Source: Candidatus Zixiibacteriota bacterium (GTDB lineage: Bacteria; Zixibacteria; MSB-5A5; GN15; FEB-12). From it: a stretch of DNA of 64,000 nucleotides. Positions 1-64,000 of this stretch are shown piece by piece. The notes under the pieces are model-generated. The model had not been told where the DNA came from. It saw only the letters and a program-made list of their open reading frames with translations, and searched no databases. Made by a program: the position numbers and the translations under genes. Location of the stretch: assembly GCA_022571845.1 (NCBI GenBank), contig JACZXB010000001.1, forward strand, positions 459,037 through 523,036, written 5' to 3'. How positions within the stretch are numbered: position 1 is the first letter of the stretch; each line of letters opens with the position of its first letter.

Positions 1-74
1 CTCCACATCAGAAATATTCCCAGTAGAAATACTGCTATAAATAAAACAAAGTTCTCCGGCGAAGCAAATCTCAT
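1..74 (-). CDS. 5' end of a BatB-like membrane/VWA protein (partial, runs off the window)
   Basis: ATG at 74..72 is preceded by AGGAAAG. It encodes MRFASPENFVLFIAVFLLGIFLMW, a TM N-terminus. Its position directly after batA fits Bat operon order. Confidence 0.4.
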   Translation of the reverse strand, partial: MRFASPENFVLFIAVFLLGIFLMW

Positions 75-86
75 TCTACTCTTTCC

Positions 87-1133
87 TCATGGTAGTTTCC
101 TGAAGACGGTGTGACCCATAAGCAGCTCCAGCATCAAAAAGAACATGCCTGCGAAACCAAAATACTGAAACAGTTCCCGGTACTGGACATGTGATGCGAT
201 TTCGATTTCGGTCGTTTCGAGATCGTCTATTATTGAATAAATCTTTTCCAGCTGCTCGCCGGAACGGGCCCGGAAATACTTGCCACCGGTGCGAGCTGCA
301 ATCTCTTTGAGCGATTCTTCGTCAATACGAGTTGGCTGATAAACATATCGCTTTCCGAAAATCGGGTCTTGATAAGGGAACATAGCATTACCCGGTTTGC
401 CGGCGCCGATAGTGTAAATTTTGATATCAAAAGCCTGAGCTAAATTTGCGGCTGTAATTGGGTCGATCTCTCCGGCATTGTTGTCGCCGTCGGTCAGGAG
501 TACTATAATTTTTGATTCCGAGGTAGACTCGCGCAGGCGGTTTACGGCATTGGCAATGGCCATGCCGATGGCAGTACCGTCTTCTACCATACCAAAATCT
601 ACCTGATCAATGAAACTGAGGAGAACGCCATAGTCTGTGGTTAAGGGACATTGCGTAAATGAATGGCGGGCAAATACTACCAGACCGATGCGGTCATTGA
701 CCCGTCTGTGGACGAATTTTTTCATCTCTTCTTTTGAGACATAAAGGCGATTGTGAGGTTTAAAATCTTCGGCCTGCATAGACGAAGATACATCCAGGCA
801 CATCATAATATCGATACCTTCGGACTTTACTTCGTGGTATTCGGTGCCCGACCTTGGACGTGCCAGAGCTACTATTAATAAAACGAGAGCCGCCATTCGA
901 GAAGCAGTCAATAGAAAGCGGAATTTCTGTTTAGTAGTACGACCGGCGCGTTTGACAATTTTTACGTCCGAGTACATGATGGTAGCGGACTTTACTCGGC
1001 GATATTTGAAATGATACCAGAGCATAAGTATCAAAAGCAGCAGACCAGAAATGAAAATCGCTAAAGCCGGTATGGTGGTACTGTACTTTTCAAGCAGAGA
1101 AAAACTTAATCCCGCGAATTCCCAGAAATTCAT
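87..1133 (-). CDS. batA: VWA-domain membrane protein, BatA-like
   Basis: N-terminal TM helices are followed by a VWA fold with the MIDAS motif CLDVSSSM and LLTDGDNN. The start overlaps the upstream gene by ATGA. The neighbours are moxR and DUF58. Confidence 0.85.
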   Translation of the reverse strand: MNFWEFAGLSFSLLEKYSTTIPALAIFISGLLLLILMLWYHFKYRRVKSATIMYSDVKIVKRAGRTTKQKFRFLLTASRMAALVLLIVALARPRSGTEYHEVKSEGIDIMMCLDVSSSMQAEDFKPHNRLYVSKEEMKKFVHRRVNDRIGLVVFARHSFTQCPLTTDYGVLLSFIDQVDFGMVEDGTAIGMAIANAVNRLRESTSESKIIVLLTDGDNNAGEIDPITAANLAQAFDIKIYTIGAGKPGNAMFPYQDPIFGKRYVYQPTRIDEESLKEIAARTGGKYFRARSGEQLEKIYSIIDDLETTEIEIASHVQYRELFQYFGFAGMFFLMLELLMGHTVFRKLP

Positions 1134-2164
1134 AGACTACCCTCTTCGACATTAGCTGGCTGCTTATCAGGAGTATCAAGCGGTTCCTGCTCTGACTCTT
1201 TTTGAAACTCTCGCCTGATCAGTTCAATAAAATCGTGTGCATAAACAAAATCTGCATCAGCGCGCTCAGTTCGAGGAATATATTTGGCGAATTTTACAAA
1301 ATCGGCATGGTCAAAAAACTCTTTAAGTTCTTGTTCTGCATCGGTCGGTAAGCCTGTGCTCATGTAAATACAGAAAAATTCTTCGGTAGTCATATCAACA
1401 ATATTTCTGGCGTACATCCGTCCAAGATAAGCTCTGAGAATGTCAGTAAGTTCCAGATAGAAGGCTTTGAACTTGTTTTCATCAATAAGTTTTTTCTGTT
1501 CCAATATTGCCAGTTTTTCAAATGCAATTTCCCAGGCCGAGCGCAGGTCAATAAATTCAGTTTCACCTTTGCCTCGCAGCTTTCTCCAGAGCAAAAAGCC
1601 GGCTAAGACAAGAATTAAAAATGCCAGAGCCCCCCAGATAAAATACCTGGTATAATTCCTTTCAAATTCGTACTGCGCTTTAAGAGGTTTTATATCGAGT
1701 GAGTCATCGGTATTAAGCAAGAGCGACTGTACTTTTATCAGCACAGACTCAGATAGGATAACTTTTCTGGTGCCGTCTTGGAATTCAAATACCATCGGAA
1801 TAGGCGGTATCAGGTAGTTTCCGGTAGTAAAAGTGCTTAAGACAAACCTGTTTTCGCTTTTGATTCTGCCGCCCCGAAGTCTGGTAGTAATATCTGTTTC
1901 ATAATCTTTGACATCGAAAGCTCCCAGATTGGCACCCAGCGGCGGCGGCAGAAGTTCTATGCTGCTATCGTATTCAATCGTGACTGTATAGTTTATCAGA
2001 TCGCCGACATACATTTCAGCGCGGTCAACCGCTGTTACGATTTCGATACCTGTTATTGAAGCAACAGTATCAACTTCTTCTGCTGCTCTCGGACAAGTTG
2101 AAGTCATTGCTGTTAATAGAATCAGCAGGGAGGCACGCATTATTTTACCCACGGCTAACAGCAT
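1130..2164 (-). CDS. Membrane protein with an exported beta-rich N-domain, one central TM and a helical C-domain (BatD/DUF4381-like)
   Basis: It has a signal-like N-terminus, a central TM (YFIWGALAFLILVLAGFLLW) and a helical tail. It lies between DUF58 and batA, as in Bat operons. Confidence 0.5.
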   Translation of the reverse strand: MLLAVGKIMRASLLILLTAMTSTCPRAAEEVDTVASITGIEIVTAVDRAEMYVGDLINYTVTIEYDSSIELLPPPLGANLGAFDVKDYETDITTRLRGGRIKSENRFVLSTFTTGNYLIPPIPMVFEFQDGTRKVILSESVLIKVQSLLLNTDDSLDIKPLKAQYEFERNYTRYFIWGALAFLILVLAGFLLWRKLRGKGETEFIDLRSAWEIAFEKLAILEQKKLIDENKFKAFYLELTDILRAYLGRMYARNIVDMTTEEFFCIYMSTGLPTDAEQELKEFFDHADFVKFAKYIPRTERADADFVYAHDFIELIRREFQKESEQEPLDTPDKQPANVEEGSL

Positions 2165-2219
2165 TTTCTATTTGATAAATTAAGCAGGATTATCAAAACT
2201 GCATTAATACGAAAGTTCA

Positions 2220-3095
2220 TTAGTGACGTTTCTCCCTCATCTTAAAGAAATTAATAAGTGGAGAAATATATGACTGGTCGGTGCGGATATTGATAAAGTC
2301 CAGGTTGATTGCCCTGAACCCTTTTTTCAGTCCGGCCACATCTTCTGCGGACTGAGCAGCAAACTCTTTTCGAAATTCTTTCGAACCGGTATCTATTATC
2401 AGCACTTCACCGGTCTCGGCATCTTCCAGTTCGATAAGTCCGACATTCTCAAAAGTTATCTCACGCGGGTCAGAAACTTTTATGGCTATGATATCATGTT
2501 TGTTGTTTGCTATCTGAAGCGGCTTGGTAAAGCCTTCAGACAGAAAATCCGAAACAAGAAAAACTACCGACTTGCGCCGGATTACTTTGTTAAAGTATTC
2601 CAGGGCAGCTGCGATGTTTGTGCCTTTCCCTTGTGGCTTGAAATAAAGAATCTCCCGTATTATGCGCAGCACGTGTGCCCGTCCTTTTTTAGGAGGCACA
2701 AATATCTCTATCTGGTCAGTAAAAATAATCAAGCCGACTTTGTCATTATTCTTAATTGCAGAAAAGGCCAGCAACGCTCCCAGCTCCGCGGCAGTTTCGT
2801 TTTTGAATCTATCACGGGTTCCGAATTGTCCCGAAGATGACACATCAATCAGCAAAATAACCGTTAGCTCCCGCTCTTCTCTGAATTTCTTGATATAAGG
2901 TAGTCCCATGCGGGCAGTTACGTTCCAGTCAATCAGGCGGACATCGTCCCCCGGTTCATACTGGCGAACTTCCTCAAACTCCATCCCCTGTCCCTTGAAA
3001 GTTGAATGGTACTCGCCGCTAAAAAGTTCGTTAACTAATTTCTTGGTCCGAATCTCTATCCGGCGGATCTTTTTGATTACTTCTTTGGGGAGCAT
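2220..3095 (-). CDS. DUF58 domain protein (MoxR partner)
   Basis: The hallmark EFEEVRQYEPGDDVRLIDWNVTAR is present, with a VWA-like LIDVSSS. It lies immediately downstream of moxR. Confidence 0.85.
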   Translation of the reverse strand: MLPKEVIKKIRRIEIRTKKLVNELFSGEYHSTFKGQGMEFEEVRQYEPGDDVRLIDWNVTARMGLPYIKKFREERELTVILLIDVSSSGQFGTRDRFKNETAAELGALLAFSAIKNNDKVGLIIFTDQIEIFVPPKKGRAHVLRIIREILYFKPQGKGTNIAAALEYFNKVIRRKSVVFLVSDFLSEGFTKPLQIANNKHDIIAIKVSDPREITFENVGLIELEDAETGEVLIIDTGSKEFRKEFAAQSAEDVAGLKKGFRAINLDFINIRTDQSYISPLINFFKMREKRH

Positions 3096-3104
3096 GGTGG
3101 ATCT

Positions 3105-4094
3105 TTAGGGAACCTCGACTGCGTCAAAAATCTTATTTACGATATCATCACTCTTTATTTCTTCCGCTTCGGCTTCATAAGAAACGATAATCCGGTGTCT
3201 CAATATATCATGCCCGATTGCCTTAATATCTTCCGGTGTTATATAGCCTCGTCCCTTTAAGAAAGCATGAGCTTTGGCTGCAAGATTGAGGAATATAGAG
3301 GCACGTGGCGAGGCACCATAGGCAATGAGATCGGTTAAATCATCGAGTCCGTACTTGGCCGGTTCGCGCGAAGCAAAAACAATGTTTACAATATATTCTT
3401 TAACTTTGTCATCAACATAAATGTCCCGGATTACGTCACGGGCTCTGAGAATATCTTTGGGCTTGATAACTTTCTTGGCCGTTGGAACCTCTTTGACAGT
3501 ATAGCGATCCATAATTTCGCGCTCTTCGGTCGGTGAGGGATAGTCAATCTTGACCATCAGCATAAACCTGTCTATCTGCGCTTCCGGTAGCGGGTAAGTG
3601 CCTTCCTGCTCTATCGGGTTTTGCGTGGCCAGGACTAAGAACGGGTCATCCAGTTTATGAGTTTCGCCGCCTATGGTAACCTGTCTTTCCTGCATAGCTT
3701 CCAGGAGTGCTGACTGAACTTTGGCAGGAGCGCGGTTTATTTCATCGGCCAGAATTATGTTGGCAAAAATAGGTCCCTTTTTGACGGTAAACTGGGAAGT
3801 TTTCGGATTGTAGACCATGGTGCCGATCAGGTCAGCCGGTAAAAGATCAGGCGTGAACTGGATCCGCCGAAATTTTGCGTCTATGGTATCGGACAAAGTC
3901 TGAACAGCCAGAGTCTTGGCCAGCCCCGGCACTCCTTCTATGAGGATGTGGCCGTTGGCCAGAACACCGATTAAGAGTCTTTCAATCAGAATCTTCTGAC
4001 CCACTATTACTTGGCTCATCTGTTCTGTCAGTTGTTTGACAAACACAGATTCCTTCTCAACTTGTTTTTGAATCTGTTCAATATCAGTATGCAT
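3105..4094 (-). CDS. moxR: MoxR-family AAA+ ATPase
   Basis: Walker A is GVPGLAKT. Walker B and sensor read ILADEINRAPAKVQSALLEAMQERQVT. The length of 329 aa is typical. Confidence 0.9.
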   Translation of the reverse strand: MHTDIEQIQKQVEKESVFVKQLTEQMSQVIVGQKILIERLLIGVLANGHILIEGVPGLAKTLAVQTLSDTIDAKFRRIQFTPDLLPADLIGTMVYNPKTSQFTVKKGPIFANIILADEINRAPAKVQSALLEAMQERQVTIGGETHKLDDPFLVLATQNPIEQEGTYPLPEAQIDRFMLMVKIDYPSPTEEREIMDRYTVKEVPTAKKVIKPKDILRARDVIRDIYVDDKVKEYIVNIVFASREPAKYGLDDLTDLIAYGASPRASIFLNLAAKAHAFLKGRGYITPEDIKAIGHDILRHRIIVSYEAEAEEIKSDDIVNKIFDAVEVP

Positions 4095-4126
4095 CAGACC
4101 TCCGGAAGTAGTTTATCAATAAATCC

Positions 4127-5014
4127 CTATATACTCTCTAAAAATTTTCTAATCTCGTTCTCCAGACGAACTGTTTCGCCTACAGAGGCCACAGCAGGTC
4201 TGAATTTATCTTTTTGGGCTCTGACAATCCAGCCCTTAATCTGTCTCTTACGAGTCTCATCAAGATTTGTGTCAGCAAAAGCTGTTTCAATTTCTGCTTC
4301 AGATTTTCCGGCTGTCTCAATCCGGTAGTTTTCTTTTGAAAATTTTGTTAACAGCCTGTAAACACCAGCCTGAAATTTCTTAAAATCTGTCCCGGAATCT
4401 TCTTTGACTTTGGCCAACTCCTGCAAGGCAATTTGTACTGGTGTGAAGACTTCTTCTTCTATTCCGCCACCCTTAATTAAAAAGAAAGCTGCGGCCACAC
4501 CGCCAATCAACAGAAAGCCCCCCATTGCTAAGAACCAGAGCGGGAAACTTTCAGATTCTTCTACAATTATCGGGTCGGCAACATTAATGATAACAGGCTC
4601 GGTCAATAGCTGACCTCGACTTGAGTCCGGCAAGCTTATAAAACTTATTACAATCGGGTCAATTTTGGCTGAGCCGCTTGAGGTAGGTAGCAGAGTATAG
4701 CTGAATTTTTTTATAGTCTTTTCACTGTTTCCGGTCCCGGTCGAATTAATAGATGACGAAAATTGGCGTACTTTTAGTCTGTCGAAGTAAGGATTTAAGG
4801 GGCCTTCGAAGAGATAGGCAAACTGCGATCCTACCCACTCGAGTCTGATTTCAAAAATCAGGCTGTCTTCAAATTTCATCTCCGTCTTGTTTATTGACTG
4901 TGACAAGCCAATAGCCAGAGCGGTTGCATTTGAAAGCAAAAAGATTATTGAAAGCAGGGCTGCAAATATGAACAGAGCCAGGCTGATTTTGAGCGGTTTG
5001 GTTTTAATTCTCAT
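4127..5014 (-). CDS. Membrane protein (exported beta domain + TM + cytoplasmic helical tail), first gene of the MoxR operon
   Basis: It has a signal/TM N-terminus, a central TM (FPLWFLAMGGFLLIGGVAAAFFLI), and the same architecture as ORF 1130..2164. Confidence 0.45.
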   Translation of the reverse strand: MRIKTKPLKISLALFIFAALLSIIFLLSNATALAIGLSQSINKTEMKFEDSLIFEIRLEWVGSQFAYLFEGPLNPYFDRLKVRQFSSSINSTGTGNSEKTIKKFSYTLLPTSSGSAKIDPIVISFISLPDSSRGQLLTEPVIINVADPIIVEESESFPLWFLAMGGFLLIGGVAAAFFLIKGGGIEEEVFTPVQIALQELAKVKEDSGTDFKKFQAGVYRLLTKFSKENYRIETAGKSEAEIETAFADTNLDETRKRQIKGWIVRAQKDKFRPAVASVGETVRLENEIRKFLESI

Positions 5015-5110
5015 TAGCGATTCTGTTTATAACTCAATTTCCTCAATTTGATCACAAATCAGTATTATAAAAGGCTTATACTCGATTGCACGGCATAGGT
5101 TTCACCATTT

Positions 5111-5959
5111 TCAGCGAGCCACTATTAATGCCACAATTCCCAGCAGCATGCCGGCTTTGAGACCTATTGAGCCCATTCTCAGCATTCTGCGGCTGGGATT
5201 ACCCCAGATGGAAATTAAAAGGAGCAATAAAGGCAGGTCAATTATGTAAATAGTCAGTATCTCGTAAGCCTTTCCGAACCAGCCGGCAATGATGGGTATG
5301 AATGTTAAGACAACCATGATGAAAAACAGAATAAGCACCGCCAGCACAGCTCTGGATTCTCCAACTACCTGGGGAAATGTCCTGATTCCCACCCGCCTGT
5401 CACCTTCGATATCCTCAACGTCCTTCAATATTTCTCTGGCCAGATGAAAGAAAAAGGCAAAAAGTGCCGGTATCATTGGTCCGGGCAATGCAAAAGTCAG
5501 CAGCTCATCTACTGCCAGCCCGCCTGTTAGAAAAGTGAGAGCGCCCAGTAGTGCGATTATCAAATTTCCAAATATAGGTATCTTCTTAGCCTTAAAATTG
5601 TAAAGTGCCAGCAAGGCAATTGCCAGAACAACCGCGGTTAACACCTGCCAGTTGATCGCCAGAGCGACGACTAATGCCAGTAGTGTCAAAGCTATGGCCA
5701 GTTTTGTTGCCGCACTTTTTGAAATATCACCAGCGGGCAGAACGCGTTTTGGCTGGTTGATCAGGTCAACGTCAATATCCACAATATCATTTACAACATT
5801 GCCGGCGGCACAAACGAGAAAAGCTGCAACCGCAGACATTACCGGCGCATAATAGACTGTTGACGTCCAGGTGAAATATGCGCCAATTAAGACTGCCGAA
5901 GCTGCAATGATGCAGTTTATAGCGCGAATAAGTTTTAGATAATCCAGGAAAGCCCACAT
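5111..5959 (-). CDS. UbiA-family prenyltransferase (DGGGP-synthase-like size and motifs)
   Basis: The protein is polytopic. The first Asp-rich motif is NDIVDIDVDLINQPKRVLPAG and the second is KDVEDIEGDRRVG. Length is 282 aa. Confidence 0.8.
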   Translation of the reverse strand: MWAFLDYLKLIRAINCIIAASAVLIGAYFTWTSTVYYAPVMSAVAAFLVCAAGNVVNDIVDIDVDLINQPKRVLPAGDISKSAATKLAIALTLLALVVALAINWQVLTAVVLAIALLALYNFKAKKIPIFGNLIIALLGALTFLTGGLAVDELLTFALPGPMIPALFAFFFHLAREILKDVEDIEGDRRVGIRTFPQVVGESRAVLAVLILFFIMVVLTFIPIIAGWFGKAYEILTIYIIDLPLLLLLISIWGNPSRRMLRMGSIGLKAGMLLGIVALIVAR

Positions 5960-5997
5960 CTAAAAAGAATAGAACCGGCAGATGTTACAGTCAACTT

Positions 5998-7638
5998 TCA
6001 AATGTCCGAAGAGAGTTCTATGGAGAGCCGGGGCTGGTCGAATCCGGCCTGCGGTTCCCATCCCAGCGACAACAGCACAGAGCGCAGATTAGTGCCGACA
6101 CCAAGACCAAGTCCGTAGCTCCATTTAAAATCTTCAACAGTTTCAATTTCCCCGCTTTGAACCATCATCCTGTTGTTCAGATAGGCCGCATCGTAAAAAA
6201 GAAAGCCGAATCCTGAGCCAAATCTAAGCCTCGGTTCAATTGTTCCGTAAACAGTCCTGATTGCTGCAAACTGTTCGTTGCGATAACCGCGGAGAGTCCC
6301 AGGTCCGCCTATCAAGATTAACTCTGAGAGGGGGGGTAGATCTTCTTTGGTTTCCAATCCCTGGTATCGAATTTTGCTGTACCAGATAAAATGTCCTGCA
6401 AACTTTCGGAAAATAGAAACCGAGAAATTGTTGCGCGTTTCGTAAAATGACCTCTGCTTGATAAATTCTGGTAGGTTATCAGACACATATTTTCTGAATC
6501 TGAAATCAATCGCCCAGTTAACAGCTAAACCGTCTACGGGATTAAAAGAAGCCGGCTTGGTTCGCTTTGAAAGCGCCAGCTGTCCGCTGACGGCTCTGTA
6601 ATTCAGATTCCCAGTTTCGGGAATAACAGATTTCCAGCCCAATTTAATGCCGGTAGTGAAACTGCTGTTTAACCGGGTAGCATAGCCAGCTGCTATATCA
6701 AACTCGTAGAATTCATCCCGGTAGTTTCTTGTCAGGACTTCAAACTTCAGTTCTCCGGTTCCTGCCATAAACGAAGGCTGACTATACTGCACACGAAGCA
6801 GATTCCGCCCGCTCTCTCTTTTTTCAGAAACAATTTCCACTCTCTTACCTGAACCGAACAAATTATTTATGGCCAGATCAATAGACCAGACAGCATTGTT
6901 TTCTTCTCCTGAAATTCCGGCGGCGCCTTTGAAACTGACAGGAGTTTGCTCCAGAAAGTTAAAGACAATATCCGATACGGTATAACCCGGCCGTGGAGCC
7001 AGCTTTAGAGGCGGCTTGAAAGTCAAAAAAGGCACATTTCCTGCTGCTGTTTCGGCTTGCTTGATGAGTGCCGGCGTGACGTTTTTGCCGGCCAAATTGG
7101 GAACATATTTTGAGATTATGTCGGGGTCGGTTCTCGTAAGTCCGGCGTAGATTTGTTGGCCGATTTCAACCAGCGGCCCCATATTTATATTCAGCTCAAG
7201 CGACACCAGGCTGTCTTGAATTGATATATCTTTTGTTTCGGCTGAAACATAAAGATAGCCCTGGTCTCTAAATTTCTGTAGTTGATGATTGATTGCAAGG
7301 CTGACACTGGCGCTGTCAAAAGGAATATGTATGTCGTCTGTCTGCTGATTCGAGTCGGCTATTAAGATAATCTTTGAGACAAAATATTTGCTGCCTGCCC
7401 GAATAATTAAGTTGCCGCTTTTTATTTCGATGGCAGCATCTATATAGCCGCGACCGACCAGGTCAGTTACTATCGAATCCAGCAGCGCAAACGAAGGGTC
7501 AGGCGAACTCTCAACTGCCTTTTTTATTTCTCCGCTGTTCTCTGGTACTCTGCCCTCGAAAAGCAGTTCAACCGACTGCGCAGATTCAACAATAAGCGCA
7601 GTCAGAACATACACTATGAAAAATAGTCGTACAAACAT
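5998..7638 (-). CDS. Omp85/BamA-TamA family outer-membrane protein
   Basis: It has a signal peptide and a C-terminal barrel with GGPGTLRGYRNEQF, FLFYDAAYL and SYGLGLGV. It overlaps the upstream barrel gene by 1 nt. Confidence 0.65.
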   Translation of the reverse strand: MFVRLFFIVYVLTALIVESAQSVELLFEGRVPENSGEIKKAVESSPDPSFALLDSIVTDLVGRGYIDAAIEIKSGNLIIRAGSKYFVSKIILIADSNQQTDDIHIPFDSASVSLAINHQLQKFRDQGYLYVSAETKDISIQDSLVSLELNINMGPLVEIGQQIYAGLTRTDPDIISKYVPNLAGKNVTPALIKQAETAAGNVPFLTFKPPLKLAPRPGYTVSDIVFNFLEQTPVSFKGAAGISGEENNAVWSIDLAINNLFGSGKRVEIVSEKRESGRNLLRVQYSQPSFMAGTGELKFEVLTRNYRDEFYEFDIAAGYATRLNSSFTTGIKLGWKSVIPETGNLNYRAVSGQLALSKRTKPASFNPVDGLAVNWAIDFRFRKYVSDNLPEFIKQRSFYETRNNFSVSIFRKFAGHFIWYSKIRYQGLETKEDLPPLSELILIGGPGTLRGYRNEQFAAIRTVYGTIEPRLRFGSGFGFLFYDAAYLNNRMMVQSGEIETVEDFKWSYGLGLGVGTNLRSVLLSLGWEPQAGFDQPRLSIELSSDI

Positions 7639-10600
7639 CAGAATTGTGCCACCACTTCTGTTCGTCCGGTTATGCGGGCAGTAGTTTTATCTGAGTGACG
7701 CCCGCTCAGCCTCAGATTAATACGCATATCTTTCTTGATGCCATAGTTAAACGCGGCAGTCCACAAAATTCCTCTGCTGCCGAATTTGTTGCCTGTCAGC
7801 TGATATGACGGAGCCAAGTTTACGTTATCAAGGCTCTGGGCGTAAAGTTCCAGAGAAGTTCTTATCTCTCCTTTTTTCATCATTCGGATTTTAATTTTTG
7901 TTTCAATTGAGAAGATTTCTGATTTTTCATTAATGGATGACTGCGCCTTGCGAAATGACAGACCTAGCGCATATTCGTTTGAAGAGGCTAACTTGCGCAG
8001 TGTCAGCGCACTTTTGAAACCGTCGATATCTCCGCTGCCTATGAAATAATTATCGCGGTTGCTGCGGAACAATTTTATTTCCTCGACGAAAAAATAATCC
8101 TTTAAGGTTTGCTTCAGAGAAAGAGTCCCGTCAAAATCGCGCCTGATTCTGTCGACACCCGCGATATTTCTAATTTCGATTCTCTGCTTGAGACTAATAT
8201 TGATCACATGGCCGCTTTTTATTTGTATAAGGCGGATGTCGCTGCTGTGGCGACGGTTGTAGACCAGATAAGGCTGAGCGTCGTCTGAATAAAAAGGCAG
8301 AAACCACCAGAATGTGCGTTGACCGTTTTCCAGTAATTCTTCTTCGACTACGCTGTTCAGCTGAATTTGAGCAAACGACCAACTCTTGCTTAAGTGAAAA
8401 CTCTTTTCACCCCGGCGTACTTTTGACTTTTCAGACAGGATTTCCTCCGTCTGAATAAAGTTACCGTCCGGGTCAGGCAGGTAGCGGCCGTTTTCGAAGA
8501 TATACTTGCCCTGGCCGGGTGCAACCTCCAGATAAGTAATACCCCGGGCGTTCCTGGTTTCTTCCGAAAGTGTATAAGAAGAACTTATACTGAGCCTCTT
8601 TTTATTATTAGTGTAGCGCCAGTCGGCTCTCGACAAAAACGACTCCTCTCTGGCGTTTTCCCGGGAGAGCCATTGATAGCCAAGATAAACATTATAATTA
8701 AGGCGGCCGATTGTCCGCCCGGATGACCCAATCAGACGGTTTCTGGTCATCAGCTGCGACCAGCCGTTAGTTAAAGAATCTTCGGTATAATACTCGACTG
8801 TTACTTTTTCTTTGCTGTTTAAGAGCGTGGCAGCGTACCTGTCGTATTTCAAGCCTTGTGGAGCGACATTGTAATCGTTGTTTCTGCTGTCATGCTCATA
8901 TCTTGCCTGAAATTTCAGTTTTCGTATTATAGGAATTTCTAAGTTACTGATATAGCTTTGTGAATTACCGGCGGAGATTGTGCCGTCGGTTAATCTTGAT
9001 TTCGTAGCTCTTATGAGAAAGCTCCCCGATAGCAGATTTTCAAATTCGATATCAGTTTTGACCGTGATTTTATTGGCAGAGAAGTTGTTATCATAATTGA
9101 GTCTTCCATAAGATGGTGACAGTTTTAAAAAACTAAATGGCGAGAGCGTTGCATTGGTTTCTATTAATCTTTCATCACTGTCCGCCTTAAACGCTTTTGG
9201 CAATAAGTAATGACGGCCGAAATCTGCTGGGTTGATTCTTGAATCTGAAGAATATGCAGCCTCTTTGAAACGGGCCGTGACAGACAGATTGTTCTCCTGT
9301 CCGTTCCAGTTAAAAGTCTTTCTGGAGCGGAGATTCGCCAGTAGTCCTTCGTTGTCAGAATCGTCAAGCGCAGAAAACTGATTCTTGTCGTAGCGTGAAA
9401 AGTTTATTTCGGCCTGTACCTCGCCGACAATTCTGTTTTGCAGGCCCAGACTGGCAGAGTAATAATTTTTTTGCTCTGGTGCGGACAGCTTTACTACTGG
9501 CAGATACTCCCCCTTGCCACTGCCGGCATATTGGTACTGCTCTCCCCCGACAAATAGATAATCCCCTTGTCCTGCGCCAACATACGAAAAGGAAATTTTA
9601 TAGTCGCCGTTGCCCTGACCTGCAAATTGGTAAAGGCTATCCGGTAAACTGTCTGTTACCAGCAGGTAACTTCCGGCGCTGTCCAATAAGACCCCAGACC
9701 TAAAAGCGTTTTCAATATTGTCACCAACCGCAGAGAGCAGTTGTAAGTCAGAGTTTGATAGTTCTCCTGTTTGAGGCTGGTCTTTGGAGTCACCTTCGCG
9801 ATACCATTCTACGGCAAAATTAAAAACAGAGTCGCCATATTGGTAGCTGCTGGCGGCGCTGAAGAGCTCTGTTTTATAGGCTGTTAGCAGCGGTTCATAG
9901 TCAATTTCTATTCTGCTGCGACTGTCTATTTGATTTTTGACTGAAAATGTAATTCTTCCGCTGGCATAATCCATGGTGTAATCTTTGTCCGCACCCCTGC
10001 TAAGTTTTCGTCCGTCCAGCCAGATGTTTTCTGAATTTGGCACGATCGACGATGCGCTCTTGCTTGCTCCAATTTGATAGGGACCCTGAACGCCGTCCAG
10101 TCCGTTAAATGTCTCTGTCTGAAATCTTCCTTTGGGCCGACCTGCAACAGCGCTATAACTGAAGTTGCCAGTTTTCAGGTCTGCGGCAACCCCCGACAGT
10201 TGTTTATTCATCCACTGAGATTTACGAAATCCTCGACTAATTTGAATATCACCAATCTGCGCCAGAAAAGACCGGGACTCGAGCCTGAGATTTATCTTAT
10301 CCAGTTCCTCAAGGCGGCTGTTGGCCGTACCGTACGAGGGATTAAAGCCGCGGTCAGATATTGAACCTGATATTGTTAAGTTTTCTGTTAAGTCCCCGGC
10401 TATGTTCAAATCCAGCGATTGACCAAATTCTGAAACCCCGGCCGACTGCGTAGAGAACCGGAAAGTCTTGGCGCCGGAGATATTTATATCACTTAACTTC
10501 GCAGCCGAAGAAACGCTGCGATTATTAAACACACTCTCCGGTTTTGCTCTTGATAAAAGCGGCTGTATCTCCGGCGGCTGCTGGCCGAATGATTTTGCCA

Positions 10601-10931
10601 GCCAGAGCGGTGCCTGTCGGTATCTGATGACTAAAGTGTCAGTAGAGCTAAGTCGGATTTTTGAAAGATCCAGGCTTTGGGTTTGTCTGTTAAATTTATA
10701 ATCTTCGTTTCTGGTGAGTAGTCTGCCGTTTAAGAAAAGCGAGTCAGATTCTGAAAATATCAATCCTGTCATAAAACTATTTGATTGTTCGGTCGCAGCT
10801 GTAACGATTCTTTCAATCTGAGCCGCAAAAGACGAAACTGGTTTTAGAATTGTGCAAAATATTACTAGAGAACATGCTAAATTATTTAACAGATTCCTGA
10901 ATCCGGGGCTGTGGCAAAATCTGAACCGCAT
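7638..10931 (-). CDS. Very large predicted outer-membrane beta-barrel protein, family not recognised
   Basis: The 1097-aa product has a signal peptide ending SSFAAQ, alternating beta-strand-like Y/R/N/S-rich sequence throughout, and a terminal aromatic (..VVAQF). Confidence 0.5.
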   Translation of the reverse strand: MRFRFCHSPGFRNLLNNLACSLVIFCTILKPVSSFAAQIERIVTAATEQSNSFMTGLIFSESDSLFLNGRLLTRNEDYKFNRQTQSLDLSKIRLSSTDTLVIRYRQAPLWLAKSFGQQPPEIQPLLSRAKPESVFNNRSVSSAAKLSDINISGAKTFRFSTQSAGVSEFGQSLDLNIAGDLTENLTISGSISDRGFNPSYGTANSRLEELDKINLRLESRSFLAQIGDIQISRGFRKSQWMNKQLSGVAADLKTGNFSYSAVAGRPKGRFQTETFNGLDGVQGPYQIGASKSASSIVPNSENIWLDGRKLSRGADKDYTMDYASGRITFSVKNQIDSRSRIEIDYEPLLTAYKTELFSAASSYQYGDSVFNFAVEWYREGDSKDQPQTGELSNSDLQLLSAVGDNIENAFRSGVLLDSAGSYLLVTDSLPDSLYQFAGQGNGDYKISFSYVGAGQGDYLFVGGEQYQYAGSGKGEYLPVVKLSAPEQKNYYSASLGLQNRIVGEVQAEINFSRYDKNQFSALDDSDNEGLLANLRSRKTFNWNGQENNLSVTARFKEAAYSSDSRINPADFGRHYLLPKAFKADSDERLIETNATLSPFSFLKLSPSYGRLNYDNNFSANKITVKTDIEFENLLSGSFLIRATKSRLTDGTISAGNSQSYISNLEIPIIRKLKFQARYEHDSRNNDYNVAPQGLKYDRYAATLLNSKEKVTVEYYTEDSLTNGWSQLMTRNRLIGSSGRTIGRLNYNVYLGYQWLSRENAREESFLSRADWRYTNNKKRLSISSSYTLSEETRNARGITYLEVAPGQGKYIFENGRYLPDPDGNFIQTEEILSEKSKVRRGEKSFHLSKSWSFAQIQLNSVVEEELLENGQRTFWWFLPFYSDDAQPYLVYNRRHSSDIRLIQIKSGHVINISLKQRIEIRNIAGVDRIRRDFDGTLSLKQTLKDYFFVEEIKLFRSNRDNYFIGSGDIDGFKSALTLRKLASSNEYALGLSFRKAQSSINEKSEIFSIETKIKIRMMKKGEIRTSLELYAQSLDNVNLAPSYQLTGNKFGSRGILWTAAFNYGIKKDMRINLRLSGRHSDKTTARITGRTEVVAQF

Positions 10932-10937
10932 AGCATT

Positions 10938-11903
10938 CTATTTCGCTTCCCCTTTTACGATTCGACATATCAGGAGCCGGTTGTTGCCGGTGTCGACAAT
11001 CACCAGTCTGTCATTTTCAAGCAGTGCGATATCGGACGGCTGCTTCAGCGACAGATTTGTCCCCGGTAGATTTGGCCCGAATGAAGACAATATTTTGCCA
11101 TTTTTTGATACAGAAAACAGTTTGGAATCTCCGCCATCAAGAACCCAAAGCATATCATCCGCTATGACTATAGAGATTGGATAATTTATCTGATTAAAGG
11201 CGTAGGTCCGGAGGTGCGAGCCGAATTCATCATAGACAACAATCCTGCTGTGTCCGGCGTCACAGACAAAAAAATTACCGGCATCATCTTTGACGATTTT
11301 TTCAGGGCTTAACATCTGCCCTCCGGACGAACCGAAATCACCAATGAATCTGTCAAATTTGCTGATATTATCGAAGACACACACTCTGTTTTTTTCATTG
11401 TCTGCAATCCATATTTCGCCGTACGAAGTAATGCCGATCCCAGAAGGATAACCAAACTTGAACGGGTCTTCTTCATCTTCGAACCTGATTTCATCTACAA
11501 AATTCAGCCGCGCATCAAACCTTGCCACCCGGCGGTTGCCTTCATCAGCTACAAACAAATTTAAGCCGTTGTCCATAACTACAAATGACGGTCGGTTAAA
11601 TAGCTCGGTGCCGTGTCCATAACCCCCGATTTGTTTTTCCGGATTCATCTCTGAATCGAACTTGACAACCCGGTTGTTGCCTCTGTCTACAATAAAGACA
11701 GCACCGTCTCTGCCTATAGTAATTCCTGTAGGTTCTTTAAAAGTCTGGCCCAGAATTAGGCCATTTATCTCCCTTTCTACAAAGAGAAAGATGTTATTAG
11801 AAACCTCAGTTGAACTTGATTCCTCTGCCAAAGCAGCTGTTTTTTTACAAGATGTGAATGACAGGGCAGTTATTAATAAAATGCTTATAGTAGAGCTATA
11901 CAC
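10938..11903 (-). CDS. NHL-repeat beta-propeller lipoprotein
   Basis: A lipobox-like LSFTSC is followed by six repeats of the type AVFIVDRGNNRVVKFD, LFVADEGNRRVARFD, IWIADNEKNRVCVFD and LVIVDTGNNRLLI. Confidence 0.8.
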   Translation of the reverse strand: MYSSTISILLITALSFTSCKKTAALAEESSSTEVSNNIFLFVEREINGLILGQTFKEPTGITIGRDGAVFIVDRGNNRVVKFDSEMNPEKQIGGYGHGTELFNRPSFVVMDNGLNLFVADEGNRRVARFDARLNFVDEIRFEDEEDPFKFGYPSGIGITSYGEIWIADNEKNRVCVFDNISKFDRFIGDFGSSGGQMLSPEKIVKDDAGNFFVCDAGHSRIVVYDEFGSHLRTYAFNQINYPISIVIADDMLWVLDGGDSKLFSVSKNGKILSSFGPNLPGTNLSLKQPSDIALLENDRLVIVDTGNNRLLICRIVKGEAK

Positions 11904-11914
11904 CGCTTGGGTTC

Positions 11915-12724
11915 CTAAAAGCGGGCGACCAGGGCGAAACTGACGGGCTTGTTGTTACTGAACGGATGTATTTCTAATCTGTACTTGATTTTGCCAACCA
12001 GGGAAAAGTCGGCCTCTTTTATTTCGCTGTTGGTCCTTTTTGCATCACGGACTGCATCAATGATAGATACAATTCTGTTAACAACAGCCAATCCAACCAG
12101 GAAATTTGCACGGCGGAACGCCTCGCGACTGCTGTTTTTCAAACGCCGATAATTGGCTCTGTCGTCATCGGACTGCCAGCGCCAGTGGTTTACAGAATTG
12201 TCAACCAGATAGGGCCTGTCCTGATCCTGAACCCGCCCGAGTGAGTTGTACTGGTCAATATCATCGTAGAACCCGACCCAGTCCTGAAACTCCTGGCTCT
12301 TCCCCTCAAGATTTGCATCAGCGTACTCACTCGCGAAACTAATCAGGTCGTCTTCTTTCCAGTTACCGTAAATTCTATAAGACAGAAAACCAATCCAGGC
12401 AGTAGCTTCTACCGCAAAAAACACTCTGGCTTTGTGGCGGTTGCCGACATAGTATTCGCCCAAACCCGGCAGCAGCGCCGAATAAAAGGCTGCTTTAACG
12501 ATTGATATTTTCTCGGTGTTGTCAGATACTCGTTGCGAATTAATTTCATTATCAAATTCATCAAGACTCGCAAATATTTGTTCATTATAAAAACTGTTAA
12601 TGTTGCTTGCCAATTGATCCTGAAGAGGGGTTCTTTTAAGTTCAATTGCCTCTGCTGCTGAAGTTGTTATAACTGACGCCAGAACAGATATCAGAACTAC
12701 TATTATGCTTATCTTAGTCTGCAT
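11915..12724 (-). CDS. Exported protein with a PGLGxYY motif (DUF5683-like), paralog of the upstream gene
   Basis: It has a signal peptide and SALLPGLGEYYVGNRHKARVFFAVEATAWIGFL. It ends ..FALVARF. Confidence 0.45.
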   Translation of the reverse strand: MQTKISIIVVLISVLASVITTSAAEAIELKRTPLQDQLASNINSFYNEQIFASLDEFDNEINSQRVSDNTEKISIVKAAFYSALLPGLGEYYVGNRHKARVFFAVEATAWIGFLSYRIYGNWKEDDLISFASEYADANLEGKSQEFQDWVGFYDDIDQYNSLGRVQDQDRPYLVDNSVNHWRWQSDDDRANYRRLKNSSREAFRRANFLVGLAVVNRIVSIIDAVRDAKRTNSEIKEADFSLVGKIKYRLEIHPFSNNKPVSFALVARF

Positions 12725-12727
12725 AAA

Positions 12728-13642
12728 TTAAAACTTATAGCCTACGCTAAGATAGGGTGTATCTCTCCAGCCATAGGTGGACTTGATGTTGGTTTCGACA
12801 TTTAGCCTTGAGAATTCCGGGTCATAGCTACTACTTTCATTTCTTTTCTTGGTCGAAAGAAATGCTTCTACCGCCGAAATCAAGTGATTTGCAAAAACCA
12901 TCATCAGCATTTTGTTCGCTTTATCAAATTTCTTATTAGCATCATTGCGCATTGTTTCATAGGAGAGCCTGTTGACAGAAGTAGGTACGGTTGAGTCACC
13001 GATAACTGTTGGAGGAAAAGATGCATCCCAGTCTTTGTACTTTAGACTGTCAAGTTCGGCGTCATCCCAACCCCATGAAAACTGGTCATATTTGCCGGTC
13101 ATTTCATAATATTGCTGAGTGCGCGTATCAGGCAGATGATGGCTGGCCTCTGGCGCCTTCACAGAGTCGTCATCCGTGAAGCCATAGGCGTGAAAGAGAT
13201 ATTCTTCGTAAACTGTTTCTGACCAATGGTCACGGTTAAACTTTTCAAATTCGGCAGTTAGATCTGTTCCCTCGGAGTTCCATTTACCACGCATCAGCCA
13301 GGCGAAAGCTTCTACTCCCAAAAACGCCACCGGTTTAATTCTGCTGCCATAGTAATATTGTCCCAATCCCGGTAGAGCCAGTGACAATAGAAATGCCTTT
13401 GAGGGCGATTTGTAGCCGCTCTTTGAAACGTTTCGGGAACTATTGTCATCTGAGTTAAATTCAACCTGGGCATAAAACAAATTCTTGTCATCAGACAGTG
13501 CCAAAGCGTAACTGTATTTAATTTTTTGAAGTTCCTGATCAAAACTATTTTGCTCAGATGGCTTGGCGATAGCACTGGCTGCTGTAATCGGAAGCAAGCA
13601 ACCAATCAAAGACGCGACCAAAATCTGATTTATTCTATTCAT
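12728..13642 (-). CDS. Exported protein with a PGLGxYY motif (DUF5683-like), paralog of the downstream gene
   Basis: It has a signal peptide and SLALPGLGQYYYGSRIKPVAFLGVEAFAWL. It ends ..SVGYKF. Confidence 0.45.
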   Translation of the reverse strand: MNRINQILVASLIGCLLPITAASAIAKPSEQNSFDQELQKIKYSYALALSDDKNLFYAQVEFNSDDNSSRNVSKSGYKSPSKAFLLSLALPGLGQYYYGSRIKPVAFLGVEAFAWLMRGKWNSEGTDLTAEFEKFNRDHWSETVYEEYLFHAYGFTDDDSVKAPEASHHLPDTRTQQYYEMTGKYDQFSWGWDDAELDSLKYKDWDASFPPTVIGDSTVPTSVNRLSYETMRNDANKKFDKANKMLMMVFANHLISAVEAFLSTKKRNESSSYDPEFSRLNVETNIKSTYGWRDTPYLSVGYKF

Positions 13643-13664
13643 TCAACCTCTCATTTACCAGCTG

Positions 13665-16600
13665 TTAGCGCAATACAGCTATATCCGTAAAGGCAGTTTC
13701 TATGGAACCGCCGAAATCTACTTCCATTACACAGCGATAGACACCGGGCGTTACATTGCTACAGTTCCAGATAATTTCATTATCAATTCCGCCGGTCACA
13801 TCGCCGCTCATTACTGCAACTTCGACTCCCGACAAATCAAATATCTTAAACGAGACAGAACTGGCATCCTGCCCCAGATAATACCTGATGGTGGTTTGTC
13901 CATCAAGAACCGGATTAGGATAATTATAATATCTTTCCTTTGGCAAGCTGGCTGACTGCGGCTTTGGCGACGGCAGGATAGTCTGATTGAAAACATAAGT
14001 GCCCTCGGGGTCGCTGCCGCCCATTGGCCAGAAATTTCTGGTGCTGTCTGCAGCGACATCCCAGAGATAGAACCAGCCATCGGCGCCTAAATATCCAAGT
14101 TTTCCAGTCAAACCATTTGAAACATAAACCGGCGAGCCGGCACCTATTTCTCCTGCAGAAAGCGGAAAGCCAAATGATGCCTGTTCAGCAAAAGAATAAA
14201 TATTCCCCGTCAATGTAGGAAAGATAATCTCGGACTGTCCGCCTGCTTCAATATTTGCCATTATCGGCGCTGCTATTACTTCGTCTGTCGGAAATCTATC
14301 CGATGGCTCATATGGAAAATCAGTCAATAATCTTAGTTCGCGGTTAAAGGCGTAGATAGCATTTTGCCCGCCGATTATTATATCCGGGTAGCCGTCGAGA
14401 TCGACATCTCCAACTATCGGGTTTGTTGTAAACCTAAATCCGGTTTGGCTTCTTTCCAGAACTATACCAATTCCTGTCAATAGTCCATCTATGCTTAACA
14501 GTACTCCGTCGCCTTCAGGCGTAAACACAGCCACTTCCATGTCACCGTTTAGGTCAAAATCGGCGACAACCGGACCAAGTGAATAATAGCCGTTCAGAGA
14601 GATTGCTCTTGAAATTACGGTATCGGTATAATACAATTTTGTTTCCTGACCATTGCCGGCTAACAAAAGCAAAGCATTGTTTAATTGGGCGATACCGTGA
14701 TATTCATCGTTAGAGAACATTGCAACGGTTCTTAACCCGCCGGAGAGGAAATCTTTGCGCTGAATTGTGCCGTTATCGGTAAGTATCCAGAGAAATCTCC
14801 CAAACGACAGAGCTATCGGTACTCCCGAAGTTCTGTCAAGACTGGCTTCGGCGATCCCGTTTGTATCTGCATCATCTAACTTGTAAACTCGAACGTAATG
14901 CAGCCCGGTAATGTCCCTGACTCCTATCGCAATGAATTTGTTGGAATCAGCCATTCCAAAATCACCTGTGACCGGACTGGTGGTAATCGTATCTCCAAAA
15001 GTATGTGCATATAGCGGCAGAACGTGCGCCACTCCGGGAGAAACTGAGGAAAAGGCGCTGTCTTCAAATATCGGACAGGTTGTGCAGCCGGTATATTGTC
15101 TCAAAAAGTTTTGTCCGTCGAGCGTTATAACGTTTAGATTTGTGCCTGAGGCTACAATCAATTCCGGTGTGCCGTCGCGGTCAAGGTCATCGACAATCGG
15201 GTTTAAGCCAAAGACCGGGTAGCCTGCTCGTACTGGAAAACCTGCGGAACGACCATCGATTTCCAAATTAGCAGTGATAACTGAGTCGTAGTAGATTAAA
15301 CCCTGCGCTGTTGTTGCTGAATCGCGACTTATTTCTGTAAGCCGCACACGGCTGTTATTGCCGGAATTATCTATCGACGGCGGATTCGTGTTGGGAGTAA
15401 AAGAATTGTTACGGTCATCGCGGTACATATCTTCCTCGCGCCCATAGCCTGCCTGGTAATAGCCGCCAAAATTTACAATGCCGTCGGCCTCGACCAATCT
15501 GATAAATCTTCTATTCGGATCACGCTGAAGGTCGTTGTCATCAAAATTATTCTGGCCGTCATTATCATAGTCAAGGGCGGCGACACCTTCATCGATATGG
15601 AATATCAATAGACCTGAGCCGGGCATCAGATTGTCGTACTCGCCGGTAAAATTTTTCTGCAAATCAACCGGGTATTGAAAAACCGAAGTCGCCGAGTCTG
15701 CCAGGAGAGCCGTTTCTTTACCGTCGGTGTCGACCAGTCTGTTTTCTAGTAAATAGTATTCGTTTTCAGAGATTGGAATGCGGGCGATCTTGATTCCATT
15801 TGAGATTACTTCGGCTGCGACTATTCTTAAATCGGCATTCTGCCTGTAATCGACAACTTCGACAAACCCAAGATGCGCGCGAGACCAGGCCATAGGATAT
15901 AATGGAATAGCGCCAAAAATCTGGCCGACCGTGAATCCAAAATCAAGACCTGTTCCAAAACCGTTGTTATCCATAAGCGCAAAGTCACCAAGCTGAGTCA
16001 GGAAGTTCCCGGTATTATACAAATCTACTAAACCGAGTTGATGACCGAACTCGTGGGCGATTACGGCGTTTAGCGCCGTACCGCGGTTATCCTGACTGGC
16101 TGTTTCGGGCAGCATCAAGGCATTTTGAACAAAAGCTGTGTTATTGTCAACCGGTATGGTTGAACCAAACGAAATGAAGCCGGTAAACAGGTCGCTGCAT
16201 GTCTCAGGAAAGCCAATATCGTTCTGGCGGTCAGAGCCGGCATGAAACAAAAATACTGATTGGTAGTTGGAGAACACTATCTCCGGGCTAACCGTATCGG
16301 CCAGTTGAATGCAATCTATAAAATAATTCTCCAGTCCGGTTATGACCGAATCAAAATCGCATCTGCCGTAATAATTCATGGGCTGCGGCAAGGTATAGAG
16401 GCTGTCTTTGGCAGGCGGGAAAATATCCCAGGAGAGAGTAAGTTTCCCTTCGGAAACCGTTTCATAATATTTCCGAAGCGCTCTTAGATGGGCATCAAAA
16501 TATAAAGAATCACGAGGCGGCGGGTCTGCCAGATGACCGACCATGTCATAATATGCTACCGAGTCAGCCGCATTTTCAAACGGGTCATCCAGAATCATCC

Positions 16601-16919
16601 TGCCTCTTCCGGTAGTGTTGGGATCATCGATGGTTTCGTACTGAAAATTGAACCTGAGCACCAGGATGTTAATAGTTTGCAGAAAATCTGCAGCCAGGGC
16701 TTGTTCGGGCAATGACCATTTGTCCTTTCGTTTCAGCCCAAGGTCTATAATATATTCTACGTCGGGCGTCAGGCACTGCTGGCGAACCTTGTTTTCTCCA
16801 GATACCTCAACCTTTTCTTTTCTAAACTGCAAAACTTTCCCGGTGTCCGAGCTTGAAGCTGCGGCACACAGAGAAAGTACTACAACAAATGCTATGCTAA
16901 TCGTTGGTCGTCTGATAAT
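13665..16919 (-). CDS. M6 (immune inhibitor A-like) metalloprotease with FG-GAP/VCBS-like repeats and a T9SS-type C-terminal sorting domain
   Basis: The zinc motif AHEFGHQLGLVDLY is encoded at 16041-16055 for HEFGH. Repeats include DLDRDGTPELIV and DVDLDGYPDIIIGG. The CTD reads YNYPNPV..GVYRCVMEV..DIAVLR. I extended the start to ATT 16919 to include the signal peptide (see findings). The track ORF starts at TTG 16832. Confidence 0.8.
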   Translation of the reverse strand: MIRRPTISIAFVVVLSLCAAASSSDTGKVLQFRKEKVEVSGENKVRQQCLTPDVEYIIDLGLKRKDKWSLPEQALAADFLQTINILVLRFNFQYETIDDPNTTGRGRMILDDPFENAADSVAYYDMVGHLADPPPRDSLYFDAHLRALRKYYETVSEGKLTLSWDIFPPAKDSLYTLPQPMNYYGRCDFDSVITGLENYFIDCIQLADTVSPEIVFSNYQSVFLFHAGSDRQNDIGFPETCSDLFTGFISFGSTIPVDNNTAFVQNALMLPETASQDNRGTALNAVIAHEFGHQLGLVDLYNTGNFLTQLGDFALMDNNGFGTGLDFGFTVGQIFGAIPLYPMAWSRAHLGFVEVVDYRQNADLRIVAAEVISNGIKIARIPISENEYYLLENRLVDTDGKETALLADSATSVFQYPVDLQKNFTGEYDNLMPGSGLLIFHIDEGVAALDYDNDGQNNFDDNDLQRDPNRRFIRLVEADGIVNFGGYYQAGYGREEDMYRDDRNNSFTPNTNPPSIDNSGNNSRVRLTEISRDSATTAQGLIYYDSVITANLEIDGRSAGFPVRAGYPVFGLNPIVDDLDRDGTPELIVASGTNLNVITLDGQNFLRQYTGCTTCPIFEDSAFSSVSPGVAHVLPLYAHTFGDTITTSPVTGDFGMADSNKFIAIGVRDITGLHYVRVYKLDDADTNGIAEASLDRTSGVPIALSFGRFLWILTDNGTIQRKDFLSGGLRTVAMFSNDEYHGIAQLNNALLLLAGNGQETKLYYTDTVISRAISLNGYYSLGPVVADFDLNGDMEVAVFTPEGDGVLLSIDGLLTGIGIVLERSQTGFRFTTNPIVGDVDLDGYPDIIIGGQNAIYAFNRELRLLTDFPYEPSDRFPTDEVIAAPIMANIEAGGQSEIIFPTLTGNIYSFAEQASFGFPLSAGEIGAGSPVYVSNGLTGKLGYLGADGWFYLWDVAADSTRNFWPMGGSDPEGTYVFNQTILPSPKPQSASLPKERYYNYPNPVLDGQTTIRYYLGQDASSVSFKIFDLSGVEVAVMSGDVTGGIDNEIIWNCSNVTPGVYRCVMEVDFGGSIETAFTDIAVLR

Positions 16920-16940
16920 TCACGCCTCGGTCAACAATTT

Positions 16941-19763
16941 CTACAGTCCCATTGAGAAAGAATATCTAAGTGTATTTGACAACGCCGAGGAACTGTTGCT
17001 GGGAATGTATGAAAAATCAATACTGGTGTTAGGAAGCGGCTTTAGTCCTGCACCAAGGGTCAGACTCTTGACTTTACCTTCCTGGTCATAAATATAACCG
17101 CTTCTTATGGCAAAAATTCCAGCATACATAAATTCGGCGCCACCGTTAAAAACGGTCTCTTCAAGTTCCTGGCCAAGGTTTTTCAAATCGACACCTACCA
17201 GCAATTTATTCATTTCGGCGGTAATCAAAAAGCTATAATACTCACTTTGGATCAGCTTGTAGGCAAAACCTAATCCCAAATTCCTGGGAAGAGGATCTGA
17301 CTGATTAGCATCAATATAGGCCATCTGAGGACCAAGATTGGTGACTGCTAAACCTAATGTCAACCTGGAATTCATATGGTACATAAGCCCCAGGTCAATG
17401 GCAAATCCGCTTGATGTCCCTTTACCCTGTTCAATTCCGGCACCCTGTGGGGAAAGTTTGGAATAGATAAATTTGCCTGTAACCCCGAATGCCATTTTTT
17501 GAGTCAACGGAGCGCCGAATGATGCCGAAACTGCGAAATCAAATGAATCAAATTCACCAATAACAGTCGGACTTCCTTCGGTTCTGGCGAATTTTCCATA
17601 AGATATATAAGAGACACCGATTCCCAACGTTCCCCATCCTGCCACTGGGGTCACAGCCGAACCATACATATAGTACAAGTCATCAGCAAGTTCCGGCAGC
17701 CATTTGACATACATCACTGAAAAATCACTCTTGCCGTTTGCTTTGACGACAATTTTATTATCACTGGCAACCCAGAGCTCTTCACCAATTGAGCGAATGT
17801 CAATGGCGTTGGACCTGTCCATTCCTCTTAAGTTAGAGCGACGCCATTTTTCACCATCATAATCAATAAGCCCGTCTGATGTTGCAAAATACACTTTATT
17901 ATCACGACGGCTAATTTCGTTTACGGGGGAAGCAGCCGGGTTCTTAGGGAGTTTAACAATTGAACCGGATTCTACCATGTCTCCATCGATGCCGTTTACA
18001 ACAGCAAAGTTCGCTGCAGACATTTTGTAGGACGACTGGGCAGACTTGGATTCGATCAAAGCAGTGATAGATATTGCGCTGTCTATCCTGTTATTGCTGT
18101 AGCCGGGCATATTCCATTTGCCGCCATCAAAATAAACTACACCATATTCTGTACCGAGCCAGATATTGCCACGCTCTACCAGTATAGCGTTGACATCCCC
18201 TTTTACTTCGGCCAGATATGGTACCCGAATCTTTTCACCCGGCTTCAGAGAAAACGCCGGCTCTGGCACGGCTTCGATCTGCTCATCATTAGCAGCTACT
18301 GCGACAAATGTATCCTCGGTCGAGGCCATAGCTTCAGATCCATCGCTTGTCAGCTCTACTGCAACACCAGCAACACCGGCAGAATCTACTGACTCTTCTT
18401 CGGTCTGAATACTGTCTGGAGGAGCGTTCATCTCCCGCATAAGCTCAAGCAAACCTTTTCGTTCACCAAGCTCTTCGAATTTCTTTGATGCAACTGCCTG
18501 CCCTTGATTAGCTTCAATAAGTTTTGCAATATACATTTCATTTTCAGATGCAGTACCGTAAACACTGAACTTTTCGGCAATAGATTCAGGAGTGTCATCA
18601 ATTACCACAGTATATTCTCTGGTGTTGCGCCAGTTTACACCATTAAAATGATACAAATCATTATTTTGAACAATCCAGATATCACTAAAATCTGTTCCAC
18701 CGATTGCTGTCACATTGCCCGAGGGCAGCTGCTCACTTTTAACAACCGGCTTAAGCTTTGCACCTGAAAACTGCATCAAACCTTTATCTGTACCAACCAG
18801 AATATATCTGTCCATGCCATAGAGCGTATTAACAGTCGTAAAAGCAGCAGTGTCGTCGGCTTTCTGCAGCGGACGCCAGCGGCGGCCATCAAAAGCATAG
18901 ATATTTGCGGTGGTGGCAACCAGCAGAAGTTCTGTCGAAGCTGCGATATCAAATGGTTCTCCGTCCAGTACTGCCGAATAAGGTATACTTATCTCTTCCG
19001 GGATAAACCTGTTGCGCGATTTCTCTACGGCAAAACTCAGGCGATCCAGTTCCTGTTCAGAAAGCTGGCCATCTTTCATGCCTTTCTTAAAATTATCATC
19101 AATCTCTTTCACTTTTGACCAGTTTATCAATAGCCGGTCATAAACAGCTAACAGGCTGTCAAAATCATTCTGTAGTCTTTCACGAAACTTGTAACTTTCC
19201 GGTGCCGAAGCCAGCACAGAATCATGAAGGTTCTGCAAATACTCAAAAGTTTTTTTACTATTTATTGCTGCTACCTTCTTTACTATCTGGTCAAATTGTT
19301 CTCCGTCGGAAATATTGAAATAGCTTCTCACCTTGGAAACCAGCGTCTCATCTGTACGAGTTGAAAAAACTTCACCCAGATTCCAGTTTTTGTTATCGTA
19401 GCGCACCATTCCTTTGGGAGAAATAGCCCAGATATCATATGCTAAGTGACCGCTGCCGCCGCCTTCTTTCTTGAGAGCAGCCAGAGCTTTGATCGGCCTC
19501 AAATGAAAAGGTATGCTGGCTTCTTTCCAGGAATCGGCCAGAGGGTAACTTCCCAGCCCGGCCGGGTTCCAGTGGGTGGCCGTGGCATCATCGGCGATTG
19601 CCACATATGATTCGCCCAGAGCAGCCGGACGTGCACCGGGGGCAATGCGCAGAAACAGTACCGCTGCGTTTGATATTTCGGCTTTGGTTTCGCTCACGAT
19701 CACTATGGACAGGCAAAACGTCATCGCTAAAGTTAACATGATAAGTAATTTGAGTGGTTTCAT
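16941..19763 (-). CDS. porV: PorV-like outer-membrane barrel protein carrying a roughly 600-aa propeller-like insertion
   Basis: The N-terminal PorV signature AAVLFLRIAPGARPAALGESYVAIADDATATHWNPAGLG lies at about 19555-19672. The C-terminal 250 aa look like barrel strands (GFAIDLGLMY, LGLAVTNLGP, GGAEFMY, IRSGYIY, LRYSFSMGL). I chose the ATG at 19763 with GGAGA upstream. The track uses TTG 19775. Confidence 0.7.
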   Translation of the reverse strand: MKPLKLLIMLTLAMTFCLSIVIVSETKAEISNAAVLFLRIAPGARPAALGESYVAIADDATATHWNPAGLGSYPLADSWKEASIPFHLRPIKALAALKKEGGGSGHLAYDIWAISPKGMVRYDNKNWNLGEVFSTRTDETLVSKVRSYFNISDGEQFDQIVKKVAAINSKKTFEYLQNLHDSVLASAPESYKFRERLQNDFDSLLAVYDRLLINWSKVKEIDDNFKKGMKDGQLSEQELDRLSFAVEKSRNRFIPEEISIPYSAVLDGEPFDIAASTELLLVATTANIYAFDGRRWRPLQKADDTAAFTTVNTLYGMDRYILVGTDKGLMQFSGAKLKPVVKSEQLPSGNVTAIGGTDFSDIWIVQNNDLYHFNGVNWRNTREYTVVIDDTPESIAEKFSVYGTASENEMYIAKLIEANQGQAVASKKFEELGERKGLLELMREMNAPPDSIQTEEESVDSAGVAGVAVELTSDGSEAMASTEDTFVAVAANDEQIEAVPEPAFSLKPGEKIRVPYLAEVKGDVNAILVERGNIWLGTEYGVVYFDGGKWNMPGYSNNRIDSAISITALIESKSAQSSYKMSAANFAVVNGIDGDMVESGSIVKLPKNPAASPVNEISRRDNKVYFATSDGLIDYDGEKWRRSNLRGMDRSNAIDIRSIGEELWVASDNKIVVKANGKSDFSVMYVKWLPELADDLYYMYGSAVTPVAGWGTLGIGVSYISYGKFARTEGSPTVIGEFDSFDFAVSASFGAPLTQKMAFGVTGKFIYSKLSPQGAGIEQGKGTSSGFAIDLGLMYHMNSRLTLGLAVTNLGPQMAYIDANQSDPLPRNLGLGFAYKLIQSEYYSFLITAEMNKLLVGVDLKNLGQELEETVFNGGAEFMYAGIFAIRSGYIYDQEGKVKSLTLGAGLKPLPNTSIDFSYIPSNSSSALSNTLRYSFSMGL

Positions 19764-19775
19764 CGAGTTCTCCAA

Positions 19776-22700
19776 TTATTGATTAATAACTACAATTTTT
19801 CCGAATTCTTCAACCGCCTCGCCGATAGCCGGCTGTGCCGTTGCTTTGAAAATATAAACACCGGTTGCTACCCGGTCGCCATAGGCATCGCGCCCGTCCC
19901 AGACTATATCATCATAATAGGCGGCTGCCAGAGCAAAGCGCTGAAAACTATTTATTTTACGGCCTGAGAGAGTAAATATCTCAAGCGTTAATTTTTCCAC
20001 TGTCTGAGTCAAGGAATATGAAAAAATCGTCTTATCTACCATCGGATTGGGATAATTCAGAAGTTGCTGAATCGCGAGGAAAGAACTATTAACAATATCA
20101 ACGGTAAACGATACAGACGATGAATTATTGGCGTTATCCCAGGCTTTTATTTTGATACTATGAAGCCCCGGTTCAAGCTGCTCCAGTGTGTAGGACAATC
20201 TGCCGGTTGTGAAATCATCCTGATCAAAATTGAAAAGGGATGTCAAATTGATTGCCGAAGCTGCCTCGCCGTCAAATTCAATTGAAATTCCATGTCCTAA
20301 TCCGCCGGCTAAGTTTATCCCTGAAGGGTCGGAGAGCTCTATTTCCAGTATGTCCCCCGGACTGACCGAATTACCTGCGGGTATAAATGGCTTACCGGAG
20401 AAACTAAGACTGATATTTGGCCCCGTGCTGTCAGTCGAATTTGCCACTGTTGTGGCAACTGTGATTGAATCAATAATTCCCACAGCATCAATGGCGCCGA
20501 GCACAGCATACATGGAAACTTTTGCACCGCTGCCCCCATAGCCTATATCGAGCGGCGGAATAAAACTAAAATCATAGCTGCCGCCGGTGATTGAGGCAGT
20601 TCCCCGAAAAATTGTCGGACCGGCCGTTTTGTAATCTATTGTCTGTATCACGTTGCCGCTATTATTTACCAGCCTGTAGGTTTTATCTCTCTCAGAATCA
20701 AATACTGTGATCGTCAATTGTCCGTCTGCTGTAATAATATTACCGCCGGCATCTACTACTCTACCACTAATATTGGCCGGTCTTAAGGCCTCCAGAGAAT
20801 CGAGAGTGGAATCAACCGTGACATCGCTAGTTGGAATAGCCAGACGCAAAAAGGGATCACCAAAATACATATAATTGCGGTCATTCAAAACTGGTGACGG
20901 CGGACTAAATGTGGCGTATTGTCTCTTAACTTTGGCAGAATAAACAGCTTCACTCATGGTAAGTGAATCGTCGTACAACATAAAATCAAAGACTTCACGG
21001 TTAAAAGCTGCGTTGTCTGAAGAATAAACCAAACGGGTAGCTGAAATTACCGAGATAGCTCCGGCCTGCATGGCTATAAAATCTTCAGCCATGCCTTCAC
21101 GCTTGGGGTCATCAAAGAAGCCTATCGCGCAGGAAGCTGTAAACACAAGAGGCAATCTGTCGTAGTTGGTCATACGCGGCAGATCGGAAGTTCTTATTAG
21201 TACAAGTTCATGTGCCCAAAGCTCAGGGCTGCCGTGCCCAACATAGTTGAGAATCAGAGTCCCCTGATTAACTGAATTTACAATAGCGTCGTTAACTTCG
21301 GGCTTTGCCCCGTTCAATAGTGGATACTCCCACAAATAAATTTTCTCTTTATTAATATAATTGGGAACATGACTGTTCCCGAGTTCTTCCGATTGAGTCG
21401 TATGAAATGCTTCGTTATCAAAAGTACCAATCTCATCATCGGCGACCAGCGTAATATTAGTCCGCCAGCTTCCAAACGACTGCGGTGATTCGTAGGCGAT
21501 CAGCTTGGAAGTAATATTGGCAATCTCAGAACTTGTCCTGACCGGCCATCTGGAGGGAATCATATCAAAGCCCCTATCACGGGAAATAAAAGTGGTGTCG
21601 TAGGTGGTGTCGCTGTCAATCAGACCATACTCGCCAAAATAAACGTAGTTGTCATCGGACATAGTCTTATCAAACGGCAAGAGGTAGGCCGGTACAAAAT
21701 TCACTACGCCTGTGCCCAGTCTGTCTATGAAATCATAGTTGGCGTCTCCGACGAACAAAACATGCGCGGGCGCCGGTGAGGCGTAATTCTCATAAGCATA
21801 TTTTAAGAAATCTCTTATCGCGGTCGGGTCGTACAGACCAAAAGCAAAGTTATCCATAATGTCGCTTACTATGACAATTTTTATAGAACGTCCCTGAGCG
21901 CTTCGATAGCCGACATAACCGCTTAAAGCAGAAGCCAGTCCGGCTGTCGTTATTATTATCATATCGGTCTGAGAGCCGCTTACATAGAGGTCAGCAGGAG
22001 TTGATTTTGTGAAAGCAAAAGGCTGTCTTATTTCCCCTGTTGCAATTGCAAAAAACCGGTTTGCTGAGCCGGCAGCTAAGTTTGCTTCGAAAGACAATAA
22101 TCCGTTCTGTCTCTCGAAACCTGTTAATTTAAGCGGCTGGCCGGGGTTATCAAGATTATATAGCACGGGCTGAGACGTAAAATTGTCGATAATGTCTATA
22201 CGAACTCTGCCATTGTATGACGCAATAAAGGCATCAATCTTATTTCCTGACGGAGTCAGGAAGGCATCGTAGTCAATTTCCAAATAATCGAAATACGGGT
22301 CAGCTATTATGGCACCCCAGAGAGTCAAATCAAATTGGTTCAATCCGGCAACAAGGTTATTTGCCTGGTAGCTGCAGGAAAACTGATCGCATATCTTTGA
22401 CGATGCTGCCTGCCCATTCACAATCAAATCCATAAAACCAACTGCGTCCAGAATTCCGGTGGTATCGTAGGTGCGACCACCCAGGAATATGTTCGCGGTC
22501 TGGCCTGATACCCGGTCCGAAGTAGACACAAACAGAGTTAGACTATCACCAACAGCCCAGTACCAATTGTAATAATCGTCGGGTGCGCCATCAGAGAAAC
22601 GTCTTAGCAAATTATCCTGCTCTACCCTCAAATAGCGCCGGTAGCTGTTCATGGTATCAATTGCCGTGCCATTGGGGGTGACATCAACAGCAGAAATTCT

Positions 22701-23669
22701 CAGAGGTGATTCCGGAATAGACGATGAGACCGCTAACCAGTAAACATTTCTGTCGGTGTAAGTATTTTTGACATACCTTCCGCCGGCGCTGTCATACTCC
22801 CAGCGATTAACAGATTCACCATAGAATAAAATTCTGTCACCGGCATCAAAGCTGCCGTTGCTGTTGTTATCTTCAATCTCAATTGCTATCTGATCAAATG
22901 TTGGGCGAGGATTTTGAAGCAGCGGGTCAACGTGCCTGCCGCCCCCGTAGTACAAAAACAAATCAGCAGTAGGTATCGACTGCAAAAGCGAACCGGCAGC
23001 AGTCAGATCACTAAAACCCAGATAATAAATTGCATTGCTGTTAATTTCTATTTTATACCACTCGGCCGCATAAGAAAAGGGGGCAGCAATAGAGGCAGCC
23101 TTGGCCAGTAATCTTGGGGCAACAGTCCAGTTGCGACAGACCTGCCAATTAGCTATCGAGTTTGAGAAAATTCTTTCAAAAATTCGGTCATCAGGAGAAT
23201 TTCCTGTCTCAGCTCTGGCACCTTCAAAAACAACTTTGATTTCGACATTATTGAAAACAGAACCAGCCGAAACAGGCGAGACAACAACTGTCACAAATTG
23301 TCTGTGGCGCATCTCCCAGTTTTCAGAAAGCCTGGCCAGTGGGGCGACTGCTACAATGCGATTTTGGTCTGAGAGACTCAGCAAACTTTTGCTTATAGAA
23401 ACTTGTCCGCTTCCACTGACAGCTGCAAGTCTGGCGGTGGCGCCATAGGGAACGCCGATCTGAACAGCTCGACTTAAGTATAAAAGGGAATTTTCGCCTA
23501 CAAACTTATTGAGCTTACCCAAGCCGCCATCAAAATGCATCACAAAGTGAAATTCTTCAGAGGTTGAGCTGAGAACTGTTATTTCATTTATCGCAGCCAT
23601 CGAAAGAGAGTATCCCCATAGAATAGCTGGTAAAATAAGAAGTGGAAGTTTGTGAAAAACTTTTTTCAT
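19776..23669 (-). CDS. porU: PorU-like peptidase C25 (gingipain-fold) protein with a T9SS-type C-terminal domain
   Basis: The clan-CD dyad is present. NYVGHGS has its His codon at 21234-21236, and FTASCAIGFF has its Cys codon at 21129-21131. The CTD reads LLNYPNPM..GVYIFKA..KIVVINQ. It lies directly upstream of the PorV-like gene with no gap. Confidence 0.75.
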   Translation of the reverse strand: MKKVFHKLPLLILPAILWGYSLSMAAINEITVLSSTSEEFHFVMHFDGGLGKLNKFVGENSLLYLSRAVQIGVPYGATARLAAVSGSGQVSISKSLLSLSDQNRIVAVAPLARLSENWEMRHRQFVTVVVSPVSAGSVFNNVEIKVVFEGARAETGNSPDDRIFERIFSNSIANWQVCRNWTVAPRLLAKAASIAAPFSYAAEWYKIEINSNAIYYLGFSDLTAAGSLLQSIPTADLFLYYGGGRHVDPLLQNPRPTFDQIAIEIEDNNSNGSFDAGDRILFYGESVNRWEYDSAGGRYVKNTYTDRNVYWLAVSSSIPESPLRISAVDVTPNGTAIDTMNSYRRYLRVEQDNLLRRFSDGAPDDYYNWYWAVGDSLTLFVSTSDRVSGQTANIFLGGRTYDTTGILDAVGFMDLIVNGQAASSKICDQFSCSYQANNLVAGLNQFDLTLWGAIIADPYFDYLEIDYDAFLTPSGNKIDAFIASYNGRVRIDIIDNFTSQPVLYNLDNPGQPLKLTGFERQNGLLSFEANLAAGSANRFFAIATGEIRQPFAFTKSTPADLYVSGSQTDMIIITTAGLASALSGYVGYRSAQGRSIKIVIVSDIMDNFAFGLYDPTAIRDFLKYAYENYASPAPAHVLFVGDANYDFIDRLGTGVVNFVPAYLLPFDKTMSDDNYVYFGEYGLIDSDTTYDTTFISRDRGFDMIPSRWPVRTSSEIANITSKLIAYESPQSFGSWRTNITLVADDEIGTFDNEAFHTTQSEELGNSHVPNYINKEKIYLWEYPLLNGAKPEVNDAIVNSVNQGTLILNYVGHGSPELWAHELVLIRTSDLPRMTNYDRLPLVFTASCAIGFFDDPKREGMAEDFIAMQAGAISVISATRLVYSSDNAAFNREVFDFMLYDDSLTMSEAVYSAKVKRQYATFSPPSPVLNDRNYMYFGDPFLRLAIPTSDVTVDSTLDSLEALRPANISGRVVDAGGNIITADGQLTITVFDSERDKTYRLVNNSGNVIQTIDYKTAGPTIFRGTASITGGSYDFSFIPPLDIGYGGSGAKVSMYAVLGAIDAVGIIDSITVATTVANSTDSTGPNISLSFSGKPFIPAGNSVSPGDILEIELSDPSGINLAGGLGHGISIEFDGEAASAINLTSLFNFDQDDFTTGRLSYTLEQLEPGLHSIKIKAWDNANNSSSVSFTVDIVNSSFLAIQQLLNYPNPMVDKTIFSYSLTQTVEKLTLEIFTLSGRKINSFQRFALAAAYYDDIVWDGRDAYGDRVATGVYIFKATAQPAIGEAVEEFGKIVVINQ

Positions 23670-24077
23670 CAACCAGGCATAATTCCCGGCCAGGAAGCTT
23701 GCAGATATAAATCTACAGTTTCAGGGCCTTTTAGGCGTTTAATTTCAATCCAGCTCTATTTGAGCCATTTACACCAAAAAACACATTAACTGTAGAACTA
23801 TATATTTTCTCCTGTTTGCATTTTATAAACCGCTGTAATGTAGCAAGTTCCCTTAATTAAGTCAATATCATTGCAGGGTTTATTGTAATCTATCTATAGC
23901 AATACATCGGCCAATTATGCCTGACCTTTAGGATGTCATAATTAAGTACCTGTATTGCAACAACTTAGGTGCATTTGTGACAAAGGGGAAACACCGGCAA
24001 TATCTGCGATTCTTGAGAAAAAAGGCAGATTTTATGACAACCGTTGCACAAAAAGGAAGTCTAAAAGCACCGCCAGT

Positions 24078-24665
24078 TCAATTGTTGTAGGAACTCAGCC
24101 TGCGGTCAAGTTCCCCGCTTAATTGGTGCATTCTTCGCTCTGTATCTATTAGGACCTCCTCGTAAGTCTCAACATTATTATTTGGATAAAAGACGGCGCT
24201 ATGGCAATCGTAGTAGGCCCGGGCGAGCTGGTCGAAGAGATCCATAGTGCTCTGGTCATAATGCCTGCTATCACGAACGAGCCTTAGACCATATTCAAGG
24301 TTATCTTCGTAAGCTTTCAGAATTGGCTTTTCGGCGACCACCCAGCTGTTGACTACTTCGCGCATTTCGGAGGCATCCACCGGTTGCCCCCGGCCCTCGT
24401 TACCCTGCTGCCATTGGTCGACTATCTGGAAGCCGTAGCGGATGTACATCGCTGAAACCGAATCGATATGAGTTTTGACCAGCCCGGCCATTGTCGTCGG
24501 CGGTTTATTTCTTAGCTCTTCTGCCCAATTTGAGCGAATCCTGCCGGCACGTTGCTGGTTTGACTCGGTGGCTTCATCGACAGTTTGACCTGTTTCAATT
24601 TTCAGTCCGCAGGACGAAACCGCCAGCAAGAAACTCACCAAAATCAGAGCATATGATAATTTCAC
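24078..24665 (-). CDS. Lipoprotein, unknown function
   Basis: The signal plus lipobox reads LLAVSSC. It lies 5 nt downstream of the lyase gene. Confidence 0.6.
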   Translation of the reverse strand: MKLSYALILVSFLLAVSSCGLKIETGQTVDEATESNQQRAGRIRSNWAEELRNKPPTTMAGLVKTHIDSVSAMYIRYGFQIVDQWQQGNEGRGQPVDASEMREVVNSWVVAEKPILKAYEDNLEYGLRLVRDSRHYDQSTMDLFDQLARAYYDCHSAVFYPNNNVETYEEVLIDTERRMHQLSGELDRRLSSYNN

Positions 24666-24670
24666 TTCGA

Positions 24671-26077
24671 TTATCCCACCGGAGTCATGACAGATTCGAC
24701 CGGCTGTAAATCGCAGGTGAAATGGCGGAGTATTTCCGGAGCACGTTTTATCTTGTAACCTTTGAGATTTTCTTTGTTACTGACAATTTTCTCGGCAACT
24801 TCGGCAACATAATCAAAATGAGAATTGGTATAAACCCGACGAGGTAAAGCCAGCCGCACAAGTTCACGCAGGGCCATTGTATTTTCACCCGTATTCGGAT
24901 CAATCCCACCAAGCATCAGCGAACCAATCTCAGCAGAGCGAATCCCTCCCTCTCGGTAAAACTCAACTACCAAGGATTGCCCGGGAAACTGCTCGACCGG
25001 AATATGCGGCAGAAACTTTCCGGCATCGATAAAGACAGCGTTACCGCCGGTCGGCTCAATTATCGGCATTCCTTTTTCAATAAGCCTTTCACCAAAATAT
25101 CTGACCTGGTCAACCCGGAAATCAAGATAGTCGTAGTCCAGAACTTCTTCTAAGCCAACAGCTAAAATCTCCATATCTCTTCCGGCAAGACCTCCATAAG
25201 TTGGGAAACCCTCGATGATAACCATCAGTTCAGTAATTTTCTCGTACAATTTTTCGTCGTTGACAGCCAGAAATCCGCCGATATTCGCCAGTCCGTCCTT
25301 TTTGGCCGACATCAGAACTCCATCGCACTGTTCGAATAACTCCTGAGCAATTTCTTTGATCGGTTTCTGGGCATAACCTGACTCGTTCTTTTTGATGAAG
25401 AAACAGTTCTCGGCAAAACGGGCACTGTCGATAAAAAATGGCAGCTTCTGTCTGTAGCAGATTTCTGATACTTCTTTGATGTTTTTCATCGATACCGGCT
25501 GACCACCGACTGAGTTGTTGGTGATAGTCATCAGTACCAGCGGAATTTTATCGGCGCCATGCTCGGCAACAAACTGCTCAAACTTCTCGATATCCATATT
25601 CCCTTTGAAGGACAAAGGCTCAGCCGACATACTTTCTGCACAGGGAAAATCTACCGGTATGCCCTGCTTGTGCTGGGTATTTCCTTTGGTAGTGTCGAAA
25701 TGAGTGTTGTTCGGCACATACTTGCCCTTGGTATCTAAAACCGAAAAGAGTAAATTTTCGGCTGCTCTCCCCTGATGACAGGGAATGATAAATTCTTTTC
25801 GGAAAATATCTTTGACGACCCGCTCAAATTTTCTGAATGAAGTTGAGCCGGCGTATGATTCGTCACCTAACATCAGCGCCGCCCACTGCTGGGCCGACAT
25901 AGCGCTGGTGCCGGAATCTGTCAGCAGGTCGATATAGATATCCGCAGCATCTATCTTAAAGACATTATAATTTGCTTTGATTATTTTTTCTTCCCGTAAG
26001 TGACGGGGAAGTAGCTTGATTGGTTCGACCGACTTGATCCGATATGGCTCAGCCGGTTGACGTGTTCGTTTCATCAT
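24671..26077 (-). CDS. Beta-eliminating lyase of the tryptophanase/tyrosine phenol-lyase family
   Basis: It is colinear with TnaA/TPL over the full length, with motifs PAEPYRIKSVEP, IYIDLLTDSGTSAMS, HQGRAAENL, SAKKDGL (PLP lysine region), FPTYGGLAGRDME and LRHFT. Confidence 0.9.
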   Translation of the reverse strand: MMKRTRQPAEPYRIKSVEPIKLLPRHLREEKIIKANYNVFKIDAADIYIDLLTDSGTSAMSAQQWAALMLGDESYAGSTSFRKFERVVKDIFRKEFIIPCHQGRAAENLLFSVLDTKGKYVPNNTHFDTTKGNTQHKQGIPVDFPCAESMSAEPLSFKGNMDIEKFEQFVAEHGADKIPLVLMTITNNSVGGQPVSMKNIKEVSEICYRQKLPFFIDSARFAENCFFIKKNESGYAQKPIKEIAQELFEQCDGVLMSAKKDGLANIGGFLAVNDEKLYEKITELMVIIEGFPTYGGLAGRDMEILAVGLEEVLDYDYLDFRVDQVRYFGERLIEKGMPIIEPTGGNAVFIDAGKFLPHIPVEQFPGQSLVVEFYREGGIRSAEIGSLMLGGIDPNTGENTMALRELVRLALPRRVYTNSHFDYVAEVAEKIVSNKENLKGYKIKRAPEILRHFTCDLQPVESVMTPVG

Positions 26078-26214
26078 TGTCTCCTTTAAATTTTCGTTTA
26101 ACTATTTAGACGATCAAAAAAAGAAGGCAACTCAGGTGTAACTTTTTATCCTCCGGCGATGATAACCCAACCCCAGATGAAGCTGGCTTGACTCTGTGTT
26201 AAGATACTTTATCA

Positions 26215-27234
26215 TCAGACTTTTCTTAGCTCAAAAACCGGCTCTATTTTACCGGTTACTTTCTTGGTATAGTTTTTCACTTCCGGCCTGTCATATATCT
26301 GTAGAAAAGGAAATTTATCAATGCTGTCAACAATATCTAACTGCCTTAAAATTTCCATACAGACCGGCCACAAGGCCCGGGAATTGCCGTCATCTATTTT
26401 TACGGCTATGCCGATTTTTTGTTTCGCAAAACCTATCCCCTCAACCGCTTCCGCCCCTACTTTACAGACTGCATTATCTGGAAGTGAGCGCATCAGGTCA
26501 TAATCAAAGTGCTTTTCTCCTGCTACCATTTTAGGATAGCCGGTCATAGCTTCAAATATTCGCTTAAGAGCTTTCTGCATTTCGGGGGTTTTCCCCTGCC
26601 CGATAGCAAGGTTTTTGAATCCCCTGGCAAGAGCTACAAGCGGAAAAGAGAAGGCCGGAGCGCTACAGCCATCGATTGCCACGCCTATTTTGTCGACCGG
26701 ATATTCGCACATATCGGCCACCGCCTGTTTTATCAGTTTTTGCATTTTGCTTTCCGGGTTCAGGTATTCTTTGGTGTTTTCACCCAGAAATTTTGTCAGC
26801 GCCAGAAAACCAGAATGCTTGCCTGAACAATTATGCCGCAGCCGGTCGTTCTCTTCTTCTTCAGTCGGATAGATGCCGTCAAGACGCAGTCCCATCGGCC
26901 AGTGAGATCCACATTGTAAATCTTCGGCGCTGTTGCCTGCAGCTTTGAGATTCGAAATCACCAATTCTCTGTGTTCATCGGTGCCGTTATGCGAGGCGCA
27001 CATGATTGCTAACTGTTTAACCGAAAAGCCGAAATGGTCAAACCCGCCGGACAATAGCAGCGGCAGCGCCTGAAACGGCTTGACCGATGAGCGCATCGAA
27101 ATCACCATATCCGGTTCACCGGCGTAGCGGGTCAATTCGCCTTGTGCATTGACTACGGCAATCGAACCATAGTGCACCGCTTCAACAGCAGAGCCGCGAT
27201 AGACTTTTGCGAGGGTATCAGGCTGATTTTTCAT
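26215..27234 (-). CDS. Asparaginase-II family (PF06089-like) protein
   Basis: Motifs RSSVKPFQALPLL, ASHNGTDEH and SGKHSGFLAL match my recollection of the thermolabile asparaginase II family. Confidence 0.7.
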   Translation of the reverse strand: MKNQPDTLAKVYRGSAVEAVHYGSIAVVNAQGELTRYAGEPDMVISMRSSVKPFQALPLLLSGGFDHFGFSVKQLAIMCASHNGTDEHRELVISNLKAAGNSAEDLQCGSHWPMGLRLDGIYPTEEEENDRLRHNCSGKHSGFLALTKFLGENTKEYLNPESKMQKLIKQAVADMCEYPVDKIGVAIDGCSAPAFSFPLVALARGFKNLAIGQGKTPEMQKALKRIFEAMTGYPKMVAGEKHFDYDLMRSLPDNAVCKVGAEAVEGIGFAKQKIGIAVKIDDGNSRALWPVCMEILRQLDIVDSIDKFPFLQIYDRPEVKNYTKKVTGKIEPVFELRKV

Positions 27235-27276
27235 GGAGGGAATATAGGAATTTGAAAGTGTGTGCCAAAGTTTTAT

Positions 27277-27304
27277 TGTAGGTCAGGACCCTTGTGGTCC
27301 TGAC
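27277..27304 (-). repeat. REP unit a, left copy
   Basis: The sequence is tGTAGGTCAGGACCcttgtGGTCCTGAC, a 9-bp stem with a 5-nt loop. It is the reverse complement of the unit at 27992-28019 except for one compensatory base pair. Confidence 0.85.
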
Positions 27305-27318
27305 TATTATTTTCAATC

Positions 27319-27358
27319 TCTTGACGACCAGTAACCCGCCTCCTTGGCGTGGTCCCGA
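27319..27358 (-). repeat. REP unit b, left copy (degenerate)
   Basis: CCCGCCTCCTTGGCGTGGTCCcGAC matches the reverse complement of 27899-27925 with 1 mismatch. The outer arm and GTAG have decayed. Confidence 0.7.
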
Positions 27359-27363
27359 CTATT

Positions 27364-27867
27364 TTATTCTCCGAAGCCCTGTGACATATTTGCTTCCTCA
27401 ACTACTCCCCAATCTTTCTGATAATAACCTCTTGCCAAATAATCATGAATCGACGAATGTTCATGCTCAAACGGGCTTCGCGTCAATCCATGCTTGACCG
27501 GATTGTAATGTATATAATCCAAATGCTTTTTTAAATCATCTTCGTTACGAATAATATGATCCCAGAATCTGTGCTGCCAGACCCTGCCGCTAGTTAGTCC
27601 TAATTTTGAGCGATACAGACCGGAAAACTTCTGCTTTATGCCTTTCATAATTTTTGAGATGTCGTTCTGCATTGTGTCAATTATAAGATGGAAATGGTCG
27701 GGTAGTATCACCCAGGCCTTAAGACCCAATGGGAATTTTGCTTTGGTATGATTCAGCGCCGCCCAAAATTCATTTATGTTCTTGATGAGAATAGGCTTTC
27801 GGTTTAACGTTACGCAGGTGACGAAGATTTCTTTGCCGTTCGGATTATATCGCCGAAGATTTGACAC
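27364..27867 (-). CDS. REP-associated tyrosine transposase (RAYT, IS200/Y1 HUH family)
   Basis: It is colinear with E. coli TnpA-REP (YafM). The HUH motif is LPDHFHLII, and other motifs are RFWDH and the catalytic-Tyr motif DYIHYNPVKHG. The start is GTG. Confidence 0.9.
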   Translation of the reverse strand: MSNLRRYNPNGKEIFVTCVTLNRKPILIKNINEFWAALNHTKAKFPLGLKAWVILPDHFHLIIDTMQNDISKIMKGIKQKFSGLYRSKLGLTSGRVWQHRFWDHIIRNEDDLKKHLDYIHYNPVKHGLTRSPFEHEHSSIHDYLARGYYQKDWGVVEEANMSQGFGE

Positions 27868-27898
27868 CTTTCGTTGTTCCTTCTCTTTTTAGATAATC

Positions 27899-27938
27899 GT
27901 CAGGACCACGCCAAGGAGGCGGGATCCTGACCTACAAG
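27899..27938 (+). repeat. REP unit b, right copy (long-loop variant)
   Basis: The sequence is GTCAGGAccaCGCCaaggaGGCGggaTCCTGACCTACAag, an imperfect hairpin ending in CTAC, which is GTAG on the other strand. Confidence 0.8.
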
Positions 27939-27991
27939 AACTTTCAATCGAAAAATTGCAAAGGAAGAAACCGATTGTCAATCACATTCAA

Positions 27992-28019
27992 TTAGTCAGG
28001 ACTACAAGAGTCCTGACCT
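27992..28019 (+). repeat. REP unit a, right copy
   Basis: The sequence is GTCAGGACTacaagAGTCCTGACCTACA. Confidence 0.85.
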
Positions 28020-28023
28020 ACAA

Positions 28024-28740
28024 TTAATTGCCGCTATTTAGCACTACTCCCCCGCTCTGAAACTCAACGCCCCGGACCGGTTTGTTTTGTGCTTTTGGAC
28101 TGATACAGGAATCTGGCGCGCCGGTTCTCGACGGCAGGACGCGTAGCGTCATTTTTTCATTATCTGACTTTAGTGATAAGTATAAACTGTCACCTGATAT
28201 ATTAGTAACCGTATTGTCGCCGCAGTCCTGCCAATAGAAAAAGATTTTGAGAATCGAGTCGGTTTCTAAATCAATTTGTGAGCTGTCGACATGGATAACA
28301 AGTTTTGCTATTGAGGCTTTTCTGTCAAAACCGTAACAGACCGGACGGACGGTGTCTCCGCCGAACTCGGCCATGGCCAATATCTGCCAGACTCCTATGG
28401 GAGCCTCGCCGGAAGTCTTGAAAGAGACATCGCGAGTGTTAAAAAATTTCCACCCGCAGGAATCGGGTATTTCTCCGGGAATGATTTCGAGTATCTCCAG
28501 CGCTGGTGAATCAAAACCAATTTTGATATCAACACCGCCGATAGGCTTGCCCGATGATTCGATGTCGATATCTATTGTATCGATTAGTTGTCCCAAAGAA
28601 TACGATTCACTTTCGATCGTGATTTTATAGTATGGCATATTAGCCTTCGTGGAATCTTCTGAAAAGATATCACCGGCCGTTAAAATCACTATTAGAAAAA
28701 TAATGCGGCAGAGATAGTTTGTTCTTAGCAGTCTTATCAT
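28024..28740 (-). CDS. Exported protein, unknown function (beta-sandwich-like)
   Basis: It has a signal/TM N-terminus (IIFLIVILTAGDIF). I recognise no catalytic motif. Confidence 0.5.
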   Translation of the reverse strand: MIRLLRTNYLCRIIFLIVILTAGDIFSEDSTKANMPYYKITIESESYSLGQLIDTIDIDIESSGKPIGGVDIKIGFDSPALEILEIIPGEIPDSCGWKFFNTRDVSFKTSGEAPIGVWQILAMAEFGGDTVRPVCYGFDRKASIAKLVIHVDSSQIDLETDSILKIFFYWQDCGDNTVTNISGDSLYLSLKSDNEKMTLRVLPSRTGAPDSCISPKAQNKPVRGVEFQSGGVVLNSGN

Positions 28741-28763
28741 ACCTGTTTAGAATTTCACAAAAA

Positions 28764-28795
28764 AACCCGCCATATAAGACGGGGTTTTTTTCGAT
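28764..28795 (-). terminator. Putative intrinsic terminator (A-run/T-run flanked, could act in both directions)
   Basis: The sequence is aaaaaaaCCCGccatataagaCGGGGttttttt, about 10 nt downstream of the stop of 28806..29411. Confidence 0.5.
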
Positions 28796-28805
28796 TCAAA
28801 TCTTT

Positions 28806-29411
28806 CTATTCTTTTATTGTCGCAGGCGCTTCTTTGACAACCTTAAATTTGTACGGCCCGCCCCATTCGGGATAGTGCGCAGTCTGATTAGGACCGGCAT
28901 AAATCCATCTTCCGCTCGGAGGCCAGTAGCTGGAGTCTATGACAAATGTTCCCACGGTTGGAATCATCAAATCCAACGAAAGCTGTTTTTGCTTTTCGTG
29001 CGCCTCGTAAGATTTTTTGATGCTTACTCCGCCAAAGCCGATTGTATCTGCCAGTTTGCCATCCCAGCTTCTTTCGACAACAAAAATACCCTGCATATCC
29101 CAGACAGAATTATCTTCCCAGCCGTTGTAGGCTTTGATGTCACCGGTTTCATTAAGACCATTACCGCTGTCTGCAATATGGACAATCTCTTTGATGTCAT
29201 CTGATTTTAGACAGAAACCGATTGTAAAACCCAGCCGCGTAGTTTCATTGGTAAAGTAAAAGTCGGCTGAAAACGGTTTGCCAGCTATAATCGTGCTGTC
29301 GTTAAGCGCCCCTTCGCCTGATATCTGAACGCTAATTGAGGCACTCTGAACTGAGCCAATCGTTAGTATCAGCCCTGATACAACAAGGGACAGAAGTTTA
29401 AGTTTTGACAT
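28806..29411 (-). CDS. Exported protein, unknown function
   Basis: It has a signal peptide (LILTIGSVQSAS). It is beta-rich with no recognised motif. Confidence 0.55.
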   Translation of the reverse strand: MSKLKLLSLVVSGLILTIGSVQSASISVQISGEGALNDSTIIAGKPFSADFYFTNETTRLGFTIGFCLKSDDIKEIVHIADSGNGLNETGDIKAYNGWEDNSVWDMQGIFVVERSWDGKLADTIGFGGVSIKKSYEAHEKQKQLSLDLMIPTVGTFVIDSSYWPPSGRWIYAGPNQTAHYPEWGGPYKFKVVKEAPATIKE

Positions 29412-29545
29412 TTTCTTCTCCTAAATTTCTCATGAAAACTGGTAGTATTTTCTATTGAATATCGATTCTTCTACAGAAATTAGTATGGATTGTTCCTCCT
29501 GTCAACAGCCGATATTGAAGGCGCAAAAACTGCCCAATATGGGCA

Positions 29546-30316
29546 TTATAGAGGCAGCTCCAAACCATCTTCGGCAATCGAGACATTTGATACCCCGCTC
29601 TTGCTAATGGCCTGCTTGATCTGTTCTACTTCTTCAGACGATCCAAGATGTGTTAAAATATACCGGCCAACATTATATTCTCCTGAGACCATCAAGAATT
29701 TTTCAATATTAATATGGGTTGTTTCAATTATAACGTAGTCGTTATTTCTTAAATATTTGGTGACATCTTCGAACTCCCCCAAATCGGCCGAATAAAAAAG
29801 TCGTTTGTCTGCAATCTCTATTTGAAAACAATGGCATTGCATCTTATTAGGGATATCAAGCCCGTCAATATCTTCTGCATATCTTTTTAAGTGATTCGTC
29901 TCATACGCTTTGAGGCTGAAGCCGTTATCAAATTCAAATCCTGATTCATAGCCGATAAGTTTAAGCTCAAACGGCATTCTCTCCGGCCAAAGATAGACTG
30001 CATAGAGATACTGCCTGAATATTTCAACAAATTCTGACGGAAGATAAACATCGAGTCTGTCCGTCCGCCCATTAAGATATATCAGCTGAATGAATAGCGA
30101 CAGTTCACAGACATGGTCTGAATGGGTATGGCTGATAAATATTCTGTCAACTTTGAGTGGATCAGCGCCTGTTCTTAAAAATGAACTGGTTACCCCGCCG
30201 CCGCAATCTATCAGGCTGCAGCTGCCTCCAACTTTTAGAAGGTAGCCGGAGCAGGACCTTTCGGCCTGCGCAAAACCGGACGATGAACCCAGGACTGTAA
30301 ATGAATTTTTTGACAT
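29546..30316 (-). CDS. MBL-fold metallo-hydrolase (RNase Z/BN-like small form)
   Basis: It carries the motif ISHTHSDHV (HxHxDH), a downstream ETNH, and a C-terminal THL. Confidence 0.8.
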   Translation of the reverse strand: MSKNSFTVLGSSSGFAQAERSCSGYLLKVGGSCSLIDCGGGVTSSFLRTGADPLKVDRIFISHTHSDHVCELSLFIQLIYLNGRTDRLDVYLPSEFVEIFRQYLYAVYLWPERMPFELKLIGYESGFEFDNGFSLKAYETNHLKRYAEDIDGLDIPNKMQCHCFQIEIADKRLFYSADLGEFEDVTKYLRNNDYVIIETTHINIEKFLMVSGEYNVGRYILTHLGSSEEVEQIKQAISKSGVSNVSIAEDGLELPL

Positions 30317-30338
30317 TTATAAATCACAGATGCTGAAT

Positions 30339-31367
30339 TTAACTGAATGCTTTTGAAATCCGCTCCAGAGCTTCATTGCAGTCCTCTTCTGAAACATCGA
30401 GATGCGTAACAAATCGAATTTTGGTCTCGCTGTAAGCTACTGCTCTGATACCTATCGAAGTCATCTTTTCTATTACCTCAGCGGCATTTCTTCCTGATTT
30501 CAAATATATGGCTATTATGTTTGTCTGCACTTTATCCAAATCAATTTCGAACGTTTCCAGAGCATTTAATCCTTCGCCCAAAATTCTGGCATTAGAGTGA
30601 TCTTTAGCCAAGCCTTCAATATTATTCTTGGCAGCATACAATCCTGCAGCGGCAATAATTCCGGCCTGACGCATTGCTCCACCGAACAGCTTTCTTTCTC
30701 GGCGGCATTTTTCAATAAACTCGCTGCTGCCGATAATCATCGAACCGACCGGCGCTCCCAGTCCTTTTGACAAGCAGACCGAGATAGAATCAAACGGGTC
30801 TGTCAGTTCTTTTAACGAAAGATCTGTGGCAACATGAACATTCCATATTCTGGCGCCATCAAGGTGAAAAATTAGTTCATGCTCTTTACATAATTTTGCC
30901 AGCTCGACAATTTCGTTTTGAGGAATTATTGTACCGCCATGCCGGTTGTGTGAGTTCTCAACTGCTACTATTTTGGTTAATGGTGAGTGAATGTTTCTTG
31001 GCCTGATATTCTTTCTCACCAAGTCAGCGGTTAATGATCCCGAATCTGTAGTCAGCAGGTTTACTAGTAACCCCGCATGAACTGCCGGTCCGGCGACCTC
31101 GTAGTTGACCAGGTGACACTCTCTTTCACATAAGAGCTCCCAGCCCGGCTGGCTATTTGTTTTCAGGCAGATCTGATTGGCCATAGTACCAGACGGCACA
31201 AAAAGAGACGAATCCCTGTCAAACAGTTCAGCTATAAAATTTTCAAGTTCGTTTACTGTCGGGTCGTCGCCAAAAACATCATCACCTACTTCGGCCGTTT
31301 GCATAGCCTGGCGCATCGCTTCGGATGGCTTGGTGACGGTATCTGATCGTAAATCAATTATTTTCAT
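30339..31367 (-). CDS. ltaE: Low-specificity L-threonine aldolase
   Basis: The N-terminus is IDLRSDTVTKPSEAMRQAM..GDDVFGDDPTVNELE. Other motifs are ENSHNRHGG and the LSKGLGAP lysine region. Confidence 0.85.
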   Translation of the reverse strand: MKIIDLRSDTVTKPSEAMRQAMQTAEVGDDVFGDDPTVNELENFIAELFDRDSSLFVPSGTMANQICLKTNSQPGWELLCERECHLVNYEVAGPAVHAGLLVNLLTTDSGSLTADLVRKNIRPRNIHSPLTKIVAVENSHNRHGGTIIPQNEIVELAKLCKEHELIFHLDGARIWNVHVATDLSLKELTDPFDSISVCLSKGLGAPVGSMIIGSSEFIEKCRRERKLFGGAMRQAGIIAAAGLYAAKNNIEGLAKDHSNARILGEGLNALETFEIDLDKVQTNIIAIYLKSGRNAAEVIEKMTSIGIRAVAYSETKIRFVTHLDVSEEDCNEALERISKAFS

Positions 31368-31435
31368 TCTTGCGAATATAAGTGGTTTTAAAAGTTAGGC
31401 AACTTCAGGGAGAGGCTAATTTTTCTAATTTAAAT

Positions 31436-31461
31436 AAAAAAAGCCACCATGTTAAAGCGGC
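31436..31461 (-). terminator. Putative csp terminator
   Basis: The minus strand reads GCCGCtttaacatGGTGGC followed by T7. The G-U wobble in the stem exists only on the minus strand. Confidence 0.45.
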
Positions 31462-31490
31462 ATTAACAAATTTGGCAATTGCTTAATTTT

Positions 31491-31709
31491 TTACTCGGCC
31501 AATTCCGCCAGGGTCACGTTGAGAGCTCTTGGACCCTGCTCTGTTTTGGTCAATTCGTATTGGACTTCCTGTCCTTCTTTGAGTGTTTTAAATCCCTCCA
31601 TTTTAATAGCACTATAATGGACGAATATATCCTGTTCGATTCCCTCGCTGGTTATAAAACCCCAGCCTTTTAAGTCATTGAAGTATTTAACTCTACCTTT
31701 GGACATCAA
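31491..31709 (-). CDS. csp: Cold-shock protein (CspA family)
   Basis: The sequence GRVKYFNDLKGWGFI..DIFVHYSAI contains the RNP1/RNP2 motifs. Length is 72 aa. Confidence 0.9.
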   Translation of the reverse strand: MMSKGRVKYFNDLKGWGFITSEGIEQDIFVHYSAIKMEGFKTLKEGQEVQYELTKTEQGPRALNVTLAELAE

Positions 31710-31754
31710 TTCCTCCGAGGCTTAGCGACTAACATCTGTACCCCCTATAATGTT

Positions 31755-31783
31755 ATTATAAATATGGATTAGCTTCTTGCCAA
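31755..31783 (-). promoter_or_regulatory. Sigma70-type promoter for csp
   Basis: The minus strand reads TTGGCA-N17-TATAAT, with the -10 about 45 nt upstream of the ATG. Confidence 0.5.
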
Positions 31784-31800
31784 CAAAAATTTGGCAGAAA

Positions 31801-32433
31801 TCAGTTAATTGAGCTCAAAACTATAAACATAGTCATGGCCAGCCCTGACAAAAGCGGCACCGAGACATTATCGTCCACTCCCATCGGCCAAGCTTCAACT
31901 AAAGTGGCAACTAACGCCCCTAAGAGAGCTACCTGCAACGATATGCCTGGAGTAAAAACAGCTACTAAAAATGTCGCTGCCAGACAGCCGAGGGAACCTT
32001 CCAGAGTCTTATTTCCTATTTTAGTACGGCCAAATTTCCGTCCAATCAAAGCGGCAGCGACATCGCCAACTATAATGAAAGAAATCGCTGCAATTGCTAC
32101 CGGCTTGCTGAATAAGGCTACCGAGACTGAAGCAGTCAGGAGAATATATGTTGCCCCGGTCAGGTCACCATCTTGCTCATGTTTACGCAGCATATGCGAG
32201 ATAACTCGGCTGCCCAGGACTCTCCAGAACCACCACTTCCTCAATCTGGAAATATCAATGACCAGCATGAGCAGTGTGATACCGGACAGAATCCAGAATG
32301 CTGTCGCTTGTTCCAGCCCTAGAAAGTAATATCCACCGGGGATAACCAGAGCGCCTATATGCGTTGACTTTCTTAAAAGTTCCTGTTTAAAACTTATGTT
32401 ACCACCAGATGTACTAGGAACCGTTTCCTTCAT
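31801..32433 (-). CDS. Polyprenol/phytol/dolichol kinase-family membrane protein (CTP-dependent, CdsA-like fold)
   Basis: It is polytopic, with motifs LRKSTHI and GRKFGRTKIGNKTLEGSLG. Confidence 0.65.
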   Translation of the reverse strand: MKETVPSTSGGNISFKQELLRKSTHIGALVIPGGYYFLGLEQATAFWILSGITLLMLVIDISRLRKWWFWRVLGSRVISHMLRKHEQDGDLTGATYILLTASVSVALFSKPVAIAAISFIIVGDVAAALIGRKFGRTKIGNKTLEGSLGCLAATFLVAVFTPGISLQVALLGALVATLVEAWPMGVDDNVSVPLLSGLAMTMFIVLSSIN

Positions 32434-34201
32434 CTGATTCTCTGCGCTGACCTAAAGGTTTTAAGTGTATGGGAAAAATTCTATTTGAAATCGAAACGTT
32501 ATACTTTGTAAAAAGCTTTTTCTTCACTTCAACTTTCTGTCTTTCAAAATCTATGATCTTTAGTATTTTTTGGATTTCTGGTACCGCTCCTTTGAACGAA
32601 ACAGTCATTTTCTTCTCTATAACCTTTATTATGTGATAACCATACTCGGTCTGAACCGGTCTGCTTATTTGTCCTGCACCTGTTACACGCGCGGTTTCAA
32701 AAAACTCCGCTGATACATCGTCCGGTCCGATAAATCCAAGATCGGCTAGCTCAATTCTTATCTCTTCTTCGCCGGGATAGTAGTCTCTGGCTAGTTTCAT
32801 GAAATCAGCACCTGCAATCGCCTGATCTCTGACAAACTCAGCAAACAGGGAATCTTCGACAAGTATGTGCTGGACATTGAAAGGCTTTTCTACAACATAC
32901 TTATCAATGTTTTCTTGATAGTAATCTTTCATCTGTTCTGTGGTCGGTTCCCAGCGATGATTGATAATTCTACTTTCAACAATATGCCTTGAAAAAGTGT
33001 GCTTAATACCGGCTATCTGTTTGGTAATGTGCGGCAAAGTATCCAGTTTCATCTTTCGAGCTTGCTGGACAATGACCCACTTCCGGGCAATTATTCTGAC
33101 CATCTCCTTTTTCATCTCGACGGTCGAACTGGATACGTTATATGTCTTCTTGATTTTCTCTTCGCCGACTCTTAGATCACCAAAATCAATTGTATCTGCC
33201 TGGTTTACTATGGCTGCCCAGATCGGTTTATCTACTTTGTAAATATTCGTATCATAGAGAGGTTCGTTGTACTCAACCTCCATATCGGAAAAGAGTGTAT
33301 CAAAAACCAGCATGCTGTATTCCCGGATCTTATCGCTCAAAACTTTTGACCGGGCAATAGCATACTGCTCCGGATTCAAGGCGGGTACGCCTTCGGGAAT
33401 ATAGTGCTCAATGTACAGAATCTGCCAGCCGTCTTTATCTCTATAAGGGCCAACGATATCTCCAGGCCTTGCCGCAAAGGCTACGGAGTCAAACGGCCAG
33501 GCAAAAAAACCGGGTTGAACCCATTCAATTAATCCGCCTCTGCGGGCAGAAACTTCATCATGAGAAAACTTTTTTGCCGCTTCAATAAATTCATCTTTAG
33601 AATTAATGCCTGATTTTAAATGAAAAGCAATTTCTTTTGAGGCTTGCTCAAGCGCACTATCAGACATAGCCCGGTATTTCAGTGAATCCGGCCCGTGTTT
33701 GAGAGATAACTTTGAAATGACGATGTGGCGAGTCTGCATCTGTTCTTTTAGACTGAATTCCTCTGTATGTTCTCTGATATATTTGAATATTTCTGAAGTA
33801 TCCACGGATACTTTGCTATGAATCGCATTATTGTAATAGACATCTGACATTAAAGTAGCATAGCTTGCCCGGTACCTGCTGTAATATTTATAGTGGTTAC
33901 TTAAATCGACCTCTGTTGCCTCAAACCCGAGCAAAGTGTCTACGACCATGCTATCAACCAGCTCCTTTACTATTGATTTTTCAAGTATTCCACCTTTAGG
34001 TAGCATGGTGCTGTTAGCTAATCGTTGATAGAATTGCGCTGTTGTCAGGCTGTAATTATTGTCTGCTCTGGCAATTTCGTTTTCAAACTTGCTCAAATCT
34101 TTCTGATAGATAATTACAGGTACAGGTCGGCAGAACGTTAGAAATACTGTTGCTAAAATAATGGGAAAAAGAATTTTTAATTTTCTCAAAACTAAACACA
34201 C
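32414..34201 (-). CDS. Periplasmic parvulin-type peptidyl-prolyl isomerase (SurA/PpiD-like, two PPIase modules)
   Basis: It has an N-terminal anchor and two rotamase-like segments (TRHIVISK..GGLIEW..GWQILY and VQHILVED..LGFIG..YGYHIIKV). Confidence 0.75.
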   Translation of the reverse strand: MCLVLRKLKILFPIILATVFLTFCRPVPVIIYQKDLSKFENEIARADNNYSLTTAQFYQRLANSTMLPKGGILEKSIVKELVDSMVVDTLLGFEATEVDLSNHYKYYSRYRASYATLMSDVYYNNAIHSKVSVDTSEIFKYIREHTEEFSLKEQMQTRHIVISKLSLKHGPDSLKYRAMSDSALEQASKEIAFHLKSGINSKDEFIEAAKKFSHDEVSARRGGLIEWVQPGFFAWPFDSVAFAARPGDIVGPYRDKDGWQILYIEHYIPEGVPALNPEQYAIARSKVLSDKIREYSMLVFDTLFSDMEVEYNEPLYDTNIYKVDKPIWAAIVNQADTIDFGDLRVGEEKIKKTYNVSSSTVEMKKEMVRIIARKWVIVQQARKMKLDTLPHITKQIAGIKHTFSRHIVESRIINHRWEPTTEQMKDYYQENIDKYVVEKPFNVQHILVEDSLFAEFVRDQAIAGADFMKLARDYYPGEEEIRIELADLGFIGPDDVSAEFFETARVTGAGQISRPVQTEYGYHIIKVIEKKMTVSFKGAVPEIQKILKIIDFERQKVEVKKKLFTKYNVSISNRIFPIHLKPLGQRRESDEGNGS

Positions 34202-34252
34202 CTCTCAGGTTGAAGTCTGTTAAATTATACAGCTGCAGAGAAAAAACAAGTC

Positions 34253-35980
34253 CTAAAAGGAAATTGATTCCTCAGATAATGAGCCGGAAATCTTACTGGT
34301 GCGCCGGGCCAGATCAGCCAGTCCAAGCTGCGAGTAAGTCTTAAAGTCAAGAATAAACGAAGTCCCGAGGTTCTCTTCTGATTCTATCCTGATATCAATT
34401 CCCAGAACTTCTGCTAATCTGTGCACAATAGCTAATCCCAGGCCAGTACCCCCTTTTCTGGTCGAGAAAAACGGCTGAAAAGCTTTATTGGTTAATTCTG
34501 CCGACATACCGGGGCCATTATCTATTACTTCCAATCTTACGATTTGCTGCTCAGCAAGGTATAAGACTTTGAAAGTTATCTCGCCCGGTTGACCTTCGAA
34601 AGCCTGACAGGCATTAACCGCCAAATTTATCAAAATCTGCTTAATAAGATCTTCATCACCGATCACATAAACTATTGACTCTTCTGAATCAAGATTTACT
34701 TTGATATTTGAATTTATTGATTCGTCCCGGTAAAGAATTTCCATAGTTTCTGAAATCAGATGACACAATTCAACTTTGTTGAATGTCCTATGCTCAATAC
34801 TGGCATATTGAAGAAATTTTGTTAGCATTTTGGTTAAGCGATCAGATTCCTTAATTATCAGGTCCATCAGCTGCTGATTACTGCCTTCCAGATTCAATTC
34901 ATTTTTTATTACTTCTACAGAGCCAGATATTGCTGCCAGGGGGTTTCTGATTTCATGGGCGATACAGGCCGATAATTCGCCAATAGCCGACAATCTGTCT
35001 GCTGACCTGACCTTGTGTTCTAATTCTTTGGCTTCAGTCAAGTCAGTAAATATCACAATAAGTCCGCGCAGCCCACCATCGGGTTCTGTTAATACAGATG
35101 TTGACAGTCCCAATGGAATAACATTACCTTTGCTTACTTCGATCTGCAATTCCTTTCTGGGAAATTCGATTCTTTCGTTTATACCTGCCTTAAGACATCT
35201 GGCGAGTTCTGGCATCTTCTTTTGAAAAACGGTGTGGCAATCCTTGCCCCTGATATCCTTTTCTTTGAAACCCGTGATTATCTCTGCGGCTCTGTTAAAA
35301 AATATAATCACGCCTCTGGCATCGATGCTCATCAGCCCCGAACTGAGATGTCTGAGGATGTCGTCTGTTTCAAGTTTGGCAATTCTAAGCGCTCTTGAAG
35401 TATCTTCCAGTTGCCTGGCGCCGGACTTAATTCTTTCAGCCAGATAGCCTGAGATAAATGCTACCAGATAGAAGATCAAAAAATGGAAAAAGATAGCATA
35501 GAACAATCGTTCCTTGCCGGCAAAAAACCTGGTCAGTTCTTCGATTGATAAAGACAAATGAGCATCTATGATATAAACAAGCCATACTATTATGCTCAAA
35601 GCCGAAGAAACAATTGTGGCCATCAAAAGTGTACCAGCCAGCCGGTAAACCAGAGCGGCAGAGGCTATGGTCAAAACAAACATCGCTGTAAGTGGAGAAC
35701 TTATGTCACCGGTGGAGTAGACAACAACTGACTCTAAAGCAATTTCGCATACAAAGTGAAGCGCCACAACCCAGGGAGTTATCATCGAAAGCTTGCGCTT
35801 GAACTTCTTTGTAAGAGATACTCCTACAGCAAGAGTCAGAAGTGAATAGATAATGACAGGCAGCTGGATAAAGCCGGGGAAATCCATCCAGAGCACAATT
35901 GCCGCAAATAGAATTACATAAGACGCCAGTCTGAGCGGCAGAAACCAGTCAATTCTTTCCAGATGTCTATTTCTTGTCAT
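34253..35980 (-). CDS. Sensor histidine kinase (multi-TM + PAS + HisKA + HATPase), PilS-like architecture
   Basis: It has about 6 N-terminal TM helices, a PAS region (GLMSIDARGVIIFFNRAAEIITG), the H-box CIAHEIRNPLAAISG, and N/G boxes NLAVNA and DNGPGM..GTGLGLAIV. I chose the ATG at 35980. The track uses TTG 35989. Confidence 0.85.
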   Translation of the reverse strand: MTRNRHLERIDWFLPLRLASYVILFAAIVLWMDFPGFIQLPVIIYSLLTLAVGVSLTKKFKRKLSMITPWVVALHFVCEIALESVVVYSTGDISSPLTAMFVLTIASAALVYRLAGTLLMATIVSSALSIIVWLVYIIDAHLSLSIEELTRFFAGKERLFYAIFFHFLIFYLVAFISGYLAERIKSGARQLEDTSRALRIAKLETDDILRHLSSGLMSIDARGVIIFFNRAAEIITGFKEKDIRGKDCHTVFQKKMPELARCLKAGINERIEFPRKELQIEVSKGNVIPLGLSTSVLTEPDGGLRGLIVIFTDLTEAKELEHKVRSADRLSAIGELSACIAHEIRNPLAAISGSVEVIKNELNLEGSNQQLMDLIIKESDRLTKMLTKFLQYASIEHRTFNKVELCHLISETMEILYRDESINSNIKVNLDSEESIVYVIGDEDLIKQILINLAVNACQAFEGQPGEITFKVLYLAEQQIVRLEVIDNGPGMSAELTNKAFQPFFSTRKGGTGLGLAIVHRLAEVLGIDIRIESEENLGTSFILDFKTYSQLGLADLARRTSKISGSLSEESISF

Positions 35981-35988
35981 ATATAGCA

Positions 35989-36010
35989 ACGGCGCCCTGG
36001 TGGGCGCCGT
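35989..36010 (-). other. GC-rich 9-bp hairpin between pilC and the kinase gene
   Basis: The sequence is ACGGCGCCCtggtGGGCGCCGT. No clear T-run follows on either strand, so its role (terminator, attenuator or stabiliser) is unclear. Confidence 0.4.
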
Positions 36011-36051
36011 CCTGCTTAGTTTATTATCAAATCAGCTACAATTTCTTATCG

Positions 36052-37248
36052 TTAGATTTTTCCAATGATGTCGAACATTGGCAGATACATAGCTATCAAT
36101 ATACCACCAATGACAATACCCATAAATACAATAATGATTGGCTCTATTATAGAAGTCAGAGCAGTTACAGCTTCATCCACTTCTTCGTCATAGAAATCTG
36201 CAATCTTGCTGAGCATGTCATCCAGGCCACCTGTCTTTTCACCAACAGCAATCATTTGAGTGACCATTGGAGGAAAAACTCCAGATTCTTTCAGCGGGCC
36301 GGTAATCGTATCACCTTCGGCGATTGACAGAACTGACTTGTTTATCGCGTTTGCGATAACCACGTTACCTGCGGTTTTAGCAGTAATCTCCATAGCTTCA
36401 ATAATTGACACACCAGACGATAGCAGGGTTCCCAAGGTACGAGTAAACCTTGCCACCGCAGATTTTCTAATCAAGTTTCCAAATATTGGTGTCATAAGCA
36501 TGAACTTATCAAATAGAAGCGCACCAGTCGGAGTTTTCTTCCACCATAAAAGACCGACAACAGATCCTATCGAACCGACTATCAGGTAAAGAAAGTAGTC
36601 TTGCAAGAAATGCGAAATTCCCAAAACATACTGAGTAGGCATCGGCAGTTCCGCGTTTAGCCCTCCGAACATCTTAGCAAAGACAGGAACGATAAACGTC
36701 AACATACCAACTGTTACACCAGCGGCCACTACTACGATAACGGACGGATAGACCATGGCGCCTTTTACCTTACGAATCAGCTGGTCTGATTTTTCGCGAT
36801 ATGCTGCCAAACGCATAAGAATGACATCCAGTGCACCACCGACCTCACCTGCCTGTACCATATTTGAATAGAGCTGGTCAAATACTTTGGGATGGCGTGC
36901 CAGAGCATCGGCCAGAGTAGCACCGCCCTGTACACCTTCTTTTACCTGTGTGATAACCTTAGCGAGTTCAACACTATCAGTCTGAGACGCCATGATTTCC
37001 AAGCATTGGACCATGGGCAGCCCGGCGCCAATCATGGTAGCAAACTGGCGGGTAAACCGGGATATATCTAAGCGACTTATGCCGGTTCCGAATTTTATGT
37101 TTAGGTCCGGAGCTTTCCTGGTTATCGAGGTAACCAGAATACGGTTCTGCCTTAAAACACGCTCAAGATCCTCTTTGCTTTTCGCTTTAAGCGAGCCCTG
37201 GACTGGTGCTCCGGCTAATGTTTTTCCTTTGTATTCAAAAACTGCCAT
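36052..37248 (-). CDS. pilC: Type IV pilus platform protein PilC (GspF family)
   Basis: It shows the duplicated T2SS-F architecture with three TM segments and motifs such as GEVGGALD and GEKTGGLDDML. Confidence 0.9.
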   Translation of the reverse strand: MAVFEYKGKTLAGAPVQGSLKAKSKEDLERVLRQNRILVTSITRKAPDLNIKFGTGISRLDISRFTRQFATMIGAGLPMVQCLEIMASQTDSVELAKVITQVKEGVQGGATLADALARHPKVFDQLYSNMVQAGEVGGALDVILMRLAAYREKSDQLIRKVKGAMVYPSVIVVVAAGVTVGMLTFIVPVFAKMFGGLNAELPMPTQYVLGISHFLQDYFLYLIVGSIGSVVGLLWWKKTPTGALLFDKFMLMTPIFGNLIRKSAVARFTRTLGTLLSSGVSIIEAMEITAKTAGNVVIANAINKSVLSIAEGDTITGPLKESGVFPPMVTQMIAVGEKTGGLDDMLSKIADFYDEEVDEAVTALTSIIEPIIIVFMGIVIGGILIAMYLPMFDIIGKI

Positions 37249-37275
37249 TTACTTAGCCTCTTTCAACCTGCACAA

Positions 37276-38373
37276 CTAACTGAATGCAGGAGATCTTTGA
37301 ACTTTACTTTTCTGGAGCATTTCCGTCAACTCCTGAGTTGAACCGCTATGCGCCATTGCATCGTTTATTGTAATTTTGCCGGTCTCGTATAATTCTGCCA
37401 GTGATTGATTCATTGTCTTCATGCCATATTTTTGCCCGGCCTGTATCATGGAATACAGTTGATGAACTTTATCATCACGTATCAGTGCCCGAATAGCAGG
37501 CGTTACCACCAATATTTCCATGGCCAACACACGTCCGCCGCCAATTTTGGGAATCAACGTCTGTGATACTATCGCCTGAAGAGTGAACGAAAGCGTAACC
37601 CGTACTTGCTCCTGCTGATTTGCGGGAAAAGAATCTACTATTCTGTTGACAGATTCTGCAGCAGAGTTTGTATGCAATGTAGCAAAAGCAAGGTGTCCGG
37701 TCTCTGAAATTGATAGCGCCGACTCAATTGTCTCCAGATCTCTCATCTCACCCACCAGTACTACATCTGGGTCTTCCCTTAACGCGTATTTTAGAGCTGT
37801 GGCGAAAGAGGCTGTGTCAGAATACACCTCGCGCTGGTTAACCAGAGATTTCTTATGGCGATGCAGGTATTCAATCGGGTCTTCTATGGTAATTATATGA
37901 ACGGCTCTTTCTCTGTTAATTTTGTCAATCACAGACGCCAGGGATGTTGATTTCCCTGAACCGGTGGGTCCGGTAATGAGTACCAGCCCGCGAGGAAGAT
38001 CTGCAAAATCCGCGATTACTTTGGGCAATCCGAGCTCTTCAAACGTCTTTACTTCATAAGGAATCTGCCGCAGTACCACTGCAACGTTGCCTCGCTGCAT
38101 GAACATATTGGCGCGAAACCTGCTCATCTGCTCAATTCCGAATGAAAAATCCAGTTCGGAGTTTTGTTCAAATTTGAGCTTCTGCTTTTCGTTGAGCATC
38201 GTATAAGCTATCTTCTTGGTATCTTCACTTGTCAGCGGGTCATAATTCAGAGGCTGAAGCTTTCCATCGACCCGGACGACCGGAGGAGCCCCGACAGTAA
38301 TATGTAAATCAGAAGCTCCCATCTTGAACATTTCTTCAAGCAGTTCACGCAGACCTACCATGGTTTTCCCCAT
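37276..38373 (-). CDS. pilT: Twitching-motility retraction ATPase PilT
   Basis: The N-terminus contains GASDLHITVGAPPVVRVDG. Walker A is GPTGSGKST. Other motifs are VGEMRDLETI and ATLHTNSAAESVNRI. Confidence 0.9.
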   Translation of the reverse strand: MGKTMVGLRELLEEMFKMGASDLHITVGAPPVVRVDGKLQPLNYDPLTSEDTKKIAYTMLNEKQKLKFEQNSELDFSFGIEQMSRFRANMFMQRGNVAVVLRQIPYEVKTFEELGLPKVIADFADLPRGLVLITGPTGSGKSTSLASVIDKINRERAVHIITIEDPIEYLHRHKKSLVNQREVYSDTASFATALKYALREDPDVVLVGEMRDLETIESALSISETGHLAFATLHTNSAAESVNRIVDSFPANQQEQVRVTLSFTLQAIVSQTLIPKIGGGRVLAMEILVVTPAIRALIRDDKVHQLYSMIQAGQKYGMKTMNQSLAELYETGKITINDAMAHSGSTQELTEMLQKSKVQRSPAFS

Positions 38374-38502
38374 ATTTAAACGGTTTAATCGGCTCTTTGG
38401 ATACTTACTATTTATCGGTAAAAAACGAAGGTTCCTTGAGTTTTATTTGTAGAATCAGGGCTGTAAGTTGCTGAAAGACAAAGCCCTACAATAGCGATAT
38501 TT

Positions 38503-40203
38503 TTATATGACAGACGCCGTATTGGCGAAGACCTCATCAATGCTGACCAGACCCTGCTTCATCTTTTCAATAGCAGACATGCGCAGGCTGTACATACCTT
38601 CATCCAGGGCCGTCTTTTGAATTTGAGCATCGCTGCCTCTATCAAGAATCAGCTTTTCAATAGCTTGGGATATAGGCATGATTTCAAATATAGCTGTTCT
38701 GCCCGACTGTCCGGAATCACCGCACTCGTCGCAGCCAGTTCCTTTGAAAGCTCTTAGATTTGACAAGCAGATTGACGGTACGCCGAGACTCTCTACTTGA
38801 TCTTTAGTCAGATTGATCTCCGTTTTACAGTTCTGGCAGATTTTTCGAACCATTCTTTGTGCCAATATTAATTTTGTGGCCGAAGCTACCAGATAAAACG
38901 GTACATCCATATCCATCAAACGGTTAATAGATGACGGAGCATCATTAGTATGCAAGGTGGAAAAGACAAGGTGACCGGTAAGAGCTGCGCGAATGGCTAT
39001 TTCTGCTGTCTCGCCGTCACGAATTTCTCCAAGCATTATAATATCCGGGTCCTGTCGCAAAAACGACCTGAGGGTATTTGCAAATGTTAGACCTATATCG
39101 GATTTGACAGCGACCTGATTGATGCCATCGAAGTTAAATTCAACGGGGTCTTCGGCTGTCATAATATTAACGTCCACAGTATTGATTGTTTTTAAGGCAG
39201 AATACAAAGTCGTAGTTTTACCGGAACCCGTCGGTCCGGTAACCAAAATTATGCCATATGGCAGGTGAACAGCTCTTCTGAAACTATCGAGATCTTCGGT
39301 TCTAAATCCGAGCTTGGTCATATCGACCATCAAAGCCATCGGGTCCAGGATTCGCATGACAACTTTTTCTCCGAATATCGTTGGCAGACAAGAAACACGA
39401 AGGTCTACTGTTCTTCCGGCGATTTTGACTTTTACACGGCCGTCCTGAGGCAGACGACGTTCGGATATATCCAGCTCTGCCATAATTTTAATACGTGAAA
39501 TAATCGCCGCCCTGTACTTGAAAGGCAGTGGCGGCAGTTCTCGTAAATCACCGTCTACACGGTAGCGGACACGAATCCGCTTTTCATAGGTTTCAAGGTG
39601 AATATCAGAGGCTCCTATTCGAATAGCATCGGCAATTATTGAATCAACCAGTTTTACCAGCGGCTTATCCTGAATGGCAGAAAGCAGGTCAGACTCATCA
39701 GGAGCCGACTCACTTGAGACTACTTCTAAACTATCATCCGCATCAAGGCTGGCAACAATGTCAGAAAGCGCTCCTGTATCTCTATACTGTGCTTCGATAG
39801 CTTTTTCGATGGCGTTTTCGGGTGAAATGACTGGCTGAACGGTGCAGCCAGTTATAAATTTTATAGCGTCTAATACATAAACATTATTGGGATCACCTAT
39901 AGCGACCAGAAGGTTTTTGCCAATTTTCGAGATTGCTATGACTTTGAACTTGCGGGCGATATCCAGCGGAATCATCTTGACGATATCCGGATTCAGCTCA
40001 ATGTCACTAAGCTTAAGGGCGCCAATCTTCAAGTGCTTTCCGATAAACTGCGCTATGTCATATTCTGACTCAACAGCGCCGATTTTGACCAGGGCAGCTT
40101 CAAATTTCTCGCTCTCGCTTTTGACCAGCTTTAGCGCTTTGTCGGCCTGTTCCTGAGTAATCTTGCCGTGTTTTACTAGTATGTTGCTGAGTTCTATAGC
40201 CAT
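38503..40203 (-). CDS. pilB: Type IV pilus assembly ATPase PilB (GspE family)
   Basis: It has an N-terminal T2SSE_N-like domain, GASDIHLE, Walker A GPTGSGKTT, LGEIRDGETA, and the tetracysteine CQNC..CDEC. Confidence 0.9.
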   Translation of the reverse strand: MAIELSNILVKHGKITQEQADKALKLVKSESEKFEAALVKIGAVESEYDIAQFIGKHLKIGALKLSDIELNPDIVKMIPLDIARKFKVIAISKIGKNLLVAIGDPNNVYVLDAIKFITGCTVQPVISPENAIEKAIEAQYRDTGALSDIVASLDADDSLEVVSSESAPDESDLLSAIQDKPLVKLVDSIIADAIRIGASDIHLETYEKRIRVRYRVDGDLRELPPLPFKYRAAIISRIKIMAELDISERRLPQDGRVKVKIAGRTVDLRVSCLPTIFGEKVVMRILDPMALMVDMTKLGFRTEDLDSFRRAVHLPYGIILVTGPTGSGKTTTLYSALKTINTVDVNIMTAEDPVEFNFDGINQVAVKSDIGLTFANTLRSFLRQDPDIIMLGEIRDGETAEIAIRAALTGHLVFSTLHTNDAPSSINRLMDMDVPFYLVASATKLILAQRMVRKICQNCKTEINLTKDQVESLGVPSICLSNLRAFKGTGCDECGDSGQSGRTAIFEIMPISQAIEKLILDRGSDAQIQKTALDEGMYSLRMSAIEKMKQGLVSIDEVFANTASVI

Positions 40204-40278
40204 ACCTATTGCCTGTACTTAGCTCCTGTCCATTTACAGCTTAAACAAGTCTACGAGTTTTGGTATAAGCGTTAGTGC

Positions 40279-40770
40279 TTAGTCCTGAAAAATATCGTCC
40301 AGCTTTTCCTGAGCACGCTCGACAAAATCACCTTCAACAGCGCTCTTACGGCCTGAGGCAGACTTCTCTTTTATCTCCTCAAAAATCTTAGTTAAGCCGT
40401 TAGCGGTTTCCTTGGCATATAGGCGGACCATTCCGATTGTTGTACGGTCGTCAAAAATAACTACTAAAATTGAACGATCTCCGACTATAGACATGTGGAT
40501 ATGGTCTTTCTTGCCTTGATGAAATAAAACCGAAAACTCCGGTTCGCCGACCAGCCTTGCTATCTCTTTTGTCGAAGCAAACGAACCGGCCAGAAGGGCT
40601 GCCAGCGCAGTAGTATCAAGAGAGTGCGTGAACCCCAGACGGGTAATAAGGTGGCCGTCTTTATCGACCAACAGAGCACACTTTGCTTCTGCTCCTTTAA
40701 GCATCTTGGATATCAGAGCTTCTATCTGATTTATTTCTTCTTCGTAAATTATCAGGCTATCATCAGACAT
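40279..40770 (-). CDS. mglB: MglB (Roadblock/LC7 GTPase-activating partner of MglA)
   Basis: It is colinear with Myxococcus MglB, with motifs YEEEINQI, LLVDKDGHLI, LDTTALAALLAG, ILVVIFDDRTTIGMVRL and LTKIFEE. Confidence 0.85.
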   Translation of the reverse strand: MSDDSLIIYEEEINQIEALISKMLKGAEAKCALLVDKDGHLITRLGFTHSLDTTALAALLAGSFASTKEIARLVGEPEFSVLFHQGKKDHIHMSIVGDRSILVVIFDDRTTIGMVRLYAKETANGLTKIFEEIKEKSASGRKSAVEGDFVERAQEKLDDIFQD

Positions 40771-40787
40771 TCCTGCCTCCTAAATAT

Positions 40788-41987
40788 TTATTTAATTCCA
40801 AACAATTTCTTAAATATGCTGCGCTTCTTCTGCTCTCGTCGTTTAAGCGAAGGCGCCATCTTGGGAGCGTGTGTACCATAATCTTCCATAGCGGCCGAAT
40901 CGCCTGAGGCTGAATCACTACTTGTGATATTTTTTTCACTTTGATTCATGCCGGGATACGGTCTATCATCCATTTCAGAATTTTCCTCTCCTGAAGGGTC
41001 CGCCTGTTTTGCGCCCGGATAAGGACGATACGCAGGAATTCTGTCGTCAGTCGCCGATGTCGCCGGCGTATCGGCTGTAGCCACTTCGGCTGATGGTTGG
41101 CCCTGAACCTGAGGAGTAGCAGTCGGCGCTGCATAGGGATCGTTACCTAAGGGTTGAACCGAAGGATCGGCCAGCGGCCCATCTGGGTCTGGCTGACCGG
41201 CTGGCGGGGCTACAACTTGAGCAGAAGGCTCTGCTACAGCCGGCTGTGATACCGCAGGTGCCTGAGGCGCCGCAGGCACCTGAGGTGCCGCAGGTGCCTG
41301 AGGTGCCGCAGGTGCCTGAGGTGCCGCAGGTGCCTGAGGTGCCGCAGGTGCCTGAGGTGCCGCAGGTGCTTCGACAGCTGTTTTCGAAGTATTGCTTGAT
41401 ACCTGAGAATTTTTAGCTTTTTCCAGGACAAGTTTGATAATCAGTTTGAGCGTATCAAAAACTCCAGTTCCCACAGTAGCTGAAGCCTCAAAAGTAGGGA
41501 AATTATAAGTATTAAGCTTTTGATCCATCTCTTCCGTTGTCATTATATTGGGAAGGTCTCGTTTGTTATATTGAATGACCAGTGGCAGCTGACTAATATC
41601 GTAACCATATTCTTTGAGGTTATCTATCAGGTTCGCCAAAGCTTCAATATTTTCGTCCATTTTGTCAGGCTGACTGTCAGCAACAAATACAACGCCGTCT
41701 ACACCCCGCAAAACTAATTTACGAGTAGCATTGTAGTAGACCTGGCCGGGCACAGTATAGAGCTGAAACTTGGCCTGAAATCCATTGATTGTACCAATAT
41801 TAATTGGTAGGAAATCAAAATAGAGAGTCCGGTCTGCTTCAGTCGCCAGAGATATAAGATCTCCACGTGTTGTGCTGGGCACTTTGGTGTGGACATATTG
41901 CAAGTTGGTAGTCTTGCCCGATAAGCCCGGACCATAATAGACAATTTTGCAGCAGACCTCTCGCGCCGAGTAGTTTATTGATACCAT
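40788..41987 (-). CDS. mglA: MglA-family Ras-like GTPase with a roughly 200-aa proline-rich C-terminal extension
   Basis: Residues 1-195 are near-colinear with M. xanthus MglA ([68 protein letters not shown]). An (APAAPQ)n low-complexity tail follows. Confidence 0.9.
41252..41368 (-). repeat. 18-bp in-frame tandem repeat, about 6.5 copies, encoding (APAAPQ)n
   Basis: The plus-strand unit CCGCAGGTGCCTGAGGTG is repeated head to tail. Four central copies are identical, and the first two carry 1-2 substitutions. Confidence 0.95.
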
Positions 41988-42013
41988 TTACTTCTTCCTG
42001 CTATGCTTAGTTT

Positions 42014-42355
42014 TTAACTTACCGTTTTTAATCGTGATATTGCGTTCTTAATTTCAAGTCGGATTAGACCAATATTCACTTCTTTATCTGTAGTTACTAC
42101 CAAAATGCCGAGTCCGGCATCGCTGAAAAATAGCTTGGCGTCATCAGCTTCTATTGTAACATGTTTTAAAGGGCTGCTCTGGAGACGCTTCAATGATTTG
42201 TGGATGTTGGCTGTTATCGATGCCGCCAGGGCTCCGATTGTGTCGTCTTCCACATTTTCCTGCAGGTTTGCCGCAATAACGATACCATCATTGCCGACCA
42301 CCATTGAGCCGGTAATGCCAGTTGTTTTGTTAAGTTCACTTAGTATTTCATGCAT
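42014..42355 (-). CDS. Stand-alone Roadblock/LC7 domain protein (MglC-like)
   Basis: The 113-aa product has GITGSMVVGNDGIVIA..DTIGALAASI..FFSDAGLGILVVTTDKEVNIGLIRLEI. It overlaps the upstream gene by 8 nt. Confidence 0.75.
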   Translation of the reverse strand: MHEILSELNKTTGITGSMVVGNDGIVIAANLQENVEDDTIGALAASITANIHKSLKRLQSSPLKHVTIEADDAKLFFSDAGLGILVVTTDKEVNIGLIRLEIKNAISRLKTVS

Positions 42356-43331
42356 ATGATTTCTCCATTGCCGGGCGCAGCATCTCGCTGTACCTCTCGG
42401 ACATATATTTCTTAACCATTTCCATTGCTTGATTTATGCGAATATTTAATAAATCATCACTATGTCTTTCTGCTATTACCATAAGACAATATGACTCTTC
42501 ATAGCAGAGGACTACCCTGTCATTACTTAACTGAAATTCTACTCTTTCCGGACAGCCGTAGCTAAGGAAGTTCATGCTTCCGGCTCCGTCTGCCTTAATA
42601 AGCAAAGCAAAGGGAGCAACATCCTCTGCAATTATTCCGCCGCGTGTAAAGTTCGATAACAGCAGACCTTCATGGTCAACTACTGCGGCCAGCTTAACAG
42701 AGCTATGTTCACCAATATATCTGGTAGCCTTATCAAATCCCTGAGCGTCTCCGCCAATCACTGGTGACTCTGTTGCAGGTCGGTTTTCGAGACCTGATTG
42801 ATTCTGAACCGGACTGGGAGGCGGAGAATCGGGTCTGCTAGCGTTTTTTTCTTTAGTAACTACAAAGGTAGAAGTTCCGGTCTCTACTGAATCAGCTGTG
42901 ATAATATCTGACGGCCGTGGGCGACGAATACGCGGTCGACTGAAAAATATCTCATCCATAGTGCTCTTGATTATGAACTGGGTTGCAAAAACCTGGAAAA
43001 GCAAACTCGGCAAATATCCGTACATCCCCATAGAAAAGGCAACACCGCTGCTTATGTTATAAAAGGCAGAAAGCAAAACAGAAAATATTGAACTTATTAG
43101 CAATCTGTAGCCCAGCCCAATAAAAACGATTGCTACCATTTGCATGGCGTTACCCTGTCTGTATAAAACGAAAGTAAGCAGCAAATAGAAAAGAAGCTCC
43201 AGGACAATATTAGTCGAAGAATAGTTCTGCAGAAATGTTCCGAGGTTTTCCGGATACAATATCAGCGGCACGACCAATAAGATTAGCGAATACAACAGTA
43301 GTCGTTTTGCAGCTTCAACTGATAAGTTCAT
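42348..43331 (-). CDS. Polytopic membrane protein with a C-terminal Roadblock/LC7-like domain
   Basis: It has about 5 TM helices in the first 130 aa, then a Pro/Ser linker, then KLAAVVDHEGLLLSNF..APFALLIKA..VVLCYEESYCLMVIAERHSDDLLNIRINQAME. Confidence 0.6.
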   Translation of the reverse strand: MNLSVEAAKRLLLYSLILLVVPLILYPENLGTFLQNYSSTNIVLELLFYLLLTFVLYRQGNAMQMVAIVFIGLGYRLLISSIFSVLLSAFYNISSGVAFSMGMYGYLPSLLFQVFATQFIIKSTMDEIFFSRPRIRRPRPSDIITADSVETGTSTFVVTKEKNASRPDSPPPSPVQNQSGLENRPATESPVIGGDAQGFDKATRYIGEHSSVKLAAVVDHEGLLLSNFTRGGIIAEDVAPFALLIKADGAGSMNFLSYGCPERVEFQLSNDRVVLCYEESYCLMVIAERHSDDLLNIRINQAMEMVKKYMSERYSEMLRPAMEKSYA

Positions 43332-44212
43332 ATAGCACCTGCTGTTTTTGCATAATTTGACATCAGTCCGTCAATTTTCATGCGAACGTTGCCCAAATTA
43401 GCTTTTTTACCTGCCACGAAAATAAAAATACCTTTAGAGTTCTGATTTATATAAAAAGTTGATTCTGCTGCTTCTATAAGAACGTTTTGCACGTTGCCAA
43501 AGGAGTTATTTACAAGTTCACTGCTGAGCATTTTCCAGATTTCTGACAAAACAGCCCCGCAGTCATTTACTTCCAGAGGACTTCTCCATTCAGAATCAGC
43601 TACCAGACCGTCCTGGCTAACAAGCATAGCGCCTTTTAGTCCTTTTATTGTCAGAGCTTCGGTAAGCATGTCATGCAGTTCAAATGGCTTGGCTGGCTTA
43701 GTTTCTGTTTCATCTATCCTGTCAGCTGAATCTGAGCTGCTGCCTGACGGGGCTCCGGTAATTATGGTCTCGTCCAAATAGGCATTTTGTTCTTCCGGAA
43801 TTTTCTGTGCAATCTCCAGTAGTTTTTGAATCTGCGGATTTTCGGGGTCGCGGCTGAGGAGTTCCTTCAAGAGCTTTATGGCATGCGAAAATTCGCCTTT
43901 ATAGATGTAGATTTCTGACAGTAGAAGTTCAACTGAGCGGGTACGACCGTCAAGATCAGCTGCACGTTTGGCTTCAATCTCTGCCCAGTCATATTGACCA
44001 CGGTCGAGATTTATTTTAGACATAACGACATGAGCAGAGCCGTAATCGTCATGCACTTTCAGTCCGTTTTTACACACTTTAAATGCCAGGTCCAAGTCTC
44101 CCTTTTTGCGATATGCCTCCGCCAAGGCGGCAAAAATCTGTGAGTTAGGATCAGAGTCTAAAATTCTCTGACACTTCTCTATTCTATCATCTAATTCTGA
44201 TACAGTCGCCAT
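43328..44212 (-). CDS. TPR repeat + Roadblock/LC7-like fusion protein
   Basis: N-terminal TPR-like repeats read AEAYRKKGDLDLAFKVCKNGLKV and SEIYIYKGEFSHAIKLLKELL. The C-terminal domain reads LKGAMLVSQDGLVADS..GAVLSEI..IFIFVAGKKANLGNVRMKI. It overlaps the downstream gene by ATGA. Confidence 0.65.
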   Translation of the reverse strand: MATVSELDDRIEKCQRILDSDPNSQIFAALAEAYRKKGDLDLAFKVCKNGLKVHDDYGSAHVVMSKINLDRGQYDWAEIEAKRAADLDGRTRSVELLLSEIYIYKGEFSHAIKLLKELLSRDPENPQIQKLLEIAQKIPEEQNAYLDETIITGAPSGSSSDSADRIDETETKPAKPFELHDMLTEALTIKGLKGAMLVSQDGLVADSEWRSPLEVNDCGAVLSEIWKMLSSELVNNSFGNVQNVLIEAAESTFYINQNSKGIFIFVAGKKANLGNVRMKIDGLMSNYAKTAGAI

Positions 44213-44326
44213 AAAAACAAATACTCATTGTAACTTGTTTTGCCATAAGTTCTTGCGCAATTAAAAATTCCGCCTTGCGCCCACTTTATTTCAAGCCAGA
44301 TTTAACGCCAAATAACAAGTAAATTC

Positions 44327-44698
44327 TCAGCTTAACGTATTTCTGGCGCTAAAAACCCCAAATGCAAAAAGTCCCGACATCAGAAGCAGCATTAATGGAG
44401 CAAATAGCTCCGGCAGTGTAAAAAACTCCATCGCCGAAGCGATACTTGCCAGCTGGCTTATAGCCAGAAGCACGAAACCAAGGAAAAACATCTGCCAGCT
44501 CCTGCTCAGATAACCACCTTTTACCTGTCCCAGTACCTGGAAAGAACCAAACAAACAGGCTCCGGCAACTATCAATACGAACAGGCTGAACATCGTCGGC
44601 GGACTGGCTATAACTGCCAGGTTGGCGGCCTGGACATCACTGCCCAACCCTGCACTAATTAAAATTCCAATAAATAAACACTTTTTCATCTTAATCAC
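44327..44698 (-). CDS. Small membrane protein (signal peptide + 3 TM)
   Basis: The signal ends DVQAA and three hydrophobic helices follow. It overlaps the DUF4388 gene by 8 nt. Confidence 0.55.
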   Translation of the reverse strand: MIKMKKCLFIGILISAGLGSDVQAANLAVIASPPTMFSLFVLIVAGACLFGSFQVLGQVKGGYLSRSWQMFFLGFVLLAISQLASIASAMEFFTLPELFAPLMLLLMSGLFAFGVFSARNTLS

Positions 44699-45896
44699 CT
44701 CGTACCATATGAACTACTTTTTCTGCCCTTTTTAAGGATCTATAGTAATCGTTTTCTATTCCATATTTCTTGACTAAATCTCGCTTCTTTGCCAGCGGCT
44801 CGGATATTTCTCTTTTTACTCCGTTAAGCGTGCGCCGGAATGGACCTTCGCCCAAAATCATGAATACATATTCCAGTTGTTCGGTGAGCATGCCGGTTAA
44901 ACCGCTAAGCAATACATGCACCCGGATATGAGTAGGAATTGATCTGACTGCGCTAAGGAATTTTTCCTGTGAGGGCATCAATTCTGAGCCCGGATCTACC
45001 CCCGGAAAATAACTCAAAATTCCTGAGCGATACTGAGAAGCAAAATTTGAAAACCTGGTGTTGTTCTCTCCCAGTAAATCCTCTACCGTAGTACGAATCC
45101 TGTAAAAGGCGTTGCTGAACAGATAAAAGATTAGAGACAGAACCGCTTCTTCTTCATCCTCTTTTTCTTCAGAACTTTCTTCCCGTTCGCCAGTTACTTC
45201 TATCAAATTTCCTAATATCAACTTGTAAACTGCACGACAAGTGACGAACTCTCCAAAAGGCGAAGCTTGTATCATTTCCGGCAAAGTTCTTTCGCCATTT
45301 ATCATAGACAGTACCCGAAATTCTTCCATAGTCAGTCTGACTTCATCACTGTTTGTCTTGGGTGAAGCGACTACAGACAACATCATTTCATCTGGCGGCA
45401 GCACCTTTTGAATTTCCAGCCATTCATCAATACGGCGGGTACCTTCCATGACGATACTCATGGTGGTGAGCTCTACTAAAAAAGGTGCGTTTTTGGGACT
45501 GGTGCCTTCGTGGAAAACGAAGTTTCCTTCCTGCCAAGAAAACAAATTATAGACTATTTCTTCAATTTGGAATTTCAGACACTCTGCGATTTCATCTTTT
45601 TCAAAAAGATTCATATCCACCAGTGTGGTACCCAGCTGTCTGCCGGTCTGCTTGTGCAGAGTTATGGCACGCTCTAACTGGTCCTTGGAAAGTTTTCCCT
45701 TACGCAGCAGCATATTCCCCAGCAAATCTTCGCTAGTATTTAATGACGAAGCGTAAATGATGTTGCCGTTTTTAAACGCTACTTCCTTTTGCCTGGCACT
45801 GGTGTTTACTTCCAGAACTCCTGTCTTCTTGCCAGTTGACAATAACTGCAGGATATCCGAGAATGAGACTGTTTTTAAATTCCCTGACAAACTCAT
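44691..45896 (-). CDS. DUF4388 (PATAN-like) domain protein
   Basis: The N-terminal hallmark is GNLKTVSFSDILQLLSTGKKTGVLEV....VAFKNGNIIYASS. It is the first gene of the MglA block. Confidence 0.7.
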   Translation of the reverse strand: MSLSGNLKTVSFSDILQLLSTGKKTGVLEVNTSARQKEVAFKNGNIIYASSLNTSEDLLGNMLLRKGKLSKDQLERAITLHKQTGRQLGTTLVDMNLFEKDEIAECLKFQIEEIVYNLFSWQEGNFVFHEGTSPKNAPFLVELTTMSIVMEGTRRIDEWLEIQKVLPPDEMMLSVVASPKTNSDEVRLTMEEFRVLSMINGERTLPEMIQASPFGEFVTCRAVYKLILGNLIEVTGEREESSEEKEDEEEAVLSLIFYLFSNAFYRIRTTVEDLLGENNTRFSNFASQYRSGILSYFPGVDPGSELMPSQEKFLSAVRSIPTHIRVHVLLSGLTGMLTEQLEYVFMILGEGPFRRTLNGVKREISEPLAKKRDLVKKYGIENDYYRSLKRAEKVVHMVRGD

Positions 45897-46000
45897 TTTT
45901 TATTCCCTCTGACAGACCCGATATTATTGAATATTCCCTCATTCGGGCTCAATTCCCTTTATTTATCGGGTATTTCAGGGGATAACTTAAGGTAGAATCG

Positions 46001-46669
46001 TCAAAACTGAGAGACTTGGAAACTACTGTCAGTTCGGTTCTTAAGCTTGATCCGACAGCCTCCGGTTTGCCCAATATCCGTAACTATTTTCTGGTATTTT
46101 TCAGCAGGCAAAAAACCAGCGTCTTTCTGTTCAATTCTTGAACAGACCAGCTGCTCTAAGTTGCTTTGACTTTCGATAATTTTTTCAATTTCCGAGCGGG
46201 CGATCTTACTTCTTCCGCAATAAATAACCAGTGACTGCTTTGCTAAGGAAACTTTATTATCCCCGGACAGAATATTCTCATTTGCTATCAATATCGATGA
46301 ATTATCCAATTCAAGCTCTATTAGATTTTTCGAGGGATAATAGCCCGGCAATAATTTATTAGAATTCTCTGCCGAAAATGACTCAATCGTGATTGTGCCG
46401 TAATTTGCAAAAAGTGTCCGGCTGATGTCCGAAAAGCTCTTTTCTATCCTGGCGTCTACTATGACAGATTTGGCCTGATAGCTAAGGCAGAGTCTGTAAA
46501 TGTCATCGATAGCTCCATACTCCGATGACATCACAAAAACCTGGCCGAGCCCCTCCACACCTAATTCATCAAAGGCCGAGCTGAAAATTCGTTCATCTAT
46601 TGGGTACGGTTTCCGAGTCAAGCCGCTGATTATCAAGTCTGGCACCTGGCTTTGATTCTGATAAATCAA
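46001..46669 (-). CDS. Hypothetical protein, possibly a degenerate C-terminal (MBL-like) remnant of ComEC/Rec2
   Basis: Only a TTG start is available. The frame stays open upstream to the stop at 46736 and there reads IDIFNIPGGTAILIY..LIISG, which resembles the DVGQGDAxLI..LIDxG entry of the ComEC lactamase domain. The C-terminus TDIGQTGGCRIKL resembles TDxxGAI. The metal ligands are not conserved. Confidence 0.4.
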   Translation of the reverse strand: MIYQNQSQVPDLIISGLTRKPYPIDERIFSSAFDELGVEGLGQVFVMSSEYGAIDDIYRLCLSYQAKSVIVDARIEKSFSDISRTLFANYGTITIESFSAENSNKLLPGYYPSKNLIELELDNSSILIANENILSGDNKVSLAKQSLVIYCGRSKIARSEIEKIIESQSNLEQLVCSRIEQKDAGFLPAEKYQKIVTDIGQTGGCRIKLKNRTDSSFQVSQF

Positions 46670-46762
46670 AATTGCAGTGCCACCGGGAATGTTAAAAATA
46701 TCGATTGTGCAAAAGTCATTAGAGCGGGAGCGTAGCTACCCCCGCTCAGATTCAATTATTAG

Positions 46763-46791
46763 TTGACATTTGGTGGTGCTCTGATTATATA
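46763..46791 (+). promoter_or_regulatory. Sigma70-type promoter (TTGACA-N17-TATATA)
   Basis: There is a perfect -35 at 46763-46768, a 17-nt spacer, and a -10 TATATA at 46786-46791. Confidence 0.55.
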
Positions 46792-46797
46792 CCAAAT

Positions 46798-46888
46798 GTA
46801 AGGGTCATAGAACCTTTGCATTGGAAACTCCTTTCTTTTCGCTTGAGTGTTTCCAAATTTGGCCGGTAGCTCAAACTACCGGCTTTTT
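46798..46888 (+). ncRNA. Candidate small RNA of about 90 nt, bounded by a promoter and a terminator
   Basis: It starts about 7 nt after the -10 and has no ORF (ATG-TAA only). Internal hairpins are CCAAATG..CATTGG and GGAAACTC..GAGTgTTTCC. It ends in the terminator at 46861-46888. Confidence 0.35.
46861..46888 (+). terminator. Intrinsic terminator
   Basis: The sequence is gGCCGGTAGctcaaaCTACCGGC followed by TTTTT. Confidence 0.65.
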
Positions 46889-47034
46889 ATAATATCTGTA
46901 CACCCCAAATTTAAGTCAAGTACTTTTTAAATTAAGTTACAATTTATATTCCCCACAAGTCGGGCATATTAACTGATTTGGCGGTAGCTGTAAGGGCTTC
47001 AACTAAAAGCAGTTACGTGCCCAACAGATTTTAC

Positions 47035-47062
47035 TTGACAAAGCCCGATAAATATGTAGCTT
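47035..47062 (+). promoter_or_regulatory. Possible sigma70-type promoter for the HTH-like gene
   Basis: It reads TTGACA-N16-TAGCTT, where the -10 keeps only T1, A2 and T6. It lies about 40 nt upstream of the GGAGG-ATG. Confidence 0.35.
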
Positions 47063-47102
47063 TGCGTTGTCATTACTTAAGCGAAAAACAGGAGGACTTA
47101 CA

Positions 47103-47669
47103 ATGGTAAAAGGTATCGGAAATGACCCTATGGTAAAAGCTCTGACTAAAGAGCTTGAAGAAATACTTCGTAGGGCGGCAGAGATTAAAAAATTCATCAA
47201 TGACACTTACGTTTATCGGGGAGCTTCTCCACTCTATACAGATGTTGATTATGTCCCCGCTGGCGGTACACTAAACCTTGCTCACGATCAATATTTTGGT
47301 AAAGGGCTGGCTACTGCTGGAAAAGAATTTCTTCAAGCTAAGGGACGGGCTGCCCCCTCTGACGAAATTTTTGAAGCTTTCAATAAAGGAGGCTTCGAGT
47401 GGCCTACAAACTGGAAAGAACGAGACAGATTAAAGAATCTTGCAATATCACTAAGCAAGAATCGCTATGATTTTGTTATTGTTCGAACAAGCAAAGGCCA
47501 AGCGTATGGATTGTATGAATTCTATCCTGAAAAAATGAAAGAAAGGGAACGGAAAAAACAGGGGAAATCTAATGAAACTGAGTCTGCCAATAATGGCTCC
47601 CCCGCAACAATTGAAAAGGTTGAATCAACAGAAACTAAGATTGAAGAGAGTAAAAATGAGGGGAATTAA
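47103..47669 (+). CDS. Hypothetical DNA-binding protein with a HARE-HTH-like winged-helix core and a Lys/Glu-rich tail
   Basis: The ATG at 47103 lies 7 nt after GGAGG. The track ORF starts at an upstream TTG. The segment AGKEFLQAKGRAAPSDEIFEAF...YDFVIVRTSKGQAYGLYEFYPE follows the HARE-HTH pattern (compare RpoE ..WGLRSWYP). This assignment rests on pattern recall only. Confidence 0.55.
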   Translation: MVKGIGNDPMVKALTKELEEILRRAAEIKKFINDTYVYRGASPLYTDVDYVPAGGTLNLAHDQYFGKGLATAGKEFLQAKGRAAPSDEIFEAFNKGGFEWPTNWKERDRLKNLAISLSKNRYDFVIVRTSKGQAYGLYEFYPEKMKERERKKQGKSNETESANNGSPATIEKVESTETKIEESKNEGN

Positions 47670-47699
47670 TTTGACTTTAAAGGCTGTATAGTCTACTTA

Positions 47700-47960
47700 G
47701 TGAACGGGCGGGTAATGCCCTGCCTCCCAAAATTATGTTGTCCGTCACACAACGGAGAATAGGGCGGCTCCAGTTGTGACGGAGCCCAAGTAAGCAGTGA
47801 AGCTTACCTGTACAACATAATGGAGGTGCTAATGCAAAGTACCCCAAAGGACAATCTTGCCAAGATTGTCTTGGGCTCAATCACTCGGATAGTGATAGAG
47901 CTTATTCGGAAACTGTTTTAGTAGAAAGAGGCAGGGTAACCCCGCCTATAATTTTGGGAA
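47700..47960 (+). ncRNA. Candidate structured RNA (multi-helix, family not recognised)
   Basis: Nested perfect helices are 47707-47726/47928-47946, 47732-47741/47812-47821, and hairpins at 47741-47783, 47790-47807, 47843-47875 and 47880-47896. An alternative 11-bp pairing joins 47726-47736 and 47948-47958. I chose the plus strand because a hairpin with a T7 run follows at 47996-48020. Confidence 0.45.
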
Positions 47961-47995
47961 ATTCGCTCCTTTCAGTATCTTACAATACCAATTTC

Positions 47996-48020
47996 ACTTG
48001 ACTCATTCAAGTCTTTTTTT
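47996..48020 (+). terminator. Weak intrinsic terminator
   Basis: The sequence is ACTTGActcatTCAAGT, then c, then TTTTTTT. The stem is 6 bp and AT-rich. Confidence 0.4.
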
Positions 48021-48128
48021 GCTAAAAGTCAAACTATTTTTTGCTCCTACCAAAAAATATGTCGGCCAAATTCCCTTAACTCTTAGCAATCCCCATACCT
48101 ATTGTACACTTTTTGCCCCAAAAATAGA

Positions 48129-48156
48129 TTGACAGAGATGGGATAGCCAGTATTCT
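48129..48156 (+). promoter_or_regulatory. Possible sigma70-type promoter (TTGACA-N16-TATTCT)
   Basis: The -35 is perfect. The -10 ends 7 nt before the ATG at 48164, which implies a leaderless mRNA. Confidence 0.4.
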
Positions 48157-48163
48157 TGAGATT

Positions 48164-48424
48164 ATGCAGGTAGTGCTCAATAAAGCTCAGAAAGTGATTC
48201 TTATAATCAGCTTAGCTCTGATAGCTTTCTCTTTTCTATTCCCAACGTGGGAATTTCGCCGAACGGAAATCACCAGAGTCTTAAAGAGGGTTGATTATCA
48301 ATTTATTCTTGCTCCCCCCAAATATAAGACACATCCGATGCAAATAGACTATGGCCGTATGCTGATCCAGATAGTGGTTATCGTAATTGTCGGGGGTGGA
48401 TTGATTCTTGTTAAGAAGTCTTAG
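48164..48424 (+). CDS. Small two-TM membrane protein, unknown function
   Basis: The 86-aa product has TM1 VILIISLALIAFSFLF and TM2 LIQIVVIVIVGGGLILV. There is no Shine-Dalgarno sequence. Confidence 0.5.
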   Translation: MQVVLNKAQKVILIISLALIAFSFLFPTWEFRRTEITRVLKRVDYQFILAPPKYKTHPMQIDYGRMLIQIVVIVIVGGGLILVKKS

Positions 48425-48439
48425 CAATTCTCAAAAATC

Positions 48440-48775
48440 TCAAAATAGCCCACTACCAAATATTTGATAGGTTTGCTTCTCCGAAATAAATCGGGCAACA
48501 TGATTTGAACCAAAATTATAGGTTTTGAGACCGTAATGAAAACCGCTGAAAAAAAAGAGACAAAGAGCAAATAAGATAATCGAAAACCGGGCTGACTCTT
48601 TTTTAAACAGAACCAGTCCGCCAATAAACGAAATCAGACAGAGCAGCAGGAAGAGCCAGCCTGGCGGGCGGACAAAATCTGTGAACAGAATTCCGGCCAC
48701 TACCGGAATCAGAAAAAAAAGACCAGGATATTTTTTTAGCACAACTACATACGGAAAATAATTTTCAGGATCCAC
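48440..48775 (-). CDS. Truncated ComEC/Rec2 N-terminal (DUF4131-like) fragment
   Basis: LKKYPGLFFLIPVVAGILF plus two more TM helices and ..HVARFISEKQTYQIFG resemble the start of ComEC. The ORF stops after 111 aa. The GTG start overlaps the murJ end, and an alternative GTG lies at 48742. Confidence 0.45.
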   Translation of the reverse strand: MDPENYFPYVVVLKKYPGLFFLIPVVAGILFTDFVRPPGWLFLLLCLISFIGGLVLFKKESARFSIILFALCLFFFSGFHYGLKTYNFGSNHVARFISEKQTYQIFGSGLF

Positions 48776-50319
48776 TTGCCGATTTTAACGGCTTCTGAGA
48801 CCCCAAAGATAAGGCAGAAAATAAAATATGCAACGCCCCCGATGCAAAGAATTGAAGTTAGCTCGGCGGCTCTGTTTAAGACCTCGAATTCAATTGAGAA
48901 ACTCAAGTGTGTAATTTTGGCCAGATAAAAGGCCAATGATGCCGCTAAGGCCACTCTGAAAAGATTCAGTAGAATTCTTCCCCAGTTAATTTCAATCGGC
49001 TTGGTTGATAAAAAAACGAGTAACAAAGTTGCGTTTAACAGCCCGGCCAACGATGTAGCCGCCGCCAGACCAGCGAAATCCAGCACCTGAATCAAGGGAT
49101 AATACAAAAGCAAGTTGACTACGACTGTCACCAGAGAAACTCGCATGGGCAGGCGGGAATCACCAAAAGCGTAATAGAAGGGAGCTACAACTCTTACAAC
49201 TGCGAAACCTATCAAACCGTAGGAATAGTGCAATAAAGCCAGCGATACTTTAGAAGTATCTAACTCGTTAAACGCTCCCCACTGATAAATCAATTTGATT
49301 ATCATCGGCGCAATCAAGGCCAGCACTACCGCCGATGGTATCACGATAAAAAAGTTCAGTCCGATTGCCTGCTGAAATGTTTTGCTTAGGTTATCGAAAT
49401 CTTTTTTGGCGACCAGTTCAGATACCTTTGGAAGGGCAACTGTTCCCAGGGCAACGGCAAAGACACCCAGCGGGAAATGCATTAATCGAAAAGAGTAATT
49501 CAAATAAGACAATGACCCCTCAGCCAGAAACGATGCCAGAATAGTACTGACCAATATATTGACTCTACCGGCCGATAGCCCCACGACCATAGGCACAAAG
49601 AGCTTGGTTATTCTTTTCATGCCTTCGTCCAAAAAGTTAAGGCTGGGATAAAAGCGGTATCCGGTCTTAAAAAGTGCCGGAAGTTGTATAGCCAGCTGCG
49701 CCACACCTCCGATAACGACACCTATAGCAAGAGCATATATAGGCTGCTCAAAAAACCGGTGAAATACCAGAACAGTCAGGACTGTACCAAGATTGAAAAG
49801 TGCCGGAGAAATGGCCGGAATGGCAAACTTGCCGTAGGAGTTCAACATCCCCATTACCAGCGAAGACAAAGAGACGAGTAGCAGATAAACCATCATTATT
49901 CTGGTCAGGTTGACAGTAAGATCATATTTTAAGGGATCTGACGTAAATCCGTTGGCTGAGATATAGACTATCACCGGAGCCGCTACTATCCCCAATAGCA
50001 CAATTAGCCCTACAAAAAGCAGTATCGAAGTCGCCACAATATTCGCCAGGCTTCTGGCTTCAGATTCCGACTCATTCACTAATTTTTGCTTGAAAACAGG
50101 CACAAAAGCCGAAGATAAGGCCCCCTCGGCAAACATATCCCTGAGCAGGTTGGGAATTCTGAAAGCAACTACAAAAGCGTCAGTGGCAATTCCCGCCCCG
50201 AAATAGAAAGCCATTACCTGTTCCCTGACAAGCCCCAGTACCCTGGATATAGCTGTTGCGCCCGATACGGAACCGGCTGATTGGGCCAGAGAGCTCTCTT
50301 TCTTATTAACTGTTGACAA
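48745..50319 (-). CDS. murJ: Lipid II flippase MurJ (MviN)
   Basis: The N-terminus reads SRVLGLVREQVMAFYFGAGIATDAFVVAFRIPNLLRDMFAEGALSSAFVPVF. It has about 14 TM helices. Confidence 0.9.
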   Translation of the reverse strand: MSTVNKKESSLAQSAGSVSGATAISRVLGLVREQVMAFYFGAGIATDAFVVAFRIPNLLRDMFAEGALSSAFVPVFKQKLVNESESEARSLANIVATSILLFVGLIVLLGIVAAPVIVYISANGFTSDPLKYDLTVNLTRIMMVYLLLVSLSSLVMGMLNSYGKFAIPAISPALFNLGTVLTVLVFHRFFEQPIYALAIGVVIGGVAQLAIQLPALFKTGYRFYPSLNFLDEGMKRITKLFVPMVVGLSAGRVNILVSTILASFLAEGSLSYLNYSFRLMHFPLGVFAVALGTVALPKVSELVAKKDFDNLSKTFQQAIGLNFFIVIPSAVVLALIAPMIIKLIYQWGAFNELDTSKVSLALLHYSYGLIGFAVVRVVAPFYYAFGDSRLPMRVSLVTVVVNLLLYYPLIQVLDFAGLAAATSLAGLLNATLLLVFLSTKPIEINWGRILLNLFRVALAASLAFYLAKITHLSFSIEFEVLNRAAELTSILCIGGVAYFIFCLIFGVSEAVKIGKWILKIIFRM

Positions 50320-50340
50320 TTTTTGATAAAAGATTAAATT
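50313..50340 (+). promoter_or_regulatory. Possible rpsT promoter (TTGACA-N16-TAAATT)
   Basis: It lies in the murJ/rpsT divergent region. GAGGA sits 8 nt before the GTG start. Confidence 0.4.
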
Positions 50341-50383
50341 TGTCGGGCGAAATAGGATAACAAATGTTTAGAGGAACAAAATT

Positions 50384-50638
50384 GTGCCACTTCATAAATC
50401 TTGTGTCAAGCGGGTGAAAACTTCCGCCAAAGCGCGCGAGCGCAACCGGGGCAAACGAAGCCGACTCCGGGCAGCTATTAAAGAGCTGCGCCTGGCGACC
50501 AGCAAAGACGAAGCTCTGAAGCTTTATAAGCAGGTAACTCGCCTTCTGGACCGGGCGGCATCTGACGGCCTTATTCATAAGAAGAATGCCGATAGAAACA
50601 AGTCCAGGTTTGCAGCAGTTGTCAGCCGTATCAGTTAG
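50384..50638 (+). CDS. rpsT: 30S ribosomal protein S20
   Basis: The product is an 84-aa basic helical protein with KSCVKRVKTSAKARERN and HKKNADRNKSR. The start is GTG. Confidence 0.9.
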   Translation: MPLHKSCVKRVKTSAKARERNRGKRSRLRAAIKELRLATSKDEALKLYKQVTRLLDRAASDGLIHKKNADRNKSRFAAVVSRIS

Positions 50639-50664
50639 TACCATTATCCCTGCCAATATTTTAG

Positions 50665-51105
50665 CTAATCTGTCGAGCTGATCGACTTCATCAGCTCGGC
50701 TTTTAGTTGTGACTTTGCTTCAATACATTTGGCCTCAGCCGAGGCAACCACTTCACCATTCTGTCGAAGAGCCCGTGCTTCAGTAAAGAAAAGCCGTCCC
50801 TTTTTACTGCATACTCGTCCGCTGATCTTGAGCTCTTCCCCTGTAATTATAGGTTTCTTGAAGCGGACTTTCATCTCGGCCGTAACGGCATACTTGCTTT
50901 CGGCCAAGATGGCCTTAATCATTACTTCATCCAGCAATGACGATATTATGCCGCCATGGTAAATCCCGCGATAGCCTTCAAACCGCTTGTCTGCAACAAC
51001 TCTGGTAATTGCTTCACCATTCTCATAGTAGAATTTTGCTTTAAGTCCAAAATCGTTATCATCCCCACATACGAAACAGCCGGGATATTTTATTATCTCG
51101 TTCAT
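50665..51105 (-). CDS. PaaI/hotdog-fold thioesterase
   Basis: Motifs are CFVCG, YHGGIISSLLDEVM and a long beta-sheet C-terminus. I moved the start to ATG 51105 because the track's upstream extension runs through a terminator hairpin. Confidence 0.8.
   Translation of the reverse strand: MNEIIKYPGCFVCGDDNDFGLKAKFYYENGEAITRVVADKRFEGYRGIYHGGIISSLLDEVMIKAILAESKYAVTAEMKVRFKKPIITGEELKISGRVCSKKGRLFFTEARALRQNGEVVASAEAKCIEAKSQLKAELMKSISSTD
50674..50704 (+). terminator. Putative rpsT terminator embedded in the 3' end of the convergent gene
   Basis: The sequence is CGAGCTGATcgacttcATCAGCTCG followed by gcTTTT. Confidence 0.45.
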
Positions 51106-51143
51106 CAGACTAAAAGAATCTATAAATCCTATTTTGGGCAAAT

Positions 51144-51169
51144 AAAAAAGCCCGGTAGTTAGCCGGGCT
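51144..51169 (-). terminator. Intrinsic terminator after the lipoprotein gene
   Basis: The minus strand reads AGCCCGGctaactaCCGGGCT followed by TTTTT. It lies 27 nt after the stop at 51196. Confidence 0.65.
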
Positions 51170-51195
51170 TTCATAATACAATAAAGCTTTTCTTA

Positions 51196-52044
51196 TTATG
51201 ACGGAGCAATACATACCTGCCCTGTATAATACCAGGAGGTGGTTCCCGAAATAGCAGAGACACTAATTAAACCGTCTGTAAACTGGATTGAGAAACTCCA
51301 GTCACTGGTTACAGGATTACTGCTATCTTTAGTATAAGTCATATTGGCAGTCGCCCCGATAGTGCCGCTTAAAGGACAATTCTGAAGCCAGCCGCCAGGA
51401 ACATCGATGATTGCCAGATTTGATACTGTACCTTCAACAGAAATATCTCTCCAGACAGTTGAGTCTACCGTTACTATCTTTATGGAAACATCAATACTGT
51501 GAGAACCGTTGACTGTGGCACTGCCTGAGCCCAAATTATGCAGAGTCAAGGCAACTACGCCTGAGTAATCAGTATAACTTACAGTAGTGTCAATAGTGAT
51601 TTCTACCCACCTGTGCTTATAAATCAGCGTTTCGGTGTTGTCATTATCCTGCTGAGGCTGACCAAGATTATCCAGGAATTGAATGGAGTCCTTAAATGAC
51701 GTTGTCTTTCCTGAAAAATTACCGGTCCAGCTAACAATATGCCAACCGTTTTCATAGACATAATCAGCGCTGACGGAATCTCCGGGGGTCGGTCCATAAG
51801 ACACGATTATTACATCAGTATCACCTGGAAGTACTAATAGATTATTCAATCCTAAGGAAATATACGAAACTGTAGAGTCAATCAGATTGTTAACTTCATT
51901 TTGAACAGCGACAAAATTTGGGTCCGAAAGAGAGCCCGGTGTCAAATTTGATGAGTTGCTGTCGCCCGAGCAACCGATAACCAGCAGACTAAGTCCGGTG
52001 ACAGCGGCAAGCCCAAAAACCAGCAAAGCTTTACGAGGACGCAT
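51196..52044 (-). CDS. Lipoprotein, unknown function
   Basis: The lipobox is LLVIGC. The protein is beta-rich and Ser/Thr/Asn-rich. Confidence 0.6.
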   Translation of the reverse strand: MRPRKALLVFGLAAVTGLSLLVIGCSGDSNSSNLTPGSLSDPNFVAVQNEVNNLIDSTVSYISLGLNNLLVLPGDTDVIIVSYGPTPGDSVSADYVYENGWHIVSWTGNFSGKTTSFKDSIQFLDNLGQPQQDNDNTETLIYKHRWVEITIDTTVSYTDYSGVVALTLHNLGSGSATVNGSHSIDVSIKIVTVDSTVWRDISVEGTVSNLAIIDVPGGWLQNCPLSGTIGATANMTYTKDSSNPVTSDWSFSIQFTDGLISVSAISGTTSWYYTGQVCIAPS

Positions 52045-52097
52045 ACGGTGATACTCCTTTCGTCTCTGCCTGCAGCCGAAGCCTGCTGTTGGCGGCG

Positions 52098-53000
52098 CTA
52101 TTTCAAAAGGAACTTCATAATTCCTTTTTGGATATGCAGCCGGTTTTCGGCCTGGTCGAACACTTTCGACTGGGGACCGTCCATCACTTCGTCAGTAATT
52201 TCTTTTCCCCGCTCAGCCGGCAGACAGTGCAAAACCATCGCATCAGAATTGGCCTCAGCAAGCAGAGAGCTATTTAATTGAAATCCTTTTAATTTCTCTG
52301 CCTTTTCTTGACCCAGATGTTTCTGCCCCATTGAGGCCCAAACATCGGTATAGACTACATCGGCAGCTGCTATTGCTTCTTTAGGGTCGTGTGTAATTAC
52401 TATTTTGCTGTCGCCGTTGACTTTAGCCCGCTTGAGAATTTCTGAATCCGGCTCAAATCCTTCGGCCGTGCCAATTCGTAATTCCATTGGTATGAGAGAA
52501 GCCAGATTAAGCCAGCTATTGGTGATGTTGTTAGCATCACCTAAATAAGAGATTACGAATCTATCTTTTTCGCCTTTTGCCTCTAAAACCGTAAAATAGT
52601 CTCCGAGAATCTGACAGGGATGCACCAAATCAGTCAGGCCGTTTATTATTGGTACCGAAGCATATTTTGCCAGTTCTTCAACATCAGATTGCTTAAAAGT
52701 TCTGATCATAATCATCGAAACATATCGGGATAAGACCCGGGCGATGTCGGCTACAGATTCTCTCTGCCCCAGCTTGATTTCGGCATCAGTGATATAGATC
52801 GCATTACCCCCCAGCTGGCTGATACCAACTTCAAAAGAAACTCGGGTTCTGAGTGATTCTTTAGTAAAAATACAGGCTACCGATTTTCCTGCGAGAGGTT
52901 TTGAACTGTCCTGTCCTGATTTCATTCGCTTAGTTATCTCAAAGATTTCTTTAACTTCGGCTGCGCTAAAGTCTGTTATCTGGCAAAGTGAACGCGGCAT
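52098..53000 (-). CDS. argF: Ornithine carbamoyltransferase family enzyme
   Basis: Motifs are ESLRTRVSFE (S-x-R-T-R), HPCQ, DVWASMGQ and HCLPAERG. Confidence 0.85.
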   Translation of the reverse strand: MPRSLCQITDFSAAEVKEIFEITKRMKSGQDSSKPLAGKSVACIFTKESLRTRVSFEVGISQLGGNAIYITDAEIKLGQRESVADIARVLSRYVSMIMIRTFKQSDVEELAKYASVPIINGLTDLVHPCQILGDYFTVLEAKGEKDRFVISYLGDANNITNSWLNLASLIPMELRIGTAEGFEPDSEILKRAKVNGDSKIVITHDPKEAIAAADVVYTDVWASMGQKHLGQEKAEKLKGFQLNSSLLAEANSDAMVLHCLPAERGKEITDEVMDGPQSKVFDQAENRLHIQKGIMKFLLK

Positions 53001-53189
53001 ATTGCCTCCTTTATGTCAAATAGTTGTCGTCTTAATTCTGAGCAAATTGCGCAGAATAAAGAAGAGAACCAGCGAAATGTCAAGTAAAGTTGTCCGGGTT
53101 TGACGCTGCTTCTCTAAATACTTGCCAGAGCCAACTGTTGGACTGATATTACGTAAGTAAACCCTGAGAGAATTATGGGTTAGAAAAAT

Positions 53190-53936
53190 ATGAATAAATC
53201 TACATTTGTCATAGGCGGACTTCTGATTTTTTTTGGGCTGTTTTTCTTGATGGAGTCTATTGGACTTTTCTGGTTTGACTTTGGCGAATTTATCTCGTTT
53301 ATGATTCCGTTTGGTTTGATAGCCTTCGGGGTCTGGTTAATCGTTCGCAAAAAGGACAAAGAGAGTAAAGCGATTACGGTTACAATTCATGAAGACATCA
53401 AAAGCTATGATTCTTCTGCGCCCAAGCCACCAAAAACCGAATACACTTCAGATTCAGTTGCCACTCCTGCCCAGCCTGCAAGTCCAACCCCCCCGGAAAG
53501 CCCGAAGAAACCTGCCGAATTTTTCGGCGCTGAATCCAGCGACAATGCTCAGTCCGAAACTTACGGCAGACTCCGCTATAGTAAGATGTTTGGGGATATG
53601 TATATTGATTGCAAAGGGAAAAAACTTAGTAACATAGAAATATCTACTGGTGTTGGAGATCTGGAACTGAATCTAATTGAAGGGATTTTATCTAAAGGTC
53701 TTAACCGCGTCATCATTTCTGGTTTTATTGGTGATATCCGAATCTTTGTCTCTAAGGAAATGTCGTTTTTTTCTCATTGCTCGAATTTTATAGGAGATAT
53801 CGATTTGAGCGGACAAAGAACCTCCGGATTTGGCAATACTCTGGAGCATGATGATCCCGGCTACGATCAGGCAGAATCAAAACTCTATGTTGCCGCCAAT
53901 AGTTTTATAGGTAATATTAAAGTTTACCGAATTTAG
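53190..53936 (+). CDS. LiaF-like membrane protein (DUF5668-type TM N-terminus + toast-rack-like C-domain)
   Basis: The N-terminal TM pair is GGLLIFFGLFFL and FGLIAFGVWLIVRKK. A Pro-rich linker follows. The C-terminus has repeated GD(I/L)xL/F strands (VGDLELNL, IGDIRIFV, IGDIDL, IGNIKVY). Confidence 0.6.
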   Translation: MNKSTFVIGGLLIFFGLFFLMESIGLFWFDFGEFISFMIPFGLIAFGVWLIVRKKDKESKAITVTIHEDIKSYDSSAPKPPKTEYTSDSVATPAQPASPTPPESPKKPAEFFGAESSDNAQSETYGRLRYSKMFGDMYIDCKGKKLSNIEISTGVGDLELNLIEGILSKGLNRVIISGFIGDIRIFVSKEMSFFSHCSNFIGDIDLSGQRTSGFGNTLEHDDPGYDQAESKLYVAANSFIGNIKVYRI

Positions 53937-54131
53937 AAAACCAGACTGAATCCGACTAATTCTTCTTAGAGCCGCATACTTCAGAAACAAAACCAGCGGA
54001 TGGATCACCCTCCACTGTAGAAAATTCCCGGAGCAATTGTGACAAAGTTGCGAACGGCACTTTTGAGGAGATTCTTTGGATTGATCTAGATTGAAGTCGG
54101 AGTCGGCTGAGCCGGTTGACCTTGCTCAGCG

Positions 54132-54416
54132 TCACATCCAAATTCTTTTTTCCCGTATCACGAGCCACCAACGTAATGTGAGACCCAAATAGGCCAGCCC
54201 AACAAGCACGAAGAATATCTCAGAAAATGAAAAGAGCCCCGATGCGCCGAGAATGGTCATCAACGGGAGTGGCCACTCGCGCCAAAGGATTAGCGACAAG
54301 GCGGCGCCGACAAGCGCTACCGGTATTCCGACGATAGAAAGCGGCAAGAGAACGAGCATGCCCAGTGCTTGGCTGTAGTCGAAGAACATAATCCCTATCA
54401 GCGACCCCAGAACCAT
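54132..54416 (-). CDS. Small three-TM membrane protein, unknown function
   Basis: The 94-aa hydrophobic product lies in a G+C-rich patch. It starts 2 nt after the upstream stop. Confidence 0.5.
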   Translation of the reverse strand: MVLGSLIGIMFFDYSQALGMLVLLPLSIVGIPVALVGAALSLILWREWPLPLMTILGASGLFSFSEIFFVLVGLAYLGLTLRWWLVIREKRIWM

Positions 54417-54418
54417 CG

Positions 54419-54958
54419 TTACCCCGACCCAGCTGAAGCAGGCGTAGGAAACATCACCTTACGGGAGGTTTTCACGGGTGGCTGGTGCAGTAAATCAGGC
54501 GGTCTACCTTGGTCGTCCGGCAGATCGCCTAGCTGCAATTCGTCGTTTCTTGACTTCGCATGCTGGGGCATCTCCAACTTCCAAGCGAAATAAAACAGGG
54601 CGACGTCAAGGAGACCACTGAAAAAAAGGAATCCGCCTATTGATTCGGCCAGATACTCACTTGGTAACAGAATAAGTCCGACAACCACTGTGAAAAACGA
54701 GACAACGGCACCAGCCATAACCAAAAATCGTCCCCTTGAATATCCATAGATCAATCCCAGGCCGCCGCTTAGGAATAGTGCCCAAATTACGGCTTCAGGT
54801 GCGCTCTGCCAAGCCGCGAGAAATTTGCTATCGGTGAACATACTCCCGATTAAACCGAGAGCAACTATGACGAGTCCAACCGTGGTCCAGGCAGCAAAAA
54901 TCAGCGATATGATTCCGACTGTCCGTGGGCTAAGTCTATACTTGTCTTTCATCGCCAT
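54419..54958 (-). CDS. Membrane protein (about 5 TM) with a charged C-tail, unknown function
   Basis: The 179-aa product has hydrophobic helices and lies in a G+C-rich patch. Confidence 0.55.
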   Translation of the reverse strand: MAMKDKYRLSPRTVGIISLIFAAWTTVGLVIVALGLIGSMFTDSKFLAAWQSAPEAVIWALFLSGGLGLIYGYSRGRFLVMAGAVVSFFTVVVGLILLPSEYLAESIGGFLFFSGLLDVALFYFAWKLEMPQHAKSRNDELQLGDLPDDQGRPPDLLHQPPVKTSRKVMFPTPASAGSG

Positions 54959-55001
54959 TCAAATTATTCAATAGTGATTCATTATGAAGGGGGAATCCCG
55001 G

Positions 55002-56354
55002 TTAAAGAATATATTTACTCAAATCTTCACTCTCCACTATTTCGGAGAGTCTTTCTTCTACCATCTTAGCAGAAATGGTCACTTTCTTTTTGGATATCGG
55101 AGGATCAAACAGAATATCCTCCAATAGTGTTGTCAGTACAGTATGGAGTCTTCTAGCGCCGATATTTTCAGACGCGGAATTTACCCGCTCAGCATACTCG
55201 GCAATTTTCTTGATAGCAGCGTCAGAGAAAACCAGTTCAACTTCTTCTGACTTTAGCAAAGCGCGGTACTGTTTAACCAGCGATGCTTTTGGCTCGGTCA
55301 GAATGCGTTCAAAATCCTTGGCGGTCAAAGAATCAAGTTCGACCCTGATTGGGAATCGCCCCTGAAGTTCCGGAATCAAATCCGACGGGCTGGTCGAGCT
55401 GAAAGCGCCGGCGGCAATAAATAAAATATGGTCGGTCTGAACCAGGCCGTATTTGGTATTAACACTGCTACCCTCAACAATCGGCAGAATATCTCTCTGG
55501 ACTCCTTCGCGGCTGACATCGGGACCGGATTTTCCTTCGCTGCCTACTATTTTGTCTATCTCGTCGATAAAAATTATGCCTGATTCCTGAACCCGATTCA
55601 GCGCGTCGGGAATGACTTCATCCATATTGACCAGCTTGTTCAGTTCTTCGTTGGCTAAGAATTTTTTAGCCTGATCAACCGGCATTTTGCGTCTTTTTGA
55701 CTTGCGTGGCATCATCCCCGAAAACATCTCCTGAAAATTAACACCCAGCTCTTCCATGCCCATCGGAGAAAAAATTTCAATTACCGGAAACTGGTTTTGC
55801 GGCGCATCGACTTCTATCTCCCGCTTATCGAGTTTGCCTTCAATCAGGCGGCTTTTGAGTTTTTCTCTGGTTCTATCGAAAGTATCTGACTTTTCAGGGT
55901 CAGGCAATTTGGCGTCGATTGCGCTTCTTTTCGGCGGCGGCAGCATTATATCCAGAATCCGTTCTAACGCAATTTCTTGTGCTTTTACTTTTAAATCTTT
56001 TGATTTTTCCTGTTTGACCATGTTGACCGAAATATCCACCAGGTCGCGCACCATTGATTCCACATCGCGTCCGACATAACCGACTTCGGTAAATTTTGAA
56101 GCTTCTACTTTCATAAAAGGGGCATGGGCCAAATCTGCCAGCCGGCGGGCAATTTCTGTCTTACCGACTCCGGTCGGACCCATCATTATAATATTGTTAG
56201 GCATCATCTCCTGCCGAATATCTTCGTCGGCATTCTGTCTGCGCCAGCGGTTCCTGAGAGCTATTGCTACAGATTTTTTGGCGTTGTCCTGGCCGACAAC
56301 ATATTTATCAAGATGGGAGACAATTTCTTTGGGAGTCAGATAACTGTTATTCAT
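55002..56354 (-). CDS. hslU: ATP-dependent protease ATPase subunit HslU
   Basis: Motifs are [59 protein letters not shown] and FIAAGAF. Confidence 0.95.
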
Positions 56355-56887
56355 TTCAACTTCTTCACAATTATTTCGCTGTTAGTATAGACGCAGATAT
56401 CCGCTGCAATTATTAGTGCTTCTTCTGCTATTTTTGCCGCCGAAAATTTCGGATTAAACTTTAAGAGTGCCCTGGCTGCTGCTAAGGCATAGGAACCGCC
56501 CGAACCAATTGCGATAATTCCGTCATCCGGCTCAATGACATCCCCGGTGCCGCTCAAAAGAAAAATGTGCTCTTTGTCGGTTACTGCAATTACTGCATCA
56601 AGTTTTTGCAATGCTTTATCCGTGCGCCACTCTTTGGCCAGTTCTACCGAGGCCCGCTGTAGATTGCCTGAGAACTCTTCGATTTTCTTATCCAGCAGTT
56701 CATACAAAGCCAGAGCATCGGCCGCCCCGCCTGCGAAACCAGAAAGAATCTTATCATCGTACATAGTGCGAATTTTTGACGCTTTGGTTTTTAGAATGGT
56801 GTCATCATAGCTGACCTGTCCGTCACCTGCCATAGCCGCTTCGCCGTTATGTATCAATCCAATAATTGTCGTAGAGCGAATTTTCAT
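56351..56887 (-). CDS. hslV: ATP-dependent protease subunit HslV
   Basis: The Thr-1 context is [22 protein letters not shown], with [14 protein letters not shown]. It overlaps hslU by ATGA. Confidence 0.95.
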
Positions 56888-56895
56888 AGTAATTC

Positions 56896-57810
56896 CTATT
56901 TGCTGAATCCCGAACGGGGATGAGCAGTCTTGTACTGTTTTTTCATAGATTCTGCCGTTACGTGAGTATATTTTTGAGTTGTAGATAGCGAAGCGTGACC
57001 GAGAATTTCTTTTATCAAAAGTAAATCGGCGCCGTTTTCGAGCAGATGGGTAGCAAACGAATGTCTGAGAGTGTGAGGAGTGAATTCCAGACCCTGTTGC
57101 CTGGCATACTTATTGACCAGCCGATTTATCGAGCGCACAGACAACTCTTCACCCGTTTTATTTAAGAACAAATCGGCTCGCATTTTATTTTTCTCTTTTA
57201 AGAAACTTTGTCTGATAGACAAATAATTTTTTATTTCAGCAATTGTATTCTCTCCCATTGGTGCCACTCGTTGCTTGTTCCCTTTGCCAAGCACGGTTAT
57301 TAAACCGGATTTCAGGTCAAGGTCGCTGACTTTCAGATTTTTCAGTTCGGTGCGTCTGATACCGGTTGAATACAAAAGTGCCAGAATGATATAGTCACGA
57401 ATCATCTGGTACTTGTTCATATTCTTAGACTGCATCTTGCCGTCGAATAATCGGCTGGTTTCTTTTTGTGTAAGAAAATCCGGTATTTGTGACTTGTATT
57501 TCATCTTTGGAATTTCAAACAGGTACTCTTTATAACCGCGACGGCCGGTGAGGTACTTCTGGAAACTTGAAAGAGCCGATAAAAACCTGACCATTGAGCG
57601 GTTGCCGATTTTTTTCTCAAATCTCTGCCTTAGATATGATCTCAACAAAACCGGGTCGTTTAGAGAAATGGACGGTGTTTCTTTGTATTGTTTCTCCAAA
57701 AAAGAAACCCAGGGAGTCAGGTCCCGGCGGTAGGCTGCTATGGTGTTATCGGAATATCTACCGCCCGCCTGGAGATATTTGAAGAATTGAGTCAATACAG
57801 ATGTTAGCAT
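56896..57810 (-). CDS. xerC: Tyrosine recombinase XerC/XerD
   Basis: Motifs are YSTGIRRTEL and HTLRHSFATHLLENGADLLLIKEILGHASLSTTQKYTHV. The synteny topA-xerC-hslVU matches the Bacillus codV-clpQY arrangement. Confidence 0.85.
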   Translation of the reverse strand: MLTSVLTQFFKYLQAGGRYSDNTIAAYRRDLTPWVSFLEKQYKETPSISLNDPVLLRSYLRQRFEKKIGNRSMVRFLSALSSFQKYLTGRRGYKEYLFEIPKMKYKSQIPDFLTQKETSRLFDGKMQSKNMNKYQMIRDYIILALLYSTGIRRTELKNLKVSDLDLKSGLITVLGKGNKQRVAPMGENTIAEIKNYLSIRQSFLKEKNKMRADLFLNKTGEELSVRSINRLVNKYARQQGLEFTPHTLRHSFATHLLENGADLLLIKEILGHASLSTTQKYTHVTAESMKKQYKTAHPRSGFSK

Positions 57811-57873
57811 ACTGCTTCAAAGTATTGCCTCAGAGCTGGCTCGTCAATGCAATAAAATCCAGAGGGAAACTGC

Positions 57874-60189
57874 TTAGCTGGTAACAGTTTTTGTCTTCGT
57901 CTTAGGCTTCGCTTCGGCGCTTTGCAGTTCTTTTTCGTATTTACACTCGGGACAGCGCAGGAAATCACCTTTAGATTTGGTGGACTTCTTGACTAAGAAA
58001 GGATGATTGCAGACCGGACATGGTACATCTGTAGGTTTGTCCCATGAAGCGAAATCGCATTTGGGATATTTTGAGCAGCCATAAAACAGACGGCGGCTTT
58101 TAGTCTGTTTTTCTACAATCTTGCCACCACAATTCGGCTTGGGGCACTTGATCCCCAAAGAAAGTGGTTTGGCATTTTTGCAGTCAGGGTAAGCGGAGCA
58201 GGCCATAAAGCGCCCGAAGCGGCCGGTTTTGATAATCATGTCAGAACCACACTTTTCGCACTTTTCATCAGTTTTGGACTTGGCCTCTTCTTCCGGCAAG
58301 GGCCGGGTCGATTTACACTCAGGATAAGCCGAGCAGGCCAGAAAACGACCGTTTCTGCCCCACTTAATAATCATTTTTGATTTACACTTTTCGCATTTGA
58401 TATTGGTCTCTTCTGTCAGAGACTCTTTTATTTTCTTCTCCTGCCCTTTTAAGGAATCAATTGTTTTCTTGAAAGGTTTATAAAAATTGTTTAATACTTT
58501 GACCCAGTCGTCCGTGCCATCCTCGACCAAATCAAGTTCCTTTTCCATTTCGGCGGTAAACTTGACGTTAAAGATATCGGGCAGACTCTCAACCAGAATT
58601 CTGTTAACTGTTTTGCCAAGATCGGTCGGTGTCAGTTTTCTATCTTCACCATCTGCGTATTTACGGTCTTTCAGAGTCGAAATAATCGAAGCATATGTCG
58701 AGGGTCGACCGATTCCATCAGCTTCCAGCCTTTTTACCAGCATCGCTTCGGAGTAGCGCGGAGGAGGTTTGGTGAATGACTGATTCGAGTACAGTTCATT
58801 CAGCCTAATTTTGTCACCCTCTTTGAGCTTGGGAATTTTTCTGTTGCCGTTTTCGCCGCTGCCGTTTTCATCCGGCTCTTTTGTCTCTTCATATACTTTT
58901 AAGAAACCTTCAAACATTACTCTTTGAGCAGATGTCCGGAGCAGGAATTTTCCGCCCTCAATAATAACTGTCTCAACGTCATATTTAGCGTTGTTCATCT
59001 GACTGGCTACGAATCTTTTCCAGATCAAACTATAAAGTTTCAGTTCCTTTGGTTTCAGATACCTTTTGGCATTGGCAGGAGTCAGCAACAAATCAGTCGG
59101 GCGAATTGCTTCGTGCGCGTCCTGGGCACCTTTTTTCTTGCCGTAGAAGTTCGGCTTGGCGGGCAGATAATCTTTGCCATATTCTGATTTAATATGTTCT
59201 CGTACAGATTTTATAGCCGCGTCTGAGATACGGGTTGAGTCTGTACGCATATAAGTTATCAAACCAACAGAGCCTTCCTTGCCCAGTTCTACACCTTCAT
59301 AAAGTTTCTGGGCTATGCCCATTGTCTGTTTGGGTGCAATGCCCATTACTCTGGCTGCTTCCTGCTGCAATGTCGAAGTTATAAACGGCGCGTAAGGCTT
59401 GCGGCTTTTTTCGGTTTTGCTGACTTCTTTGACGGTATAATCGTATTTCTGAAGTTCAGTGATATATTTCTTAACTTCTTTTTCTGATTTGACAATAATC
59501 TTGTTCTTGACAGAATCTGCTGGCGTTCCGACAGTTTTTCCGCCAATCTTGTATACCCGTGCCTCGAAATCGATTTTCTTGACCGTCTCAAGTTTGGCCA
59601 TTATCTGCCAGTATTCTTCTTCCTTAAAGGCATCAATCTCTTCTTCTCGCTCGCAAATCAGGCGAAGAGCTACCGACTGTACCCTACCGGCCGAAAGATT
59701 GCGGGCGATTGTCTTCCATAAAAACGGCGAAACAGTGTAGCCAACTATTCTATCCAGCATACGTCTGGCCTGCTGGGCGTTGACTTTGTTCATATCAATT
59801 TTGCGTGGATTCTTGATTGCCTCAAGTACTGCCGATTTGGTTATTTCATTAAAAGAGATGCGGTAAATTTTGGGTTTGCCTTTGCCCTTGCCATTTAGGA
59901 GTGTGGCTACATGCCAGGCAATAGCCTCACCTTCGCGGTCAGGGTCGGGGGCAAGGAAAATATTCTCGGCACCCCTGGCAGCTTTCTGGAGCTCTTTGAT
60001 TATCTTTTCTTTGCCCTTAATAATGTTGTAGTCTGGCACGAATCCGTTATCAACATCAATACCGAGCCTCGATTTCGGCAGATCCATAATGTGACCAACA
60101 GTTGCTTTGATTTCATACTCTTTGCCCAAAAAACGGCTAAGCGTTTTTGTTTTGGCAGGAGACTCAACTATGACAAGATTTTTGGCCAT
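57874..60189 (-). CDS. topA: DNA topoisomerase I with four C-terminal Cys4 zinc ribbons
   Basis: It has the Toprim N-terminus MAKNLVIVESPAKTKTL and active-site region GLITYMRTDS, followed by repeated CxxC..CxxC modules. I chose the ATG at 60189. The track uses TTG 60195. Confidence 0.95.
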   Translation of the reverse strand: MAKNLVIVESPAKTKTLSRFLGKEYEIKATVGHIMDLPKSRLGIDVDNGFVPDYNIIKGKEKIIKELQKAARGAENIFLAPDPDREGEAIAWHVATLLNGKGKGKPKIYRISFNEITKSAVLEAIKNPRKIDMNKVNAQQARRMLDRIVGYTVSPFLWKTIARNLSAGRVQSVALRLICEREEEIDAFKEEEYWQIMAKLETVKKIDFEARVYKIGGKTVGTPADSVKNKIIVKSEKEVKKYITELQKYDYTVKEVSKTEKSRKPYAPFITSTLQQEAARVMGIAPKQTMGIAQKLYEGVELGKEGSVGLITYMRTDSTRISDAAIKSVREHIKSEYGKDYLPAKPNFYGKKKGAQDAHEAIRPTDLLLTPANAKRYLKPKELKLYSLIWKRFVASQMNNAKYDVETVIIEGGKFLLRTSAQRVMFEGFLKVYEETKEPDENGSGENGNRKIPKLKEGDKIRLNELYSNQSFTKPPPRYSEAMLVKRLEADGIGRPSTYASIISTLKDRKYADGEDRKLTPTDLGKTVNRILVESLPDIFNVKFTAEMEKELDLVEDGTDDWVKVLNNFYKPFKKTIDSLKGQEKKIKESLTEETNIKCEKCKSKMIIKWGRNGRFLACSAYPECKSTRPLPEEEAKSKTDEKCEKCGSDMIIKTGRFGRFMACSAYPDCKNAKPLSLGIKCPKPNCGGKIVEKQTKSRRLFYGCSKYPKCDFASWDKPTDVPCPVCNHPFLVKKSTKSKGDFLRCPECKYEKELQSAEAKPKTKTKTVTS

Positions 60190-60227
60190 TAACAACCCTT
60201 TAGTTAAATTTTAAGAAATATACCTTA

Positions 60228-60455
60228 TTACATCGAATCTGTGCGCTCAAACTTAACCTTTCCATCCAAAACTTCTTTAAGAGCGCGCATAGTAATTTTT
60301 CTGGAATCGATATCAATCGAGGGGTCCTGCTCCAGTAATTCGAGCTGTCTTAGGCGTTTACTGTTCAAAAAACGGGCATGCCGAGCGGTGACAATGATTG
60401 CCTCATAACGATTTAGGCCCAATTTTTCAAGTTTTTCTATCGATGGTCTTTCCAT
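60228..60455 (-). CDS. rpoZ: RNA polymerase omega subunit
   Basis: The 75-aa product contains NRYEAIIVTARHARFL. Confidence 0.85.
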   Translation of the reverse strand: MERPSIEKLEKLGLNRYEAIIVTARHARFLNSKRLRQLELLEQDPSIDIDSRKITMRALKEVLDGKVKFERTDSM

Positions 60456-60482
60456 TTCACATTCTCCTATTAATTTAATAGC

Positions 60483-61118
60483 TTAACTAATAATTGTATT
60501 TATTTGTTCCTTATTAATATTTTCAGTCCGAGATTTTTTTGAGCCCGGGTGGCCGGAAATTATGCTCAGGACTTCAGAAATAGCTGATTCCAACTTTTCA
60601 TTTATAACAGTATACTCAAAATTGCTATACTCTTTCATTTCCTGTTTAGCAGTATTGTAGCGGACATCTAACTGCTGGGAAGTCTCAGTTCCGCGTCTTT
60701 GCAGCCGCTCTTTTAGACTTTCCTTTGATGGCGGCAGTACAAAAATCGAAATCGCATCGGGGTACTTCCGGCGAATTTTGGCCGCTCCCTGCACGTCAAC
60801 ATCCAAAAGTATAACGCCGCCTTCTTCTATTACTTTGTCCAGTTGCTCTTTTGGCGTACCATATTTGTACAAGTGAACCGGGAAGTGCTCAGCAAAAAAG
60901 CCTTCTTCCGCCTTTTTGTCAAACTCCTTTTCTGTTACGAAAAAATATTCCCGGCCGTGGTGTTCACCCTGGCGCTTTTGCCGGGTAGTACAAGAAATCG
61001 AAAATCCCCAGCCCTGGCTTTTACGCTCTTCTGTCAAGAGTCCCTGACAGATAGAAGTTTTACCGCCGCCTGACGGAGATGAAATTATCACTATTTTACC
61101 CACTGCTCCTTTATTCAT
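60483..61118 (-). CDS. gmk: Guanylate kinase
   Basis: The P-loop is SSPSGGGKTS. Other motifs are TTRQKRQGEHHGREYFFV and LDVDVQGA. Confidence 0.9.
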   Translation of the reverse strand: MNKGAVGKIVIISSPSGGGKTSICQGLLTEERKSQGWGFSISCTTRQKRQGEHHGREYFFVTEKEFDKKAEEGFFAEHFPVHLYKYGTPKEQLDKVIEEGGVILLDVDVQGAAKIRRKYPDAISIFVLPPSKESLKERLQRRGTETSQQLDVRYNTAKQEMKEYSNFEYTVINEKLESAISEVLSIISGHPGSKKSRTENINKEQINTIIS

Positions 61119-61138
61119 CCGCCCTGTACCTGAACCTG

Positions 61139-62014
61139 CTACTCCACATTTTGAACCTGTTCGCGAAGTTTCTCAACCTCTTCTTTCATCTCCAGGGCTA
61201 CTTTGGCAACCGAATACTCTGAACACTTTGAGGACATAGTATTTACTTCACGATTCATCTCCTGCAAAATAAAATTCAGCTTTTTGCCAATTTCACCTTT
61301 TGCTTTCAAAGTTTTTCCGAACTGTCGTGCGTGGCTCTCAAAGCGGGTGCATTCTTCGGAGATGTCTGCCTTTTCTGCAAGAATCGCCACCTCCTGCTCC
61401 AGACGTGTACGGTCAAATTTACCATTGCTGAGAACTTCCTCAATACGCTTCGAAAGTTTTTTGCGGTAGTTTTTAGCAGAATTTGATGTGGCAGATTTTA
61501 CCGCTTTGAGCATAATTAGAGTTCTTCCGACTCGAGATGCCATATCTTTTACCAGGGCAGAGCCTTCAATAGAGCGCATTTTTGATAATTGCGCCAGTGC
61601 CTGCTCAACAGCTTTTTTGACCTGAGGCCAGATTTCTTTGACATTGGTCGAATTTGGAGGTAAATCGGAAATCGAAGGAAACGAAAGCAGGTCCCCTATT
61701 TCGATCTCCCCTTTTAGACCCAGCTTCTTTTTGATTTTTTTAAGCTGACTGTTATAGGCTTCTAAAGCTTCGGTATTAATACTGTATTTTTGAGAATTTG
61801 GGCCGATTCTCTCGTAGTTTACAAAAACCGTGACTTTGCCGCGGCTTATTTTTTTAGATATCAGTTCTCTCAGCGGAGCCTCCAGAGCTGAAATCTGCCT
61901 GGGCAATCTGATAGACAATTCCAAAAAACGGTTATTGAAACTGGTAATCTCCGCAGAACATTGAACTGATTGTGTCTTGATATCGGCTTTGCCGAAACCG
62001 GTCATTGAATTCAT
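61139..62014 (-). CDS. yicC: YicC-family stress-induced protein (RNase-related)
   Basis: The N-terminus is MNSMTGFG. The C-terminal DUF1732-like segment is GKKLNFILQEMNREVNTMSSK. Confidence 0.85.
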   Translation of the reverse strand: MNSMTGFGKADIKTQSVQCSAEITSFNNRFLELSIRLPRQISALEAPLRELISKKISRGKVTVFVNYERIGPNSQKYSINTEALEAYNSQLKKIKKKLGLKGEIEIGDLLSFPSISDLPPNSTNVKEIWPQVKKAVEQALAQLSKMRSIEGSALVKDMASRVGRTLIMLKAVKSATSNSAKNYRKKLSKRIEEVLSNGKFDRTRLEQEVAILAEKADISEECTRFESHARQFGKTLKAKGEIGKKLNFILQEMNREVNTMSSKCSEYSVAKVALEMKEEVEKLREQVQNVE

Positions 62015-62146
62015 TAGCTTTCCTGGTTCTCTCTATTATAAGGAAGCTCGAAAGAAAGCGGTCTGTTCGATTTTGTCAAGTGGGATAATCACTTAGGAAT
62101 GATATTTGAACAATTCTCTTCAAAAATCGGCCAAAATTGCTGCCAA

Positions 62147-62998
62147 TCAATCAATATTATCGATTAGGTCAATCAATTTTTGAAGTATTTTCGAGCCTAT
62201 AGCAGCTTTGTTGACTGCCGCAACTGCCTCATTTCCCTCAATTTTGTCATCGTAAATAAACCGTAAGACATACTGATTGTTTGAGTTAGTGATAAACGAA
62301 GTTATGAATTCCTGCGGCGCACTACCGCTCTTTTCGATAGCTTTCTGGATGGCCTTTTCATCAGTAAAGCTGTATTTGTTACCGGAATCGGCCACCATGA
62401 GATGTACAATAGAAGTAGAGGGCATTTCAGAGTTAGCATATTGAGCATCGTTCTCATCATTTACTGATTTCTTTAAAGACATAGTGCTGCTGTCGTAATC
62501 ATAAATTCCCAGCTGCCCTGCGCCGGCAAAGCCGAGTATTAATTGTAATAGCTCATTCAGATTTTTAAAATCATCCATTTCGGACAGGTTTGAGAGGAAA
62601 TCTGAAGAGGTCTGATCCGGGTTCGCGTAAATTTCGGTGCGGCTGGCGCCACTTGCTTTGGTAAGAATCATCTGCAGATTTACCGGGTTACCGCCAATGA
62701 AATTTAAGGATACAACTGCGCATAAACTCAATTTTCTGTTTTGCTTAGTAATAAGGGTCAGCCTTACAGAGTCAAAAAAAGTATCGTAGTGGTTTCGGTC
62801 AGTGACCAGACTGCGAATCAGCTCACCACTATCGGCATCAAGAATTTTAGAGATTGACTTGCCGAGCAGCTCCTCATCGCTGTATCCGGTGAGCGACGTG
62901 AACTCTTCGTCCAGATAAGCAAAGCGACCTTTCAGATCGATTTTACAAAGAGCGCACCTCTCAATTATAACAGCATTTTTTGAAACAGCTGAGGCCAT
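62147..62998 (-). CDS. PAS-like domain protein, unknown function
   Basis: The N-terminal segment DLKGRFAYLDEEFTSLTGYSDEELLGKSISKIL is PAS-like. I do not recognise the C-terminal half. Confidence 0.5.
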   Translation of the reverse strand: MASAVSKNAVIIERCALCKIDLKGRFAYLDEEFTSLTGYSDEELLGKSISKILDADSGELIRSLVTDRNHYDTFFDSVRLTLITKQNRKLSLCAVVSLNFIGGNPVNLQMILTKASGASRTEIYANPDQTSSDFLSNLSEMDDFKNLNELLQLILGFAGAGQLGIYDYDSSTMSLKKSVNDENDAQYANSEMPSTSIVHLMVADSGNKYSFTDEKAIQKAIEKSGSAPQEFITSFITNSNNQYVLRFIYDDKIEGNEAVAAVNKAAIGSKILQKLIDLIDNID

Positions 62999-63025
62999 AG
63001 CAATAAAAGAAATCCTTAAGTCTAC

Positions 63026-64000
63026 TTAGTTGGTTTTCAACAACTTAAGACGTCTTTCAGCGTTGCTGGCCATAAAATGCAGGATATAGACGCCGGCAGA
63101 AGTTGCATTCCCCTGGGCGTTTCTGCCATCCCAGATAATAGTAGTATCGGCTGAAACTGTGAAATTATTGACTTTTCCCCAGATTCTTTCTCCGGCAGAA
63201 GTATAAATGGTCAAAGATTGCCATTTCCCTGCTGCTGAGGAAATCAAAAACCTGACTGAGCTTGAAAAGGGGTTAGGAGCTGCTCTGACAAAGTCGGAAG
63301 TCAAAGAACGCACTTCTATTATGAGCCGCGCTGTATCTGCATAATAACCGACATCTGCAACGACGTTCAAAATAGTCTGAATTCCCAGAGCGGCTGAGCC
63401 CGTCACCGCTAAAGAAGCTGTGCCGTTAAGATTGTCTGTCAGGGAAATTCCGGCCGGAACTACTCCTGTCAGACTAATGACAGGAGTAGTAAGAGAGCGC
63501 CCCGAAGCGCTGATTGCAATGATTCTGGTTTGGCCGGTGGTCACCTGGAATATTCCTGACTGGTCAATCTCAATGATATCTGCCGCCCTGGCAGCGTTAT
63601 ATAGTCCATAACCAAAATCATTGTCGGGGCTTTGTGATTTGCTTGCGGTCTGGCGGATTAGTAACAGGGCTTCATTGGCAGTCATTGTCGAATCATGCTC
63701 TAACGCCAGAGCTGCTCCGCCTGCCACTAGCGGGGTTGAAAGAGATGTTCCGGAGGCGATAGTTGTGCCGCCATTGTGGCGGGCGGTAAAGACATTCACT
63801 CCCAGGGCAGCAATATCCGGCTTTATTCGACCGTCGGCCGTCGGTCCCGGGGAAGAAAAACCAGCCAATGTCGAATCGAAATTTGTTGCTCCGACAGTCA
63901 ATACTGAATCACCATCGGCCGGAAAAGAAATCGTGCCCCAAGATTTCAATCTGGAATTGCCGGCCGAATTCACGACCAGAATATTCATTGAAGCTGCAAT
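63026..64000 (-). CDS. Subtilisin-family (S8) serine protease with a T9SS-type C-terminal domain (5' end beyond the window)
   Basis: The catalytic Ser motif is SGTSLSTPLVAGGAALAL, with an upstream NSAGN. The CTD reads APNPFSS..IIWDGRNAQGN..GVYILHF..LKLLKTN. The ORF is open to the window edge. Confidence 0.8.
   Translation of the reverse strand: MAASMNILVVNSAGNSRLKSWGTISFPADGDSVLTVGATNFDSTLAGFSSPGPTADGRIKPDIAALGVNVFTARHNGGTTIASGTSLSTPLVAGGAALALEHDSTMTANEALLLIRQTASKSQSPDNDFGYGLYNAARAADIIEIDQSGIFQVTTGQTRIIAISASGRSLTTPVISLTGVVPAGISLTDNLNGTASLAVTGSAALGIQTILNVVADVGYYADTARLIIEVRSLTSDFVRAAPNPFSSSVRFLISSAAGKWQSLTIYTSAGERIWGKVNNFTVSADTTIIWDGRNAQGNATSAGVYILHFMASNAERRLKLLKTN

Follow-up and report, generated by a model that had tools for sequence, protein, structure and literature searches.

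The 64,000-nucleotide window of the Candidatus Zixiibacteriota bacterium genome holds a cluster of ten genes on the minus strand, in the order PATAN/c-di-GMP protein, small membrane protein, TPR-Robl, TM-Robl, Robl113, MglA, MglB, PilB, PilT, PilC, so that four Roadblock genes share one cluster with MglA. The first gene (44691..45896) encodes a PATAN/DUF4388 protein (PF14332, 117 bits; NF053729, 51.1 bits against a cut-off of 38) with a predicted MshEN-type c-di-GMP-binding motif at residues 59-110 (45567-45722). The small membrane protein (120-123 aa; 44327..44698), two genes upstream of TM-Robl, was characterised by hydropathy and alignment as a signal-peptide-like N-terminus followed by three hydrophobic helices. 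TPR-Robl (294 aa; 43328..44212; mean AF2 pLDDT 81) and TM-Robl (327 aa; 42348..43331) are the two open reading frames singled out in a sequence-only reading of the window; both were recovered at these positions on the minus strand, and the peptide strings quoted from them were found in their translations. They are followed by Robl113 (42014..42355), a stand-alone Roadblock protein of 113 aa that scores 51.7 bits with Robl_LC7 and matches the PDB Roadblock structure 7yh1 (E 3e-8). MglA (399 aa; 40788..41987) reaches 270 bits against Myxococcus xanthus MglA, with the equivalents of Arg53 and Gln82 visible in the alignment. MglB (163 aa; 40279..40770), the canonical GAP partner, reaches 136 bits over residues 5-162 against M. 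xanthus MglB, retains the C-terminal helix in that alignment and scores 50.6 bits with Robl_LC7. These scores bear out the earlier placement of the Roadblock genes, which lie upstream, next to an MglA/MglB pair; with a canonical MglA and a canonical MglB both present, the role of the extra Roadblock proteins is not simply that of the GAP. Directly downstream of mglB are pilB, pilT and pilC (36052..40203), encoding the type IV pilus ATPases and platform protein, with orthologues that carry the Pfam domains MshEN+T2SSE, T2SSE and T2SSF, respectively. No intergenic terminator-like site was found from 45896 to 36052; the promoter and terminator scans performed at chance level and do not define the operon boundaries.

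We compared 56 loci taken from the genomes of GTDB species, almost all of them Zixibacteria. All related loci that are long enough to contain the ten genes have them in this order, the small membrane protein gene is found at its place wherever that place is covered, and the three genes TPR-Robl, TM-Robl and Robl113 abut mglA-mglB in each locus covering them. One search with TM-Robl gave 83 homologues, about 325 aa in length (E down to 1e-199), and another, of 1.84 billion proteins, gave 194 cluster representatives. For TPR-Robl there are 702 matches, and the best 120 of these 702 are about 290 aa long. This phylum-wide conservation rules out chance open reading frames or assembly artefacts. 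Two odd homologues with unrelated N-termini (P0028 and P0083, on contigs of 2.8 and 1.7 kb) are probable chimeras and were set aside. Robl113 keeps about 75% identity across the phylum. The relatives listed in its homologue search all have at least 73% identity and, by their source names, point to Zixibacteria, except for one record labelled Calditrichaeota; with close relatives only among the matches listed, this search did not bring the module to light in other phyla.

The N-terminal part of TM-Robl (residues 5-129; 42945..43319) is a membrane domain delimited by hydropathy, the AF2 model, invariant columns and positive-inside counts. The sequence-only reading had counted about five transmembrane helices in this open reading frame; hydropathy and the AF2 model give four, at residues 5-25, 40-56, 62-91 and 95-129, the last of them kinked at G105/P108. 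The broader description, a polytopic membrane anchor fused to a Roadblock domain, held up, with several membrane-spanning hydrophobic helices and K+R counts that fit one topology. These counts average 1.8, 1.4 and 4.2 over the family on the cytoplasmic side vs 1.3 and 0.4 on the outer side, and predict an N-in/C-in topology with the Roadblock domain on the cytoplasmic side. Four residues of the membrane domain, E45, Y49, R76 and P108, are invariant in the family. The presence of E45 and R76 inside the membrane domain suggests a role beyond that of an anchor, which the platform model given below leaves unexplained. Profile searches of Pfam, NCBIfam and the PDB showed no homology of this domain to known families; matches to families such as CHASE8 and FliP did not rise above noise and were dismissed. 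A basic cluster (RPRIRRPRP) and a Pro/Ser-rich linker follow at residues 130-197 (42741..42944), as seen from pLDDT and the alignment. The linker, of about 65 residues, is predicted to be disordered (AF2 pLDDT below 50 at residues 133-195) and varies in sequence and length within the family, in agreement with the Pro/Ser linker proposed earlier between the helices and the Roadblock domain.

The C-terminal domain of TM-Robl (residues 198-318; 42378..42740) was modelled as an alpha-beta-beta-alpha-beta-beta-beta-alpha fold with pLDDT of 85-91. Its top Foldseek match is M. xanthus MglB (6hjm; E 1.5e-7, TM 0.82, probability 1.00), which upholds the Roadblock-like domain that had been read from the letters. 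Pfam, the check proposed for this domain, gave a divided answer. The window protein alone has no Pfam or NCBIfam match, Robl_LC7 included, while 10 of 39 family members match Robl_LC7 when matches at E up to 1 are counted (best E 1.4e-5). The family profile also matches the dynein Roadblock 9y6s (E 0.005). Membership in the Roadblock family (PF03259) is thus assigned to this domain from its profile and modelled fold, the single sequence lying below threshold. The domain is very divergent and may have lost a GTPase-related function. Annotation at the Pfam threshold misses divergent Roadblock domains of this kind, since TM-Robl carries the label ‘hypothetical protein’ in NCBI records.

TPR-Robl is composed of a TPR domain of eight helices, or about four repeats (residues 1-152; 43757..44212), a linker and a Roadblock domain (residues 179-290; 43343..43678). 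The repeats were recovered as first described: five Pfam TPR families score above their cut-offs, namely TPR_2 (35.1 bits, cut-off 27), TPR_14 (35.1 bits, cut-off 23.5), TPR_19 (33.6 bits, cut-off 25), TPR_7 and TPR_8, and the AF2 model places eight helices at residues 4-152. In the profile search and Foldseek, this region resembles consensus TPR proteins and structures, and its matches to TPR families are generic. The Roadblock domain scores 22.3 bits with Robl_LC7, just under the cut-off of 23, and PF03259 matches are precomputed for many orthologues. Its family profile matches the Roadblock structure 7yh1 (E 1e-4), 7f8m, LAMTOR2 and CvnB5, and the AF2 fold is closest in Foldseek to LAMTOR2 (TM 0.83-0.85), with MglB at 0.72; linker and Roadblock domain both stand as proposed. 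The hhalign comparison with the Robl113 profile reaches 97% (E 3.5e-11). The mean p-distance is 0.31 in the TPR half vs 0.57 in the Roadblock half, and strong conservation of this kind would be expected of a TPR half that binds a conserved ligand.

In MglA, the G domain (41409-41987) is followed by a disordered Pro/Ala-rich tail. The tail forms a tether of 117-220 disordered residues, in which an xRP[YF]PG motif (YRPYPG in the window, at 41013-41030) is conserved amid otherwise variable sequence. It ends in 13 residues, KKRGFFKRLFGIK (40791-40829), close to the membrane-targeting sequence of Escherichia coli MinD, KGFLKRLFGG (PMC5471200), and this end is kept as KKRGFFKRLFG[IL]K in about 50 loci. 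From this similarity we infer that the tail is a putative membrane binder; no description of an MglA with a membrane-targeting sequence was found in the literature searched. The earlier suggestion that TM-Robl gives the GTPase switch its membrane address is therefore only part of the picture: a membrane-anchored Roadblock protein does lie beside MglA/MglB, but MglA has a MinD-like end of its own.

No earlier description of the TM-Robl/TPR-Robl locus, and no paper treating Zixibacteria and MglA together, was found in the literature searched; the locus is a variant of the known Roadblock/MglA theme. With MglB of M. xanthus and Thermus thermophilus the proteins share the Roadblock fold, MglB being the best structural match of the TM-Robl domain, and a gene position beside mglA and type IV pilus genes. 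Known MglB, in contrast, is soluble and consists of a single domain, fused to neither a membrane part nor TPR repeats. Neither TM-Robl nor TPR-Robl matched the MglB model NF052242 in the NCBIfam search and neither is an MglB orthologue; the true orthologue is the 163-aa protein at 40770..40279 on the minus strand. MglC, a Roadblock paralogue of MglB in M. xanthus, links MglB to RomR and is likewise an extra, non-GAP Roadblock protein serving as an adaptor in the MglA polarity module (PMC7949163, PMC10329633). It is, however, a soluble single domain working with RomR, whereas of the three accessory Roadblock proteins in the Zixibacteria locus two carry other domains as well, and profile searches with TM-Robl, TPR-Robl and Robl113 detected no sequence relationship to it. 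The Response_reg-Robl_LC7 fusions noted by Wuichet and Sogaard-Andersen (PMC4316618) set a precedent both for a C-terminal Roadblock domain in multidomain bacterial proteins and for Roadblock domains scoring under the Pfam threshold; there the N-terminal part is a receiver domain rather than the membrane domain or TPR repeats of the Zixibacteria proteins.

Several other systems join a membrane component or a TPR protein to such a GTPase. The Streptomyces conservon CvnA-D (PMC13343842, PMC4316618) unites an MglA-family GTPase with a Roadblock protein and a membrane protein in one operon, but there the Roadblock protein is distinct from the membrane protein, a histidine-kinase-like sensor, and the conservon lacks both a TPR protein and pilus genes. 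SgmX of M. xanthus (PMC7519303) and Bd2492 of Bdellovibrio (PMC3983030) are TPR proteins that partner MglA to control type IV pili; by their published descriptions, with which we compared them, no Roadblock domain is reported in either, unlike in TPR-Robl. In eukaryotes, the Rag GTPases are served by Ragulator, in which four Roadblock domains are assembled and anchored at a membrane (PMC5680233, PMC10933270). Ragulator/LAMTOR and yeast EGO would resemble the Zixibacteria proteins in having several membrane-held Roadblock domains that dock a small GTPase, and LAMTOR2 is the best structural match of TPR-Robl. They differ in that Ragulator uses a separate lipidated anchor, LAMTOR1, where TM-Robl has a fused four-helix domain, and in that the Rag GTPases carry Roadblock domains of their own and MglA does not. 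From Pfam, NCBIfam and gene context, no lipid-anchored subunit resembling LAMTOR1 or Ego1 was found in the cluster, and there is no sign of common descent between Ragulator and the Zixibacteria proteins beyond the shared domain superfamily.

With somewhat better than even confidence, we read TM-Robl and TPR-Robl as accessory Roadblock subunits of a Zixibacteria-wide MglA/MglB module at pilus motor genes, forming a membrane-tethered multi-Roadblock platform that regulates MglA at the pilus base. Roadblock domains pair via a beta-sheet edge and helix alpha2, and on this basis the Roadblock domains of TPR-Robl, TM-Robl and Robl113 would assemble into a platform of three. TM-Robl would be a four-helix inner-membrane protein with both ends in the cytoplasm, suspending its Roadblock domain on the disordered linker; TPR-Robl would be soluble, contributing a second Roadblock domain and a conserved TPR peptide-binding module. 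At the cytoplasmic face of the membrane, the platform would dock MglA and/or its GAP MglB, with MglA itself held at the membrane by the MinD-like amphipathic end of its 117-220-residue tail. The TPR arm would bind a conserved peptide, for which the xRP[YF]PG motif of the MglA tail or a pilus component are candidates. In this way the platform would set the place and time at which MglA-GTP activates pilus assembly driven by PilB, and the upstream PATAN/MshEN-motif protein would contribute a c-di-GMP input. What the analysis itself establishes is the identity of the domains, the topology, the conservation of the operon, the overlaps between genes and the motifs of the MglA tail; the assembly, its partners and its effect on MglA are the parts of this model that we infer.

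Which of the domains pair is a separate matter, on which gene organisation and sequence divergence both bear. The ATGA overlap of TPR-Robl and TM-Robl (43331-43328), taken in the sequence-only reading as a sign of translational coupling, is real but not conserved: it occurs in only three related loci, all of the window's clade, and elsewhere the two genes are 1-21 nt apart. TM-Robl and Robl113 overlap by 8 nt in the window (ATGCATGA, 42355-42348), and in 54 of 54 loci the end of TM-Robl runs past the start of Robl113, by 8, 17 or 20 nt. An overlapping Robl_LC7 gene (112-125 aa) likewise follows both a divergent TM-Robl of 298 aa and a soluble protein of 147 aa that is homologous to the TM-Robl Roadblock domain; the four contigs looked up for divergent or soluble relatives are 0.6-1.7 kb long and show no neighbour other than the following Roadblock gene. 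Given overlap in all 54 loci against ATGA in three, and the same pattern with the soluble homologue, gene organisation points to a TM-Robl/Robl113 pair at least as strongly as to a TM-Robl/TPR-Robl pair. A possible reading, to which we give rather less than an even chance, is that TM-Robl and Robl113 are the obligate pair, a heterodimer like LAMTOR2/LAMTOR3 anchored by the fused membrane domain, with TPR-Robl a homodimer or a separate layer. The profile of the TM-Robl Roadblock domain agrees with it, reaching 78% (E 1.8e-5) in hhalign with Robl113, against 3% with the Roadblock domain of TPR-Robl and 0.4% with MglB. The TPR-Robl domain is, however, nearer still to Robl113 (97%), so Robl113 could partner either protein, and overlap of genes shows co-translation, not contact. 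The rates of evolution also differ, with a p-distance of 0.24 for Robl113 against 0.49 for the TM-Robl Roadblock domain and a mirror-tree correlation of only 0.13 between them. The heterodimer of TM-Robl and TPR-Robl originally proposed, in which the TPR module would hang directly from the membrane, we regard as unlikely. Adjacency of the genes at no more than 21 nt in all loci, with the ATGA overlap of the window's clade, argues for it, as do the rapid evolution of both Roadblock domains (0.49 and 0.57, unlike Robl113 and MglB) and the full alpha-beta-beta-alpha-beta-beta-beta-alpha fold that both keep, including the C-terminal helix; the lack of conservation of the overlap, the negligible profile-profile similarity of the two domains and a partial correlation of 0.15 argue against it. 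Computed from pairwise distances in 33 species with PilB and PilT distances controlled for, the mirror-tree partial correlations between domains are all weak (0.1-0.4) and single out no partner for TM-Robl.

How the Roadblock proteins act on MglA, if they do, admits other answers than the platform. They may alter its nucleotide state, as an exchange factor or by sequestering MglB in the manner of RomR/MglC, so that MglA-GTP would be protected in a zone close to the membrane. The presence here of three further Roadblock proteins beside a complete MglA/MglB pair fits such a role, but the sequences give nothing that separates it from passive scaffolding, and we know of no catalytic signature for exchange or sequestration by Roadblock proteins. 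Precedents are the Roadblock/longin platforms of eukaryotes, which serve as GEFs or non-canonical GEFs (Ragulator, PMC3747258), the sequestration of MglB by RomR in M. xanthus (PMC13408092) and the binding of MglB by the Roadblock protein MglC (PMC7949163); we consider it doubtful that the Zixibacteria proteins work in this way. It is more improbable that they are unrelated to the GTPase, with the Roadblock domains generic dimerisers and the membrane and TPR parts acting on PilB, PilT, PilC or the small membrane protein. The invariant polar E45, Y49, R76 and P108 within the membrane helices, the conserved small membrane protein gene two genes upstream and the presence of pilBTC in the same cluster would all suit such a function. 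Against it, the three Roadblock genes abut mglA-mglB in every covering locus, and MglB, MglC and the conservon CvnB work with MglA-type GTPases in the characterised prokaryotic systems cited (PMC4316618).

The platform reading can be extended into a bacterial counterpart, of independent origin, to the Ragulator-like scheme of eukaryotes, in which a membrane-anchored platform of Roadblock domains regulates a small GTPase that a flexible tail tethers to the membrane. MglA would sit on the inner membrane through a MinD-type amphipathic helix, and a three-subunit Roadblock complex with a four-helix anchor and a TPR arm reading xRP[YF]PG would set where MglA is active at the base of the type IV pilus. 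In this scheme the long MglA tail would resemble a eukaryotic hypervariable region. We offer this extended scheme as speculative and, taken as a whole, unlikely.

In the best-studied system, that of Myxococcus, MglA and MglB are soluble and reach the cell poles via RomR/RomX and MglC. The Zixibacteria locus is a conserved alternative across a whole phylum, with a GTPase that, as far as its sequence tells, has an apparent membrane-binding end of its own. Between a predicted c-di-GMP receptor and mglA-mglB-pilBTC lie three extra Roadblock proteins, one an integral membrane protein and one fused to TPR repeats. The locus supplies concrete parts with which to study the attachment of a prokaryotic Ras-like switch to the membrane, namely a TPR domain and a Roadblock domain predicted to be cytoplasmic, together with a short linear motif and a putative membrane-targeting sequence; it also offers a bacterial comparison for Roadblock platforms of the Ragulator type.

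The two Roadblock genes belong to a minus-strand cluster in which a PATAN/DUF4388 protein (45896..44691) and a small membrane protein (44698..44327) are followed by the TPR-Roadblock fusion TPR-Robl (294 aa, 44212..43328), the membrane-anchored TM-Robl (327 aa, 43331..42348), the 113-aa Robl113 (42355..42014; Robl_LC7 51.7 bits), the polarity GTPase MglA (41987..40788), its Roadblock-fold GAP MglB (40770..40279) and PilB/PilT/PilC. The peptide strings cited in the sequence-only reading are found in both ORFs, and both adjoin the MglA/MglB genes as it had described, with Robl113 lying between TM-Robl and MglA. The best homologues (94–98% identical) come from metagenome-assembled genomes named candidate division Zixibacteria. 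By scanning a single genome per GTDB species, we recovered 56 loci, nearly all labeled Zixibacteria or derived from bins with doubtful labels, and the ten-gene order is identical in each one whose contig has sufficient length. The Roadblock, MglA/MglB and pilus motor genes are tightly packed across the phylum, and TPR-Robl and TM-Robl are probably co-transcribed with the others phylum-wide. The TM-Robl family is small, since just 194 proteins were retrieved when 1.84 billion cluster representatives were searched with its profile.

Both ORFs end in a Roadblock domain as proposed, according to Pfam, family profiles, AlphaFold2 and Foldseek, with sequence evidence of unequal strength. Residues 183–266 of TPR-Robl score 22.3 bits against Pfam Robl_LC7, slightly below the 23-bit cut-off, and many orthologues carry a precomputed PF03259 match. 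A profile built from 45 family members and compared with solved structures matches the Asgard Roadblock protein 7yh1 (E 1e-4), 7f8m, LAMTOR2 and CvnB5 over residues 182–289. The AlphaFold2 model (mean pLDDT 81) has an alpha-beta-beta-alpha-beta-beta-beta-alpha order at residues 179–290, with TM-scores of 0.83–0.85 to LAMTOR2 and 0.72 to MglB. For the TM-Robl protein of the window, Pfam and NCBIfam searches gave zero matches; Robl_LC7 is matched by 10 of 39 family members (best E 1.4e-5), and the family profile matches a dynein Roadblock light chain (E 0.005). Its model shows the same alpha-beta-beta-alpha-beta-beta-beta-alpha Roadblock fold at residues 198–318 (pLDDT 85–91), with Myxococcus xanthus MglB as the best Foldseek match (E 1.5e-7, TM 0.82) and Asgard Roadblock proteins, a Streptomyces CvnB-type Roadblock protein and LAMTOR2 among the further top matches. 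Two homologues on contigs of 2.8 and 1.7 kb (P0028 and P0083) have unrelated sequence ahead of the TM-Robl Roadblock domain, which probably reflects chimeric assembly or truncated gene calling and not a different architecture.

The TPR repeats of TPR-Robl are borne out by eight helices at residues 4–152, where five TPR models exceed their cut-offs, and the linker that follows is disordered (pLDDT <50 at residues 148–175). TM-Robl has four transmembrane helices by hydropathy and AlphaFold2 (5–25, 40–56, 62–91 and a kinked 95–129), not the ‘about five’ first estimated. The N-terminus, loop 2 and the stretch past helix 4 have family-mean lysine plus arginine counts of 1.8, 1.4 and 4.2, compared with 1.3 and 0.4 in the two short outer loops, a distribution consistent with an N-in/C-in topology that places the Roadblock domain in the cytoplasm. 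A basic cluster (RPRIRRPRP) leads into a Pro/Ser-rich linker of about 65 residues, variable in length and predicted to be disordered. One of the two proteins, TM-Robl, is thus integral to the membrane, its Roadblock domain being predicted to lie on the cytoplasmic side; the other is the TPR fusion. Pfam, NCBIfam and PDB searches matched its membrane domain to no known family. Four residues in or at the helices, E45, Y49 and R76 (43104–43199, minus strand) and P108 (43008–43010, minus strand), are invariant in 39 family members of only 30–50% identity, so this domain probably does more than anchor the protein passively; the polar and charged positions suggest a specific intramembrane role, such as helix–helix contact or the binding of an ion or partner.

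MglA residues 3–193 align to M. xanthus MglA with 270 bits, an alignment in which the intrinsic Arg and Gln can be seen, and MglB aligns to its M. xanthus counterpart with 136 bits, C-terminal helix included. Because both are canonical, TPR-Robl and TM-Robl are additional Roadblock proteins and not the GAP. In every locus, comprising the window, L001, L003 and about 50 others, MglA has a low-complexity, Ala/Pro/Ser-rich C-terminal extension of 117–220 residues (window 40788–41408, minus strand; 11334–12476 in L001 and 11371–12306 in L003), which contains APAAPQ repeats in the window's own copy. In virtually all of the Zixibacteria loci examined it ends in MAPS[LV]...KKRGFFKRLFG[IL]K, or more widely KKR(G/S)(F/I)FK(R/K)LFG(I/L)K, nearly the same as the Escherichia coli MinD membrane-targeting sequence KGFLKRLFGG (PMC5471200). 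From these sequence features, long flexible linkers appear to tether both MglA and TM-Robl to the inner membrane. The proposal that TM-Robl gives the switch its membrane address holds in that TM-Robl is membrane-tethered, but the address would not come from TM-Robl alone, since MglA has its own MinD-like tail. Inside the otherwise variable tail, a YRPYPG motif is conserved (41013–41030, minus strand): 37 of 52 tails contain [YF]RP[YF]PG, and the 12 others inspected keep the core RP[YF]PG.

In the PATAN/DUF4388 protein, an inserted segment at residues 59–110 (45567–45722) matches the MshEN-type c-di-GMP-binding motif NF053729 (51.1 bits, cut-off 38), suggesting that the module takes c-di-GMP as an input. 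The gene for the small membrane protein of 120–123 aa separates the PATAN gene from TPR-Robl in all loci covering that position. The protein, for which no family match was found, combines three hydrophobic helices with a signal-peptide-like N-terminus and a conserved RGGxLSKSWQ loop. Farther out, comEC is broken in this genome (46001–48775) into an N-terminal remnant of 111 aa (48775..48440) and a C-terminal one of 222 aa (46669..46001). The approximately 1.7 kb between them holds two plus-strand ORFs (47067..47669 and 48164..48424) with no Pfam match and no counterpart in any related locus, and ComEC is intact in the nearest relatives (L004–L006; matched over about 730–760 residues). An IS200-like Y1 transposase (PF01797, 38 bits; 27364–27867, minus strand) is encoded downstream of the pilus cluster, in the midst of metabolic genes.

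Roadblock domains generally pair. Pairing of the accessory Roadblock domains would create a membrane-tethered platform, which may bind MglA and/or MglB close to the pilus base, with the PATAN/MshEN-motif protein supplying c-di-GMP input. The strong conservation of the TPR half of TPR-Robl (p-distance 0.31 versus 0.57 for its Roadblock half) points to binding of a conserved peptide, for which the YRPYPG motif of the MglA tail is an attractive candidate ligand.

The dimer partner may differ from the one first proposed. The ATGA overlap behind the proposed TM-Robl/TPR-Robl heterodimer is present on the minus strand, but recurs in only three related loci, all in the window's clade, with gaps of 1–21 nt elsewhere. 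The TM-Robl stop overlaps the Robl113 start in 54 of 54 loci by 8, 17 or 20 nt (8 nt in the window, ATGCATGA, 42348–42355), and an overlapping Robl_LC7 gene also lies 3′ of a divergent 298-aa TM-Robl (P0295) and of a soluble 147-aa homologue of its Roadblock domain (P0336). In profile–profile comparison, Robl113 matches the Roadblock domains of TPR-Robl (97%, E 3.5e-11) and TM-Robl (78%, E 1.8e-5), while these two match each other at only 3%, placing Robl113 at the center of the three. On gene organization, a putative TM-Robl/Robl113 pair is thus no less well supported than the proposed TM-Robl/TPR-Robl heterodimer; mirror-tree analysis singled out neither. The accessory Roadblock proteins might alternatively have GEF or anti-GAP activity, or a GTPase-independent role.

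The membrane-tethered platform would resemble in design the MglC/RomR-type adaptors of Myxococcus (PMC7949163, PMC10329633, PMC13408092) and, purely as an analogy, Ragulator (PMC5680233, PMC10933270). There is precedent in principle for multidomain Roadblock proteins and for ones that score below threshold (PMC4316618), and some family members are already auto-annotated ‘Roadblock/LC7/MglB family’. Our literature search found no description of a four-helix-membrane-anchored Roadblock protein, a TPR-Roadblock fusion or an MglA with a MinD-like or other membrane-targeting tail, and no paper in the searched literature mentions Zixibacteria and MglA together. The cluster bears on bacterial polarity and on the evolution of small-GTPase regulation.

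Follow-up and report, generated by a model that had tools for sequence, protein, structure and literature searches.

A comEC gene in an uncultured Zixibacteria lineage broken by a transposase-less cargo element, probably derived from an IS1-like transposon family

Results

Organisation of the comEC locus

In the window, the whole 64-kb stretch of DNA analysed here, two minus-strand fragments of comEC enclose an insert that carries its genes on the plus strand. The features of the locus are as follows (the dot marks features without a strand).

46001..46727, minus: comEC 3' fragment, codons 526-766 (tblastn, 90% identity to L005 ComEC)
46722..46747, dot: 7-bp hairpin GAGCGGG/CCCGCTC across the left junction, left arm in comEC, right arm in the insert
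46728..48457, plus: foreign insert of ~1.73 kb replacing 1287 bp of comEC (blastn against L003-L005, junction alignments)
46729..46791, plus: left terminal 63 bp, absent from L020, with TTGACA(46763)-N17/18-TATATA and the inverted repeat ACATTTGG/CCAAATGT
46792..46890, plus: candidate small RNA, two hairpins and an intrinsic terminator (46861-46884, then a T run)
47035..47102, plus: promoter-like TTGACA and 5' UTR, AGGAGG at 47090-47095
47103..47669, plus: ORF188, a 188-aa protein with a predicted long N-terminal helix and winged-helix domain (homologues)
47704..47958, dot: 255 nt of inverted repeats, nested and mostly perfect, with 47706-47726 / 47927-47947 as the closing pair
48129..48156, plus: promoter-like TTGACA-16-TATTCT (promoter scan)
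48164..48424, plus: ORF86, 86 aa, two hydrophobic segments, preceded by the TTGACA-16-TATTCT
48439..48457, minus: IS1-type terminal repeat GGTAGTGGGCTATTTTGAG, right tip of the element, at the comEC junction (motif common to L022, L039 and L040)
48440..48742, minus: comEC 5' fragment, GTG start at 48742 (tblastn, junction alignment, DUF4131 match below the cut-off)

A sequence-only reading that preceded this analysis had taken the two minus-strand ORFs for the ends of one comEC gene lacking its central competence channel. Alignment with the intact ComEC of L005 bears out both points: in tblastn, amino acids 1-97 map to 48742..48452 and 526-766 to 46726..46004, and amino acids 98-525 have no match anywhere in the window, so that codons 1-97 and 526-766 are all that is kept. 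The start of the gene had been placed at 48775, upstream of the true GTG, and the neighbouring genes are not all on the minus strand, as had been stated, since rpsT (50384..50638) and an ORF at 53190..53936 lie on the plus strand.

The murJ-DUF4388 interval of relatives holds an intact comEC

Aligning the interval between murJ and the DUF4388 gene with other genomes, a comparison that the sequence-only reading had pointed to, reveals an intact 766-aa ComEC (DUF4131 and Competence domains) in three close Zixibacteria relatives (L003, L004 and L005), whose MurJ is 93-95% identical to that of the window. Directly 3' of murJ, comEC is found in 10/10 Zixibacteria relatives (these three and seven more distant ones), and every relative recovered has an intact comEC at exactly the insertion site of the window; none has the two small ORFs there, and the cassette is not syntenic at this position. 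The orthologue of the relatives aligns over residues 32-490 with the solved ComEC/Rec2 structures 30bt and 9vc6 (E=8e-31), and in the intact orthologues DUF4131 scores 90 bits in Pfam and the Competence domain (PF03772) covers residues 229-495 (E=1e-58). Gene order (murJ-comEC-DUF4388) and sequence together establish the window fragments as orthologous to ComEC. A short relative contig, L001, was considered as a second comEC rearrangement and dropped once it was recognised as an inverted comEC chimera.

Blastn against the three close relatives is collinear on both sides, ending at 48456-48465 and restarting at 46721-46730. Positions 11865..13151 of L004 (1287 bp) correspond to 46728..48455 of the window (1728 bp), with an uncertainty of ~4 nt at the left junction and 2-5 nt at the right. 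The sequence lost amounts to most of DUF4131 and the whole Competence channel domain, which is absent from the window by Pfam and tblastn. Because this domain is present in the orthologues and absent here, the window copy is a pseudogene of a ComEC. Foreign DNA stands in place of the lost domains, which supports the earlier proposal that an insertion-plus-deletion swapped the core of the gene.

The disruption of comEC is not an assembly error: L026, a contig from a separate metagenome assembly, spans both junctions at 99.95% identity, with one mismatch over 46420-48600. It is also recent, since the two fragments contain neither stops nor frameshifts and their window-lineage-specific substitutions are mostly synonymous (11-14 synonymous vs 4-5 non-synonymous).

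The comEC fragments and the C-terminal domain

The 5' fragment is homologous to the relatives (codons 1-97) until about 48452-48458, where its frame enters the insert, to stop at 48440; the P0002/L002 frames run on beyond this stop. In Pfam, the 5' fragment matches DUF4131, the N-terminal OB-fold region of ComEC/Rec2, with E=4e-5 and 23.7 bits, below the 31.6-bit cut-off and over profile positions 4-63 only, and the 3' fragment has zero Pfam matches.

The 3' fragment had also been likened to the metallo-beta-lactamase (MBL) domain of ComEC, and of this a faint resemblance is left. No Lactamase_B match is obtained with Pfam for the C-terminal domain, intact orthologues included, and the domain contains 0 histidines, hence no HxHxDH metal site. 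A weak profile alignment with the MBL region of 30bt (E=0.88) places SAEYGAIDD opposite THPDADHIGG, and a fold search with a low-confidence model (pLDDT 50) returns MBL-fold proteins as top matches (E 1e-3 to 1e-2). At best, the domain is a degenerate MBL-like one. The characterised C-terminal domain is missing from almost half of ComEC proteins (PMC8579336).

Contents of the insert

Outside its own position the insert matches nothing in the window; elsewhere, a search for the cassette yielded one related copy, L020 (89.5% identity). This closest copy has a different left flank and diverges at 46792, and is uninformative on the ends. DNA and protein searches of phage and plasmid collections gave no match, and the window contains no tRNA or tmRNA genes. 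The insert had been described as a self-contained RNA/protein module, a description that holds for the 188-aa gene, which is real, and plausibly for the small RNA, and is doubtful for the 86-aa ORF.

A small RNA of ~100 nt is plausible. The candidate has an MFE of -35.3 (z -5.4) and a positive terminator scan, and in L020 it is 94% identical, with changes in loops or from U-A to U-G. It was not found in other ORF188-family loci, and a covariance model applied to 39 loci found no further copy. No Rfam 15 covariance model matched 46792-46890 or 47704-47958, neither at E<=1 in a search of 45000-50000 nor at gathering score across the whole window. IMG/VR, scanned for the exact patterns of the palindrome and the small RNA, contained neither. 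All three plus-strand TTGACA boxes reported earlier (46763, 47035 and 48129) are present, a mild excess for 1.73 kb over the ~0.8 expected at the window-wide rate, and a generic promoter scan finds 7 sites vs 7.0 in shuffles. The segment 47035..47102 is 93% conserved in L020, and the 45 bp that precede it 69%.

ORF188 is a real gene in the company of mobile elements. Its mismatches to L020 fall 12/10/37 over the codon positions, and its codon score is host-like. The model of the protein (pLDDT 75) has weak winged-helix structural matches (E ~0.01), and no profile scores above cut-off in Pfam, NCBIfam, PHROGs or PADLOC. From this model we consider ORF188 a putative winged-helix protein of a family without a name, comprising at least 1100 sequence clusters and linked to mobile elements. 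Other homologues keep company with integrases, Prim-Pol, IS1595 transposases, tRNA genes and restriction-modification genes: those in L021 and L027-L032 adjoin tyrosine integrases, Prim-Pol and HTH_17, those in L033, L044 and L046 adjoin tRNA genes, and one is carried by a phage contig (L047). Proteins of the family also recur beside XRE/ImmA pairs and recombinases, and L040 carries the whole module.

The palindromic block has z-scores of -6.4 on the plus strand and -7.2 on the minus strand, with no copy in the window, in phage/plasmid collections or in IMG/VR. A conserved stretch 3' of ORF188 homologues (L021, L036-L041) was examined as possible kin and proved unrelated to it. As a membrane-protein gene ORF86 is doubtful: its codon score is borderline (0.114), it has no family in Pfam, NCBIfam, PHROGs or PADLOC, and no called gene with exactly this product is recorded.

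The right end of the insert is a transposon terminal repeat

On its right side the insert ends, to the base, at a terminal repeat of transposon type. The end motif GGTAGTG..CTAWTTTGA occurs at the same position and in the same orientation after the ORF188 homologues in L022, L039 and L040, with a chance expectation of ~0.3 matches in the 474 kb of sequence. The insert is thus mobile-element DNA with a transposon-type right end. The L040 transposon is complete: it spans 3.7 kb, has terminal inverted repeats of 19 nt (18/19 matching) and an 8-bp target duplication, AAACATCA, and lies between the genes for a peptidase and a tRNA synthetase. It encodes Peptidase_M78, HTH_3, the ORF188 homologue and a frameshifted IS1-type transposase in two frames, which matches DDE_Tnp_IS1 partially in Pfam (E=1e-6). 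The ends of IS1 are GGTRATG, and the assignment of the window tip to IS1 draws on this resemblance and on the partial match of the L040 transposase.

A clear left terminal repeat was not found in the window insert, L022 or L039, and neither was a target-site duplication; for the window, the missing duplication is expected if the deletion took one flank. L022 and L039 likewise show the right end only, and one-ended or truncated forms of the element may therefore be common. The left terminal 63 bp may, judged from sequence, be a degenerate left end, the left tip matching the right tip at 11/22 positions. GTAG-N12-AGATT is present at both ends of the insert and was judged not significant on its own. 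No transposase was found in the insert, the 64-kb window or the loci of the relatives.

Discussion

Course of events and alternative explanations

With a probability of about 0.72, comEC was destroyed in this strain by a transposase-less cargo element derived from an IS1-like transposon family. We infer the order of events, the deletion route, mobilisation in trans, the loss of transformability and the role of the cargo. A cargo-carrying element without transposase, mobilised in trans by the transposase of another element or locus, would have inserted into comEC. The adjoining 1287 bp of the gene are gone; they would have been lost by a transposition-linked adjacent deletion, or by one that came later and took part of the left side of the element as well. 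The end state is two dead comEC fragments around an opposite-strand 1.73-kb unit, with a cargo of a candidate small RNA, a predicted winged-helix DNA-binding protein, a palindrome-rich block and possibly a small membrane protein. Transformability would have been lost with ComEC.

The genomic company of ORF188 homologues, which includes tyrosine integrases, Prim-Pol and HTH_17, tRNA genes and a phage contig, would also suit an origin in a prophage, ICE or IME, an integrase-type island of larger size that entered comEC and of which a deletion then took away most, recombinase included, together with 1.3 kb of comEC. The GGTAGTG end would then be incidental, yet the right boundary of the insert falls to the base on this repeat, which L040, L022 and L039 share, and the insert yielded no integrase fragment or att-like repeat; we regard such an island as unlikely. 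The exact coincidence with a transposon tip also makes it improbable that a random fragment was exchanged for 1.29 kb of comEC in one step of illegitimate recombination, for example homology-facilitated and from imported DNA, with no transposition involved. What speaks for such an exchange is the want of a target duplication and of a convincing left repeat, junction microhomology of at most 2-4 nt in the alignments, and the hairpin that straddles the left junction, which had been noticed before; hairpins of this 7-bp kind straddle 1.8% of random window positions. On balance this exchange is very unlikely. A mis-joined insert is easily imagined in a metagenome-assembled genome, for which a short relative contig (L001) already provides an example, but with both junctions crossed by a separately assembled contig and the comEC fragments in correct order and orientation, its probability is negligible.

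It is a different question whether the event was selected, the element targeting comEC to keep the host from using transformation to rid itself of mobile DNA, with the cargo RNA or protein contributing. Disruption of competence genes, comEC included, by mobile elements is documented (PMC12378983, PMC12955456, PMC4774983), and the event described here is recent. However, only one case is at hand, elements homologous to the insert lie at unrelated targets (the peptidase/tRNA synthetase site of L040; beside restriction-modification genes in L022), and the flanks seen are merely AT-rich; we therefore consider a selected anti-competence device, in which the cargo would have a part, to be most improbable. 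Two further possibilities were dismissed: a reversible disruption restorable by excision, of the Listeria comK type, was rejected because the core of the gene is missing, and an integron cassette was set aside, as no attC or integron integrase was noticed in an informal look.

Returning to the IS1-like cargo element, we speculate, at long odds, that the 1.73-kb unit is a working member of an undescribed IS1-related family of cargo transposons moved in trans, with a phage-like XRE/ImmA switch and the winged-helix family as conserved cargo, and with the small RNA and palindromic block functional rather than debris. If true, transposition would be under a repressor/antirepressor switch, and the small RNA and the 255-nt palindromes might, for example, control transposition or host competence.

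Implications and comparison with known systems

Strains of an uncultured phylum thus differ in keeping the DNA-uptake channel, in line with the conflict that has been documented between natural transformation and mobile elements; breakage of comEC by a mobile element is an ordinary death for a competence gene. Annotators should treat the two small ORFs as the halves of a single pseudogene and should not score the genome as comEC-positive. The winged-helix family without a name and the complete IS1-like transposon L040 are candidates for follow-up.

Insertions of mobile elements into competence genes have been described: comEC is hit in S. pneumoniae by a genomic island and in Piscirickettsia salmonis by transposable elements, and comM of A. 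baumannii carries AbaR islands (PMC12378983, PMC12955456, PMC11441513). As in these insertions, an essential DNA-uptake gene is interrupted as a within-lineage polymorphism, the relatives here being intact. The window differs from them in its host, an uncultured Zixibacteria lineage, in its element, a 1.7-kb fragment without transposase, and in that the core of comEC is deleted, so that excision cannot restore the gene.

Mobile insertion cassettes (MICs, e.g. MIC231/IS231) consist of passenger genes between IS-type terminal repeats, have no transposase and are moved in trans. The window insert resembles them in its passenger genes, the lack of a transposase and the IS-type terminal repeat at the right boundary; unlike MICs, it has no demonstrated second terminal repeat or target duplication, and no second copy in the window or autonomous partner was seen. 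IS1 is known for promoting adjacent deletions. The window shares with IS1 a GGTRRTG-like tip and a deletion that begins at the element end, and L040 shares the 8-bp target duplication and a two-frame transposase matching DDE_Tnp_IS1. In contrast to classic IS1, L040 has an XRE/ImmA-type pair and a winged-helix gene as cargo. With respect to the broken gene itself, the C-terminal domain differs from that of ComEC/Rec2 proteins with an MBL domain in having neither HxHxDH nor any histidine, and the orthologue of the relatives is like ComEC/Rec2 (30bt, 9vc6) in combining DUF4131 with the Competence domain.

An intact comEC in relatives and its two ends in the window

The locus around the DNA-uptake channel gene comEC comprises the following features, with plus-strand features lying between the two comEC-end ORFs, within 46001-48775.

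Features of the comEC locus
44691..45896: DUF4388 gene, one flank of the comEC remnants
46001..46669, minus strand: comEC-end ORF (C-terminal)
48440..48775, minus strand: comEC-end ORF (N-terminal)
48745..50319: murJ (E=5e-120), other flank of the comEC remnants

A genome scan with MurJ placed the window in a Zixibacteria metagenome-assembled genome and recovered three close relatives (L003, L004 and L005; MurJ 93-95% identical), in each of which murJ and the DUF4388 gene are separated by a single uninterrupted 766-aa gene. The encoded protein matches DUF4131 (E=2e-25) and Competence (E=2e-58), and solved ComEC structures align with it (E=8e-31). In seven more distant Zixibacteria loci, comEC also immediately follows murJ. 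The window and the three relatives are collinear on either side of the site; in blastn, homology ends at 48456-48465 and restarts at 46721-46730, and L004 has 1287 bp (11865..13151) at the position of 1728 unrelated bases in the window. With tblastn, ComEC residues 1-97 map to 48742..48452 and residues 526-766 to 46726..46004, and residues 98-525 find no match anywhere in the 64 kb. The central claim of the sequence-only reading is thus confirmed: the two small ORFs are both ends of a single comEC whose channel core was replaced.

In HMM searches, the N-terminal ORF matches DUF4131 below the Pfam cut-off (E=4e-5, 23.7 bits versus 31.6 bits), and the C-terminal ORF has no Pfam match. The description of all neighbours as minus-strand genes stands for almost all long ORFs from 29.5 kb to 64 kb, the exceptions being rpsT (50384..50638), ORF 53190..53936 and the gene carried by the insert.

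A metallo-beta-lactamase (MBL) entry motif had also been proposed for the C-terminal part, with a mixed outcome. Lactamase_B is not recognised by sequence models, intact orthologues included, and histidine is absent from the domain. When the C-terminal domains of eight Zixibacteria are combined into a profile, it aligns only weakly with the MBL region of ComEC 30bt (E=0.88), with SAEYGAIDD opposite THPDADHIGG. The single-sequence structural model is poor (pLDDT 50; 64-82 for the first 100 residues), and its top PDB matches are nearly all MBL-fold proteins (E 1e-3 to 1e-2). With low confidence, we suggest a degenerate, non-catalytic MBL-like domain. The characterised C-terminal domain is missing from almost half of ComEC proteins (PMC8579336).

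Assembly and age of the event

A second contig (L026; ENA ERZ27267505, 2181 bp) corresponds to window positions 46420-48600 with one mismatch and crosses both junctions; the comEC replacement is no artefact. This MEGAHIT k141 contig stops 143 nt past the right junction, near the k-mer length, a position that would fit an assembly-graph branch from a co-occurring intact allele. A 678-bp ENA scaffold (L001) matches the 3' part of comEC at bases 361-503 and the reverse complement of upstream comEC at 502-678; an inverted chimera from assembly is the probable explanation, rather than a second comEC rearrangement.

In the window lineage, the two comEC fragments carry 11-14 synonymous versus 4-5 non-synonymous changes (outgroup L004 or L003), a substitution pattern similar to those of the neighbouring murJ and DUF4388 genes, and they contain no stops or frameshifts, so the death of comEC is recent.

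Contents of the insert

Features of the insert
46792-46890, plus strand: candidate small RNA, two hairpins and a terminator (z = -5.4)
47035-47102, plus strand: promoter-like sequence and 5' UTR of the 188-aa gene, 93% conserved in L020
47103..47669, plus strand: 188-aa gene, AGGAGG ribosome-binding site, host-like codon usage
47704-47958, either strand: palindromic block made up of nested inverted repeats, most of them perfect
48164..48424, plus strand: 86-aa ORF behind TTGACA-16-TATTCT, two hydrophobic segments, borderline codon score

The candidate small RNA is directly preceded by TTGACA-N17/18-TATATA. Its sole related sequence, the Logan contig L020 (987 bp), is 94% identical across 46792-46890, with differences at loop positions or from U-A to U-G. 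The similarity ends exactly at 46792, so the small-RNA promoter is not common to L020. Upstream of the 188-aa gene, the 45 bp preceding 47035 are 69% conserved in L020, versus 93% for 47035-47102. Within the gene, mismatches to L020 are distributed 12/10/37 over the codon positions, and the gene is real. In the protein model (pLDDT 75), a long helix precedes a winged-helix domain, with only weak structural matches to forkhead, PadR, MarR and Fur (E ~0.01). Ten homologues were found by word-indexed search and 1109 cluster representatives, nearly all of 160-210 aa, by full profile search; the curated libraries searched give the family no name.

The palindromic block is predicted to fold much more stably than shuffled sequence on either strand (z of -6.4 and -7.2), which tells neither the strand nor RNA from DNA, and it has no homologue in any collection searched. 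A perfect 13-nt inverted repeat (CCTATAATTTTGG / CCAAAATTATAGG, at 47945-47957 and 48510-48522) pairs the right edge of the block with conserved comEC coding sequence 552 nt apart, and may be chance. No called gene on record corresponds to the 86-aa ORF. The motif CCCAAAWWTW, picked post hoc, occurs five times in the insert (46904, 47726, 47949 on the minus strand, 48117 and 48317), against two occurrences in the remaining 62 kb, and could be a protein-binding motif.

Relatives of the insert and its ends

The homologues of the 188-aa gene are carried by mobile DNA. They adjoin tyrosine integrases, Prim-Pol, type III restriction-modification genes and SocA (L021, L022, L027-L032) or IS1595 transposases and tRNA genes (L033, L044, L046), and one lies on a phage contig that also encodes portal and capsid proteins (L047). 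Recurrently, they are divergent from a pair of HTH_3 and Peptidase_M78 (ImmA/IrrE-type) genes.

Element carrying a homologue
L040 2892-6594 (Ga0209212_1005129): 3.7-kb IS1-like transposon, same element in L041

The 19-nt inverted repeats of this element (GGTAGTGGTACATTTTGGA, 18/19 matching) are 3.7 kb apart and bordered by an 8-bp direct repeat (AAACATCA), with housekeeping genes on either side. Within them lie Peptidase_M78, HTH_3, the 188-aa homologue and an IS1-type transposase in two frames, the Peptidase_M78/HTH_3 pair and the winged-helix gene being ahead of the transposase. The element is a complete cargo-carrying transposon; a repressor/antirepressor switch within an IS1-type element seems unusual. 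Between the winged-helix and transposase genes, a stretch of ~170 nt, absent from the window, is conserved in the L021 and L036-L041 loci. It holds a hairpin (CCGCCCG..CGGGC), CTAACA and TAACTCATTGCAGGC, with a possible tiny ORF (MSKVLKL) upstream.

Locations of the ~170-nt stretch
L021 3786-4060
L036 1472-1745
L037 822-1170
L038 1105-1368
L039 6508-6775
L040 4756-4985

The right end of the insert, at 48457, reads GGTAGTGGGCTATTTTGAG inward. Its end motif (GGTAGTG, 2-4 nt, CTAWTTTGA) also follows the homologues in L022 and L039, in the same orientation, and the loose pattern has no other match across 237 kb comprising the family loci and the window, with ~0.3 matches expected by chance. This motif, common to L022, L039 and L040, makes the right junction a genuine transposon tip. 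The left end is less well defined, its tip matching the right one at only 11/22 positions; the insert has no target duplication, and neither the window nor the relatives' loci contain a transposase. The 7-bp hairpin previously noticed at the left junction is present and straddles it, one arm coming from comEC and one from the insert; such hairpins occur at 1.8% of random window positions, which makes it mildly unusual.

Other sites in the window where relatives differ

Features at these sites
40788..41987, minus strand: MglA-like small GTPase whose C-terminus is a (PAAPQA)n repeat tail
54132..54416, minus strand: membrane ORF
54419..54958, minus strand: membrane ORF

The membrane ORFs belong to a strain-specific islet of ~1.1 kb (53906-55002) between hslU and a 248-aa gene, with G+C above its surroundings; L004 and L005 have only ~59 bp there. 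The (PAAPQA)n tail causes a G+C spike at 41000-41400. The relatives' alignment is interrupted within the GTPase gene at 41234-41320, so the number of repeats probably varies.

Proposed history

Insertion followed by deletion is the most likely course of events. We hypothesize that a transposase-less derivative of the L040-type cargo-transposon family inserted into comEC, and that the 1287 bp next to it were then lost. The loss could be a transposition-linked adjacent deletion, a known behaviour of IS1, or a later deletion that would also have trimmed the left side of the element. DNA import would have been lost, unless another comEC lies outside the 64 kb.

Interruption of competence genes by mobile elements, comEC included, is well documented, with a genomic island listed within comEC of S. 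pneumoniae (PMC12378983) and various transposable elements reported in that of P. salmonis (PMC12955456). Such interruption has been framed as a conflict between mobile elements and transformation (PMC4774983, PMC11472951). The comEC described here is a fresh instance of such interruption in a new phylum, and involves a small cargo element and an irreversible deletion.

Follow-up and report, generated by a model that had tools for sequence, protein, structure and literature searches.

Introduction

Control of small open reading frames by the folding of their own transcript is known mainly from the type I toxins of Proteobacteria, Firmicutes and Helicobacter. In such systems, the folding of the full-length mRNA and its 3′ processing gate an ORF of 30 aa (PMC5416894; PMC6733600), and a long-distance interaction between the 5′ and 3′ ends keeps the toxin mRNA untranslatable until it is processed (PMC5416894). 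The antitoxin, either an antisense or a trans RNA, acts on the toxin mRNA by base pairing (PMC8594479). We herein describe a folded element of ~255 nt, located downstream of a gene for a small DNA-binding protein (ORF188) in a 64-kb window (i.e., the whole stretch of DNA that was analysed); the element is real and unusually stable. In its design it is similar to type I toxin mRNAs and to leader-peptide attenuators, of which it would be a candidate member at most. Its likeness to hok/Sok and to aapA1/IsoA1 (Helicobacter pylori) lies in a putative mRNA segment of ~250 nt with a ~30-aa peptide, long-distance pairing of the 5′ and 3′ ends, an SD that is sequestered at every stage of synthesis, an available alternative fold, location in a mobile or accessory islet, and a nearby sRNA complementary to SD and AUG. 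Unlike in hok/Sok and aapA1, however, the predicted peptide is charged and amphipathic instead of forming a hydrophobic transmembrane helix, neither a cis-antisense promoter nor a promoter of the unit's own was found, the occlusion of the SD is local and, in models, independent of the closing helix (the clamp), and no sequence relatives were found.

Other described systems share particular features with the locus. As in attenuators of the trp/his and erm/cat types, a short ORF ends 6 nt before an arm (A′, the 3′ strand of the clamp) that either pairs far upstream with its partner (A) or forms a hairpin of its own, followed by a U-rich tract; unlike attenuators, the unit follows its gene, the antiterminator partner lies 200 nt away across a structured insert, the ORF contains no regulatory codon runs, and the downstream ORF86 has its own promoter. 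MITE and REP/BOX elements are likewise intergenic, non-coding-looking, rich in inverted repeats and found in recombination regions, and the length of the unit (~250 bp) and its strand-symmetric folding would also fit them; however, the unit is present as a single copy in everything searched, its repeats are interleaved, it contains five distinct internal hairpins, and no target-site duplication is seen. Finally, the 90-nt Y-shaped 5′ domain, whose closing helix H3 ends at the SD, is reminiscent of purine- or TPP-like riboswitches, although, unlike in three-way-junction riboswitches, no loop-loop complementarity is visible and there is no Rfam match even at E<=10.

Results

A stable multi-branched fold with a competing pairing

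The features of the locus are collected in Table 1. On the plus strand, the stop codon of ORF188 is followed, after 36 nt, by the folded unit and then by a hairpin with a run of seven T. The unit has a minimum free energy (MFE) of −116.9 kcal/mol, compared with −84.3 ± 5.2 kcal/mol in dinucleotide-shuffled sequences (z −6.3, 0 of 100 shuffles). Measured against all 260-nt windows of the 64 kb, with correction for GC content, it is among the strongest outliers (z −3.7), and only a coding tandem repeat at 41.1-41.5 kb and the segment 63401-63660 (z −3.8) rank above it. The minus strand folds as well as the plus strand (MFE −116.9 kcal/mol, z −6.2), hence the structure gives no indication of the strand; the plus strand was assigned from the context, namely the succession of CDS stop, unit and T-run hairpin and the presence of SD and ATG on this strand, and not from folding energy.

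Table 1. Features of the folded unit and of its surroundings (coordinates refer to the 64-kb window; energies are modelled).
Feature	Position	Strand	Description
Mosaic islet	46722..48459	.	1,738 bp; stands in place of 1,297 bp of the comEC of close relatives
sRNA-like unit	46797..46890	+	TTGACA-17-TATATA promoter, two hairpins, terminator
ORF188	47103..47669	+	coiled-coil and winged-helix protein with disordered C-terminal tail; upstream partner of the unit
Folded unit	47706..47959	+	closing helix, three-way 5′ domain, SD hairpin, two 3′ hairpins, 3′ tail (arm B′)
Arm A of closing helix	47707..47726	+	GGCGGG-TAATG-CCCTGCCTC; may fold on itself, −11.3 kcal/mol
Closing helix, outer part	47707-12 x 47941-46		GGCGGG x CCCGCC
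Closing helix, inner part	47718-26 x 47928-36		CCCTGCCTC x GAGGCAGGG
Arm B	47725..47736	+	TCCCAAAATTAT; 100% complementary to B′; overlaps arm A by 2 nt and H3 by 5 nt
Three-way-junction 5′ domain	47732..47821	+	H3 around the long and the short hairpin; −33.7 kcal/mol alone
H3 (10 bp)	47732-41 x 47812-21		ATTATGTTGT x ACAACATAAT
Long hairpin in 5′ domain	47741-49 x 47775-83		TCCGTCACA x TGTGACGGA; hairpin 47741-47783
Short hairpin in 5′ domain	47790-47807		GTAAGC x GCTTAC
SD hairpin	47822..47845	+	GGAGGUG x codons 3-5, AUG in the loop; −10.8 kcal/mol
29-codon ORF	47832..47921	+	MQSTPKDNLAKIVLGSITRIVIELIRKLF, then stop; predicted, putatively translated
Two adjoining hairpins within ORF	47843..47901	+	bulged 14-bp hairpin 47843-75 (−15.9 kcal/mol); 47875-901 (−13.2 kcal/mol), ATCACT x AGTGAT lengthened by GCTC/GAGC
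Arm A′ of closing helix	47928..47946	+	GAGGCAGGG-TAAC-CCCGCC; may fold locally, −10.1 kcal/mol
Arm B′	47948..47959	+	ATAATTTTGGGA; single-stranded in the MFE fold
ACTTGA/TCAAGT hairpin with T7	47996..48020	+	probable 3′ end of the ORF188-cassette transcript

The first-pass annotation had described a dense set of nested helices with two mutually exclusive folds and had found no known RNA family to match it. All of its helices were recovered in the sequence, to within 1 nt, and both the dense multi-helix fold and the competing conformations were borne out by the z-score given above and by the energies of forced folds. The unit comprises ~68 bp of uninterrupted Watson-Crick helices; the main helices are devoid of G-U pairs, which make up 8 of the 102 pairs in the plus-strand MFE fold and 11 of 102 in that of the minus strand. 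Such purely Watson-Crick main helices are unusual for an evolved RNA. The unit also includes a palindrome of the form 10+1+10 with a very short loop (GACAATCTTG-C-CAAGATTGTC). The duplex between arms A and A′ was modelled at −33.8 kcal/mol, and the 3′ strand of H3 abuts the SD.

The alternative pairing joins arms B and B′ in a perfect 12-bp helix (duplex −13.1 kcal/mol). Enforcing this helix raised the energy of the whole fold from −114.9 to −107.9 kcal/mol, so that the two mutually exclusive folds are indeed close in energy, at a cost of 7 kcal/mol. In the forced fold, each half of the closing helix becomes a hairpin of its own and the 10 nt immediately 5′ of the SD are unpaired. The closing-helix arms may enter three mutually exclusive pairings: A alone, A with A′, and A′ alone. 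When folded locally, A′ gives a hairpin of −10.1 kcal/mol that contains one A-C mismatch and competes with the A-A′ duplex; UAUAAUUUU comes directly after it and lends it a terminator-like appearance; at this hairpin, the terminator scan returned a terminator-like call on the minus strand only.

An SD-led ORF of 29 codons lies within the fold

The earlier view that the region holds no credible ORF proved wrong. A GGAGGTG motif, three further bases, an ATG (5 nt from the GGAGG core) and 29 codons are all contained within the fold, and a combination of SD, ATG and an ORF of at least 25 codons arose in 62 of 3000 shuffled sequences (p about 0.02). An in-frame ATG at 47820 would give a 33-aa version. 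In the modelled fold, the probability of being unpaired is 0.15 for the SD and 1.0 for the AUG. Moreover, the SD is paired in all co-transcriptional prefixes, initially with a 5′ CCUCC and then with codons 3-5; the CCUCC in question belongs to arm A, which is able to pair with the SD in nascent transcripts. Equilibrium models returned an unpaired probability of about 0.15 for the SD in every truncation, with or without the clamp or the alternative fold. Masking of the SD that depends on the clamp thus finds no support in the modelling and, given that the modelled pairing is independent of clamp and truncation, neither does a gating role of the closing helix.

The mini-ORF peptide has no Pfam match, and the 33-aa version gave no phmmer match among 1.84 billion representative proteins. 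A hidden protein gene was also sought in every frame of both strands, with no Pfam match. A DUF2292/YezD-like motif considered for the peptide was not supported by Pfam, which matched, and only weakly, the small ORF of another locus (L031, see below). The peptide is amphipathic, with a helical moment of 1.4; its best 19-aa Kyte-Doolittle (KD) mean is 1.23 and it carries four charges, which is not the profile of a classical membrane toxin. The corresponding KD means of TisB, Fst and Hok are about 2.2-2.5.

Transcript layout

The terminator scan found no terminator between ORF188 and the unit. A TATAGT hexamer (47687-92) that had been proposed to place a transcription start just before the first helix is a weak promoter candidate: there is no −35 box at a usable spacing (a TTGACT lies 10 nt upstream), the promoter scan reported nothing at this position, and the 89% identical relative L004 has TATGGT instead. 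A promoter of the unit's own is thus only weakly indicated, and the unit is probably co-transcribed with ORF188. The hairpin with the T7 run is present as described previously; it is, however, weak (−4.3 kcal/mol), and it was missed by the terminator scan because it has too few G-C pairs. The promoter scan detected no antisense promoter at the unit. Transcription of the plus strand, translation of the ORF, switching between the folds and any phenotype are inferred.

The mosaic islet, ORF188 and the sRNA-like unit

The unit resides in a mosaic islet made up of the sRNA-like unit, ORF188, the folded unit and the ORF86 module. The host genome is Zixibacteria-like and its comEC is broken by the islet, while relatives found by MurJ synteny have an intact comEC and no islet, hence no orthologue of the unit. 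A cyanobacterial origin was considered and dropped, since MurJ homologues carry the label Zixibacteria. No target-site duplication was seen at the islet junctions, and the islet contains no gene for a recombinase, Rep, relaxase, reverse transcriptase (RT), transposase or integrase. It was previously regarded as the only strand-switched islet of the window, which does not hold, given the other plus-strand genes, i.e., a LiaF-like gene (53190-53936) and rpsT (50384-50638). ORF86 is an independent module with its own promoter and is found elsewhere in other contexts, without the unit. The motif CCCAAAAWTA occurs three times in the 64 kb, at arm B, at arm B′ and at the left edge of the ORF86 module; this third copy may also be explained as an A-tract upstream of the −35 box of ORF86.

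Only 10 homologues of ORF188 were found, sharing a conserved core. Its AF2 model has a pLDDT of 75, and the best fold matches are winged helices of the forkhead, PadR, Fur and MecI types, with weak E of about 1e-2. ORF188 homologues adjoin tyrosine integrases, Prim-Pol genes and a tRNA-fragment att site, and the islet is a truncated mosaic without the integrase and primase genes of those loci.

The sRNA-like unit is also conserved in L004. Its CU-rich loop is complementary to the RBS of ORF188 (−29.3 kcal/mol, 0 of 1000 shuffles). Complementarity to the mini-ORF start (SD and AUG) extends over 4 + 11 + 4 bp in the 5′ part of the sRNA-like unit (−25.0 vs −13.6 ± 2.9 kcal/mol, 0 of 1000 shuffles). 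In the modelled fold, a stem of the sRNA takes up this segment, and the exposed loop fits the ORF188 RBS better than the mini-ORF.

Searches for known families and further copies

In agreement with the first-pass annotation, which had suggested an Infernal/Rfam check, Rfam 15 gave no match in the whole window at gathering thresholds, and only noise was returned for 47500-48250 at E<=10 (best: PrrB/RsmZ, 13.6 bits against a threshold of 44). ARAGORN detected neither tRNA nor tmRNA. Group II intron domain V, retrons, IS200/IS605 or IS110 guide RNAs and integron attC sites were considered and rejected, there being no RT, transposase or integrase gene and no Rfam signal; presumably, the anatomy of domain V, retrons, guide RNAs and attC does not fit the unit either.

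Searches of 185,579 species genomes (GTDB), JGI metagenomes, IMG/VR, plasmids and phages yielded no sequence homologue of the unit. For pattern scans of genome, metagenome and viral contigs, the queries were the two arms (5′ and 3′), the switch junction, three of the hairpins and the conserved junction between ORF188 and the unit; the matches, 17-25 nt long, were all at chance level. A blastn search of plasmids and phages returned nothing, and there is no second copy in the 64-kb window. The check for a MITE by way of dispersed copies was thus negative as far as exact 17-21-mers can see in the window and the collections searched. The sequence of L004 (from SRR29092999), the one close relative, stops short of the unit, 23 nt beyond the stop codon of ORF188. 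No ORF188 homologues were found in the phage and plasmid records, and the one in IMG/VR lies at a contig end.

A counterpart at one other ORF188-family locus

At the locus L003 (Logan SRR6828272), an ORF188 homologue (47% identical, 55% over the best local alignment) lies in an operon with SNF2, methyltransferase and ResIII genes. A folded unit of 232 nt (compared with 254 nt in the window) starts 14 nt after the stop of this homologue (z −4.6). Its closing-helix arms are separated by 206 nt, those of our unit by 201-211 nt, and it has an anti-SD hairpin on GGAGGUG, an enclosed ORF of 42 codons and a U-run after the 3′ arm. Six ORF188-family loci were compared for a long-range 5′/3′ duplex, which reached significance in only two of them, the window (p 0.016) and L003 (p 0.02). 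The two peptides show weak similarity (Smith-Waterman score 27, shuffle p about 0.01), and three third-position differences in their alignment are synonymous. With a KD of 0.2, the L003 peptide is not hydrophobic, and it is basic. Nucleotide similarity between the two units is undetectable, and their internal hairpins differ. The resemblance is one of architectural equivalence, based on these two loci (n=2).

Of the remaining loci, L031 and L034 lack a long-range closure, L002 has only a 9-bp closure with arms 129 nt apart, and no small ORF was found in L005. The small ORFs of L031 and L034 are unrelated to that of the window, being DUF2292-like and DUF1508, respectively. The regions downstream of several ORF188 homologues are structured without a common sequence.

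Discussion

We tentatively favour, as a possible reading, that the unit acts at the RNA level as a plus-strand, fold-gated mini-ORF cassette co-transcribed with the winged-helix gene. It would form the 3′ part of the ORF188 transcript, being self-contained, closed by the clamp and provided with its own RBS and 29-codon ORF. In the ground state, the A-A′ closing helix (−33.8 kcal/mol) would join the 5′ and 3′ ends, and H3 would stack directly on the local hairpin that buries the SD; since this would leave no single-stranded landing site for a ribosome, we propose that the mini-ORF would be silent. The tail B′ might then invade arm B, so that half of H3 and the clamp would be lost, and this invasion would cost only about 7 kcal/mol because A and A′ would each snap into their own hairpin. 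Such refolding would free about 10 nt just 5′ of the SD and would turn A′ together with UAUAAUUUU into a terminator-like hairpin. Given that the stop codon of the mini-ORF lies 6 nt before A′, a terminating ribosome would possibly also hold the clamp open. The unit may accordingly be imagined as a fold-gated mini-ORF or an attenuator that mobile and defence islands carry along together with the winged-helix gene.

In judging the cassette, we counted in its favour a fold beyond chance, an alternative fold within 7 kcal/mol, the plus-strand layout and the p value of the SD, ATG and ORF combination, as well as the SD pairing in all prefixes, the L003 unit, the sRNA complementarity and the parallels with type I toxin mRNAs. 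Counted against it were the orphan sequence, the strand-symmetric folding and the clamp-independent pairing of the SD, along with a peptide without relatives and of too low a hydrophobicity for a classical membrane toxin, the burial of the sRNA segment in a stem, the other ORF188 loci without a comparable clamp and the n of 2. A broader idea, which we hold to be distinctly improbable, is that the window and L003 units represent an undescribed class of clamp-closed bistable cassettes with a fold-gated mini-ORF, paired with a coiled-coil/winged-helix protein in integrative or defence islands of uncultivated bacteria, with an sRNA targeting both RBSs; they would then form a three-component regulatory or addiction module unrelated to Rfam or to catalogued toxin-antitoxin types.

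A purely non-coding bistable RNA, the view of the first-pass annotation, would be an sRNA or a ligand- or protein-sensing switch, in which the SD-like GGAGG and the ORF would be incidental, the three-way junction (47732-47821) would serve as the sensor and the choice between A-A′ and B-B′ as the expression platform. A z-score of −6.3, two folds within 7 kcal/mol, a compact junction (−33.7 kcal/mol) whose 3′ strand touches the SD-like sequence and the absence of a protein-family signal in every frame all speak for it and, with no Rfam match, such an RNA would be new. We nevertheless consider it unlikely, since it has neither homologues nor covariation nor a convincing promoter of its own, both strands fold equally, and no characteristic tetraloops or conserved junction motifs were recognised on reading the loops; moreover, the SD, ATG and ORF would have to coincide by chance (p about 0.02), and the L003 counterpart likewise encloses an SD-led ORF. 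The enclosed ORF could also be a toxin. In such a type I toxin-antitoxin locus, a 29-aa amphipathic peptide would be encoded by the unit as toxin mRNA, the clamp would provide fold-back inhibition, and the antitoxin would be the sRNA at 46797-46890 or an unseen antisense RNA. The size of the peptide and its amphipathic helix (helical moment 1.4), the clamp, the sequestered SD, the location in a mobile-islet remnant, the sRNA complementarity over SD and AUG and the parallels with aapA1/IsoA1 and hok/Sok would agree with this. We think it very improbable, however, as the KD mean of 1.23 with four charges lies below the 2.2-2.5 of TisB, Fst and Hok, the L003 counterpart, at KD 0.2, is a basic peptide that lacks hydrophobicity, the promoter scan turned up no antisense promoter, the SD is occluded in the models irrespective of the clamp, the exposed loop of the sRNA suits the ORF188 RBS better than the mini-ORF, and no family member occurs among the 1.84 billion representative proteins.

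Two further explanations dispense with a regulated ORF, and to each of them we assign the same low likelihood, somewhat below that of a non-coding RNA. The unit might be a cluster of DNA-level palindromes that act as single-stranded or cruciform DNA and were left behind when a mobile element brought in the islet. Candidates are a site of recombination, a single-strand origin or priming site, a segment invertible at its 12-bp inverted repeats and a solitary MITE-like relic. The identical folding of both strands, the lack of G-U pairs in the principal helices, very short loops such as that of the 10+1+10 palindrome, the position in a mosaic islet that replaced part of comEC, the tyrosine integrases, Prim-Pol genes and tRNA-fragment att site beside ORF188 homologues, and the confinement of CCCAAAAWTA, within the 64 kb, to the two B arms and the left border of the ORF86 module would all suit a DNA element. 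Yet terminal inverted repeats are lacking, the repeats being interleaved (A B ... A′ B′), and the nested multi-branch architecture is typical of single-strand folding, unlike protein operators. No other copy exists in the window, the 185,579 species genomes, the JGI metagenomes or IMG/VR, the islet carries no recombinase, Rep or relaxase and shows no target-site duplication at its junctions, and the third copy of the motif also fits an A-tract before the −35 box of ORF86. Alternatively, the unit could be a structured 3′ untranslated tail of neutral function, what is left of a decaying donor element, and would do no more than stabilise or terminate the ORF188 transcript; this would be in line with the orphan nature of the element, with an islet truncated of the integrase and primase genes of ORF188-homologue loci, and with the structured, sequence-unrelated regions downstream of several homologues. 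Without selection, however, ~68 bp of Watson-Crick helices and an exact 12-bp alternative would be expected to erode fast, and the closing-helix design recurs in L003 at 47% protein identity.

If functional, the cassette would extend fold-gated control of small ORFs to an uncultivated phylum of the FCB group (Zixibacteria), and would link such control to a rare family of winged-helix proteins whose genes neighbour integrases and restriction-like operons, thereby offering a handle on the role of this family. If it were a mere relic of the insertion that destroyed comEC, its value would be limited to marking a recent loss of the natural-competence machinery in this lineage. In bioinformatic terms, the unit also provides a clean case of bistable RNA design, in which a clamp with self-complementary halves is combined with a toehold tail.

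The Unit and Its Two Folds

The unit, a folded stretch (47706-47959, plus strand) lying 3' of the winged-helix gene ORF188, contains every helix named in the first-pass annotation, as confirmed by sequence reading and an inverted-repeat search. Its structure is genuine and unusual; the 331-nt stretch containing it has a minimum free energy (MFE) of -116.9 kcal/mol, against -84.3 +/- 5.2 kcal/mol for dinucleotide shuffles (z -6.3), and with a GC-corrected z of -3.7 the unit is among the strongest outliers of all 260-nt windows of the 64 kb, ranking below only a coding tandem repeat (41.1-41.5 kb) and the window 63401-63660. The latter, a second non-repeat folding outlier (-102.6 kcal/mol, GC-corrected z -3.8), lies within ORF 63026-63988. 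The tandem repeat (41252-41369, minus strand, inside ORF 40788-41987) comprises 6.6 copies of the 18-nt CCGCAGGTGCCTGAGGTG with 95% matches; it is self-complementary, gives the most stable predicted fold of the window (about -158 kcal/mol per 260 nt), and is probably a low-complexity linker of the encoded protein.

Features of the unit and of neighbouring genes
Feature	Coordinates	Strand	Details
Closing helix (arms A/A'), outer part	47707-12 with 47941-46		GGCGGG with CCCGCC
Closing helix (arms A/A'), inner part	47718-26 with 47928-36		CCCTGCCTC with GAGGCAGGG
H3	47732-41 with 47812-21		10 bp
Hairpins nested within H3	47741-83 and 47790-807
Bulged hairpin	47843-75		14 bp
Hairpin 3' of the bulged hairpin	47875-901
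Rival pairing (arms B/B')	47725-36 with 47948-59		perfect 12 bp, TCCCAAAATTAT with ATAATTTTGGGA
ORF188	47103-47669
ORF86	48117-48427	+	small protein, two hydrophobic segments; own TTGACA-16-TATTCT promoter
sRNA-like gene	46797-46890	+	TTGACA-17-TATATA promoter (46765-46793), two hairpins, strong terminator

Forcing the 12-bp rival helix yields -107.9 kcal/mol, compared with -114.9 kcal/mol otherwise, and each half of the closing helix (the clamp) is self-complementary and can refold into a hairpin by itself (-11.3 and -10.1 kcal/mol). Hence, the two mutually exclusive folds proposed earlier are real and energetically close. The minus strand of the unit folds as well as the plus strand, with similar G-U counts on both. 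The hairpin with a T7 run 3' of the unit is weak (-4.3 kcal/mol), and the hexamer TATAGT, formerly read as a possible promoter, is weakly supported as one: it has no usable -35 box, is absent from the promoter-scan calls and is replaced by TATGGT in the nearest relative.

The earlier statement that this stretch holds no credible ORF overlooked an SD-led candidate, the mini-ORF, on the plus strand: GGAGGTG (47822-28) is followed, after a 3-base gap, by ATG (47832), 29 codons and the stop TAG (47919-21), which lies 6 nt 5' of arm A'. In shuffled sequences, the combination of an SD, an ATG and 25 or more codons turns up 2% of the time. All 3'-truncated prefixes have the SD paired in their MFE structures, initially with the CCUCC that ends arm A and afterwards with codons 3-5 (local hairpin, -10.8 kcal/mol); the modelled accessibility of the SD showed no dependence on the clamp. 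Neither Pfam nor a search of 1.84 billion representative proteins returned relatives of the peptide, whose polarity is too high for a classical membrane toxin.

Genomic Context

The labels of MurJ homologues identify the organism as a Zixibacteria-like bacterium. In both of the closest relatives, an intact 766-aa comEC comes immediately after murJ, with a PatA_N/DUF4388 gene next. The blastn matches of the window to these relatives stop at 46721 and resume at 48460; in between, an islet of 1,738 bp (46722-48459) takes the place of 1,297 bp of comEC, the stumps of which are ORFs 48440-48775 and 46001-46669. The lineage has probably lost DNA-uptake competence. Neither target duplication nor terminal repeats were seen at the junctions. 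An assembly artefact is excluded, since an independent metagenome contig (L001) reads across both junctions without a difference in sequence.

Mosaic in composition, the islet shares positions 46792-47692 (89.5%) with a contig, L004, whose upstream sequence differs and which ends 23 nt past the ORF188 stop. The downstream ORF86 module is independent, occurring also alone in unrelated contexts (L041-L044; 69-90% protein identity), where it adjoins IS remnants. The 10-mer CCCAAAAWTA is found exactly three times in 64 kb, against 0.54 expected: at 47726 (arm B), as the reverse complement at 47949-58 (arm B'), and at 48117, precisely at the left boundary of the ORF86 module. The motif is possibly a recombination core; alternatively, the copy at 48117 could be no more than an A-tract preceding a -35 box. 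The islet had been described as the only strand switch of the window; rpsT (50384-50638, assigned by synteny with L036/L037) and a LiaF-like gene (53190-53936) are nevertheless real plus-strand genes, and the minus-strand ORF overlapping rpsT (50306-50656) is probably spurious.

Homologues of ORF188 and a Counterpart of the Unit

A search of 5.8 billion proteins yielded 10 homologues of ORF188, which makes it a rare protein. Its structure model combines a coiled coil, a winged helix and a disordered tail; fold comparison ranks forkhead, PadR, Fur and MecI highest, all with weak E-values. Some of its homologues lie next to tyrosine integrases and Prim-Pol genes, others next to a tRNA-fragment att site or within an SNF2/methyltransferase/ResIII operon, which places the unit in accessory, horizontally moving DNA. 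Homologues in L005 (1296-1803), L030-L033 and L002 lie at the edges of integrative elements; by sequence reading, L005 carries a terminator, then a tRNA 3' fragment (att-like site) and an IS1595-like zinc-finger ORF, and the others adjoin tyrosine integrases, Prim-Pol and ImmA/HTH repressor pairs.

The unit itself is an orphan in a metagenome-assembled genome and lies outside every Rfam family. No homologues were found in plasmids and phages by blastn; in IMG/VR, exact patterns had either no match or matches at chance level, and pattern scans of 185,579 GTDB species genomes and JGI metagenomes gave only chance matches of 17-28 nt. An architectural counterpart of the same design is present at L003 (3624-3855; 232 nt, z -4.6), in an SNF2/N6-N4 methyltransferase/ResIII operon, beginning 14 nt past the stop of an ORF188 homologue with 47% identity across the alignment. 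Its closing helix pairs AAAATAGCCTGTG... with ...CACAAGCTATTTT (arms 206 nt apart) and encloses a 42-codon ORF; the SD, GGAGGUG, is sequestered in an anti-SD hairpin, and a U-run follows the unit. Similarity between the window and L003 peptides is weak (p about 0.01), several third-position differences being synonymous. Among six family loci, long-range 5'/3' complementarity is significant only in the window and L003; at the other ORF188 homologues the small ORFs differ (DUF2292-like, DUF1508) and a clamp is lacking. Thus, a clamped cassette accompanies the gene recurrently but not universally. Stretches 3' of the homologues in L034 (3685-3944, z -6 to -6.75, overlapping the DUF1508 small ORF and its terminator) and L002 (3505-3800, z -5.5) are also unusually structured and have no sequence in common with the unit.

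Possible Working of the Unit

We tentatively favour the view, possible rather than probable, that the unit acts as RNA, on the plus strand, as a cassette sharing a transcript with ORF188. While the clamp is closed, H3 would be stacked on the SD hairpin, leaving no single-stranded standby site. If the 3' tail B' invaded arm B, the clamp would come apart together with half of H3 at a predicted net cost of only about 7 kcal/mol, about 10 nt directly 5' of the SD would be freed and A' would turn into a hairpin followed by UAUAAUUUU, while a ribosome halting 6 nt before A' might feed back on the clamp. By analogy, such a cassette would work most like fold-gated small-ORF mRNAs; type I toxin mRNAs follow the same logic (PMC5416894; PMC6733600), which leader-peptide attenuators share. 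Against it stand the clamp-independence of the modelled SD, a polar peptide without relatives and the strand symmetry of the structure.

That symmetry, together with near-perfect helices with tiny loops and mosaic surroundings, would suit a DNA-level palindromic relic of a donor element; the interleaved order of the repeats, the single-copy status and the failure to find a recombinase or target duplication make this explanation distinctly doubtful. Interleaved repeats and a missing duplication also differ from the anatomy of a MITE. A neutral structured tail appears similarly doubtful, and a purely non-coding switch RNA is unlikely, if slightly less so. A true type I toxin-antitoxin locus is improbable: the mini-ORF peptide lacks the hydrophobicity of toxins of that class, and membership is not established. 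The candidate antitoxin would be the sRNA-like gene, and as to fold-back control, the clamp is there but leaves modelled SD accessibility unchanged.

Returning to the co-transcribed cassette, the sRNA-like gene, which is conserved in L004 and lies 190 nt upstream of ORF188, could bear on both ORFs. Its CU-rich hairpin loop is predicted to pair with the 5' UTR, SD and AUG of ORF188 (14 + 5 + 5 bp, -29.3 kcal/mol), and its 5' part with the SD and AUG of the mini-ORF (4 + 11 + 4 bp, -25.0 kcal/mol), each duplex being better than 1000/1000 shuffles; the site pairing with the mini-ORF is buried in the sRNA's own stem. The gene at 46797-46890 may thereby act as a repressor of ORF188, either in trans as an sRNA or in cis as a leader.
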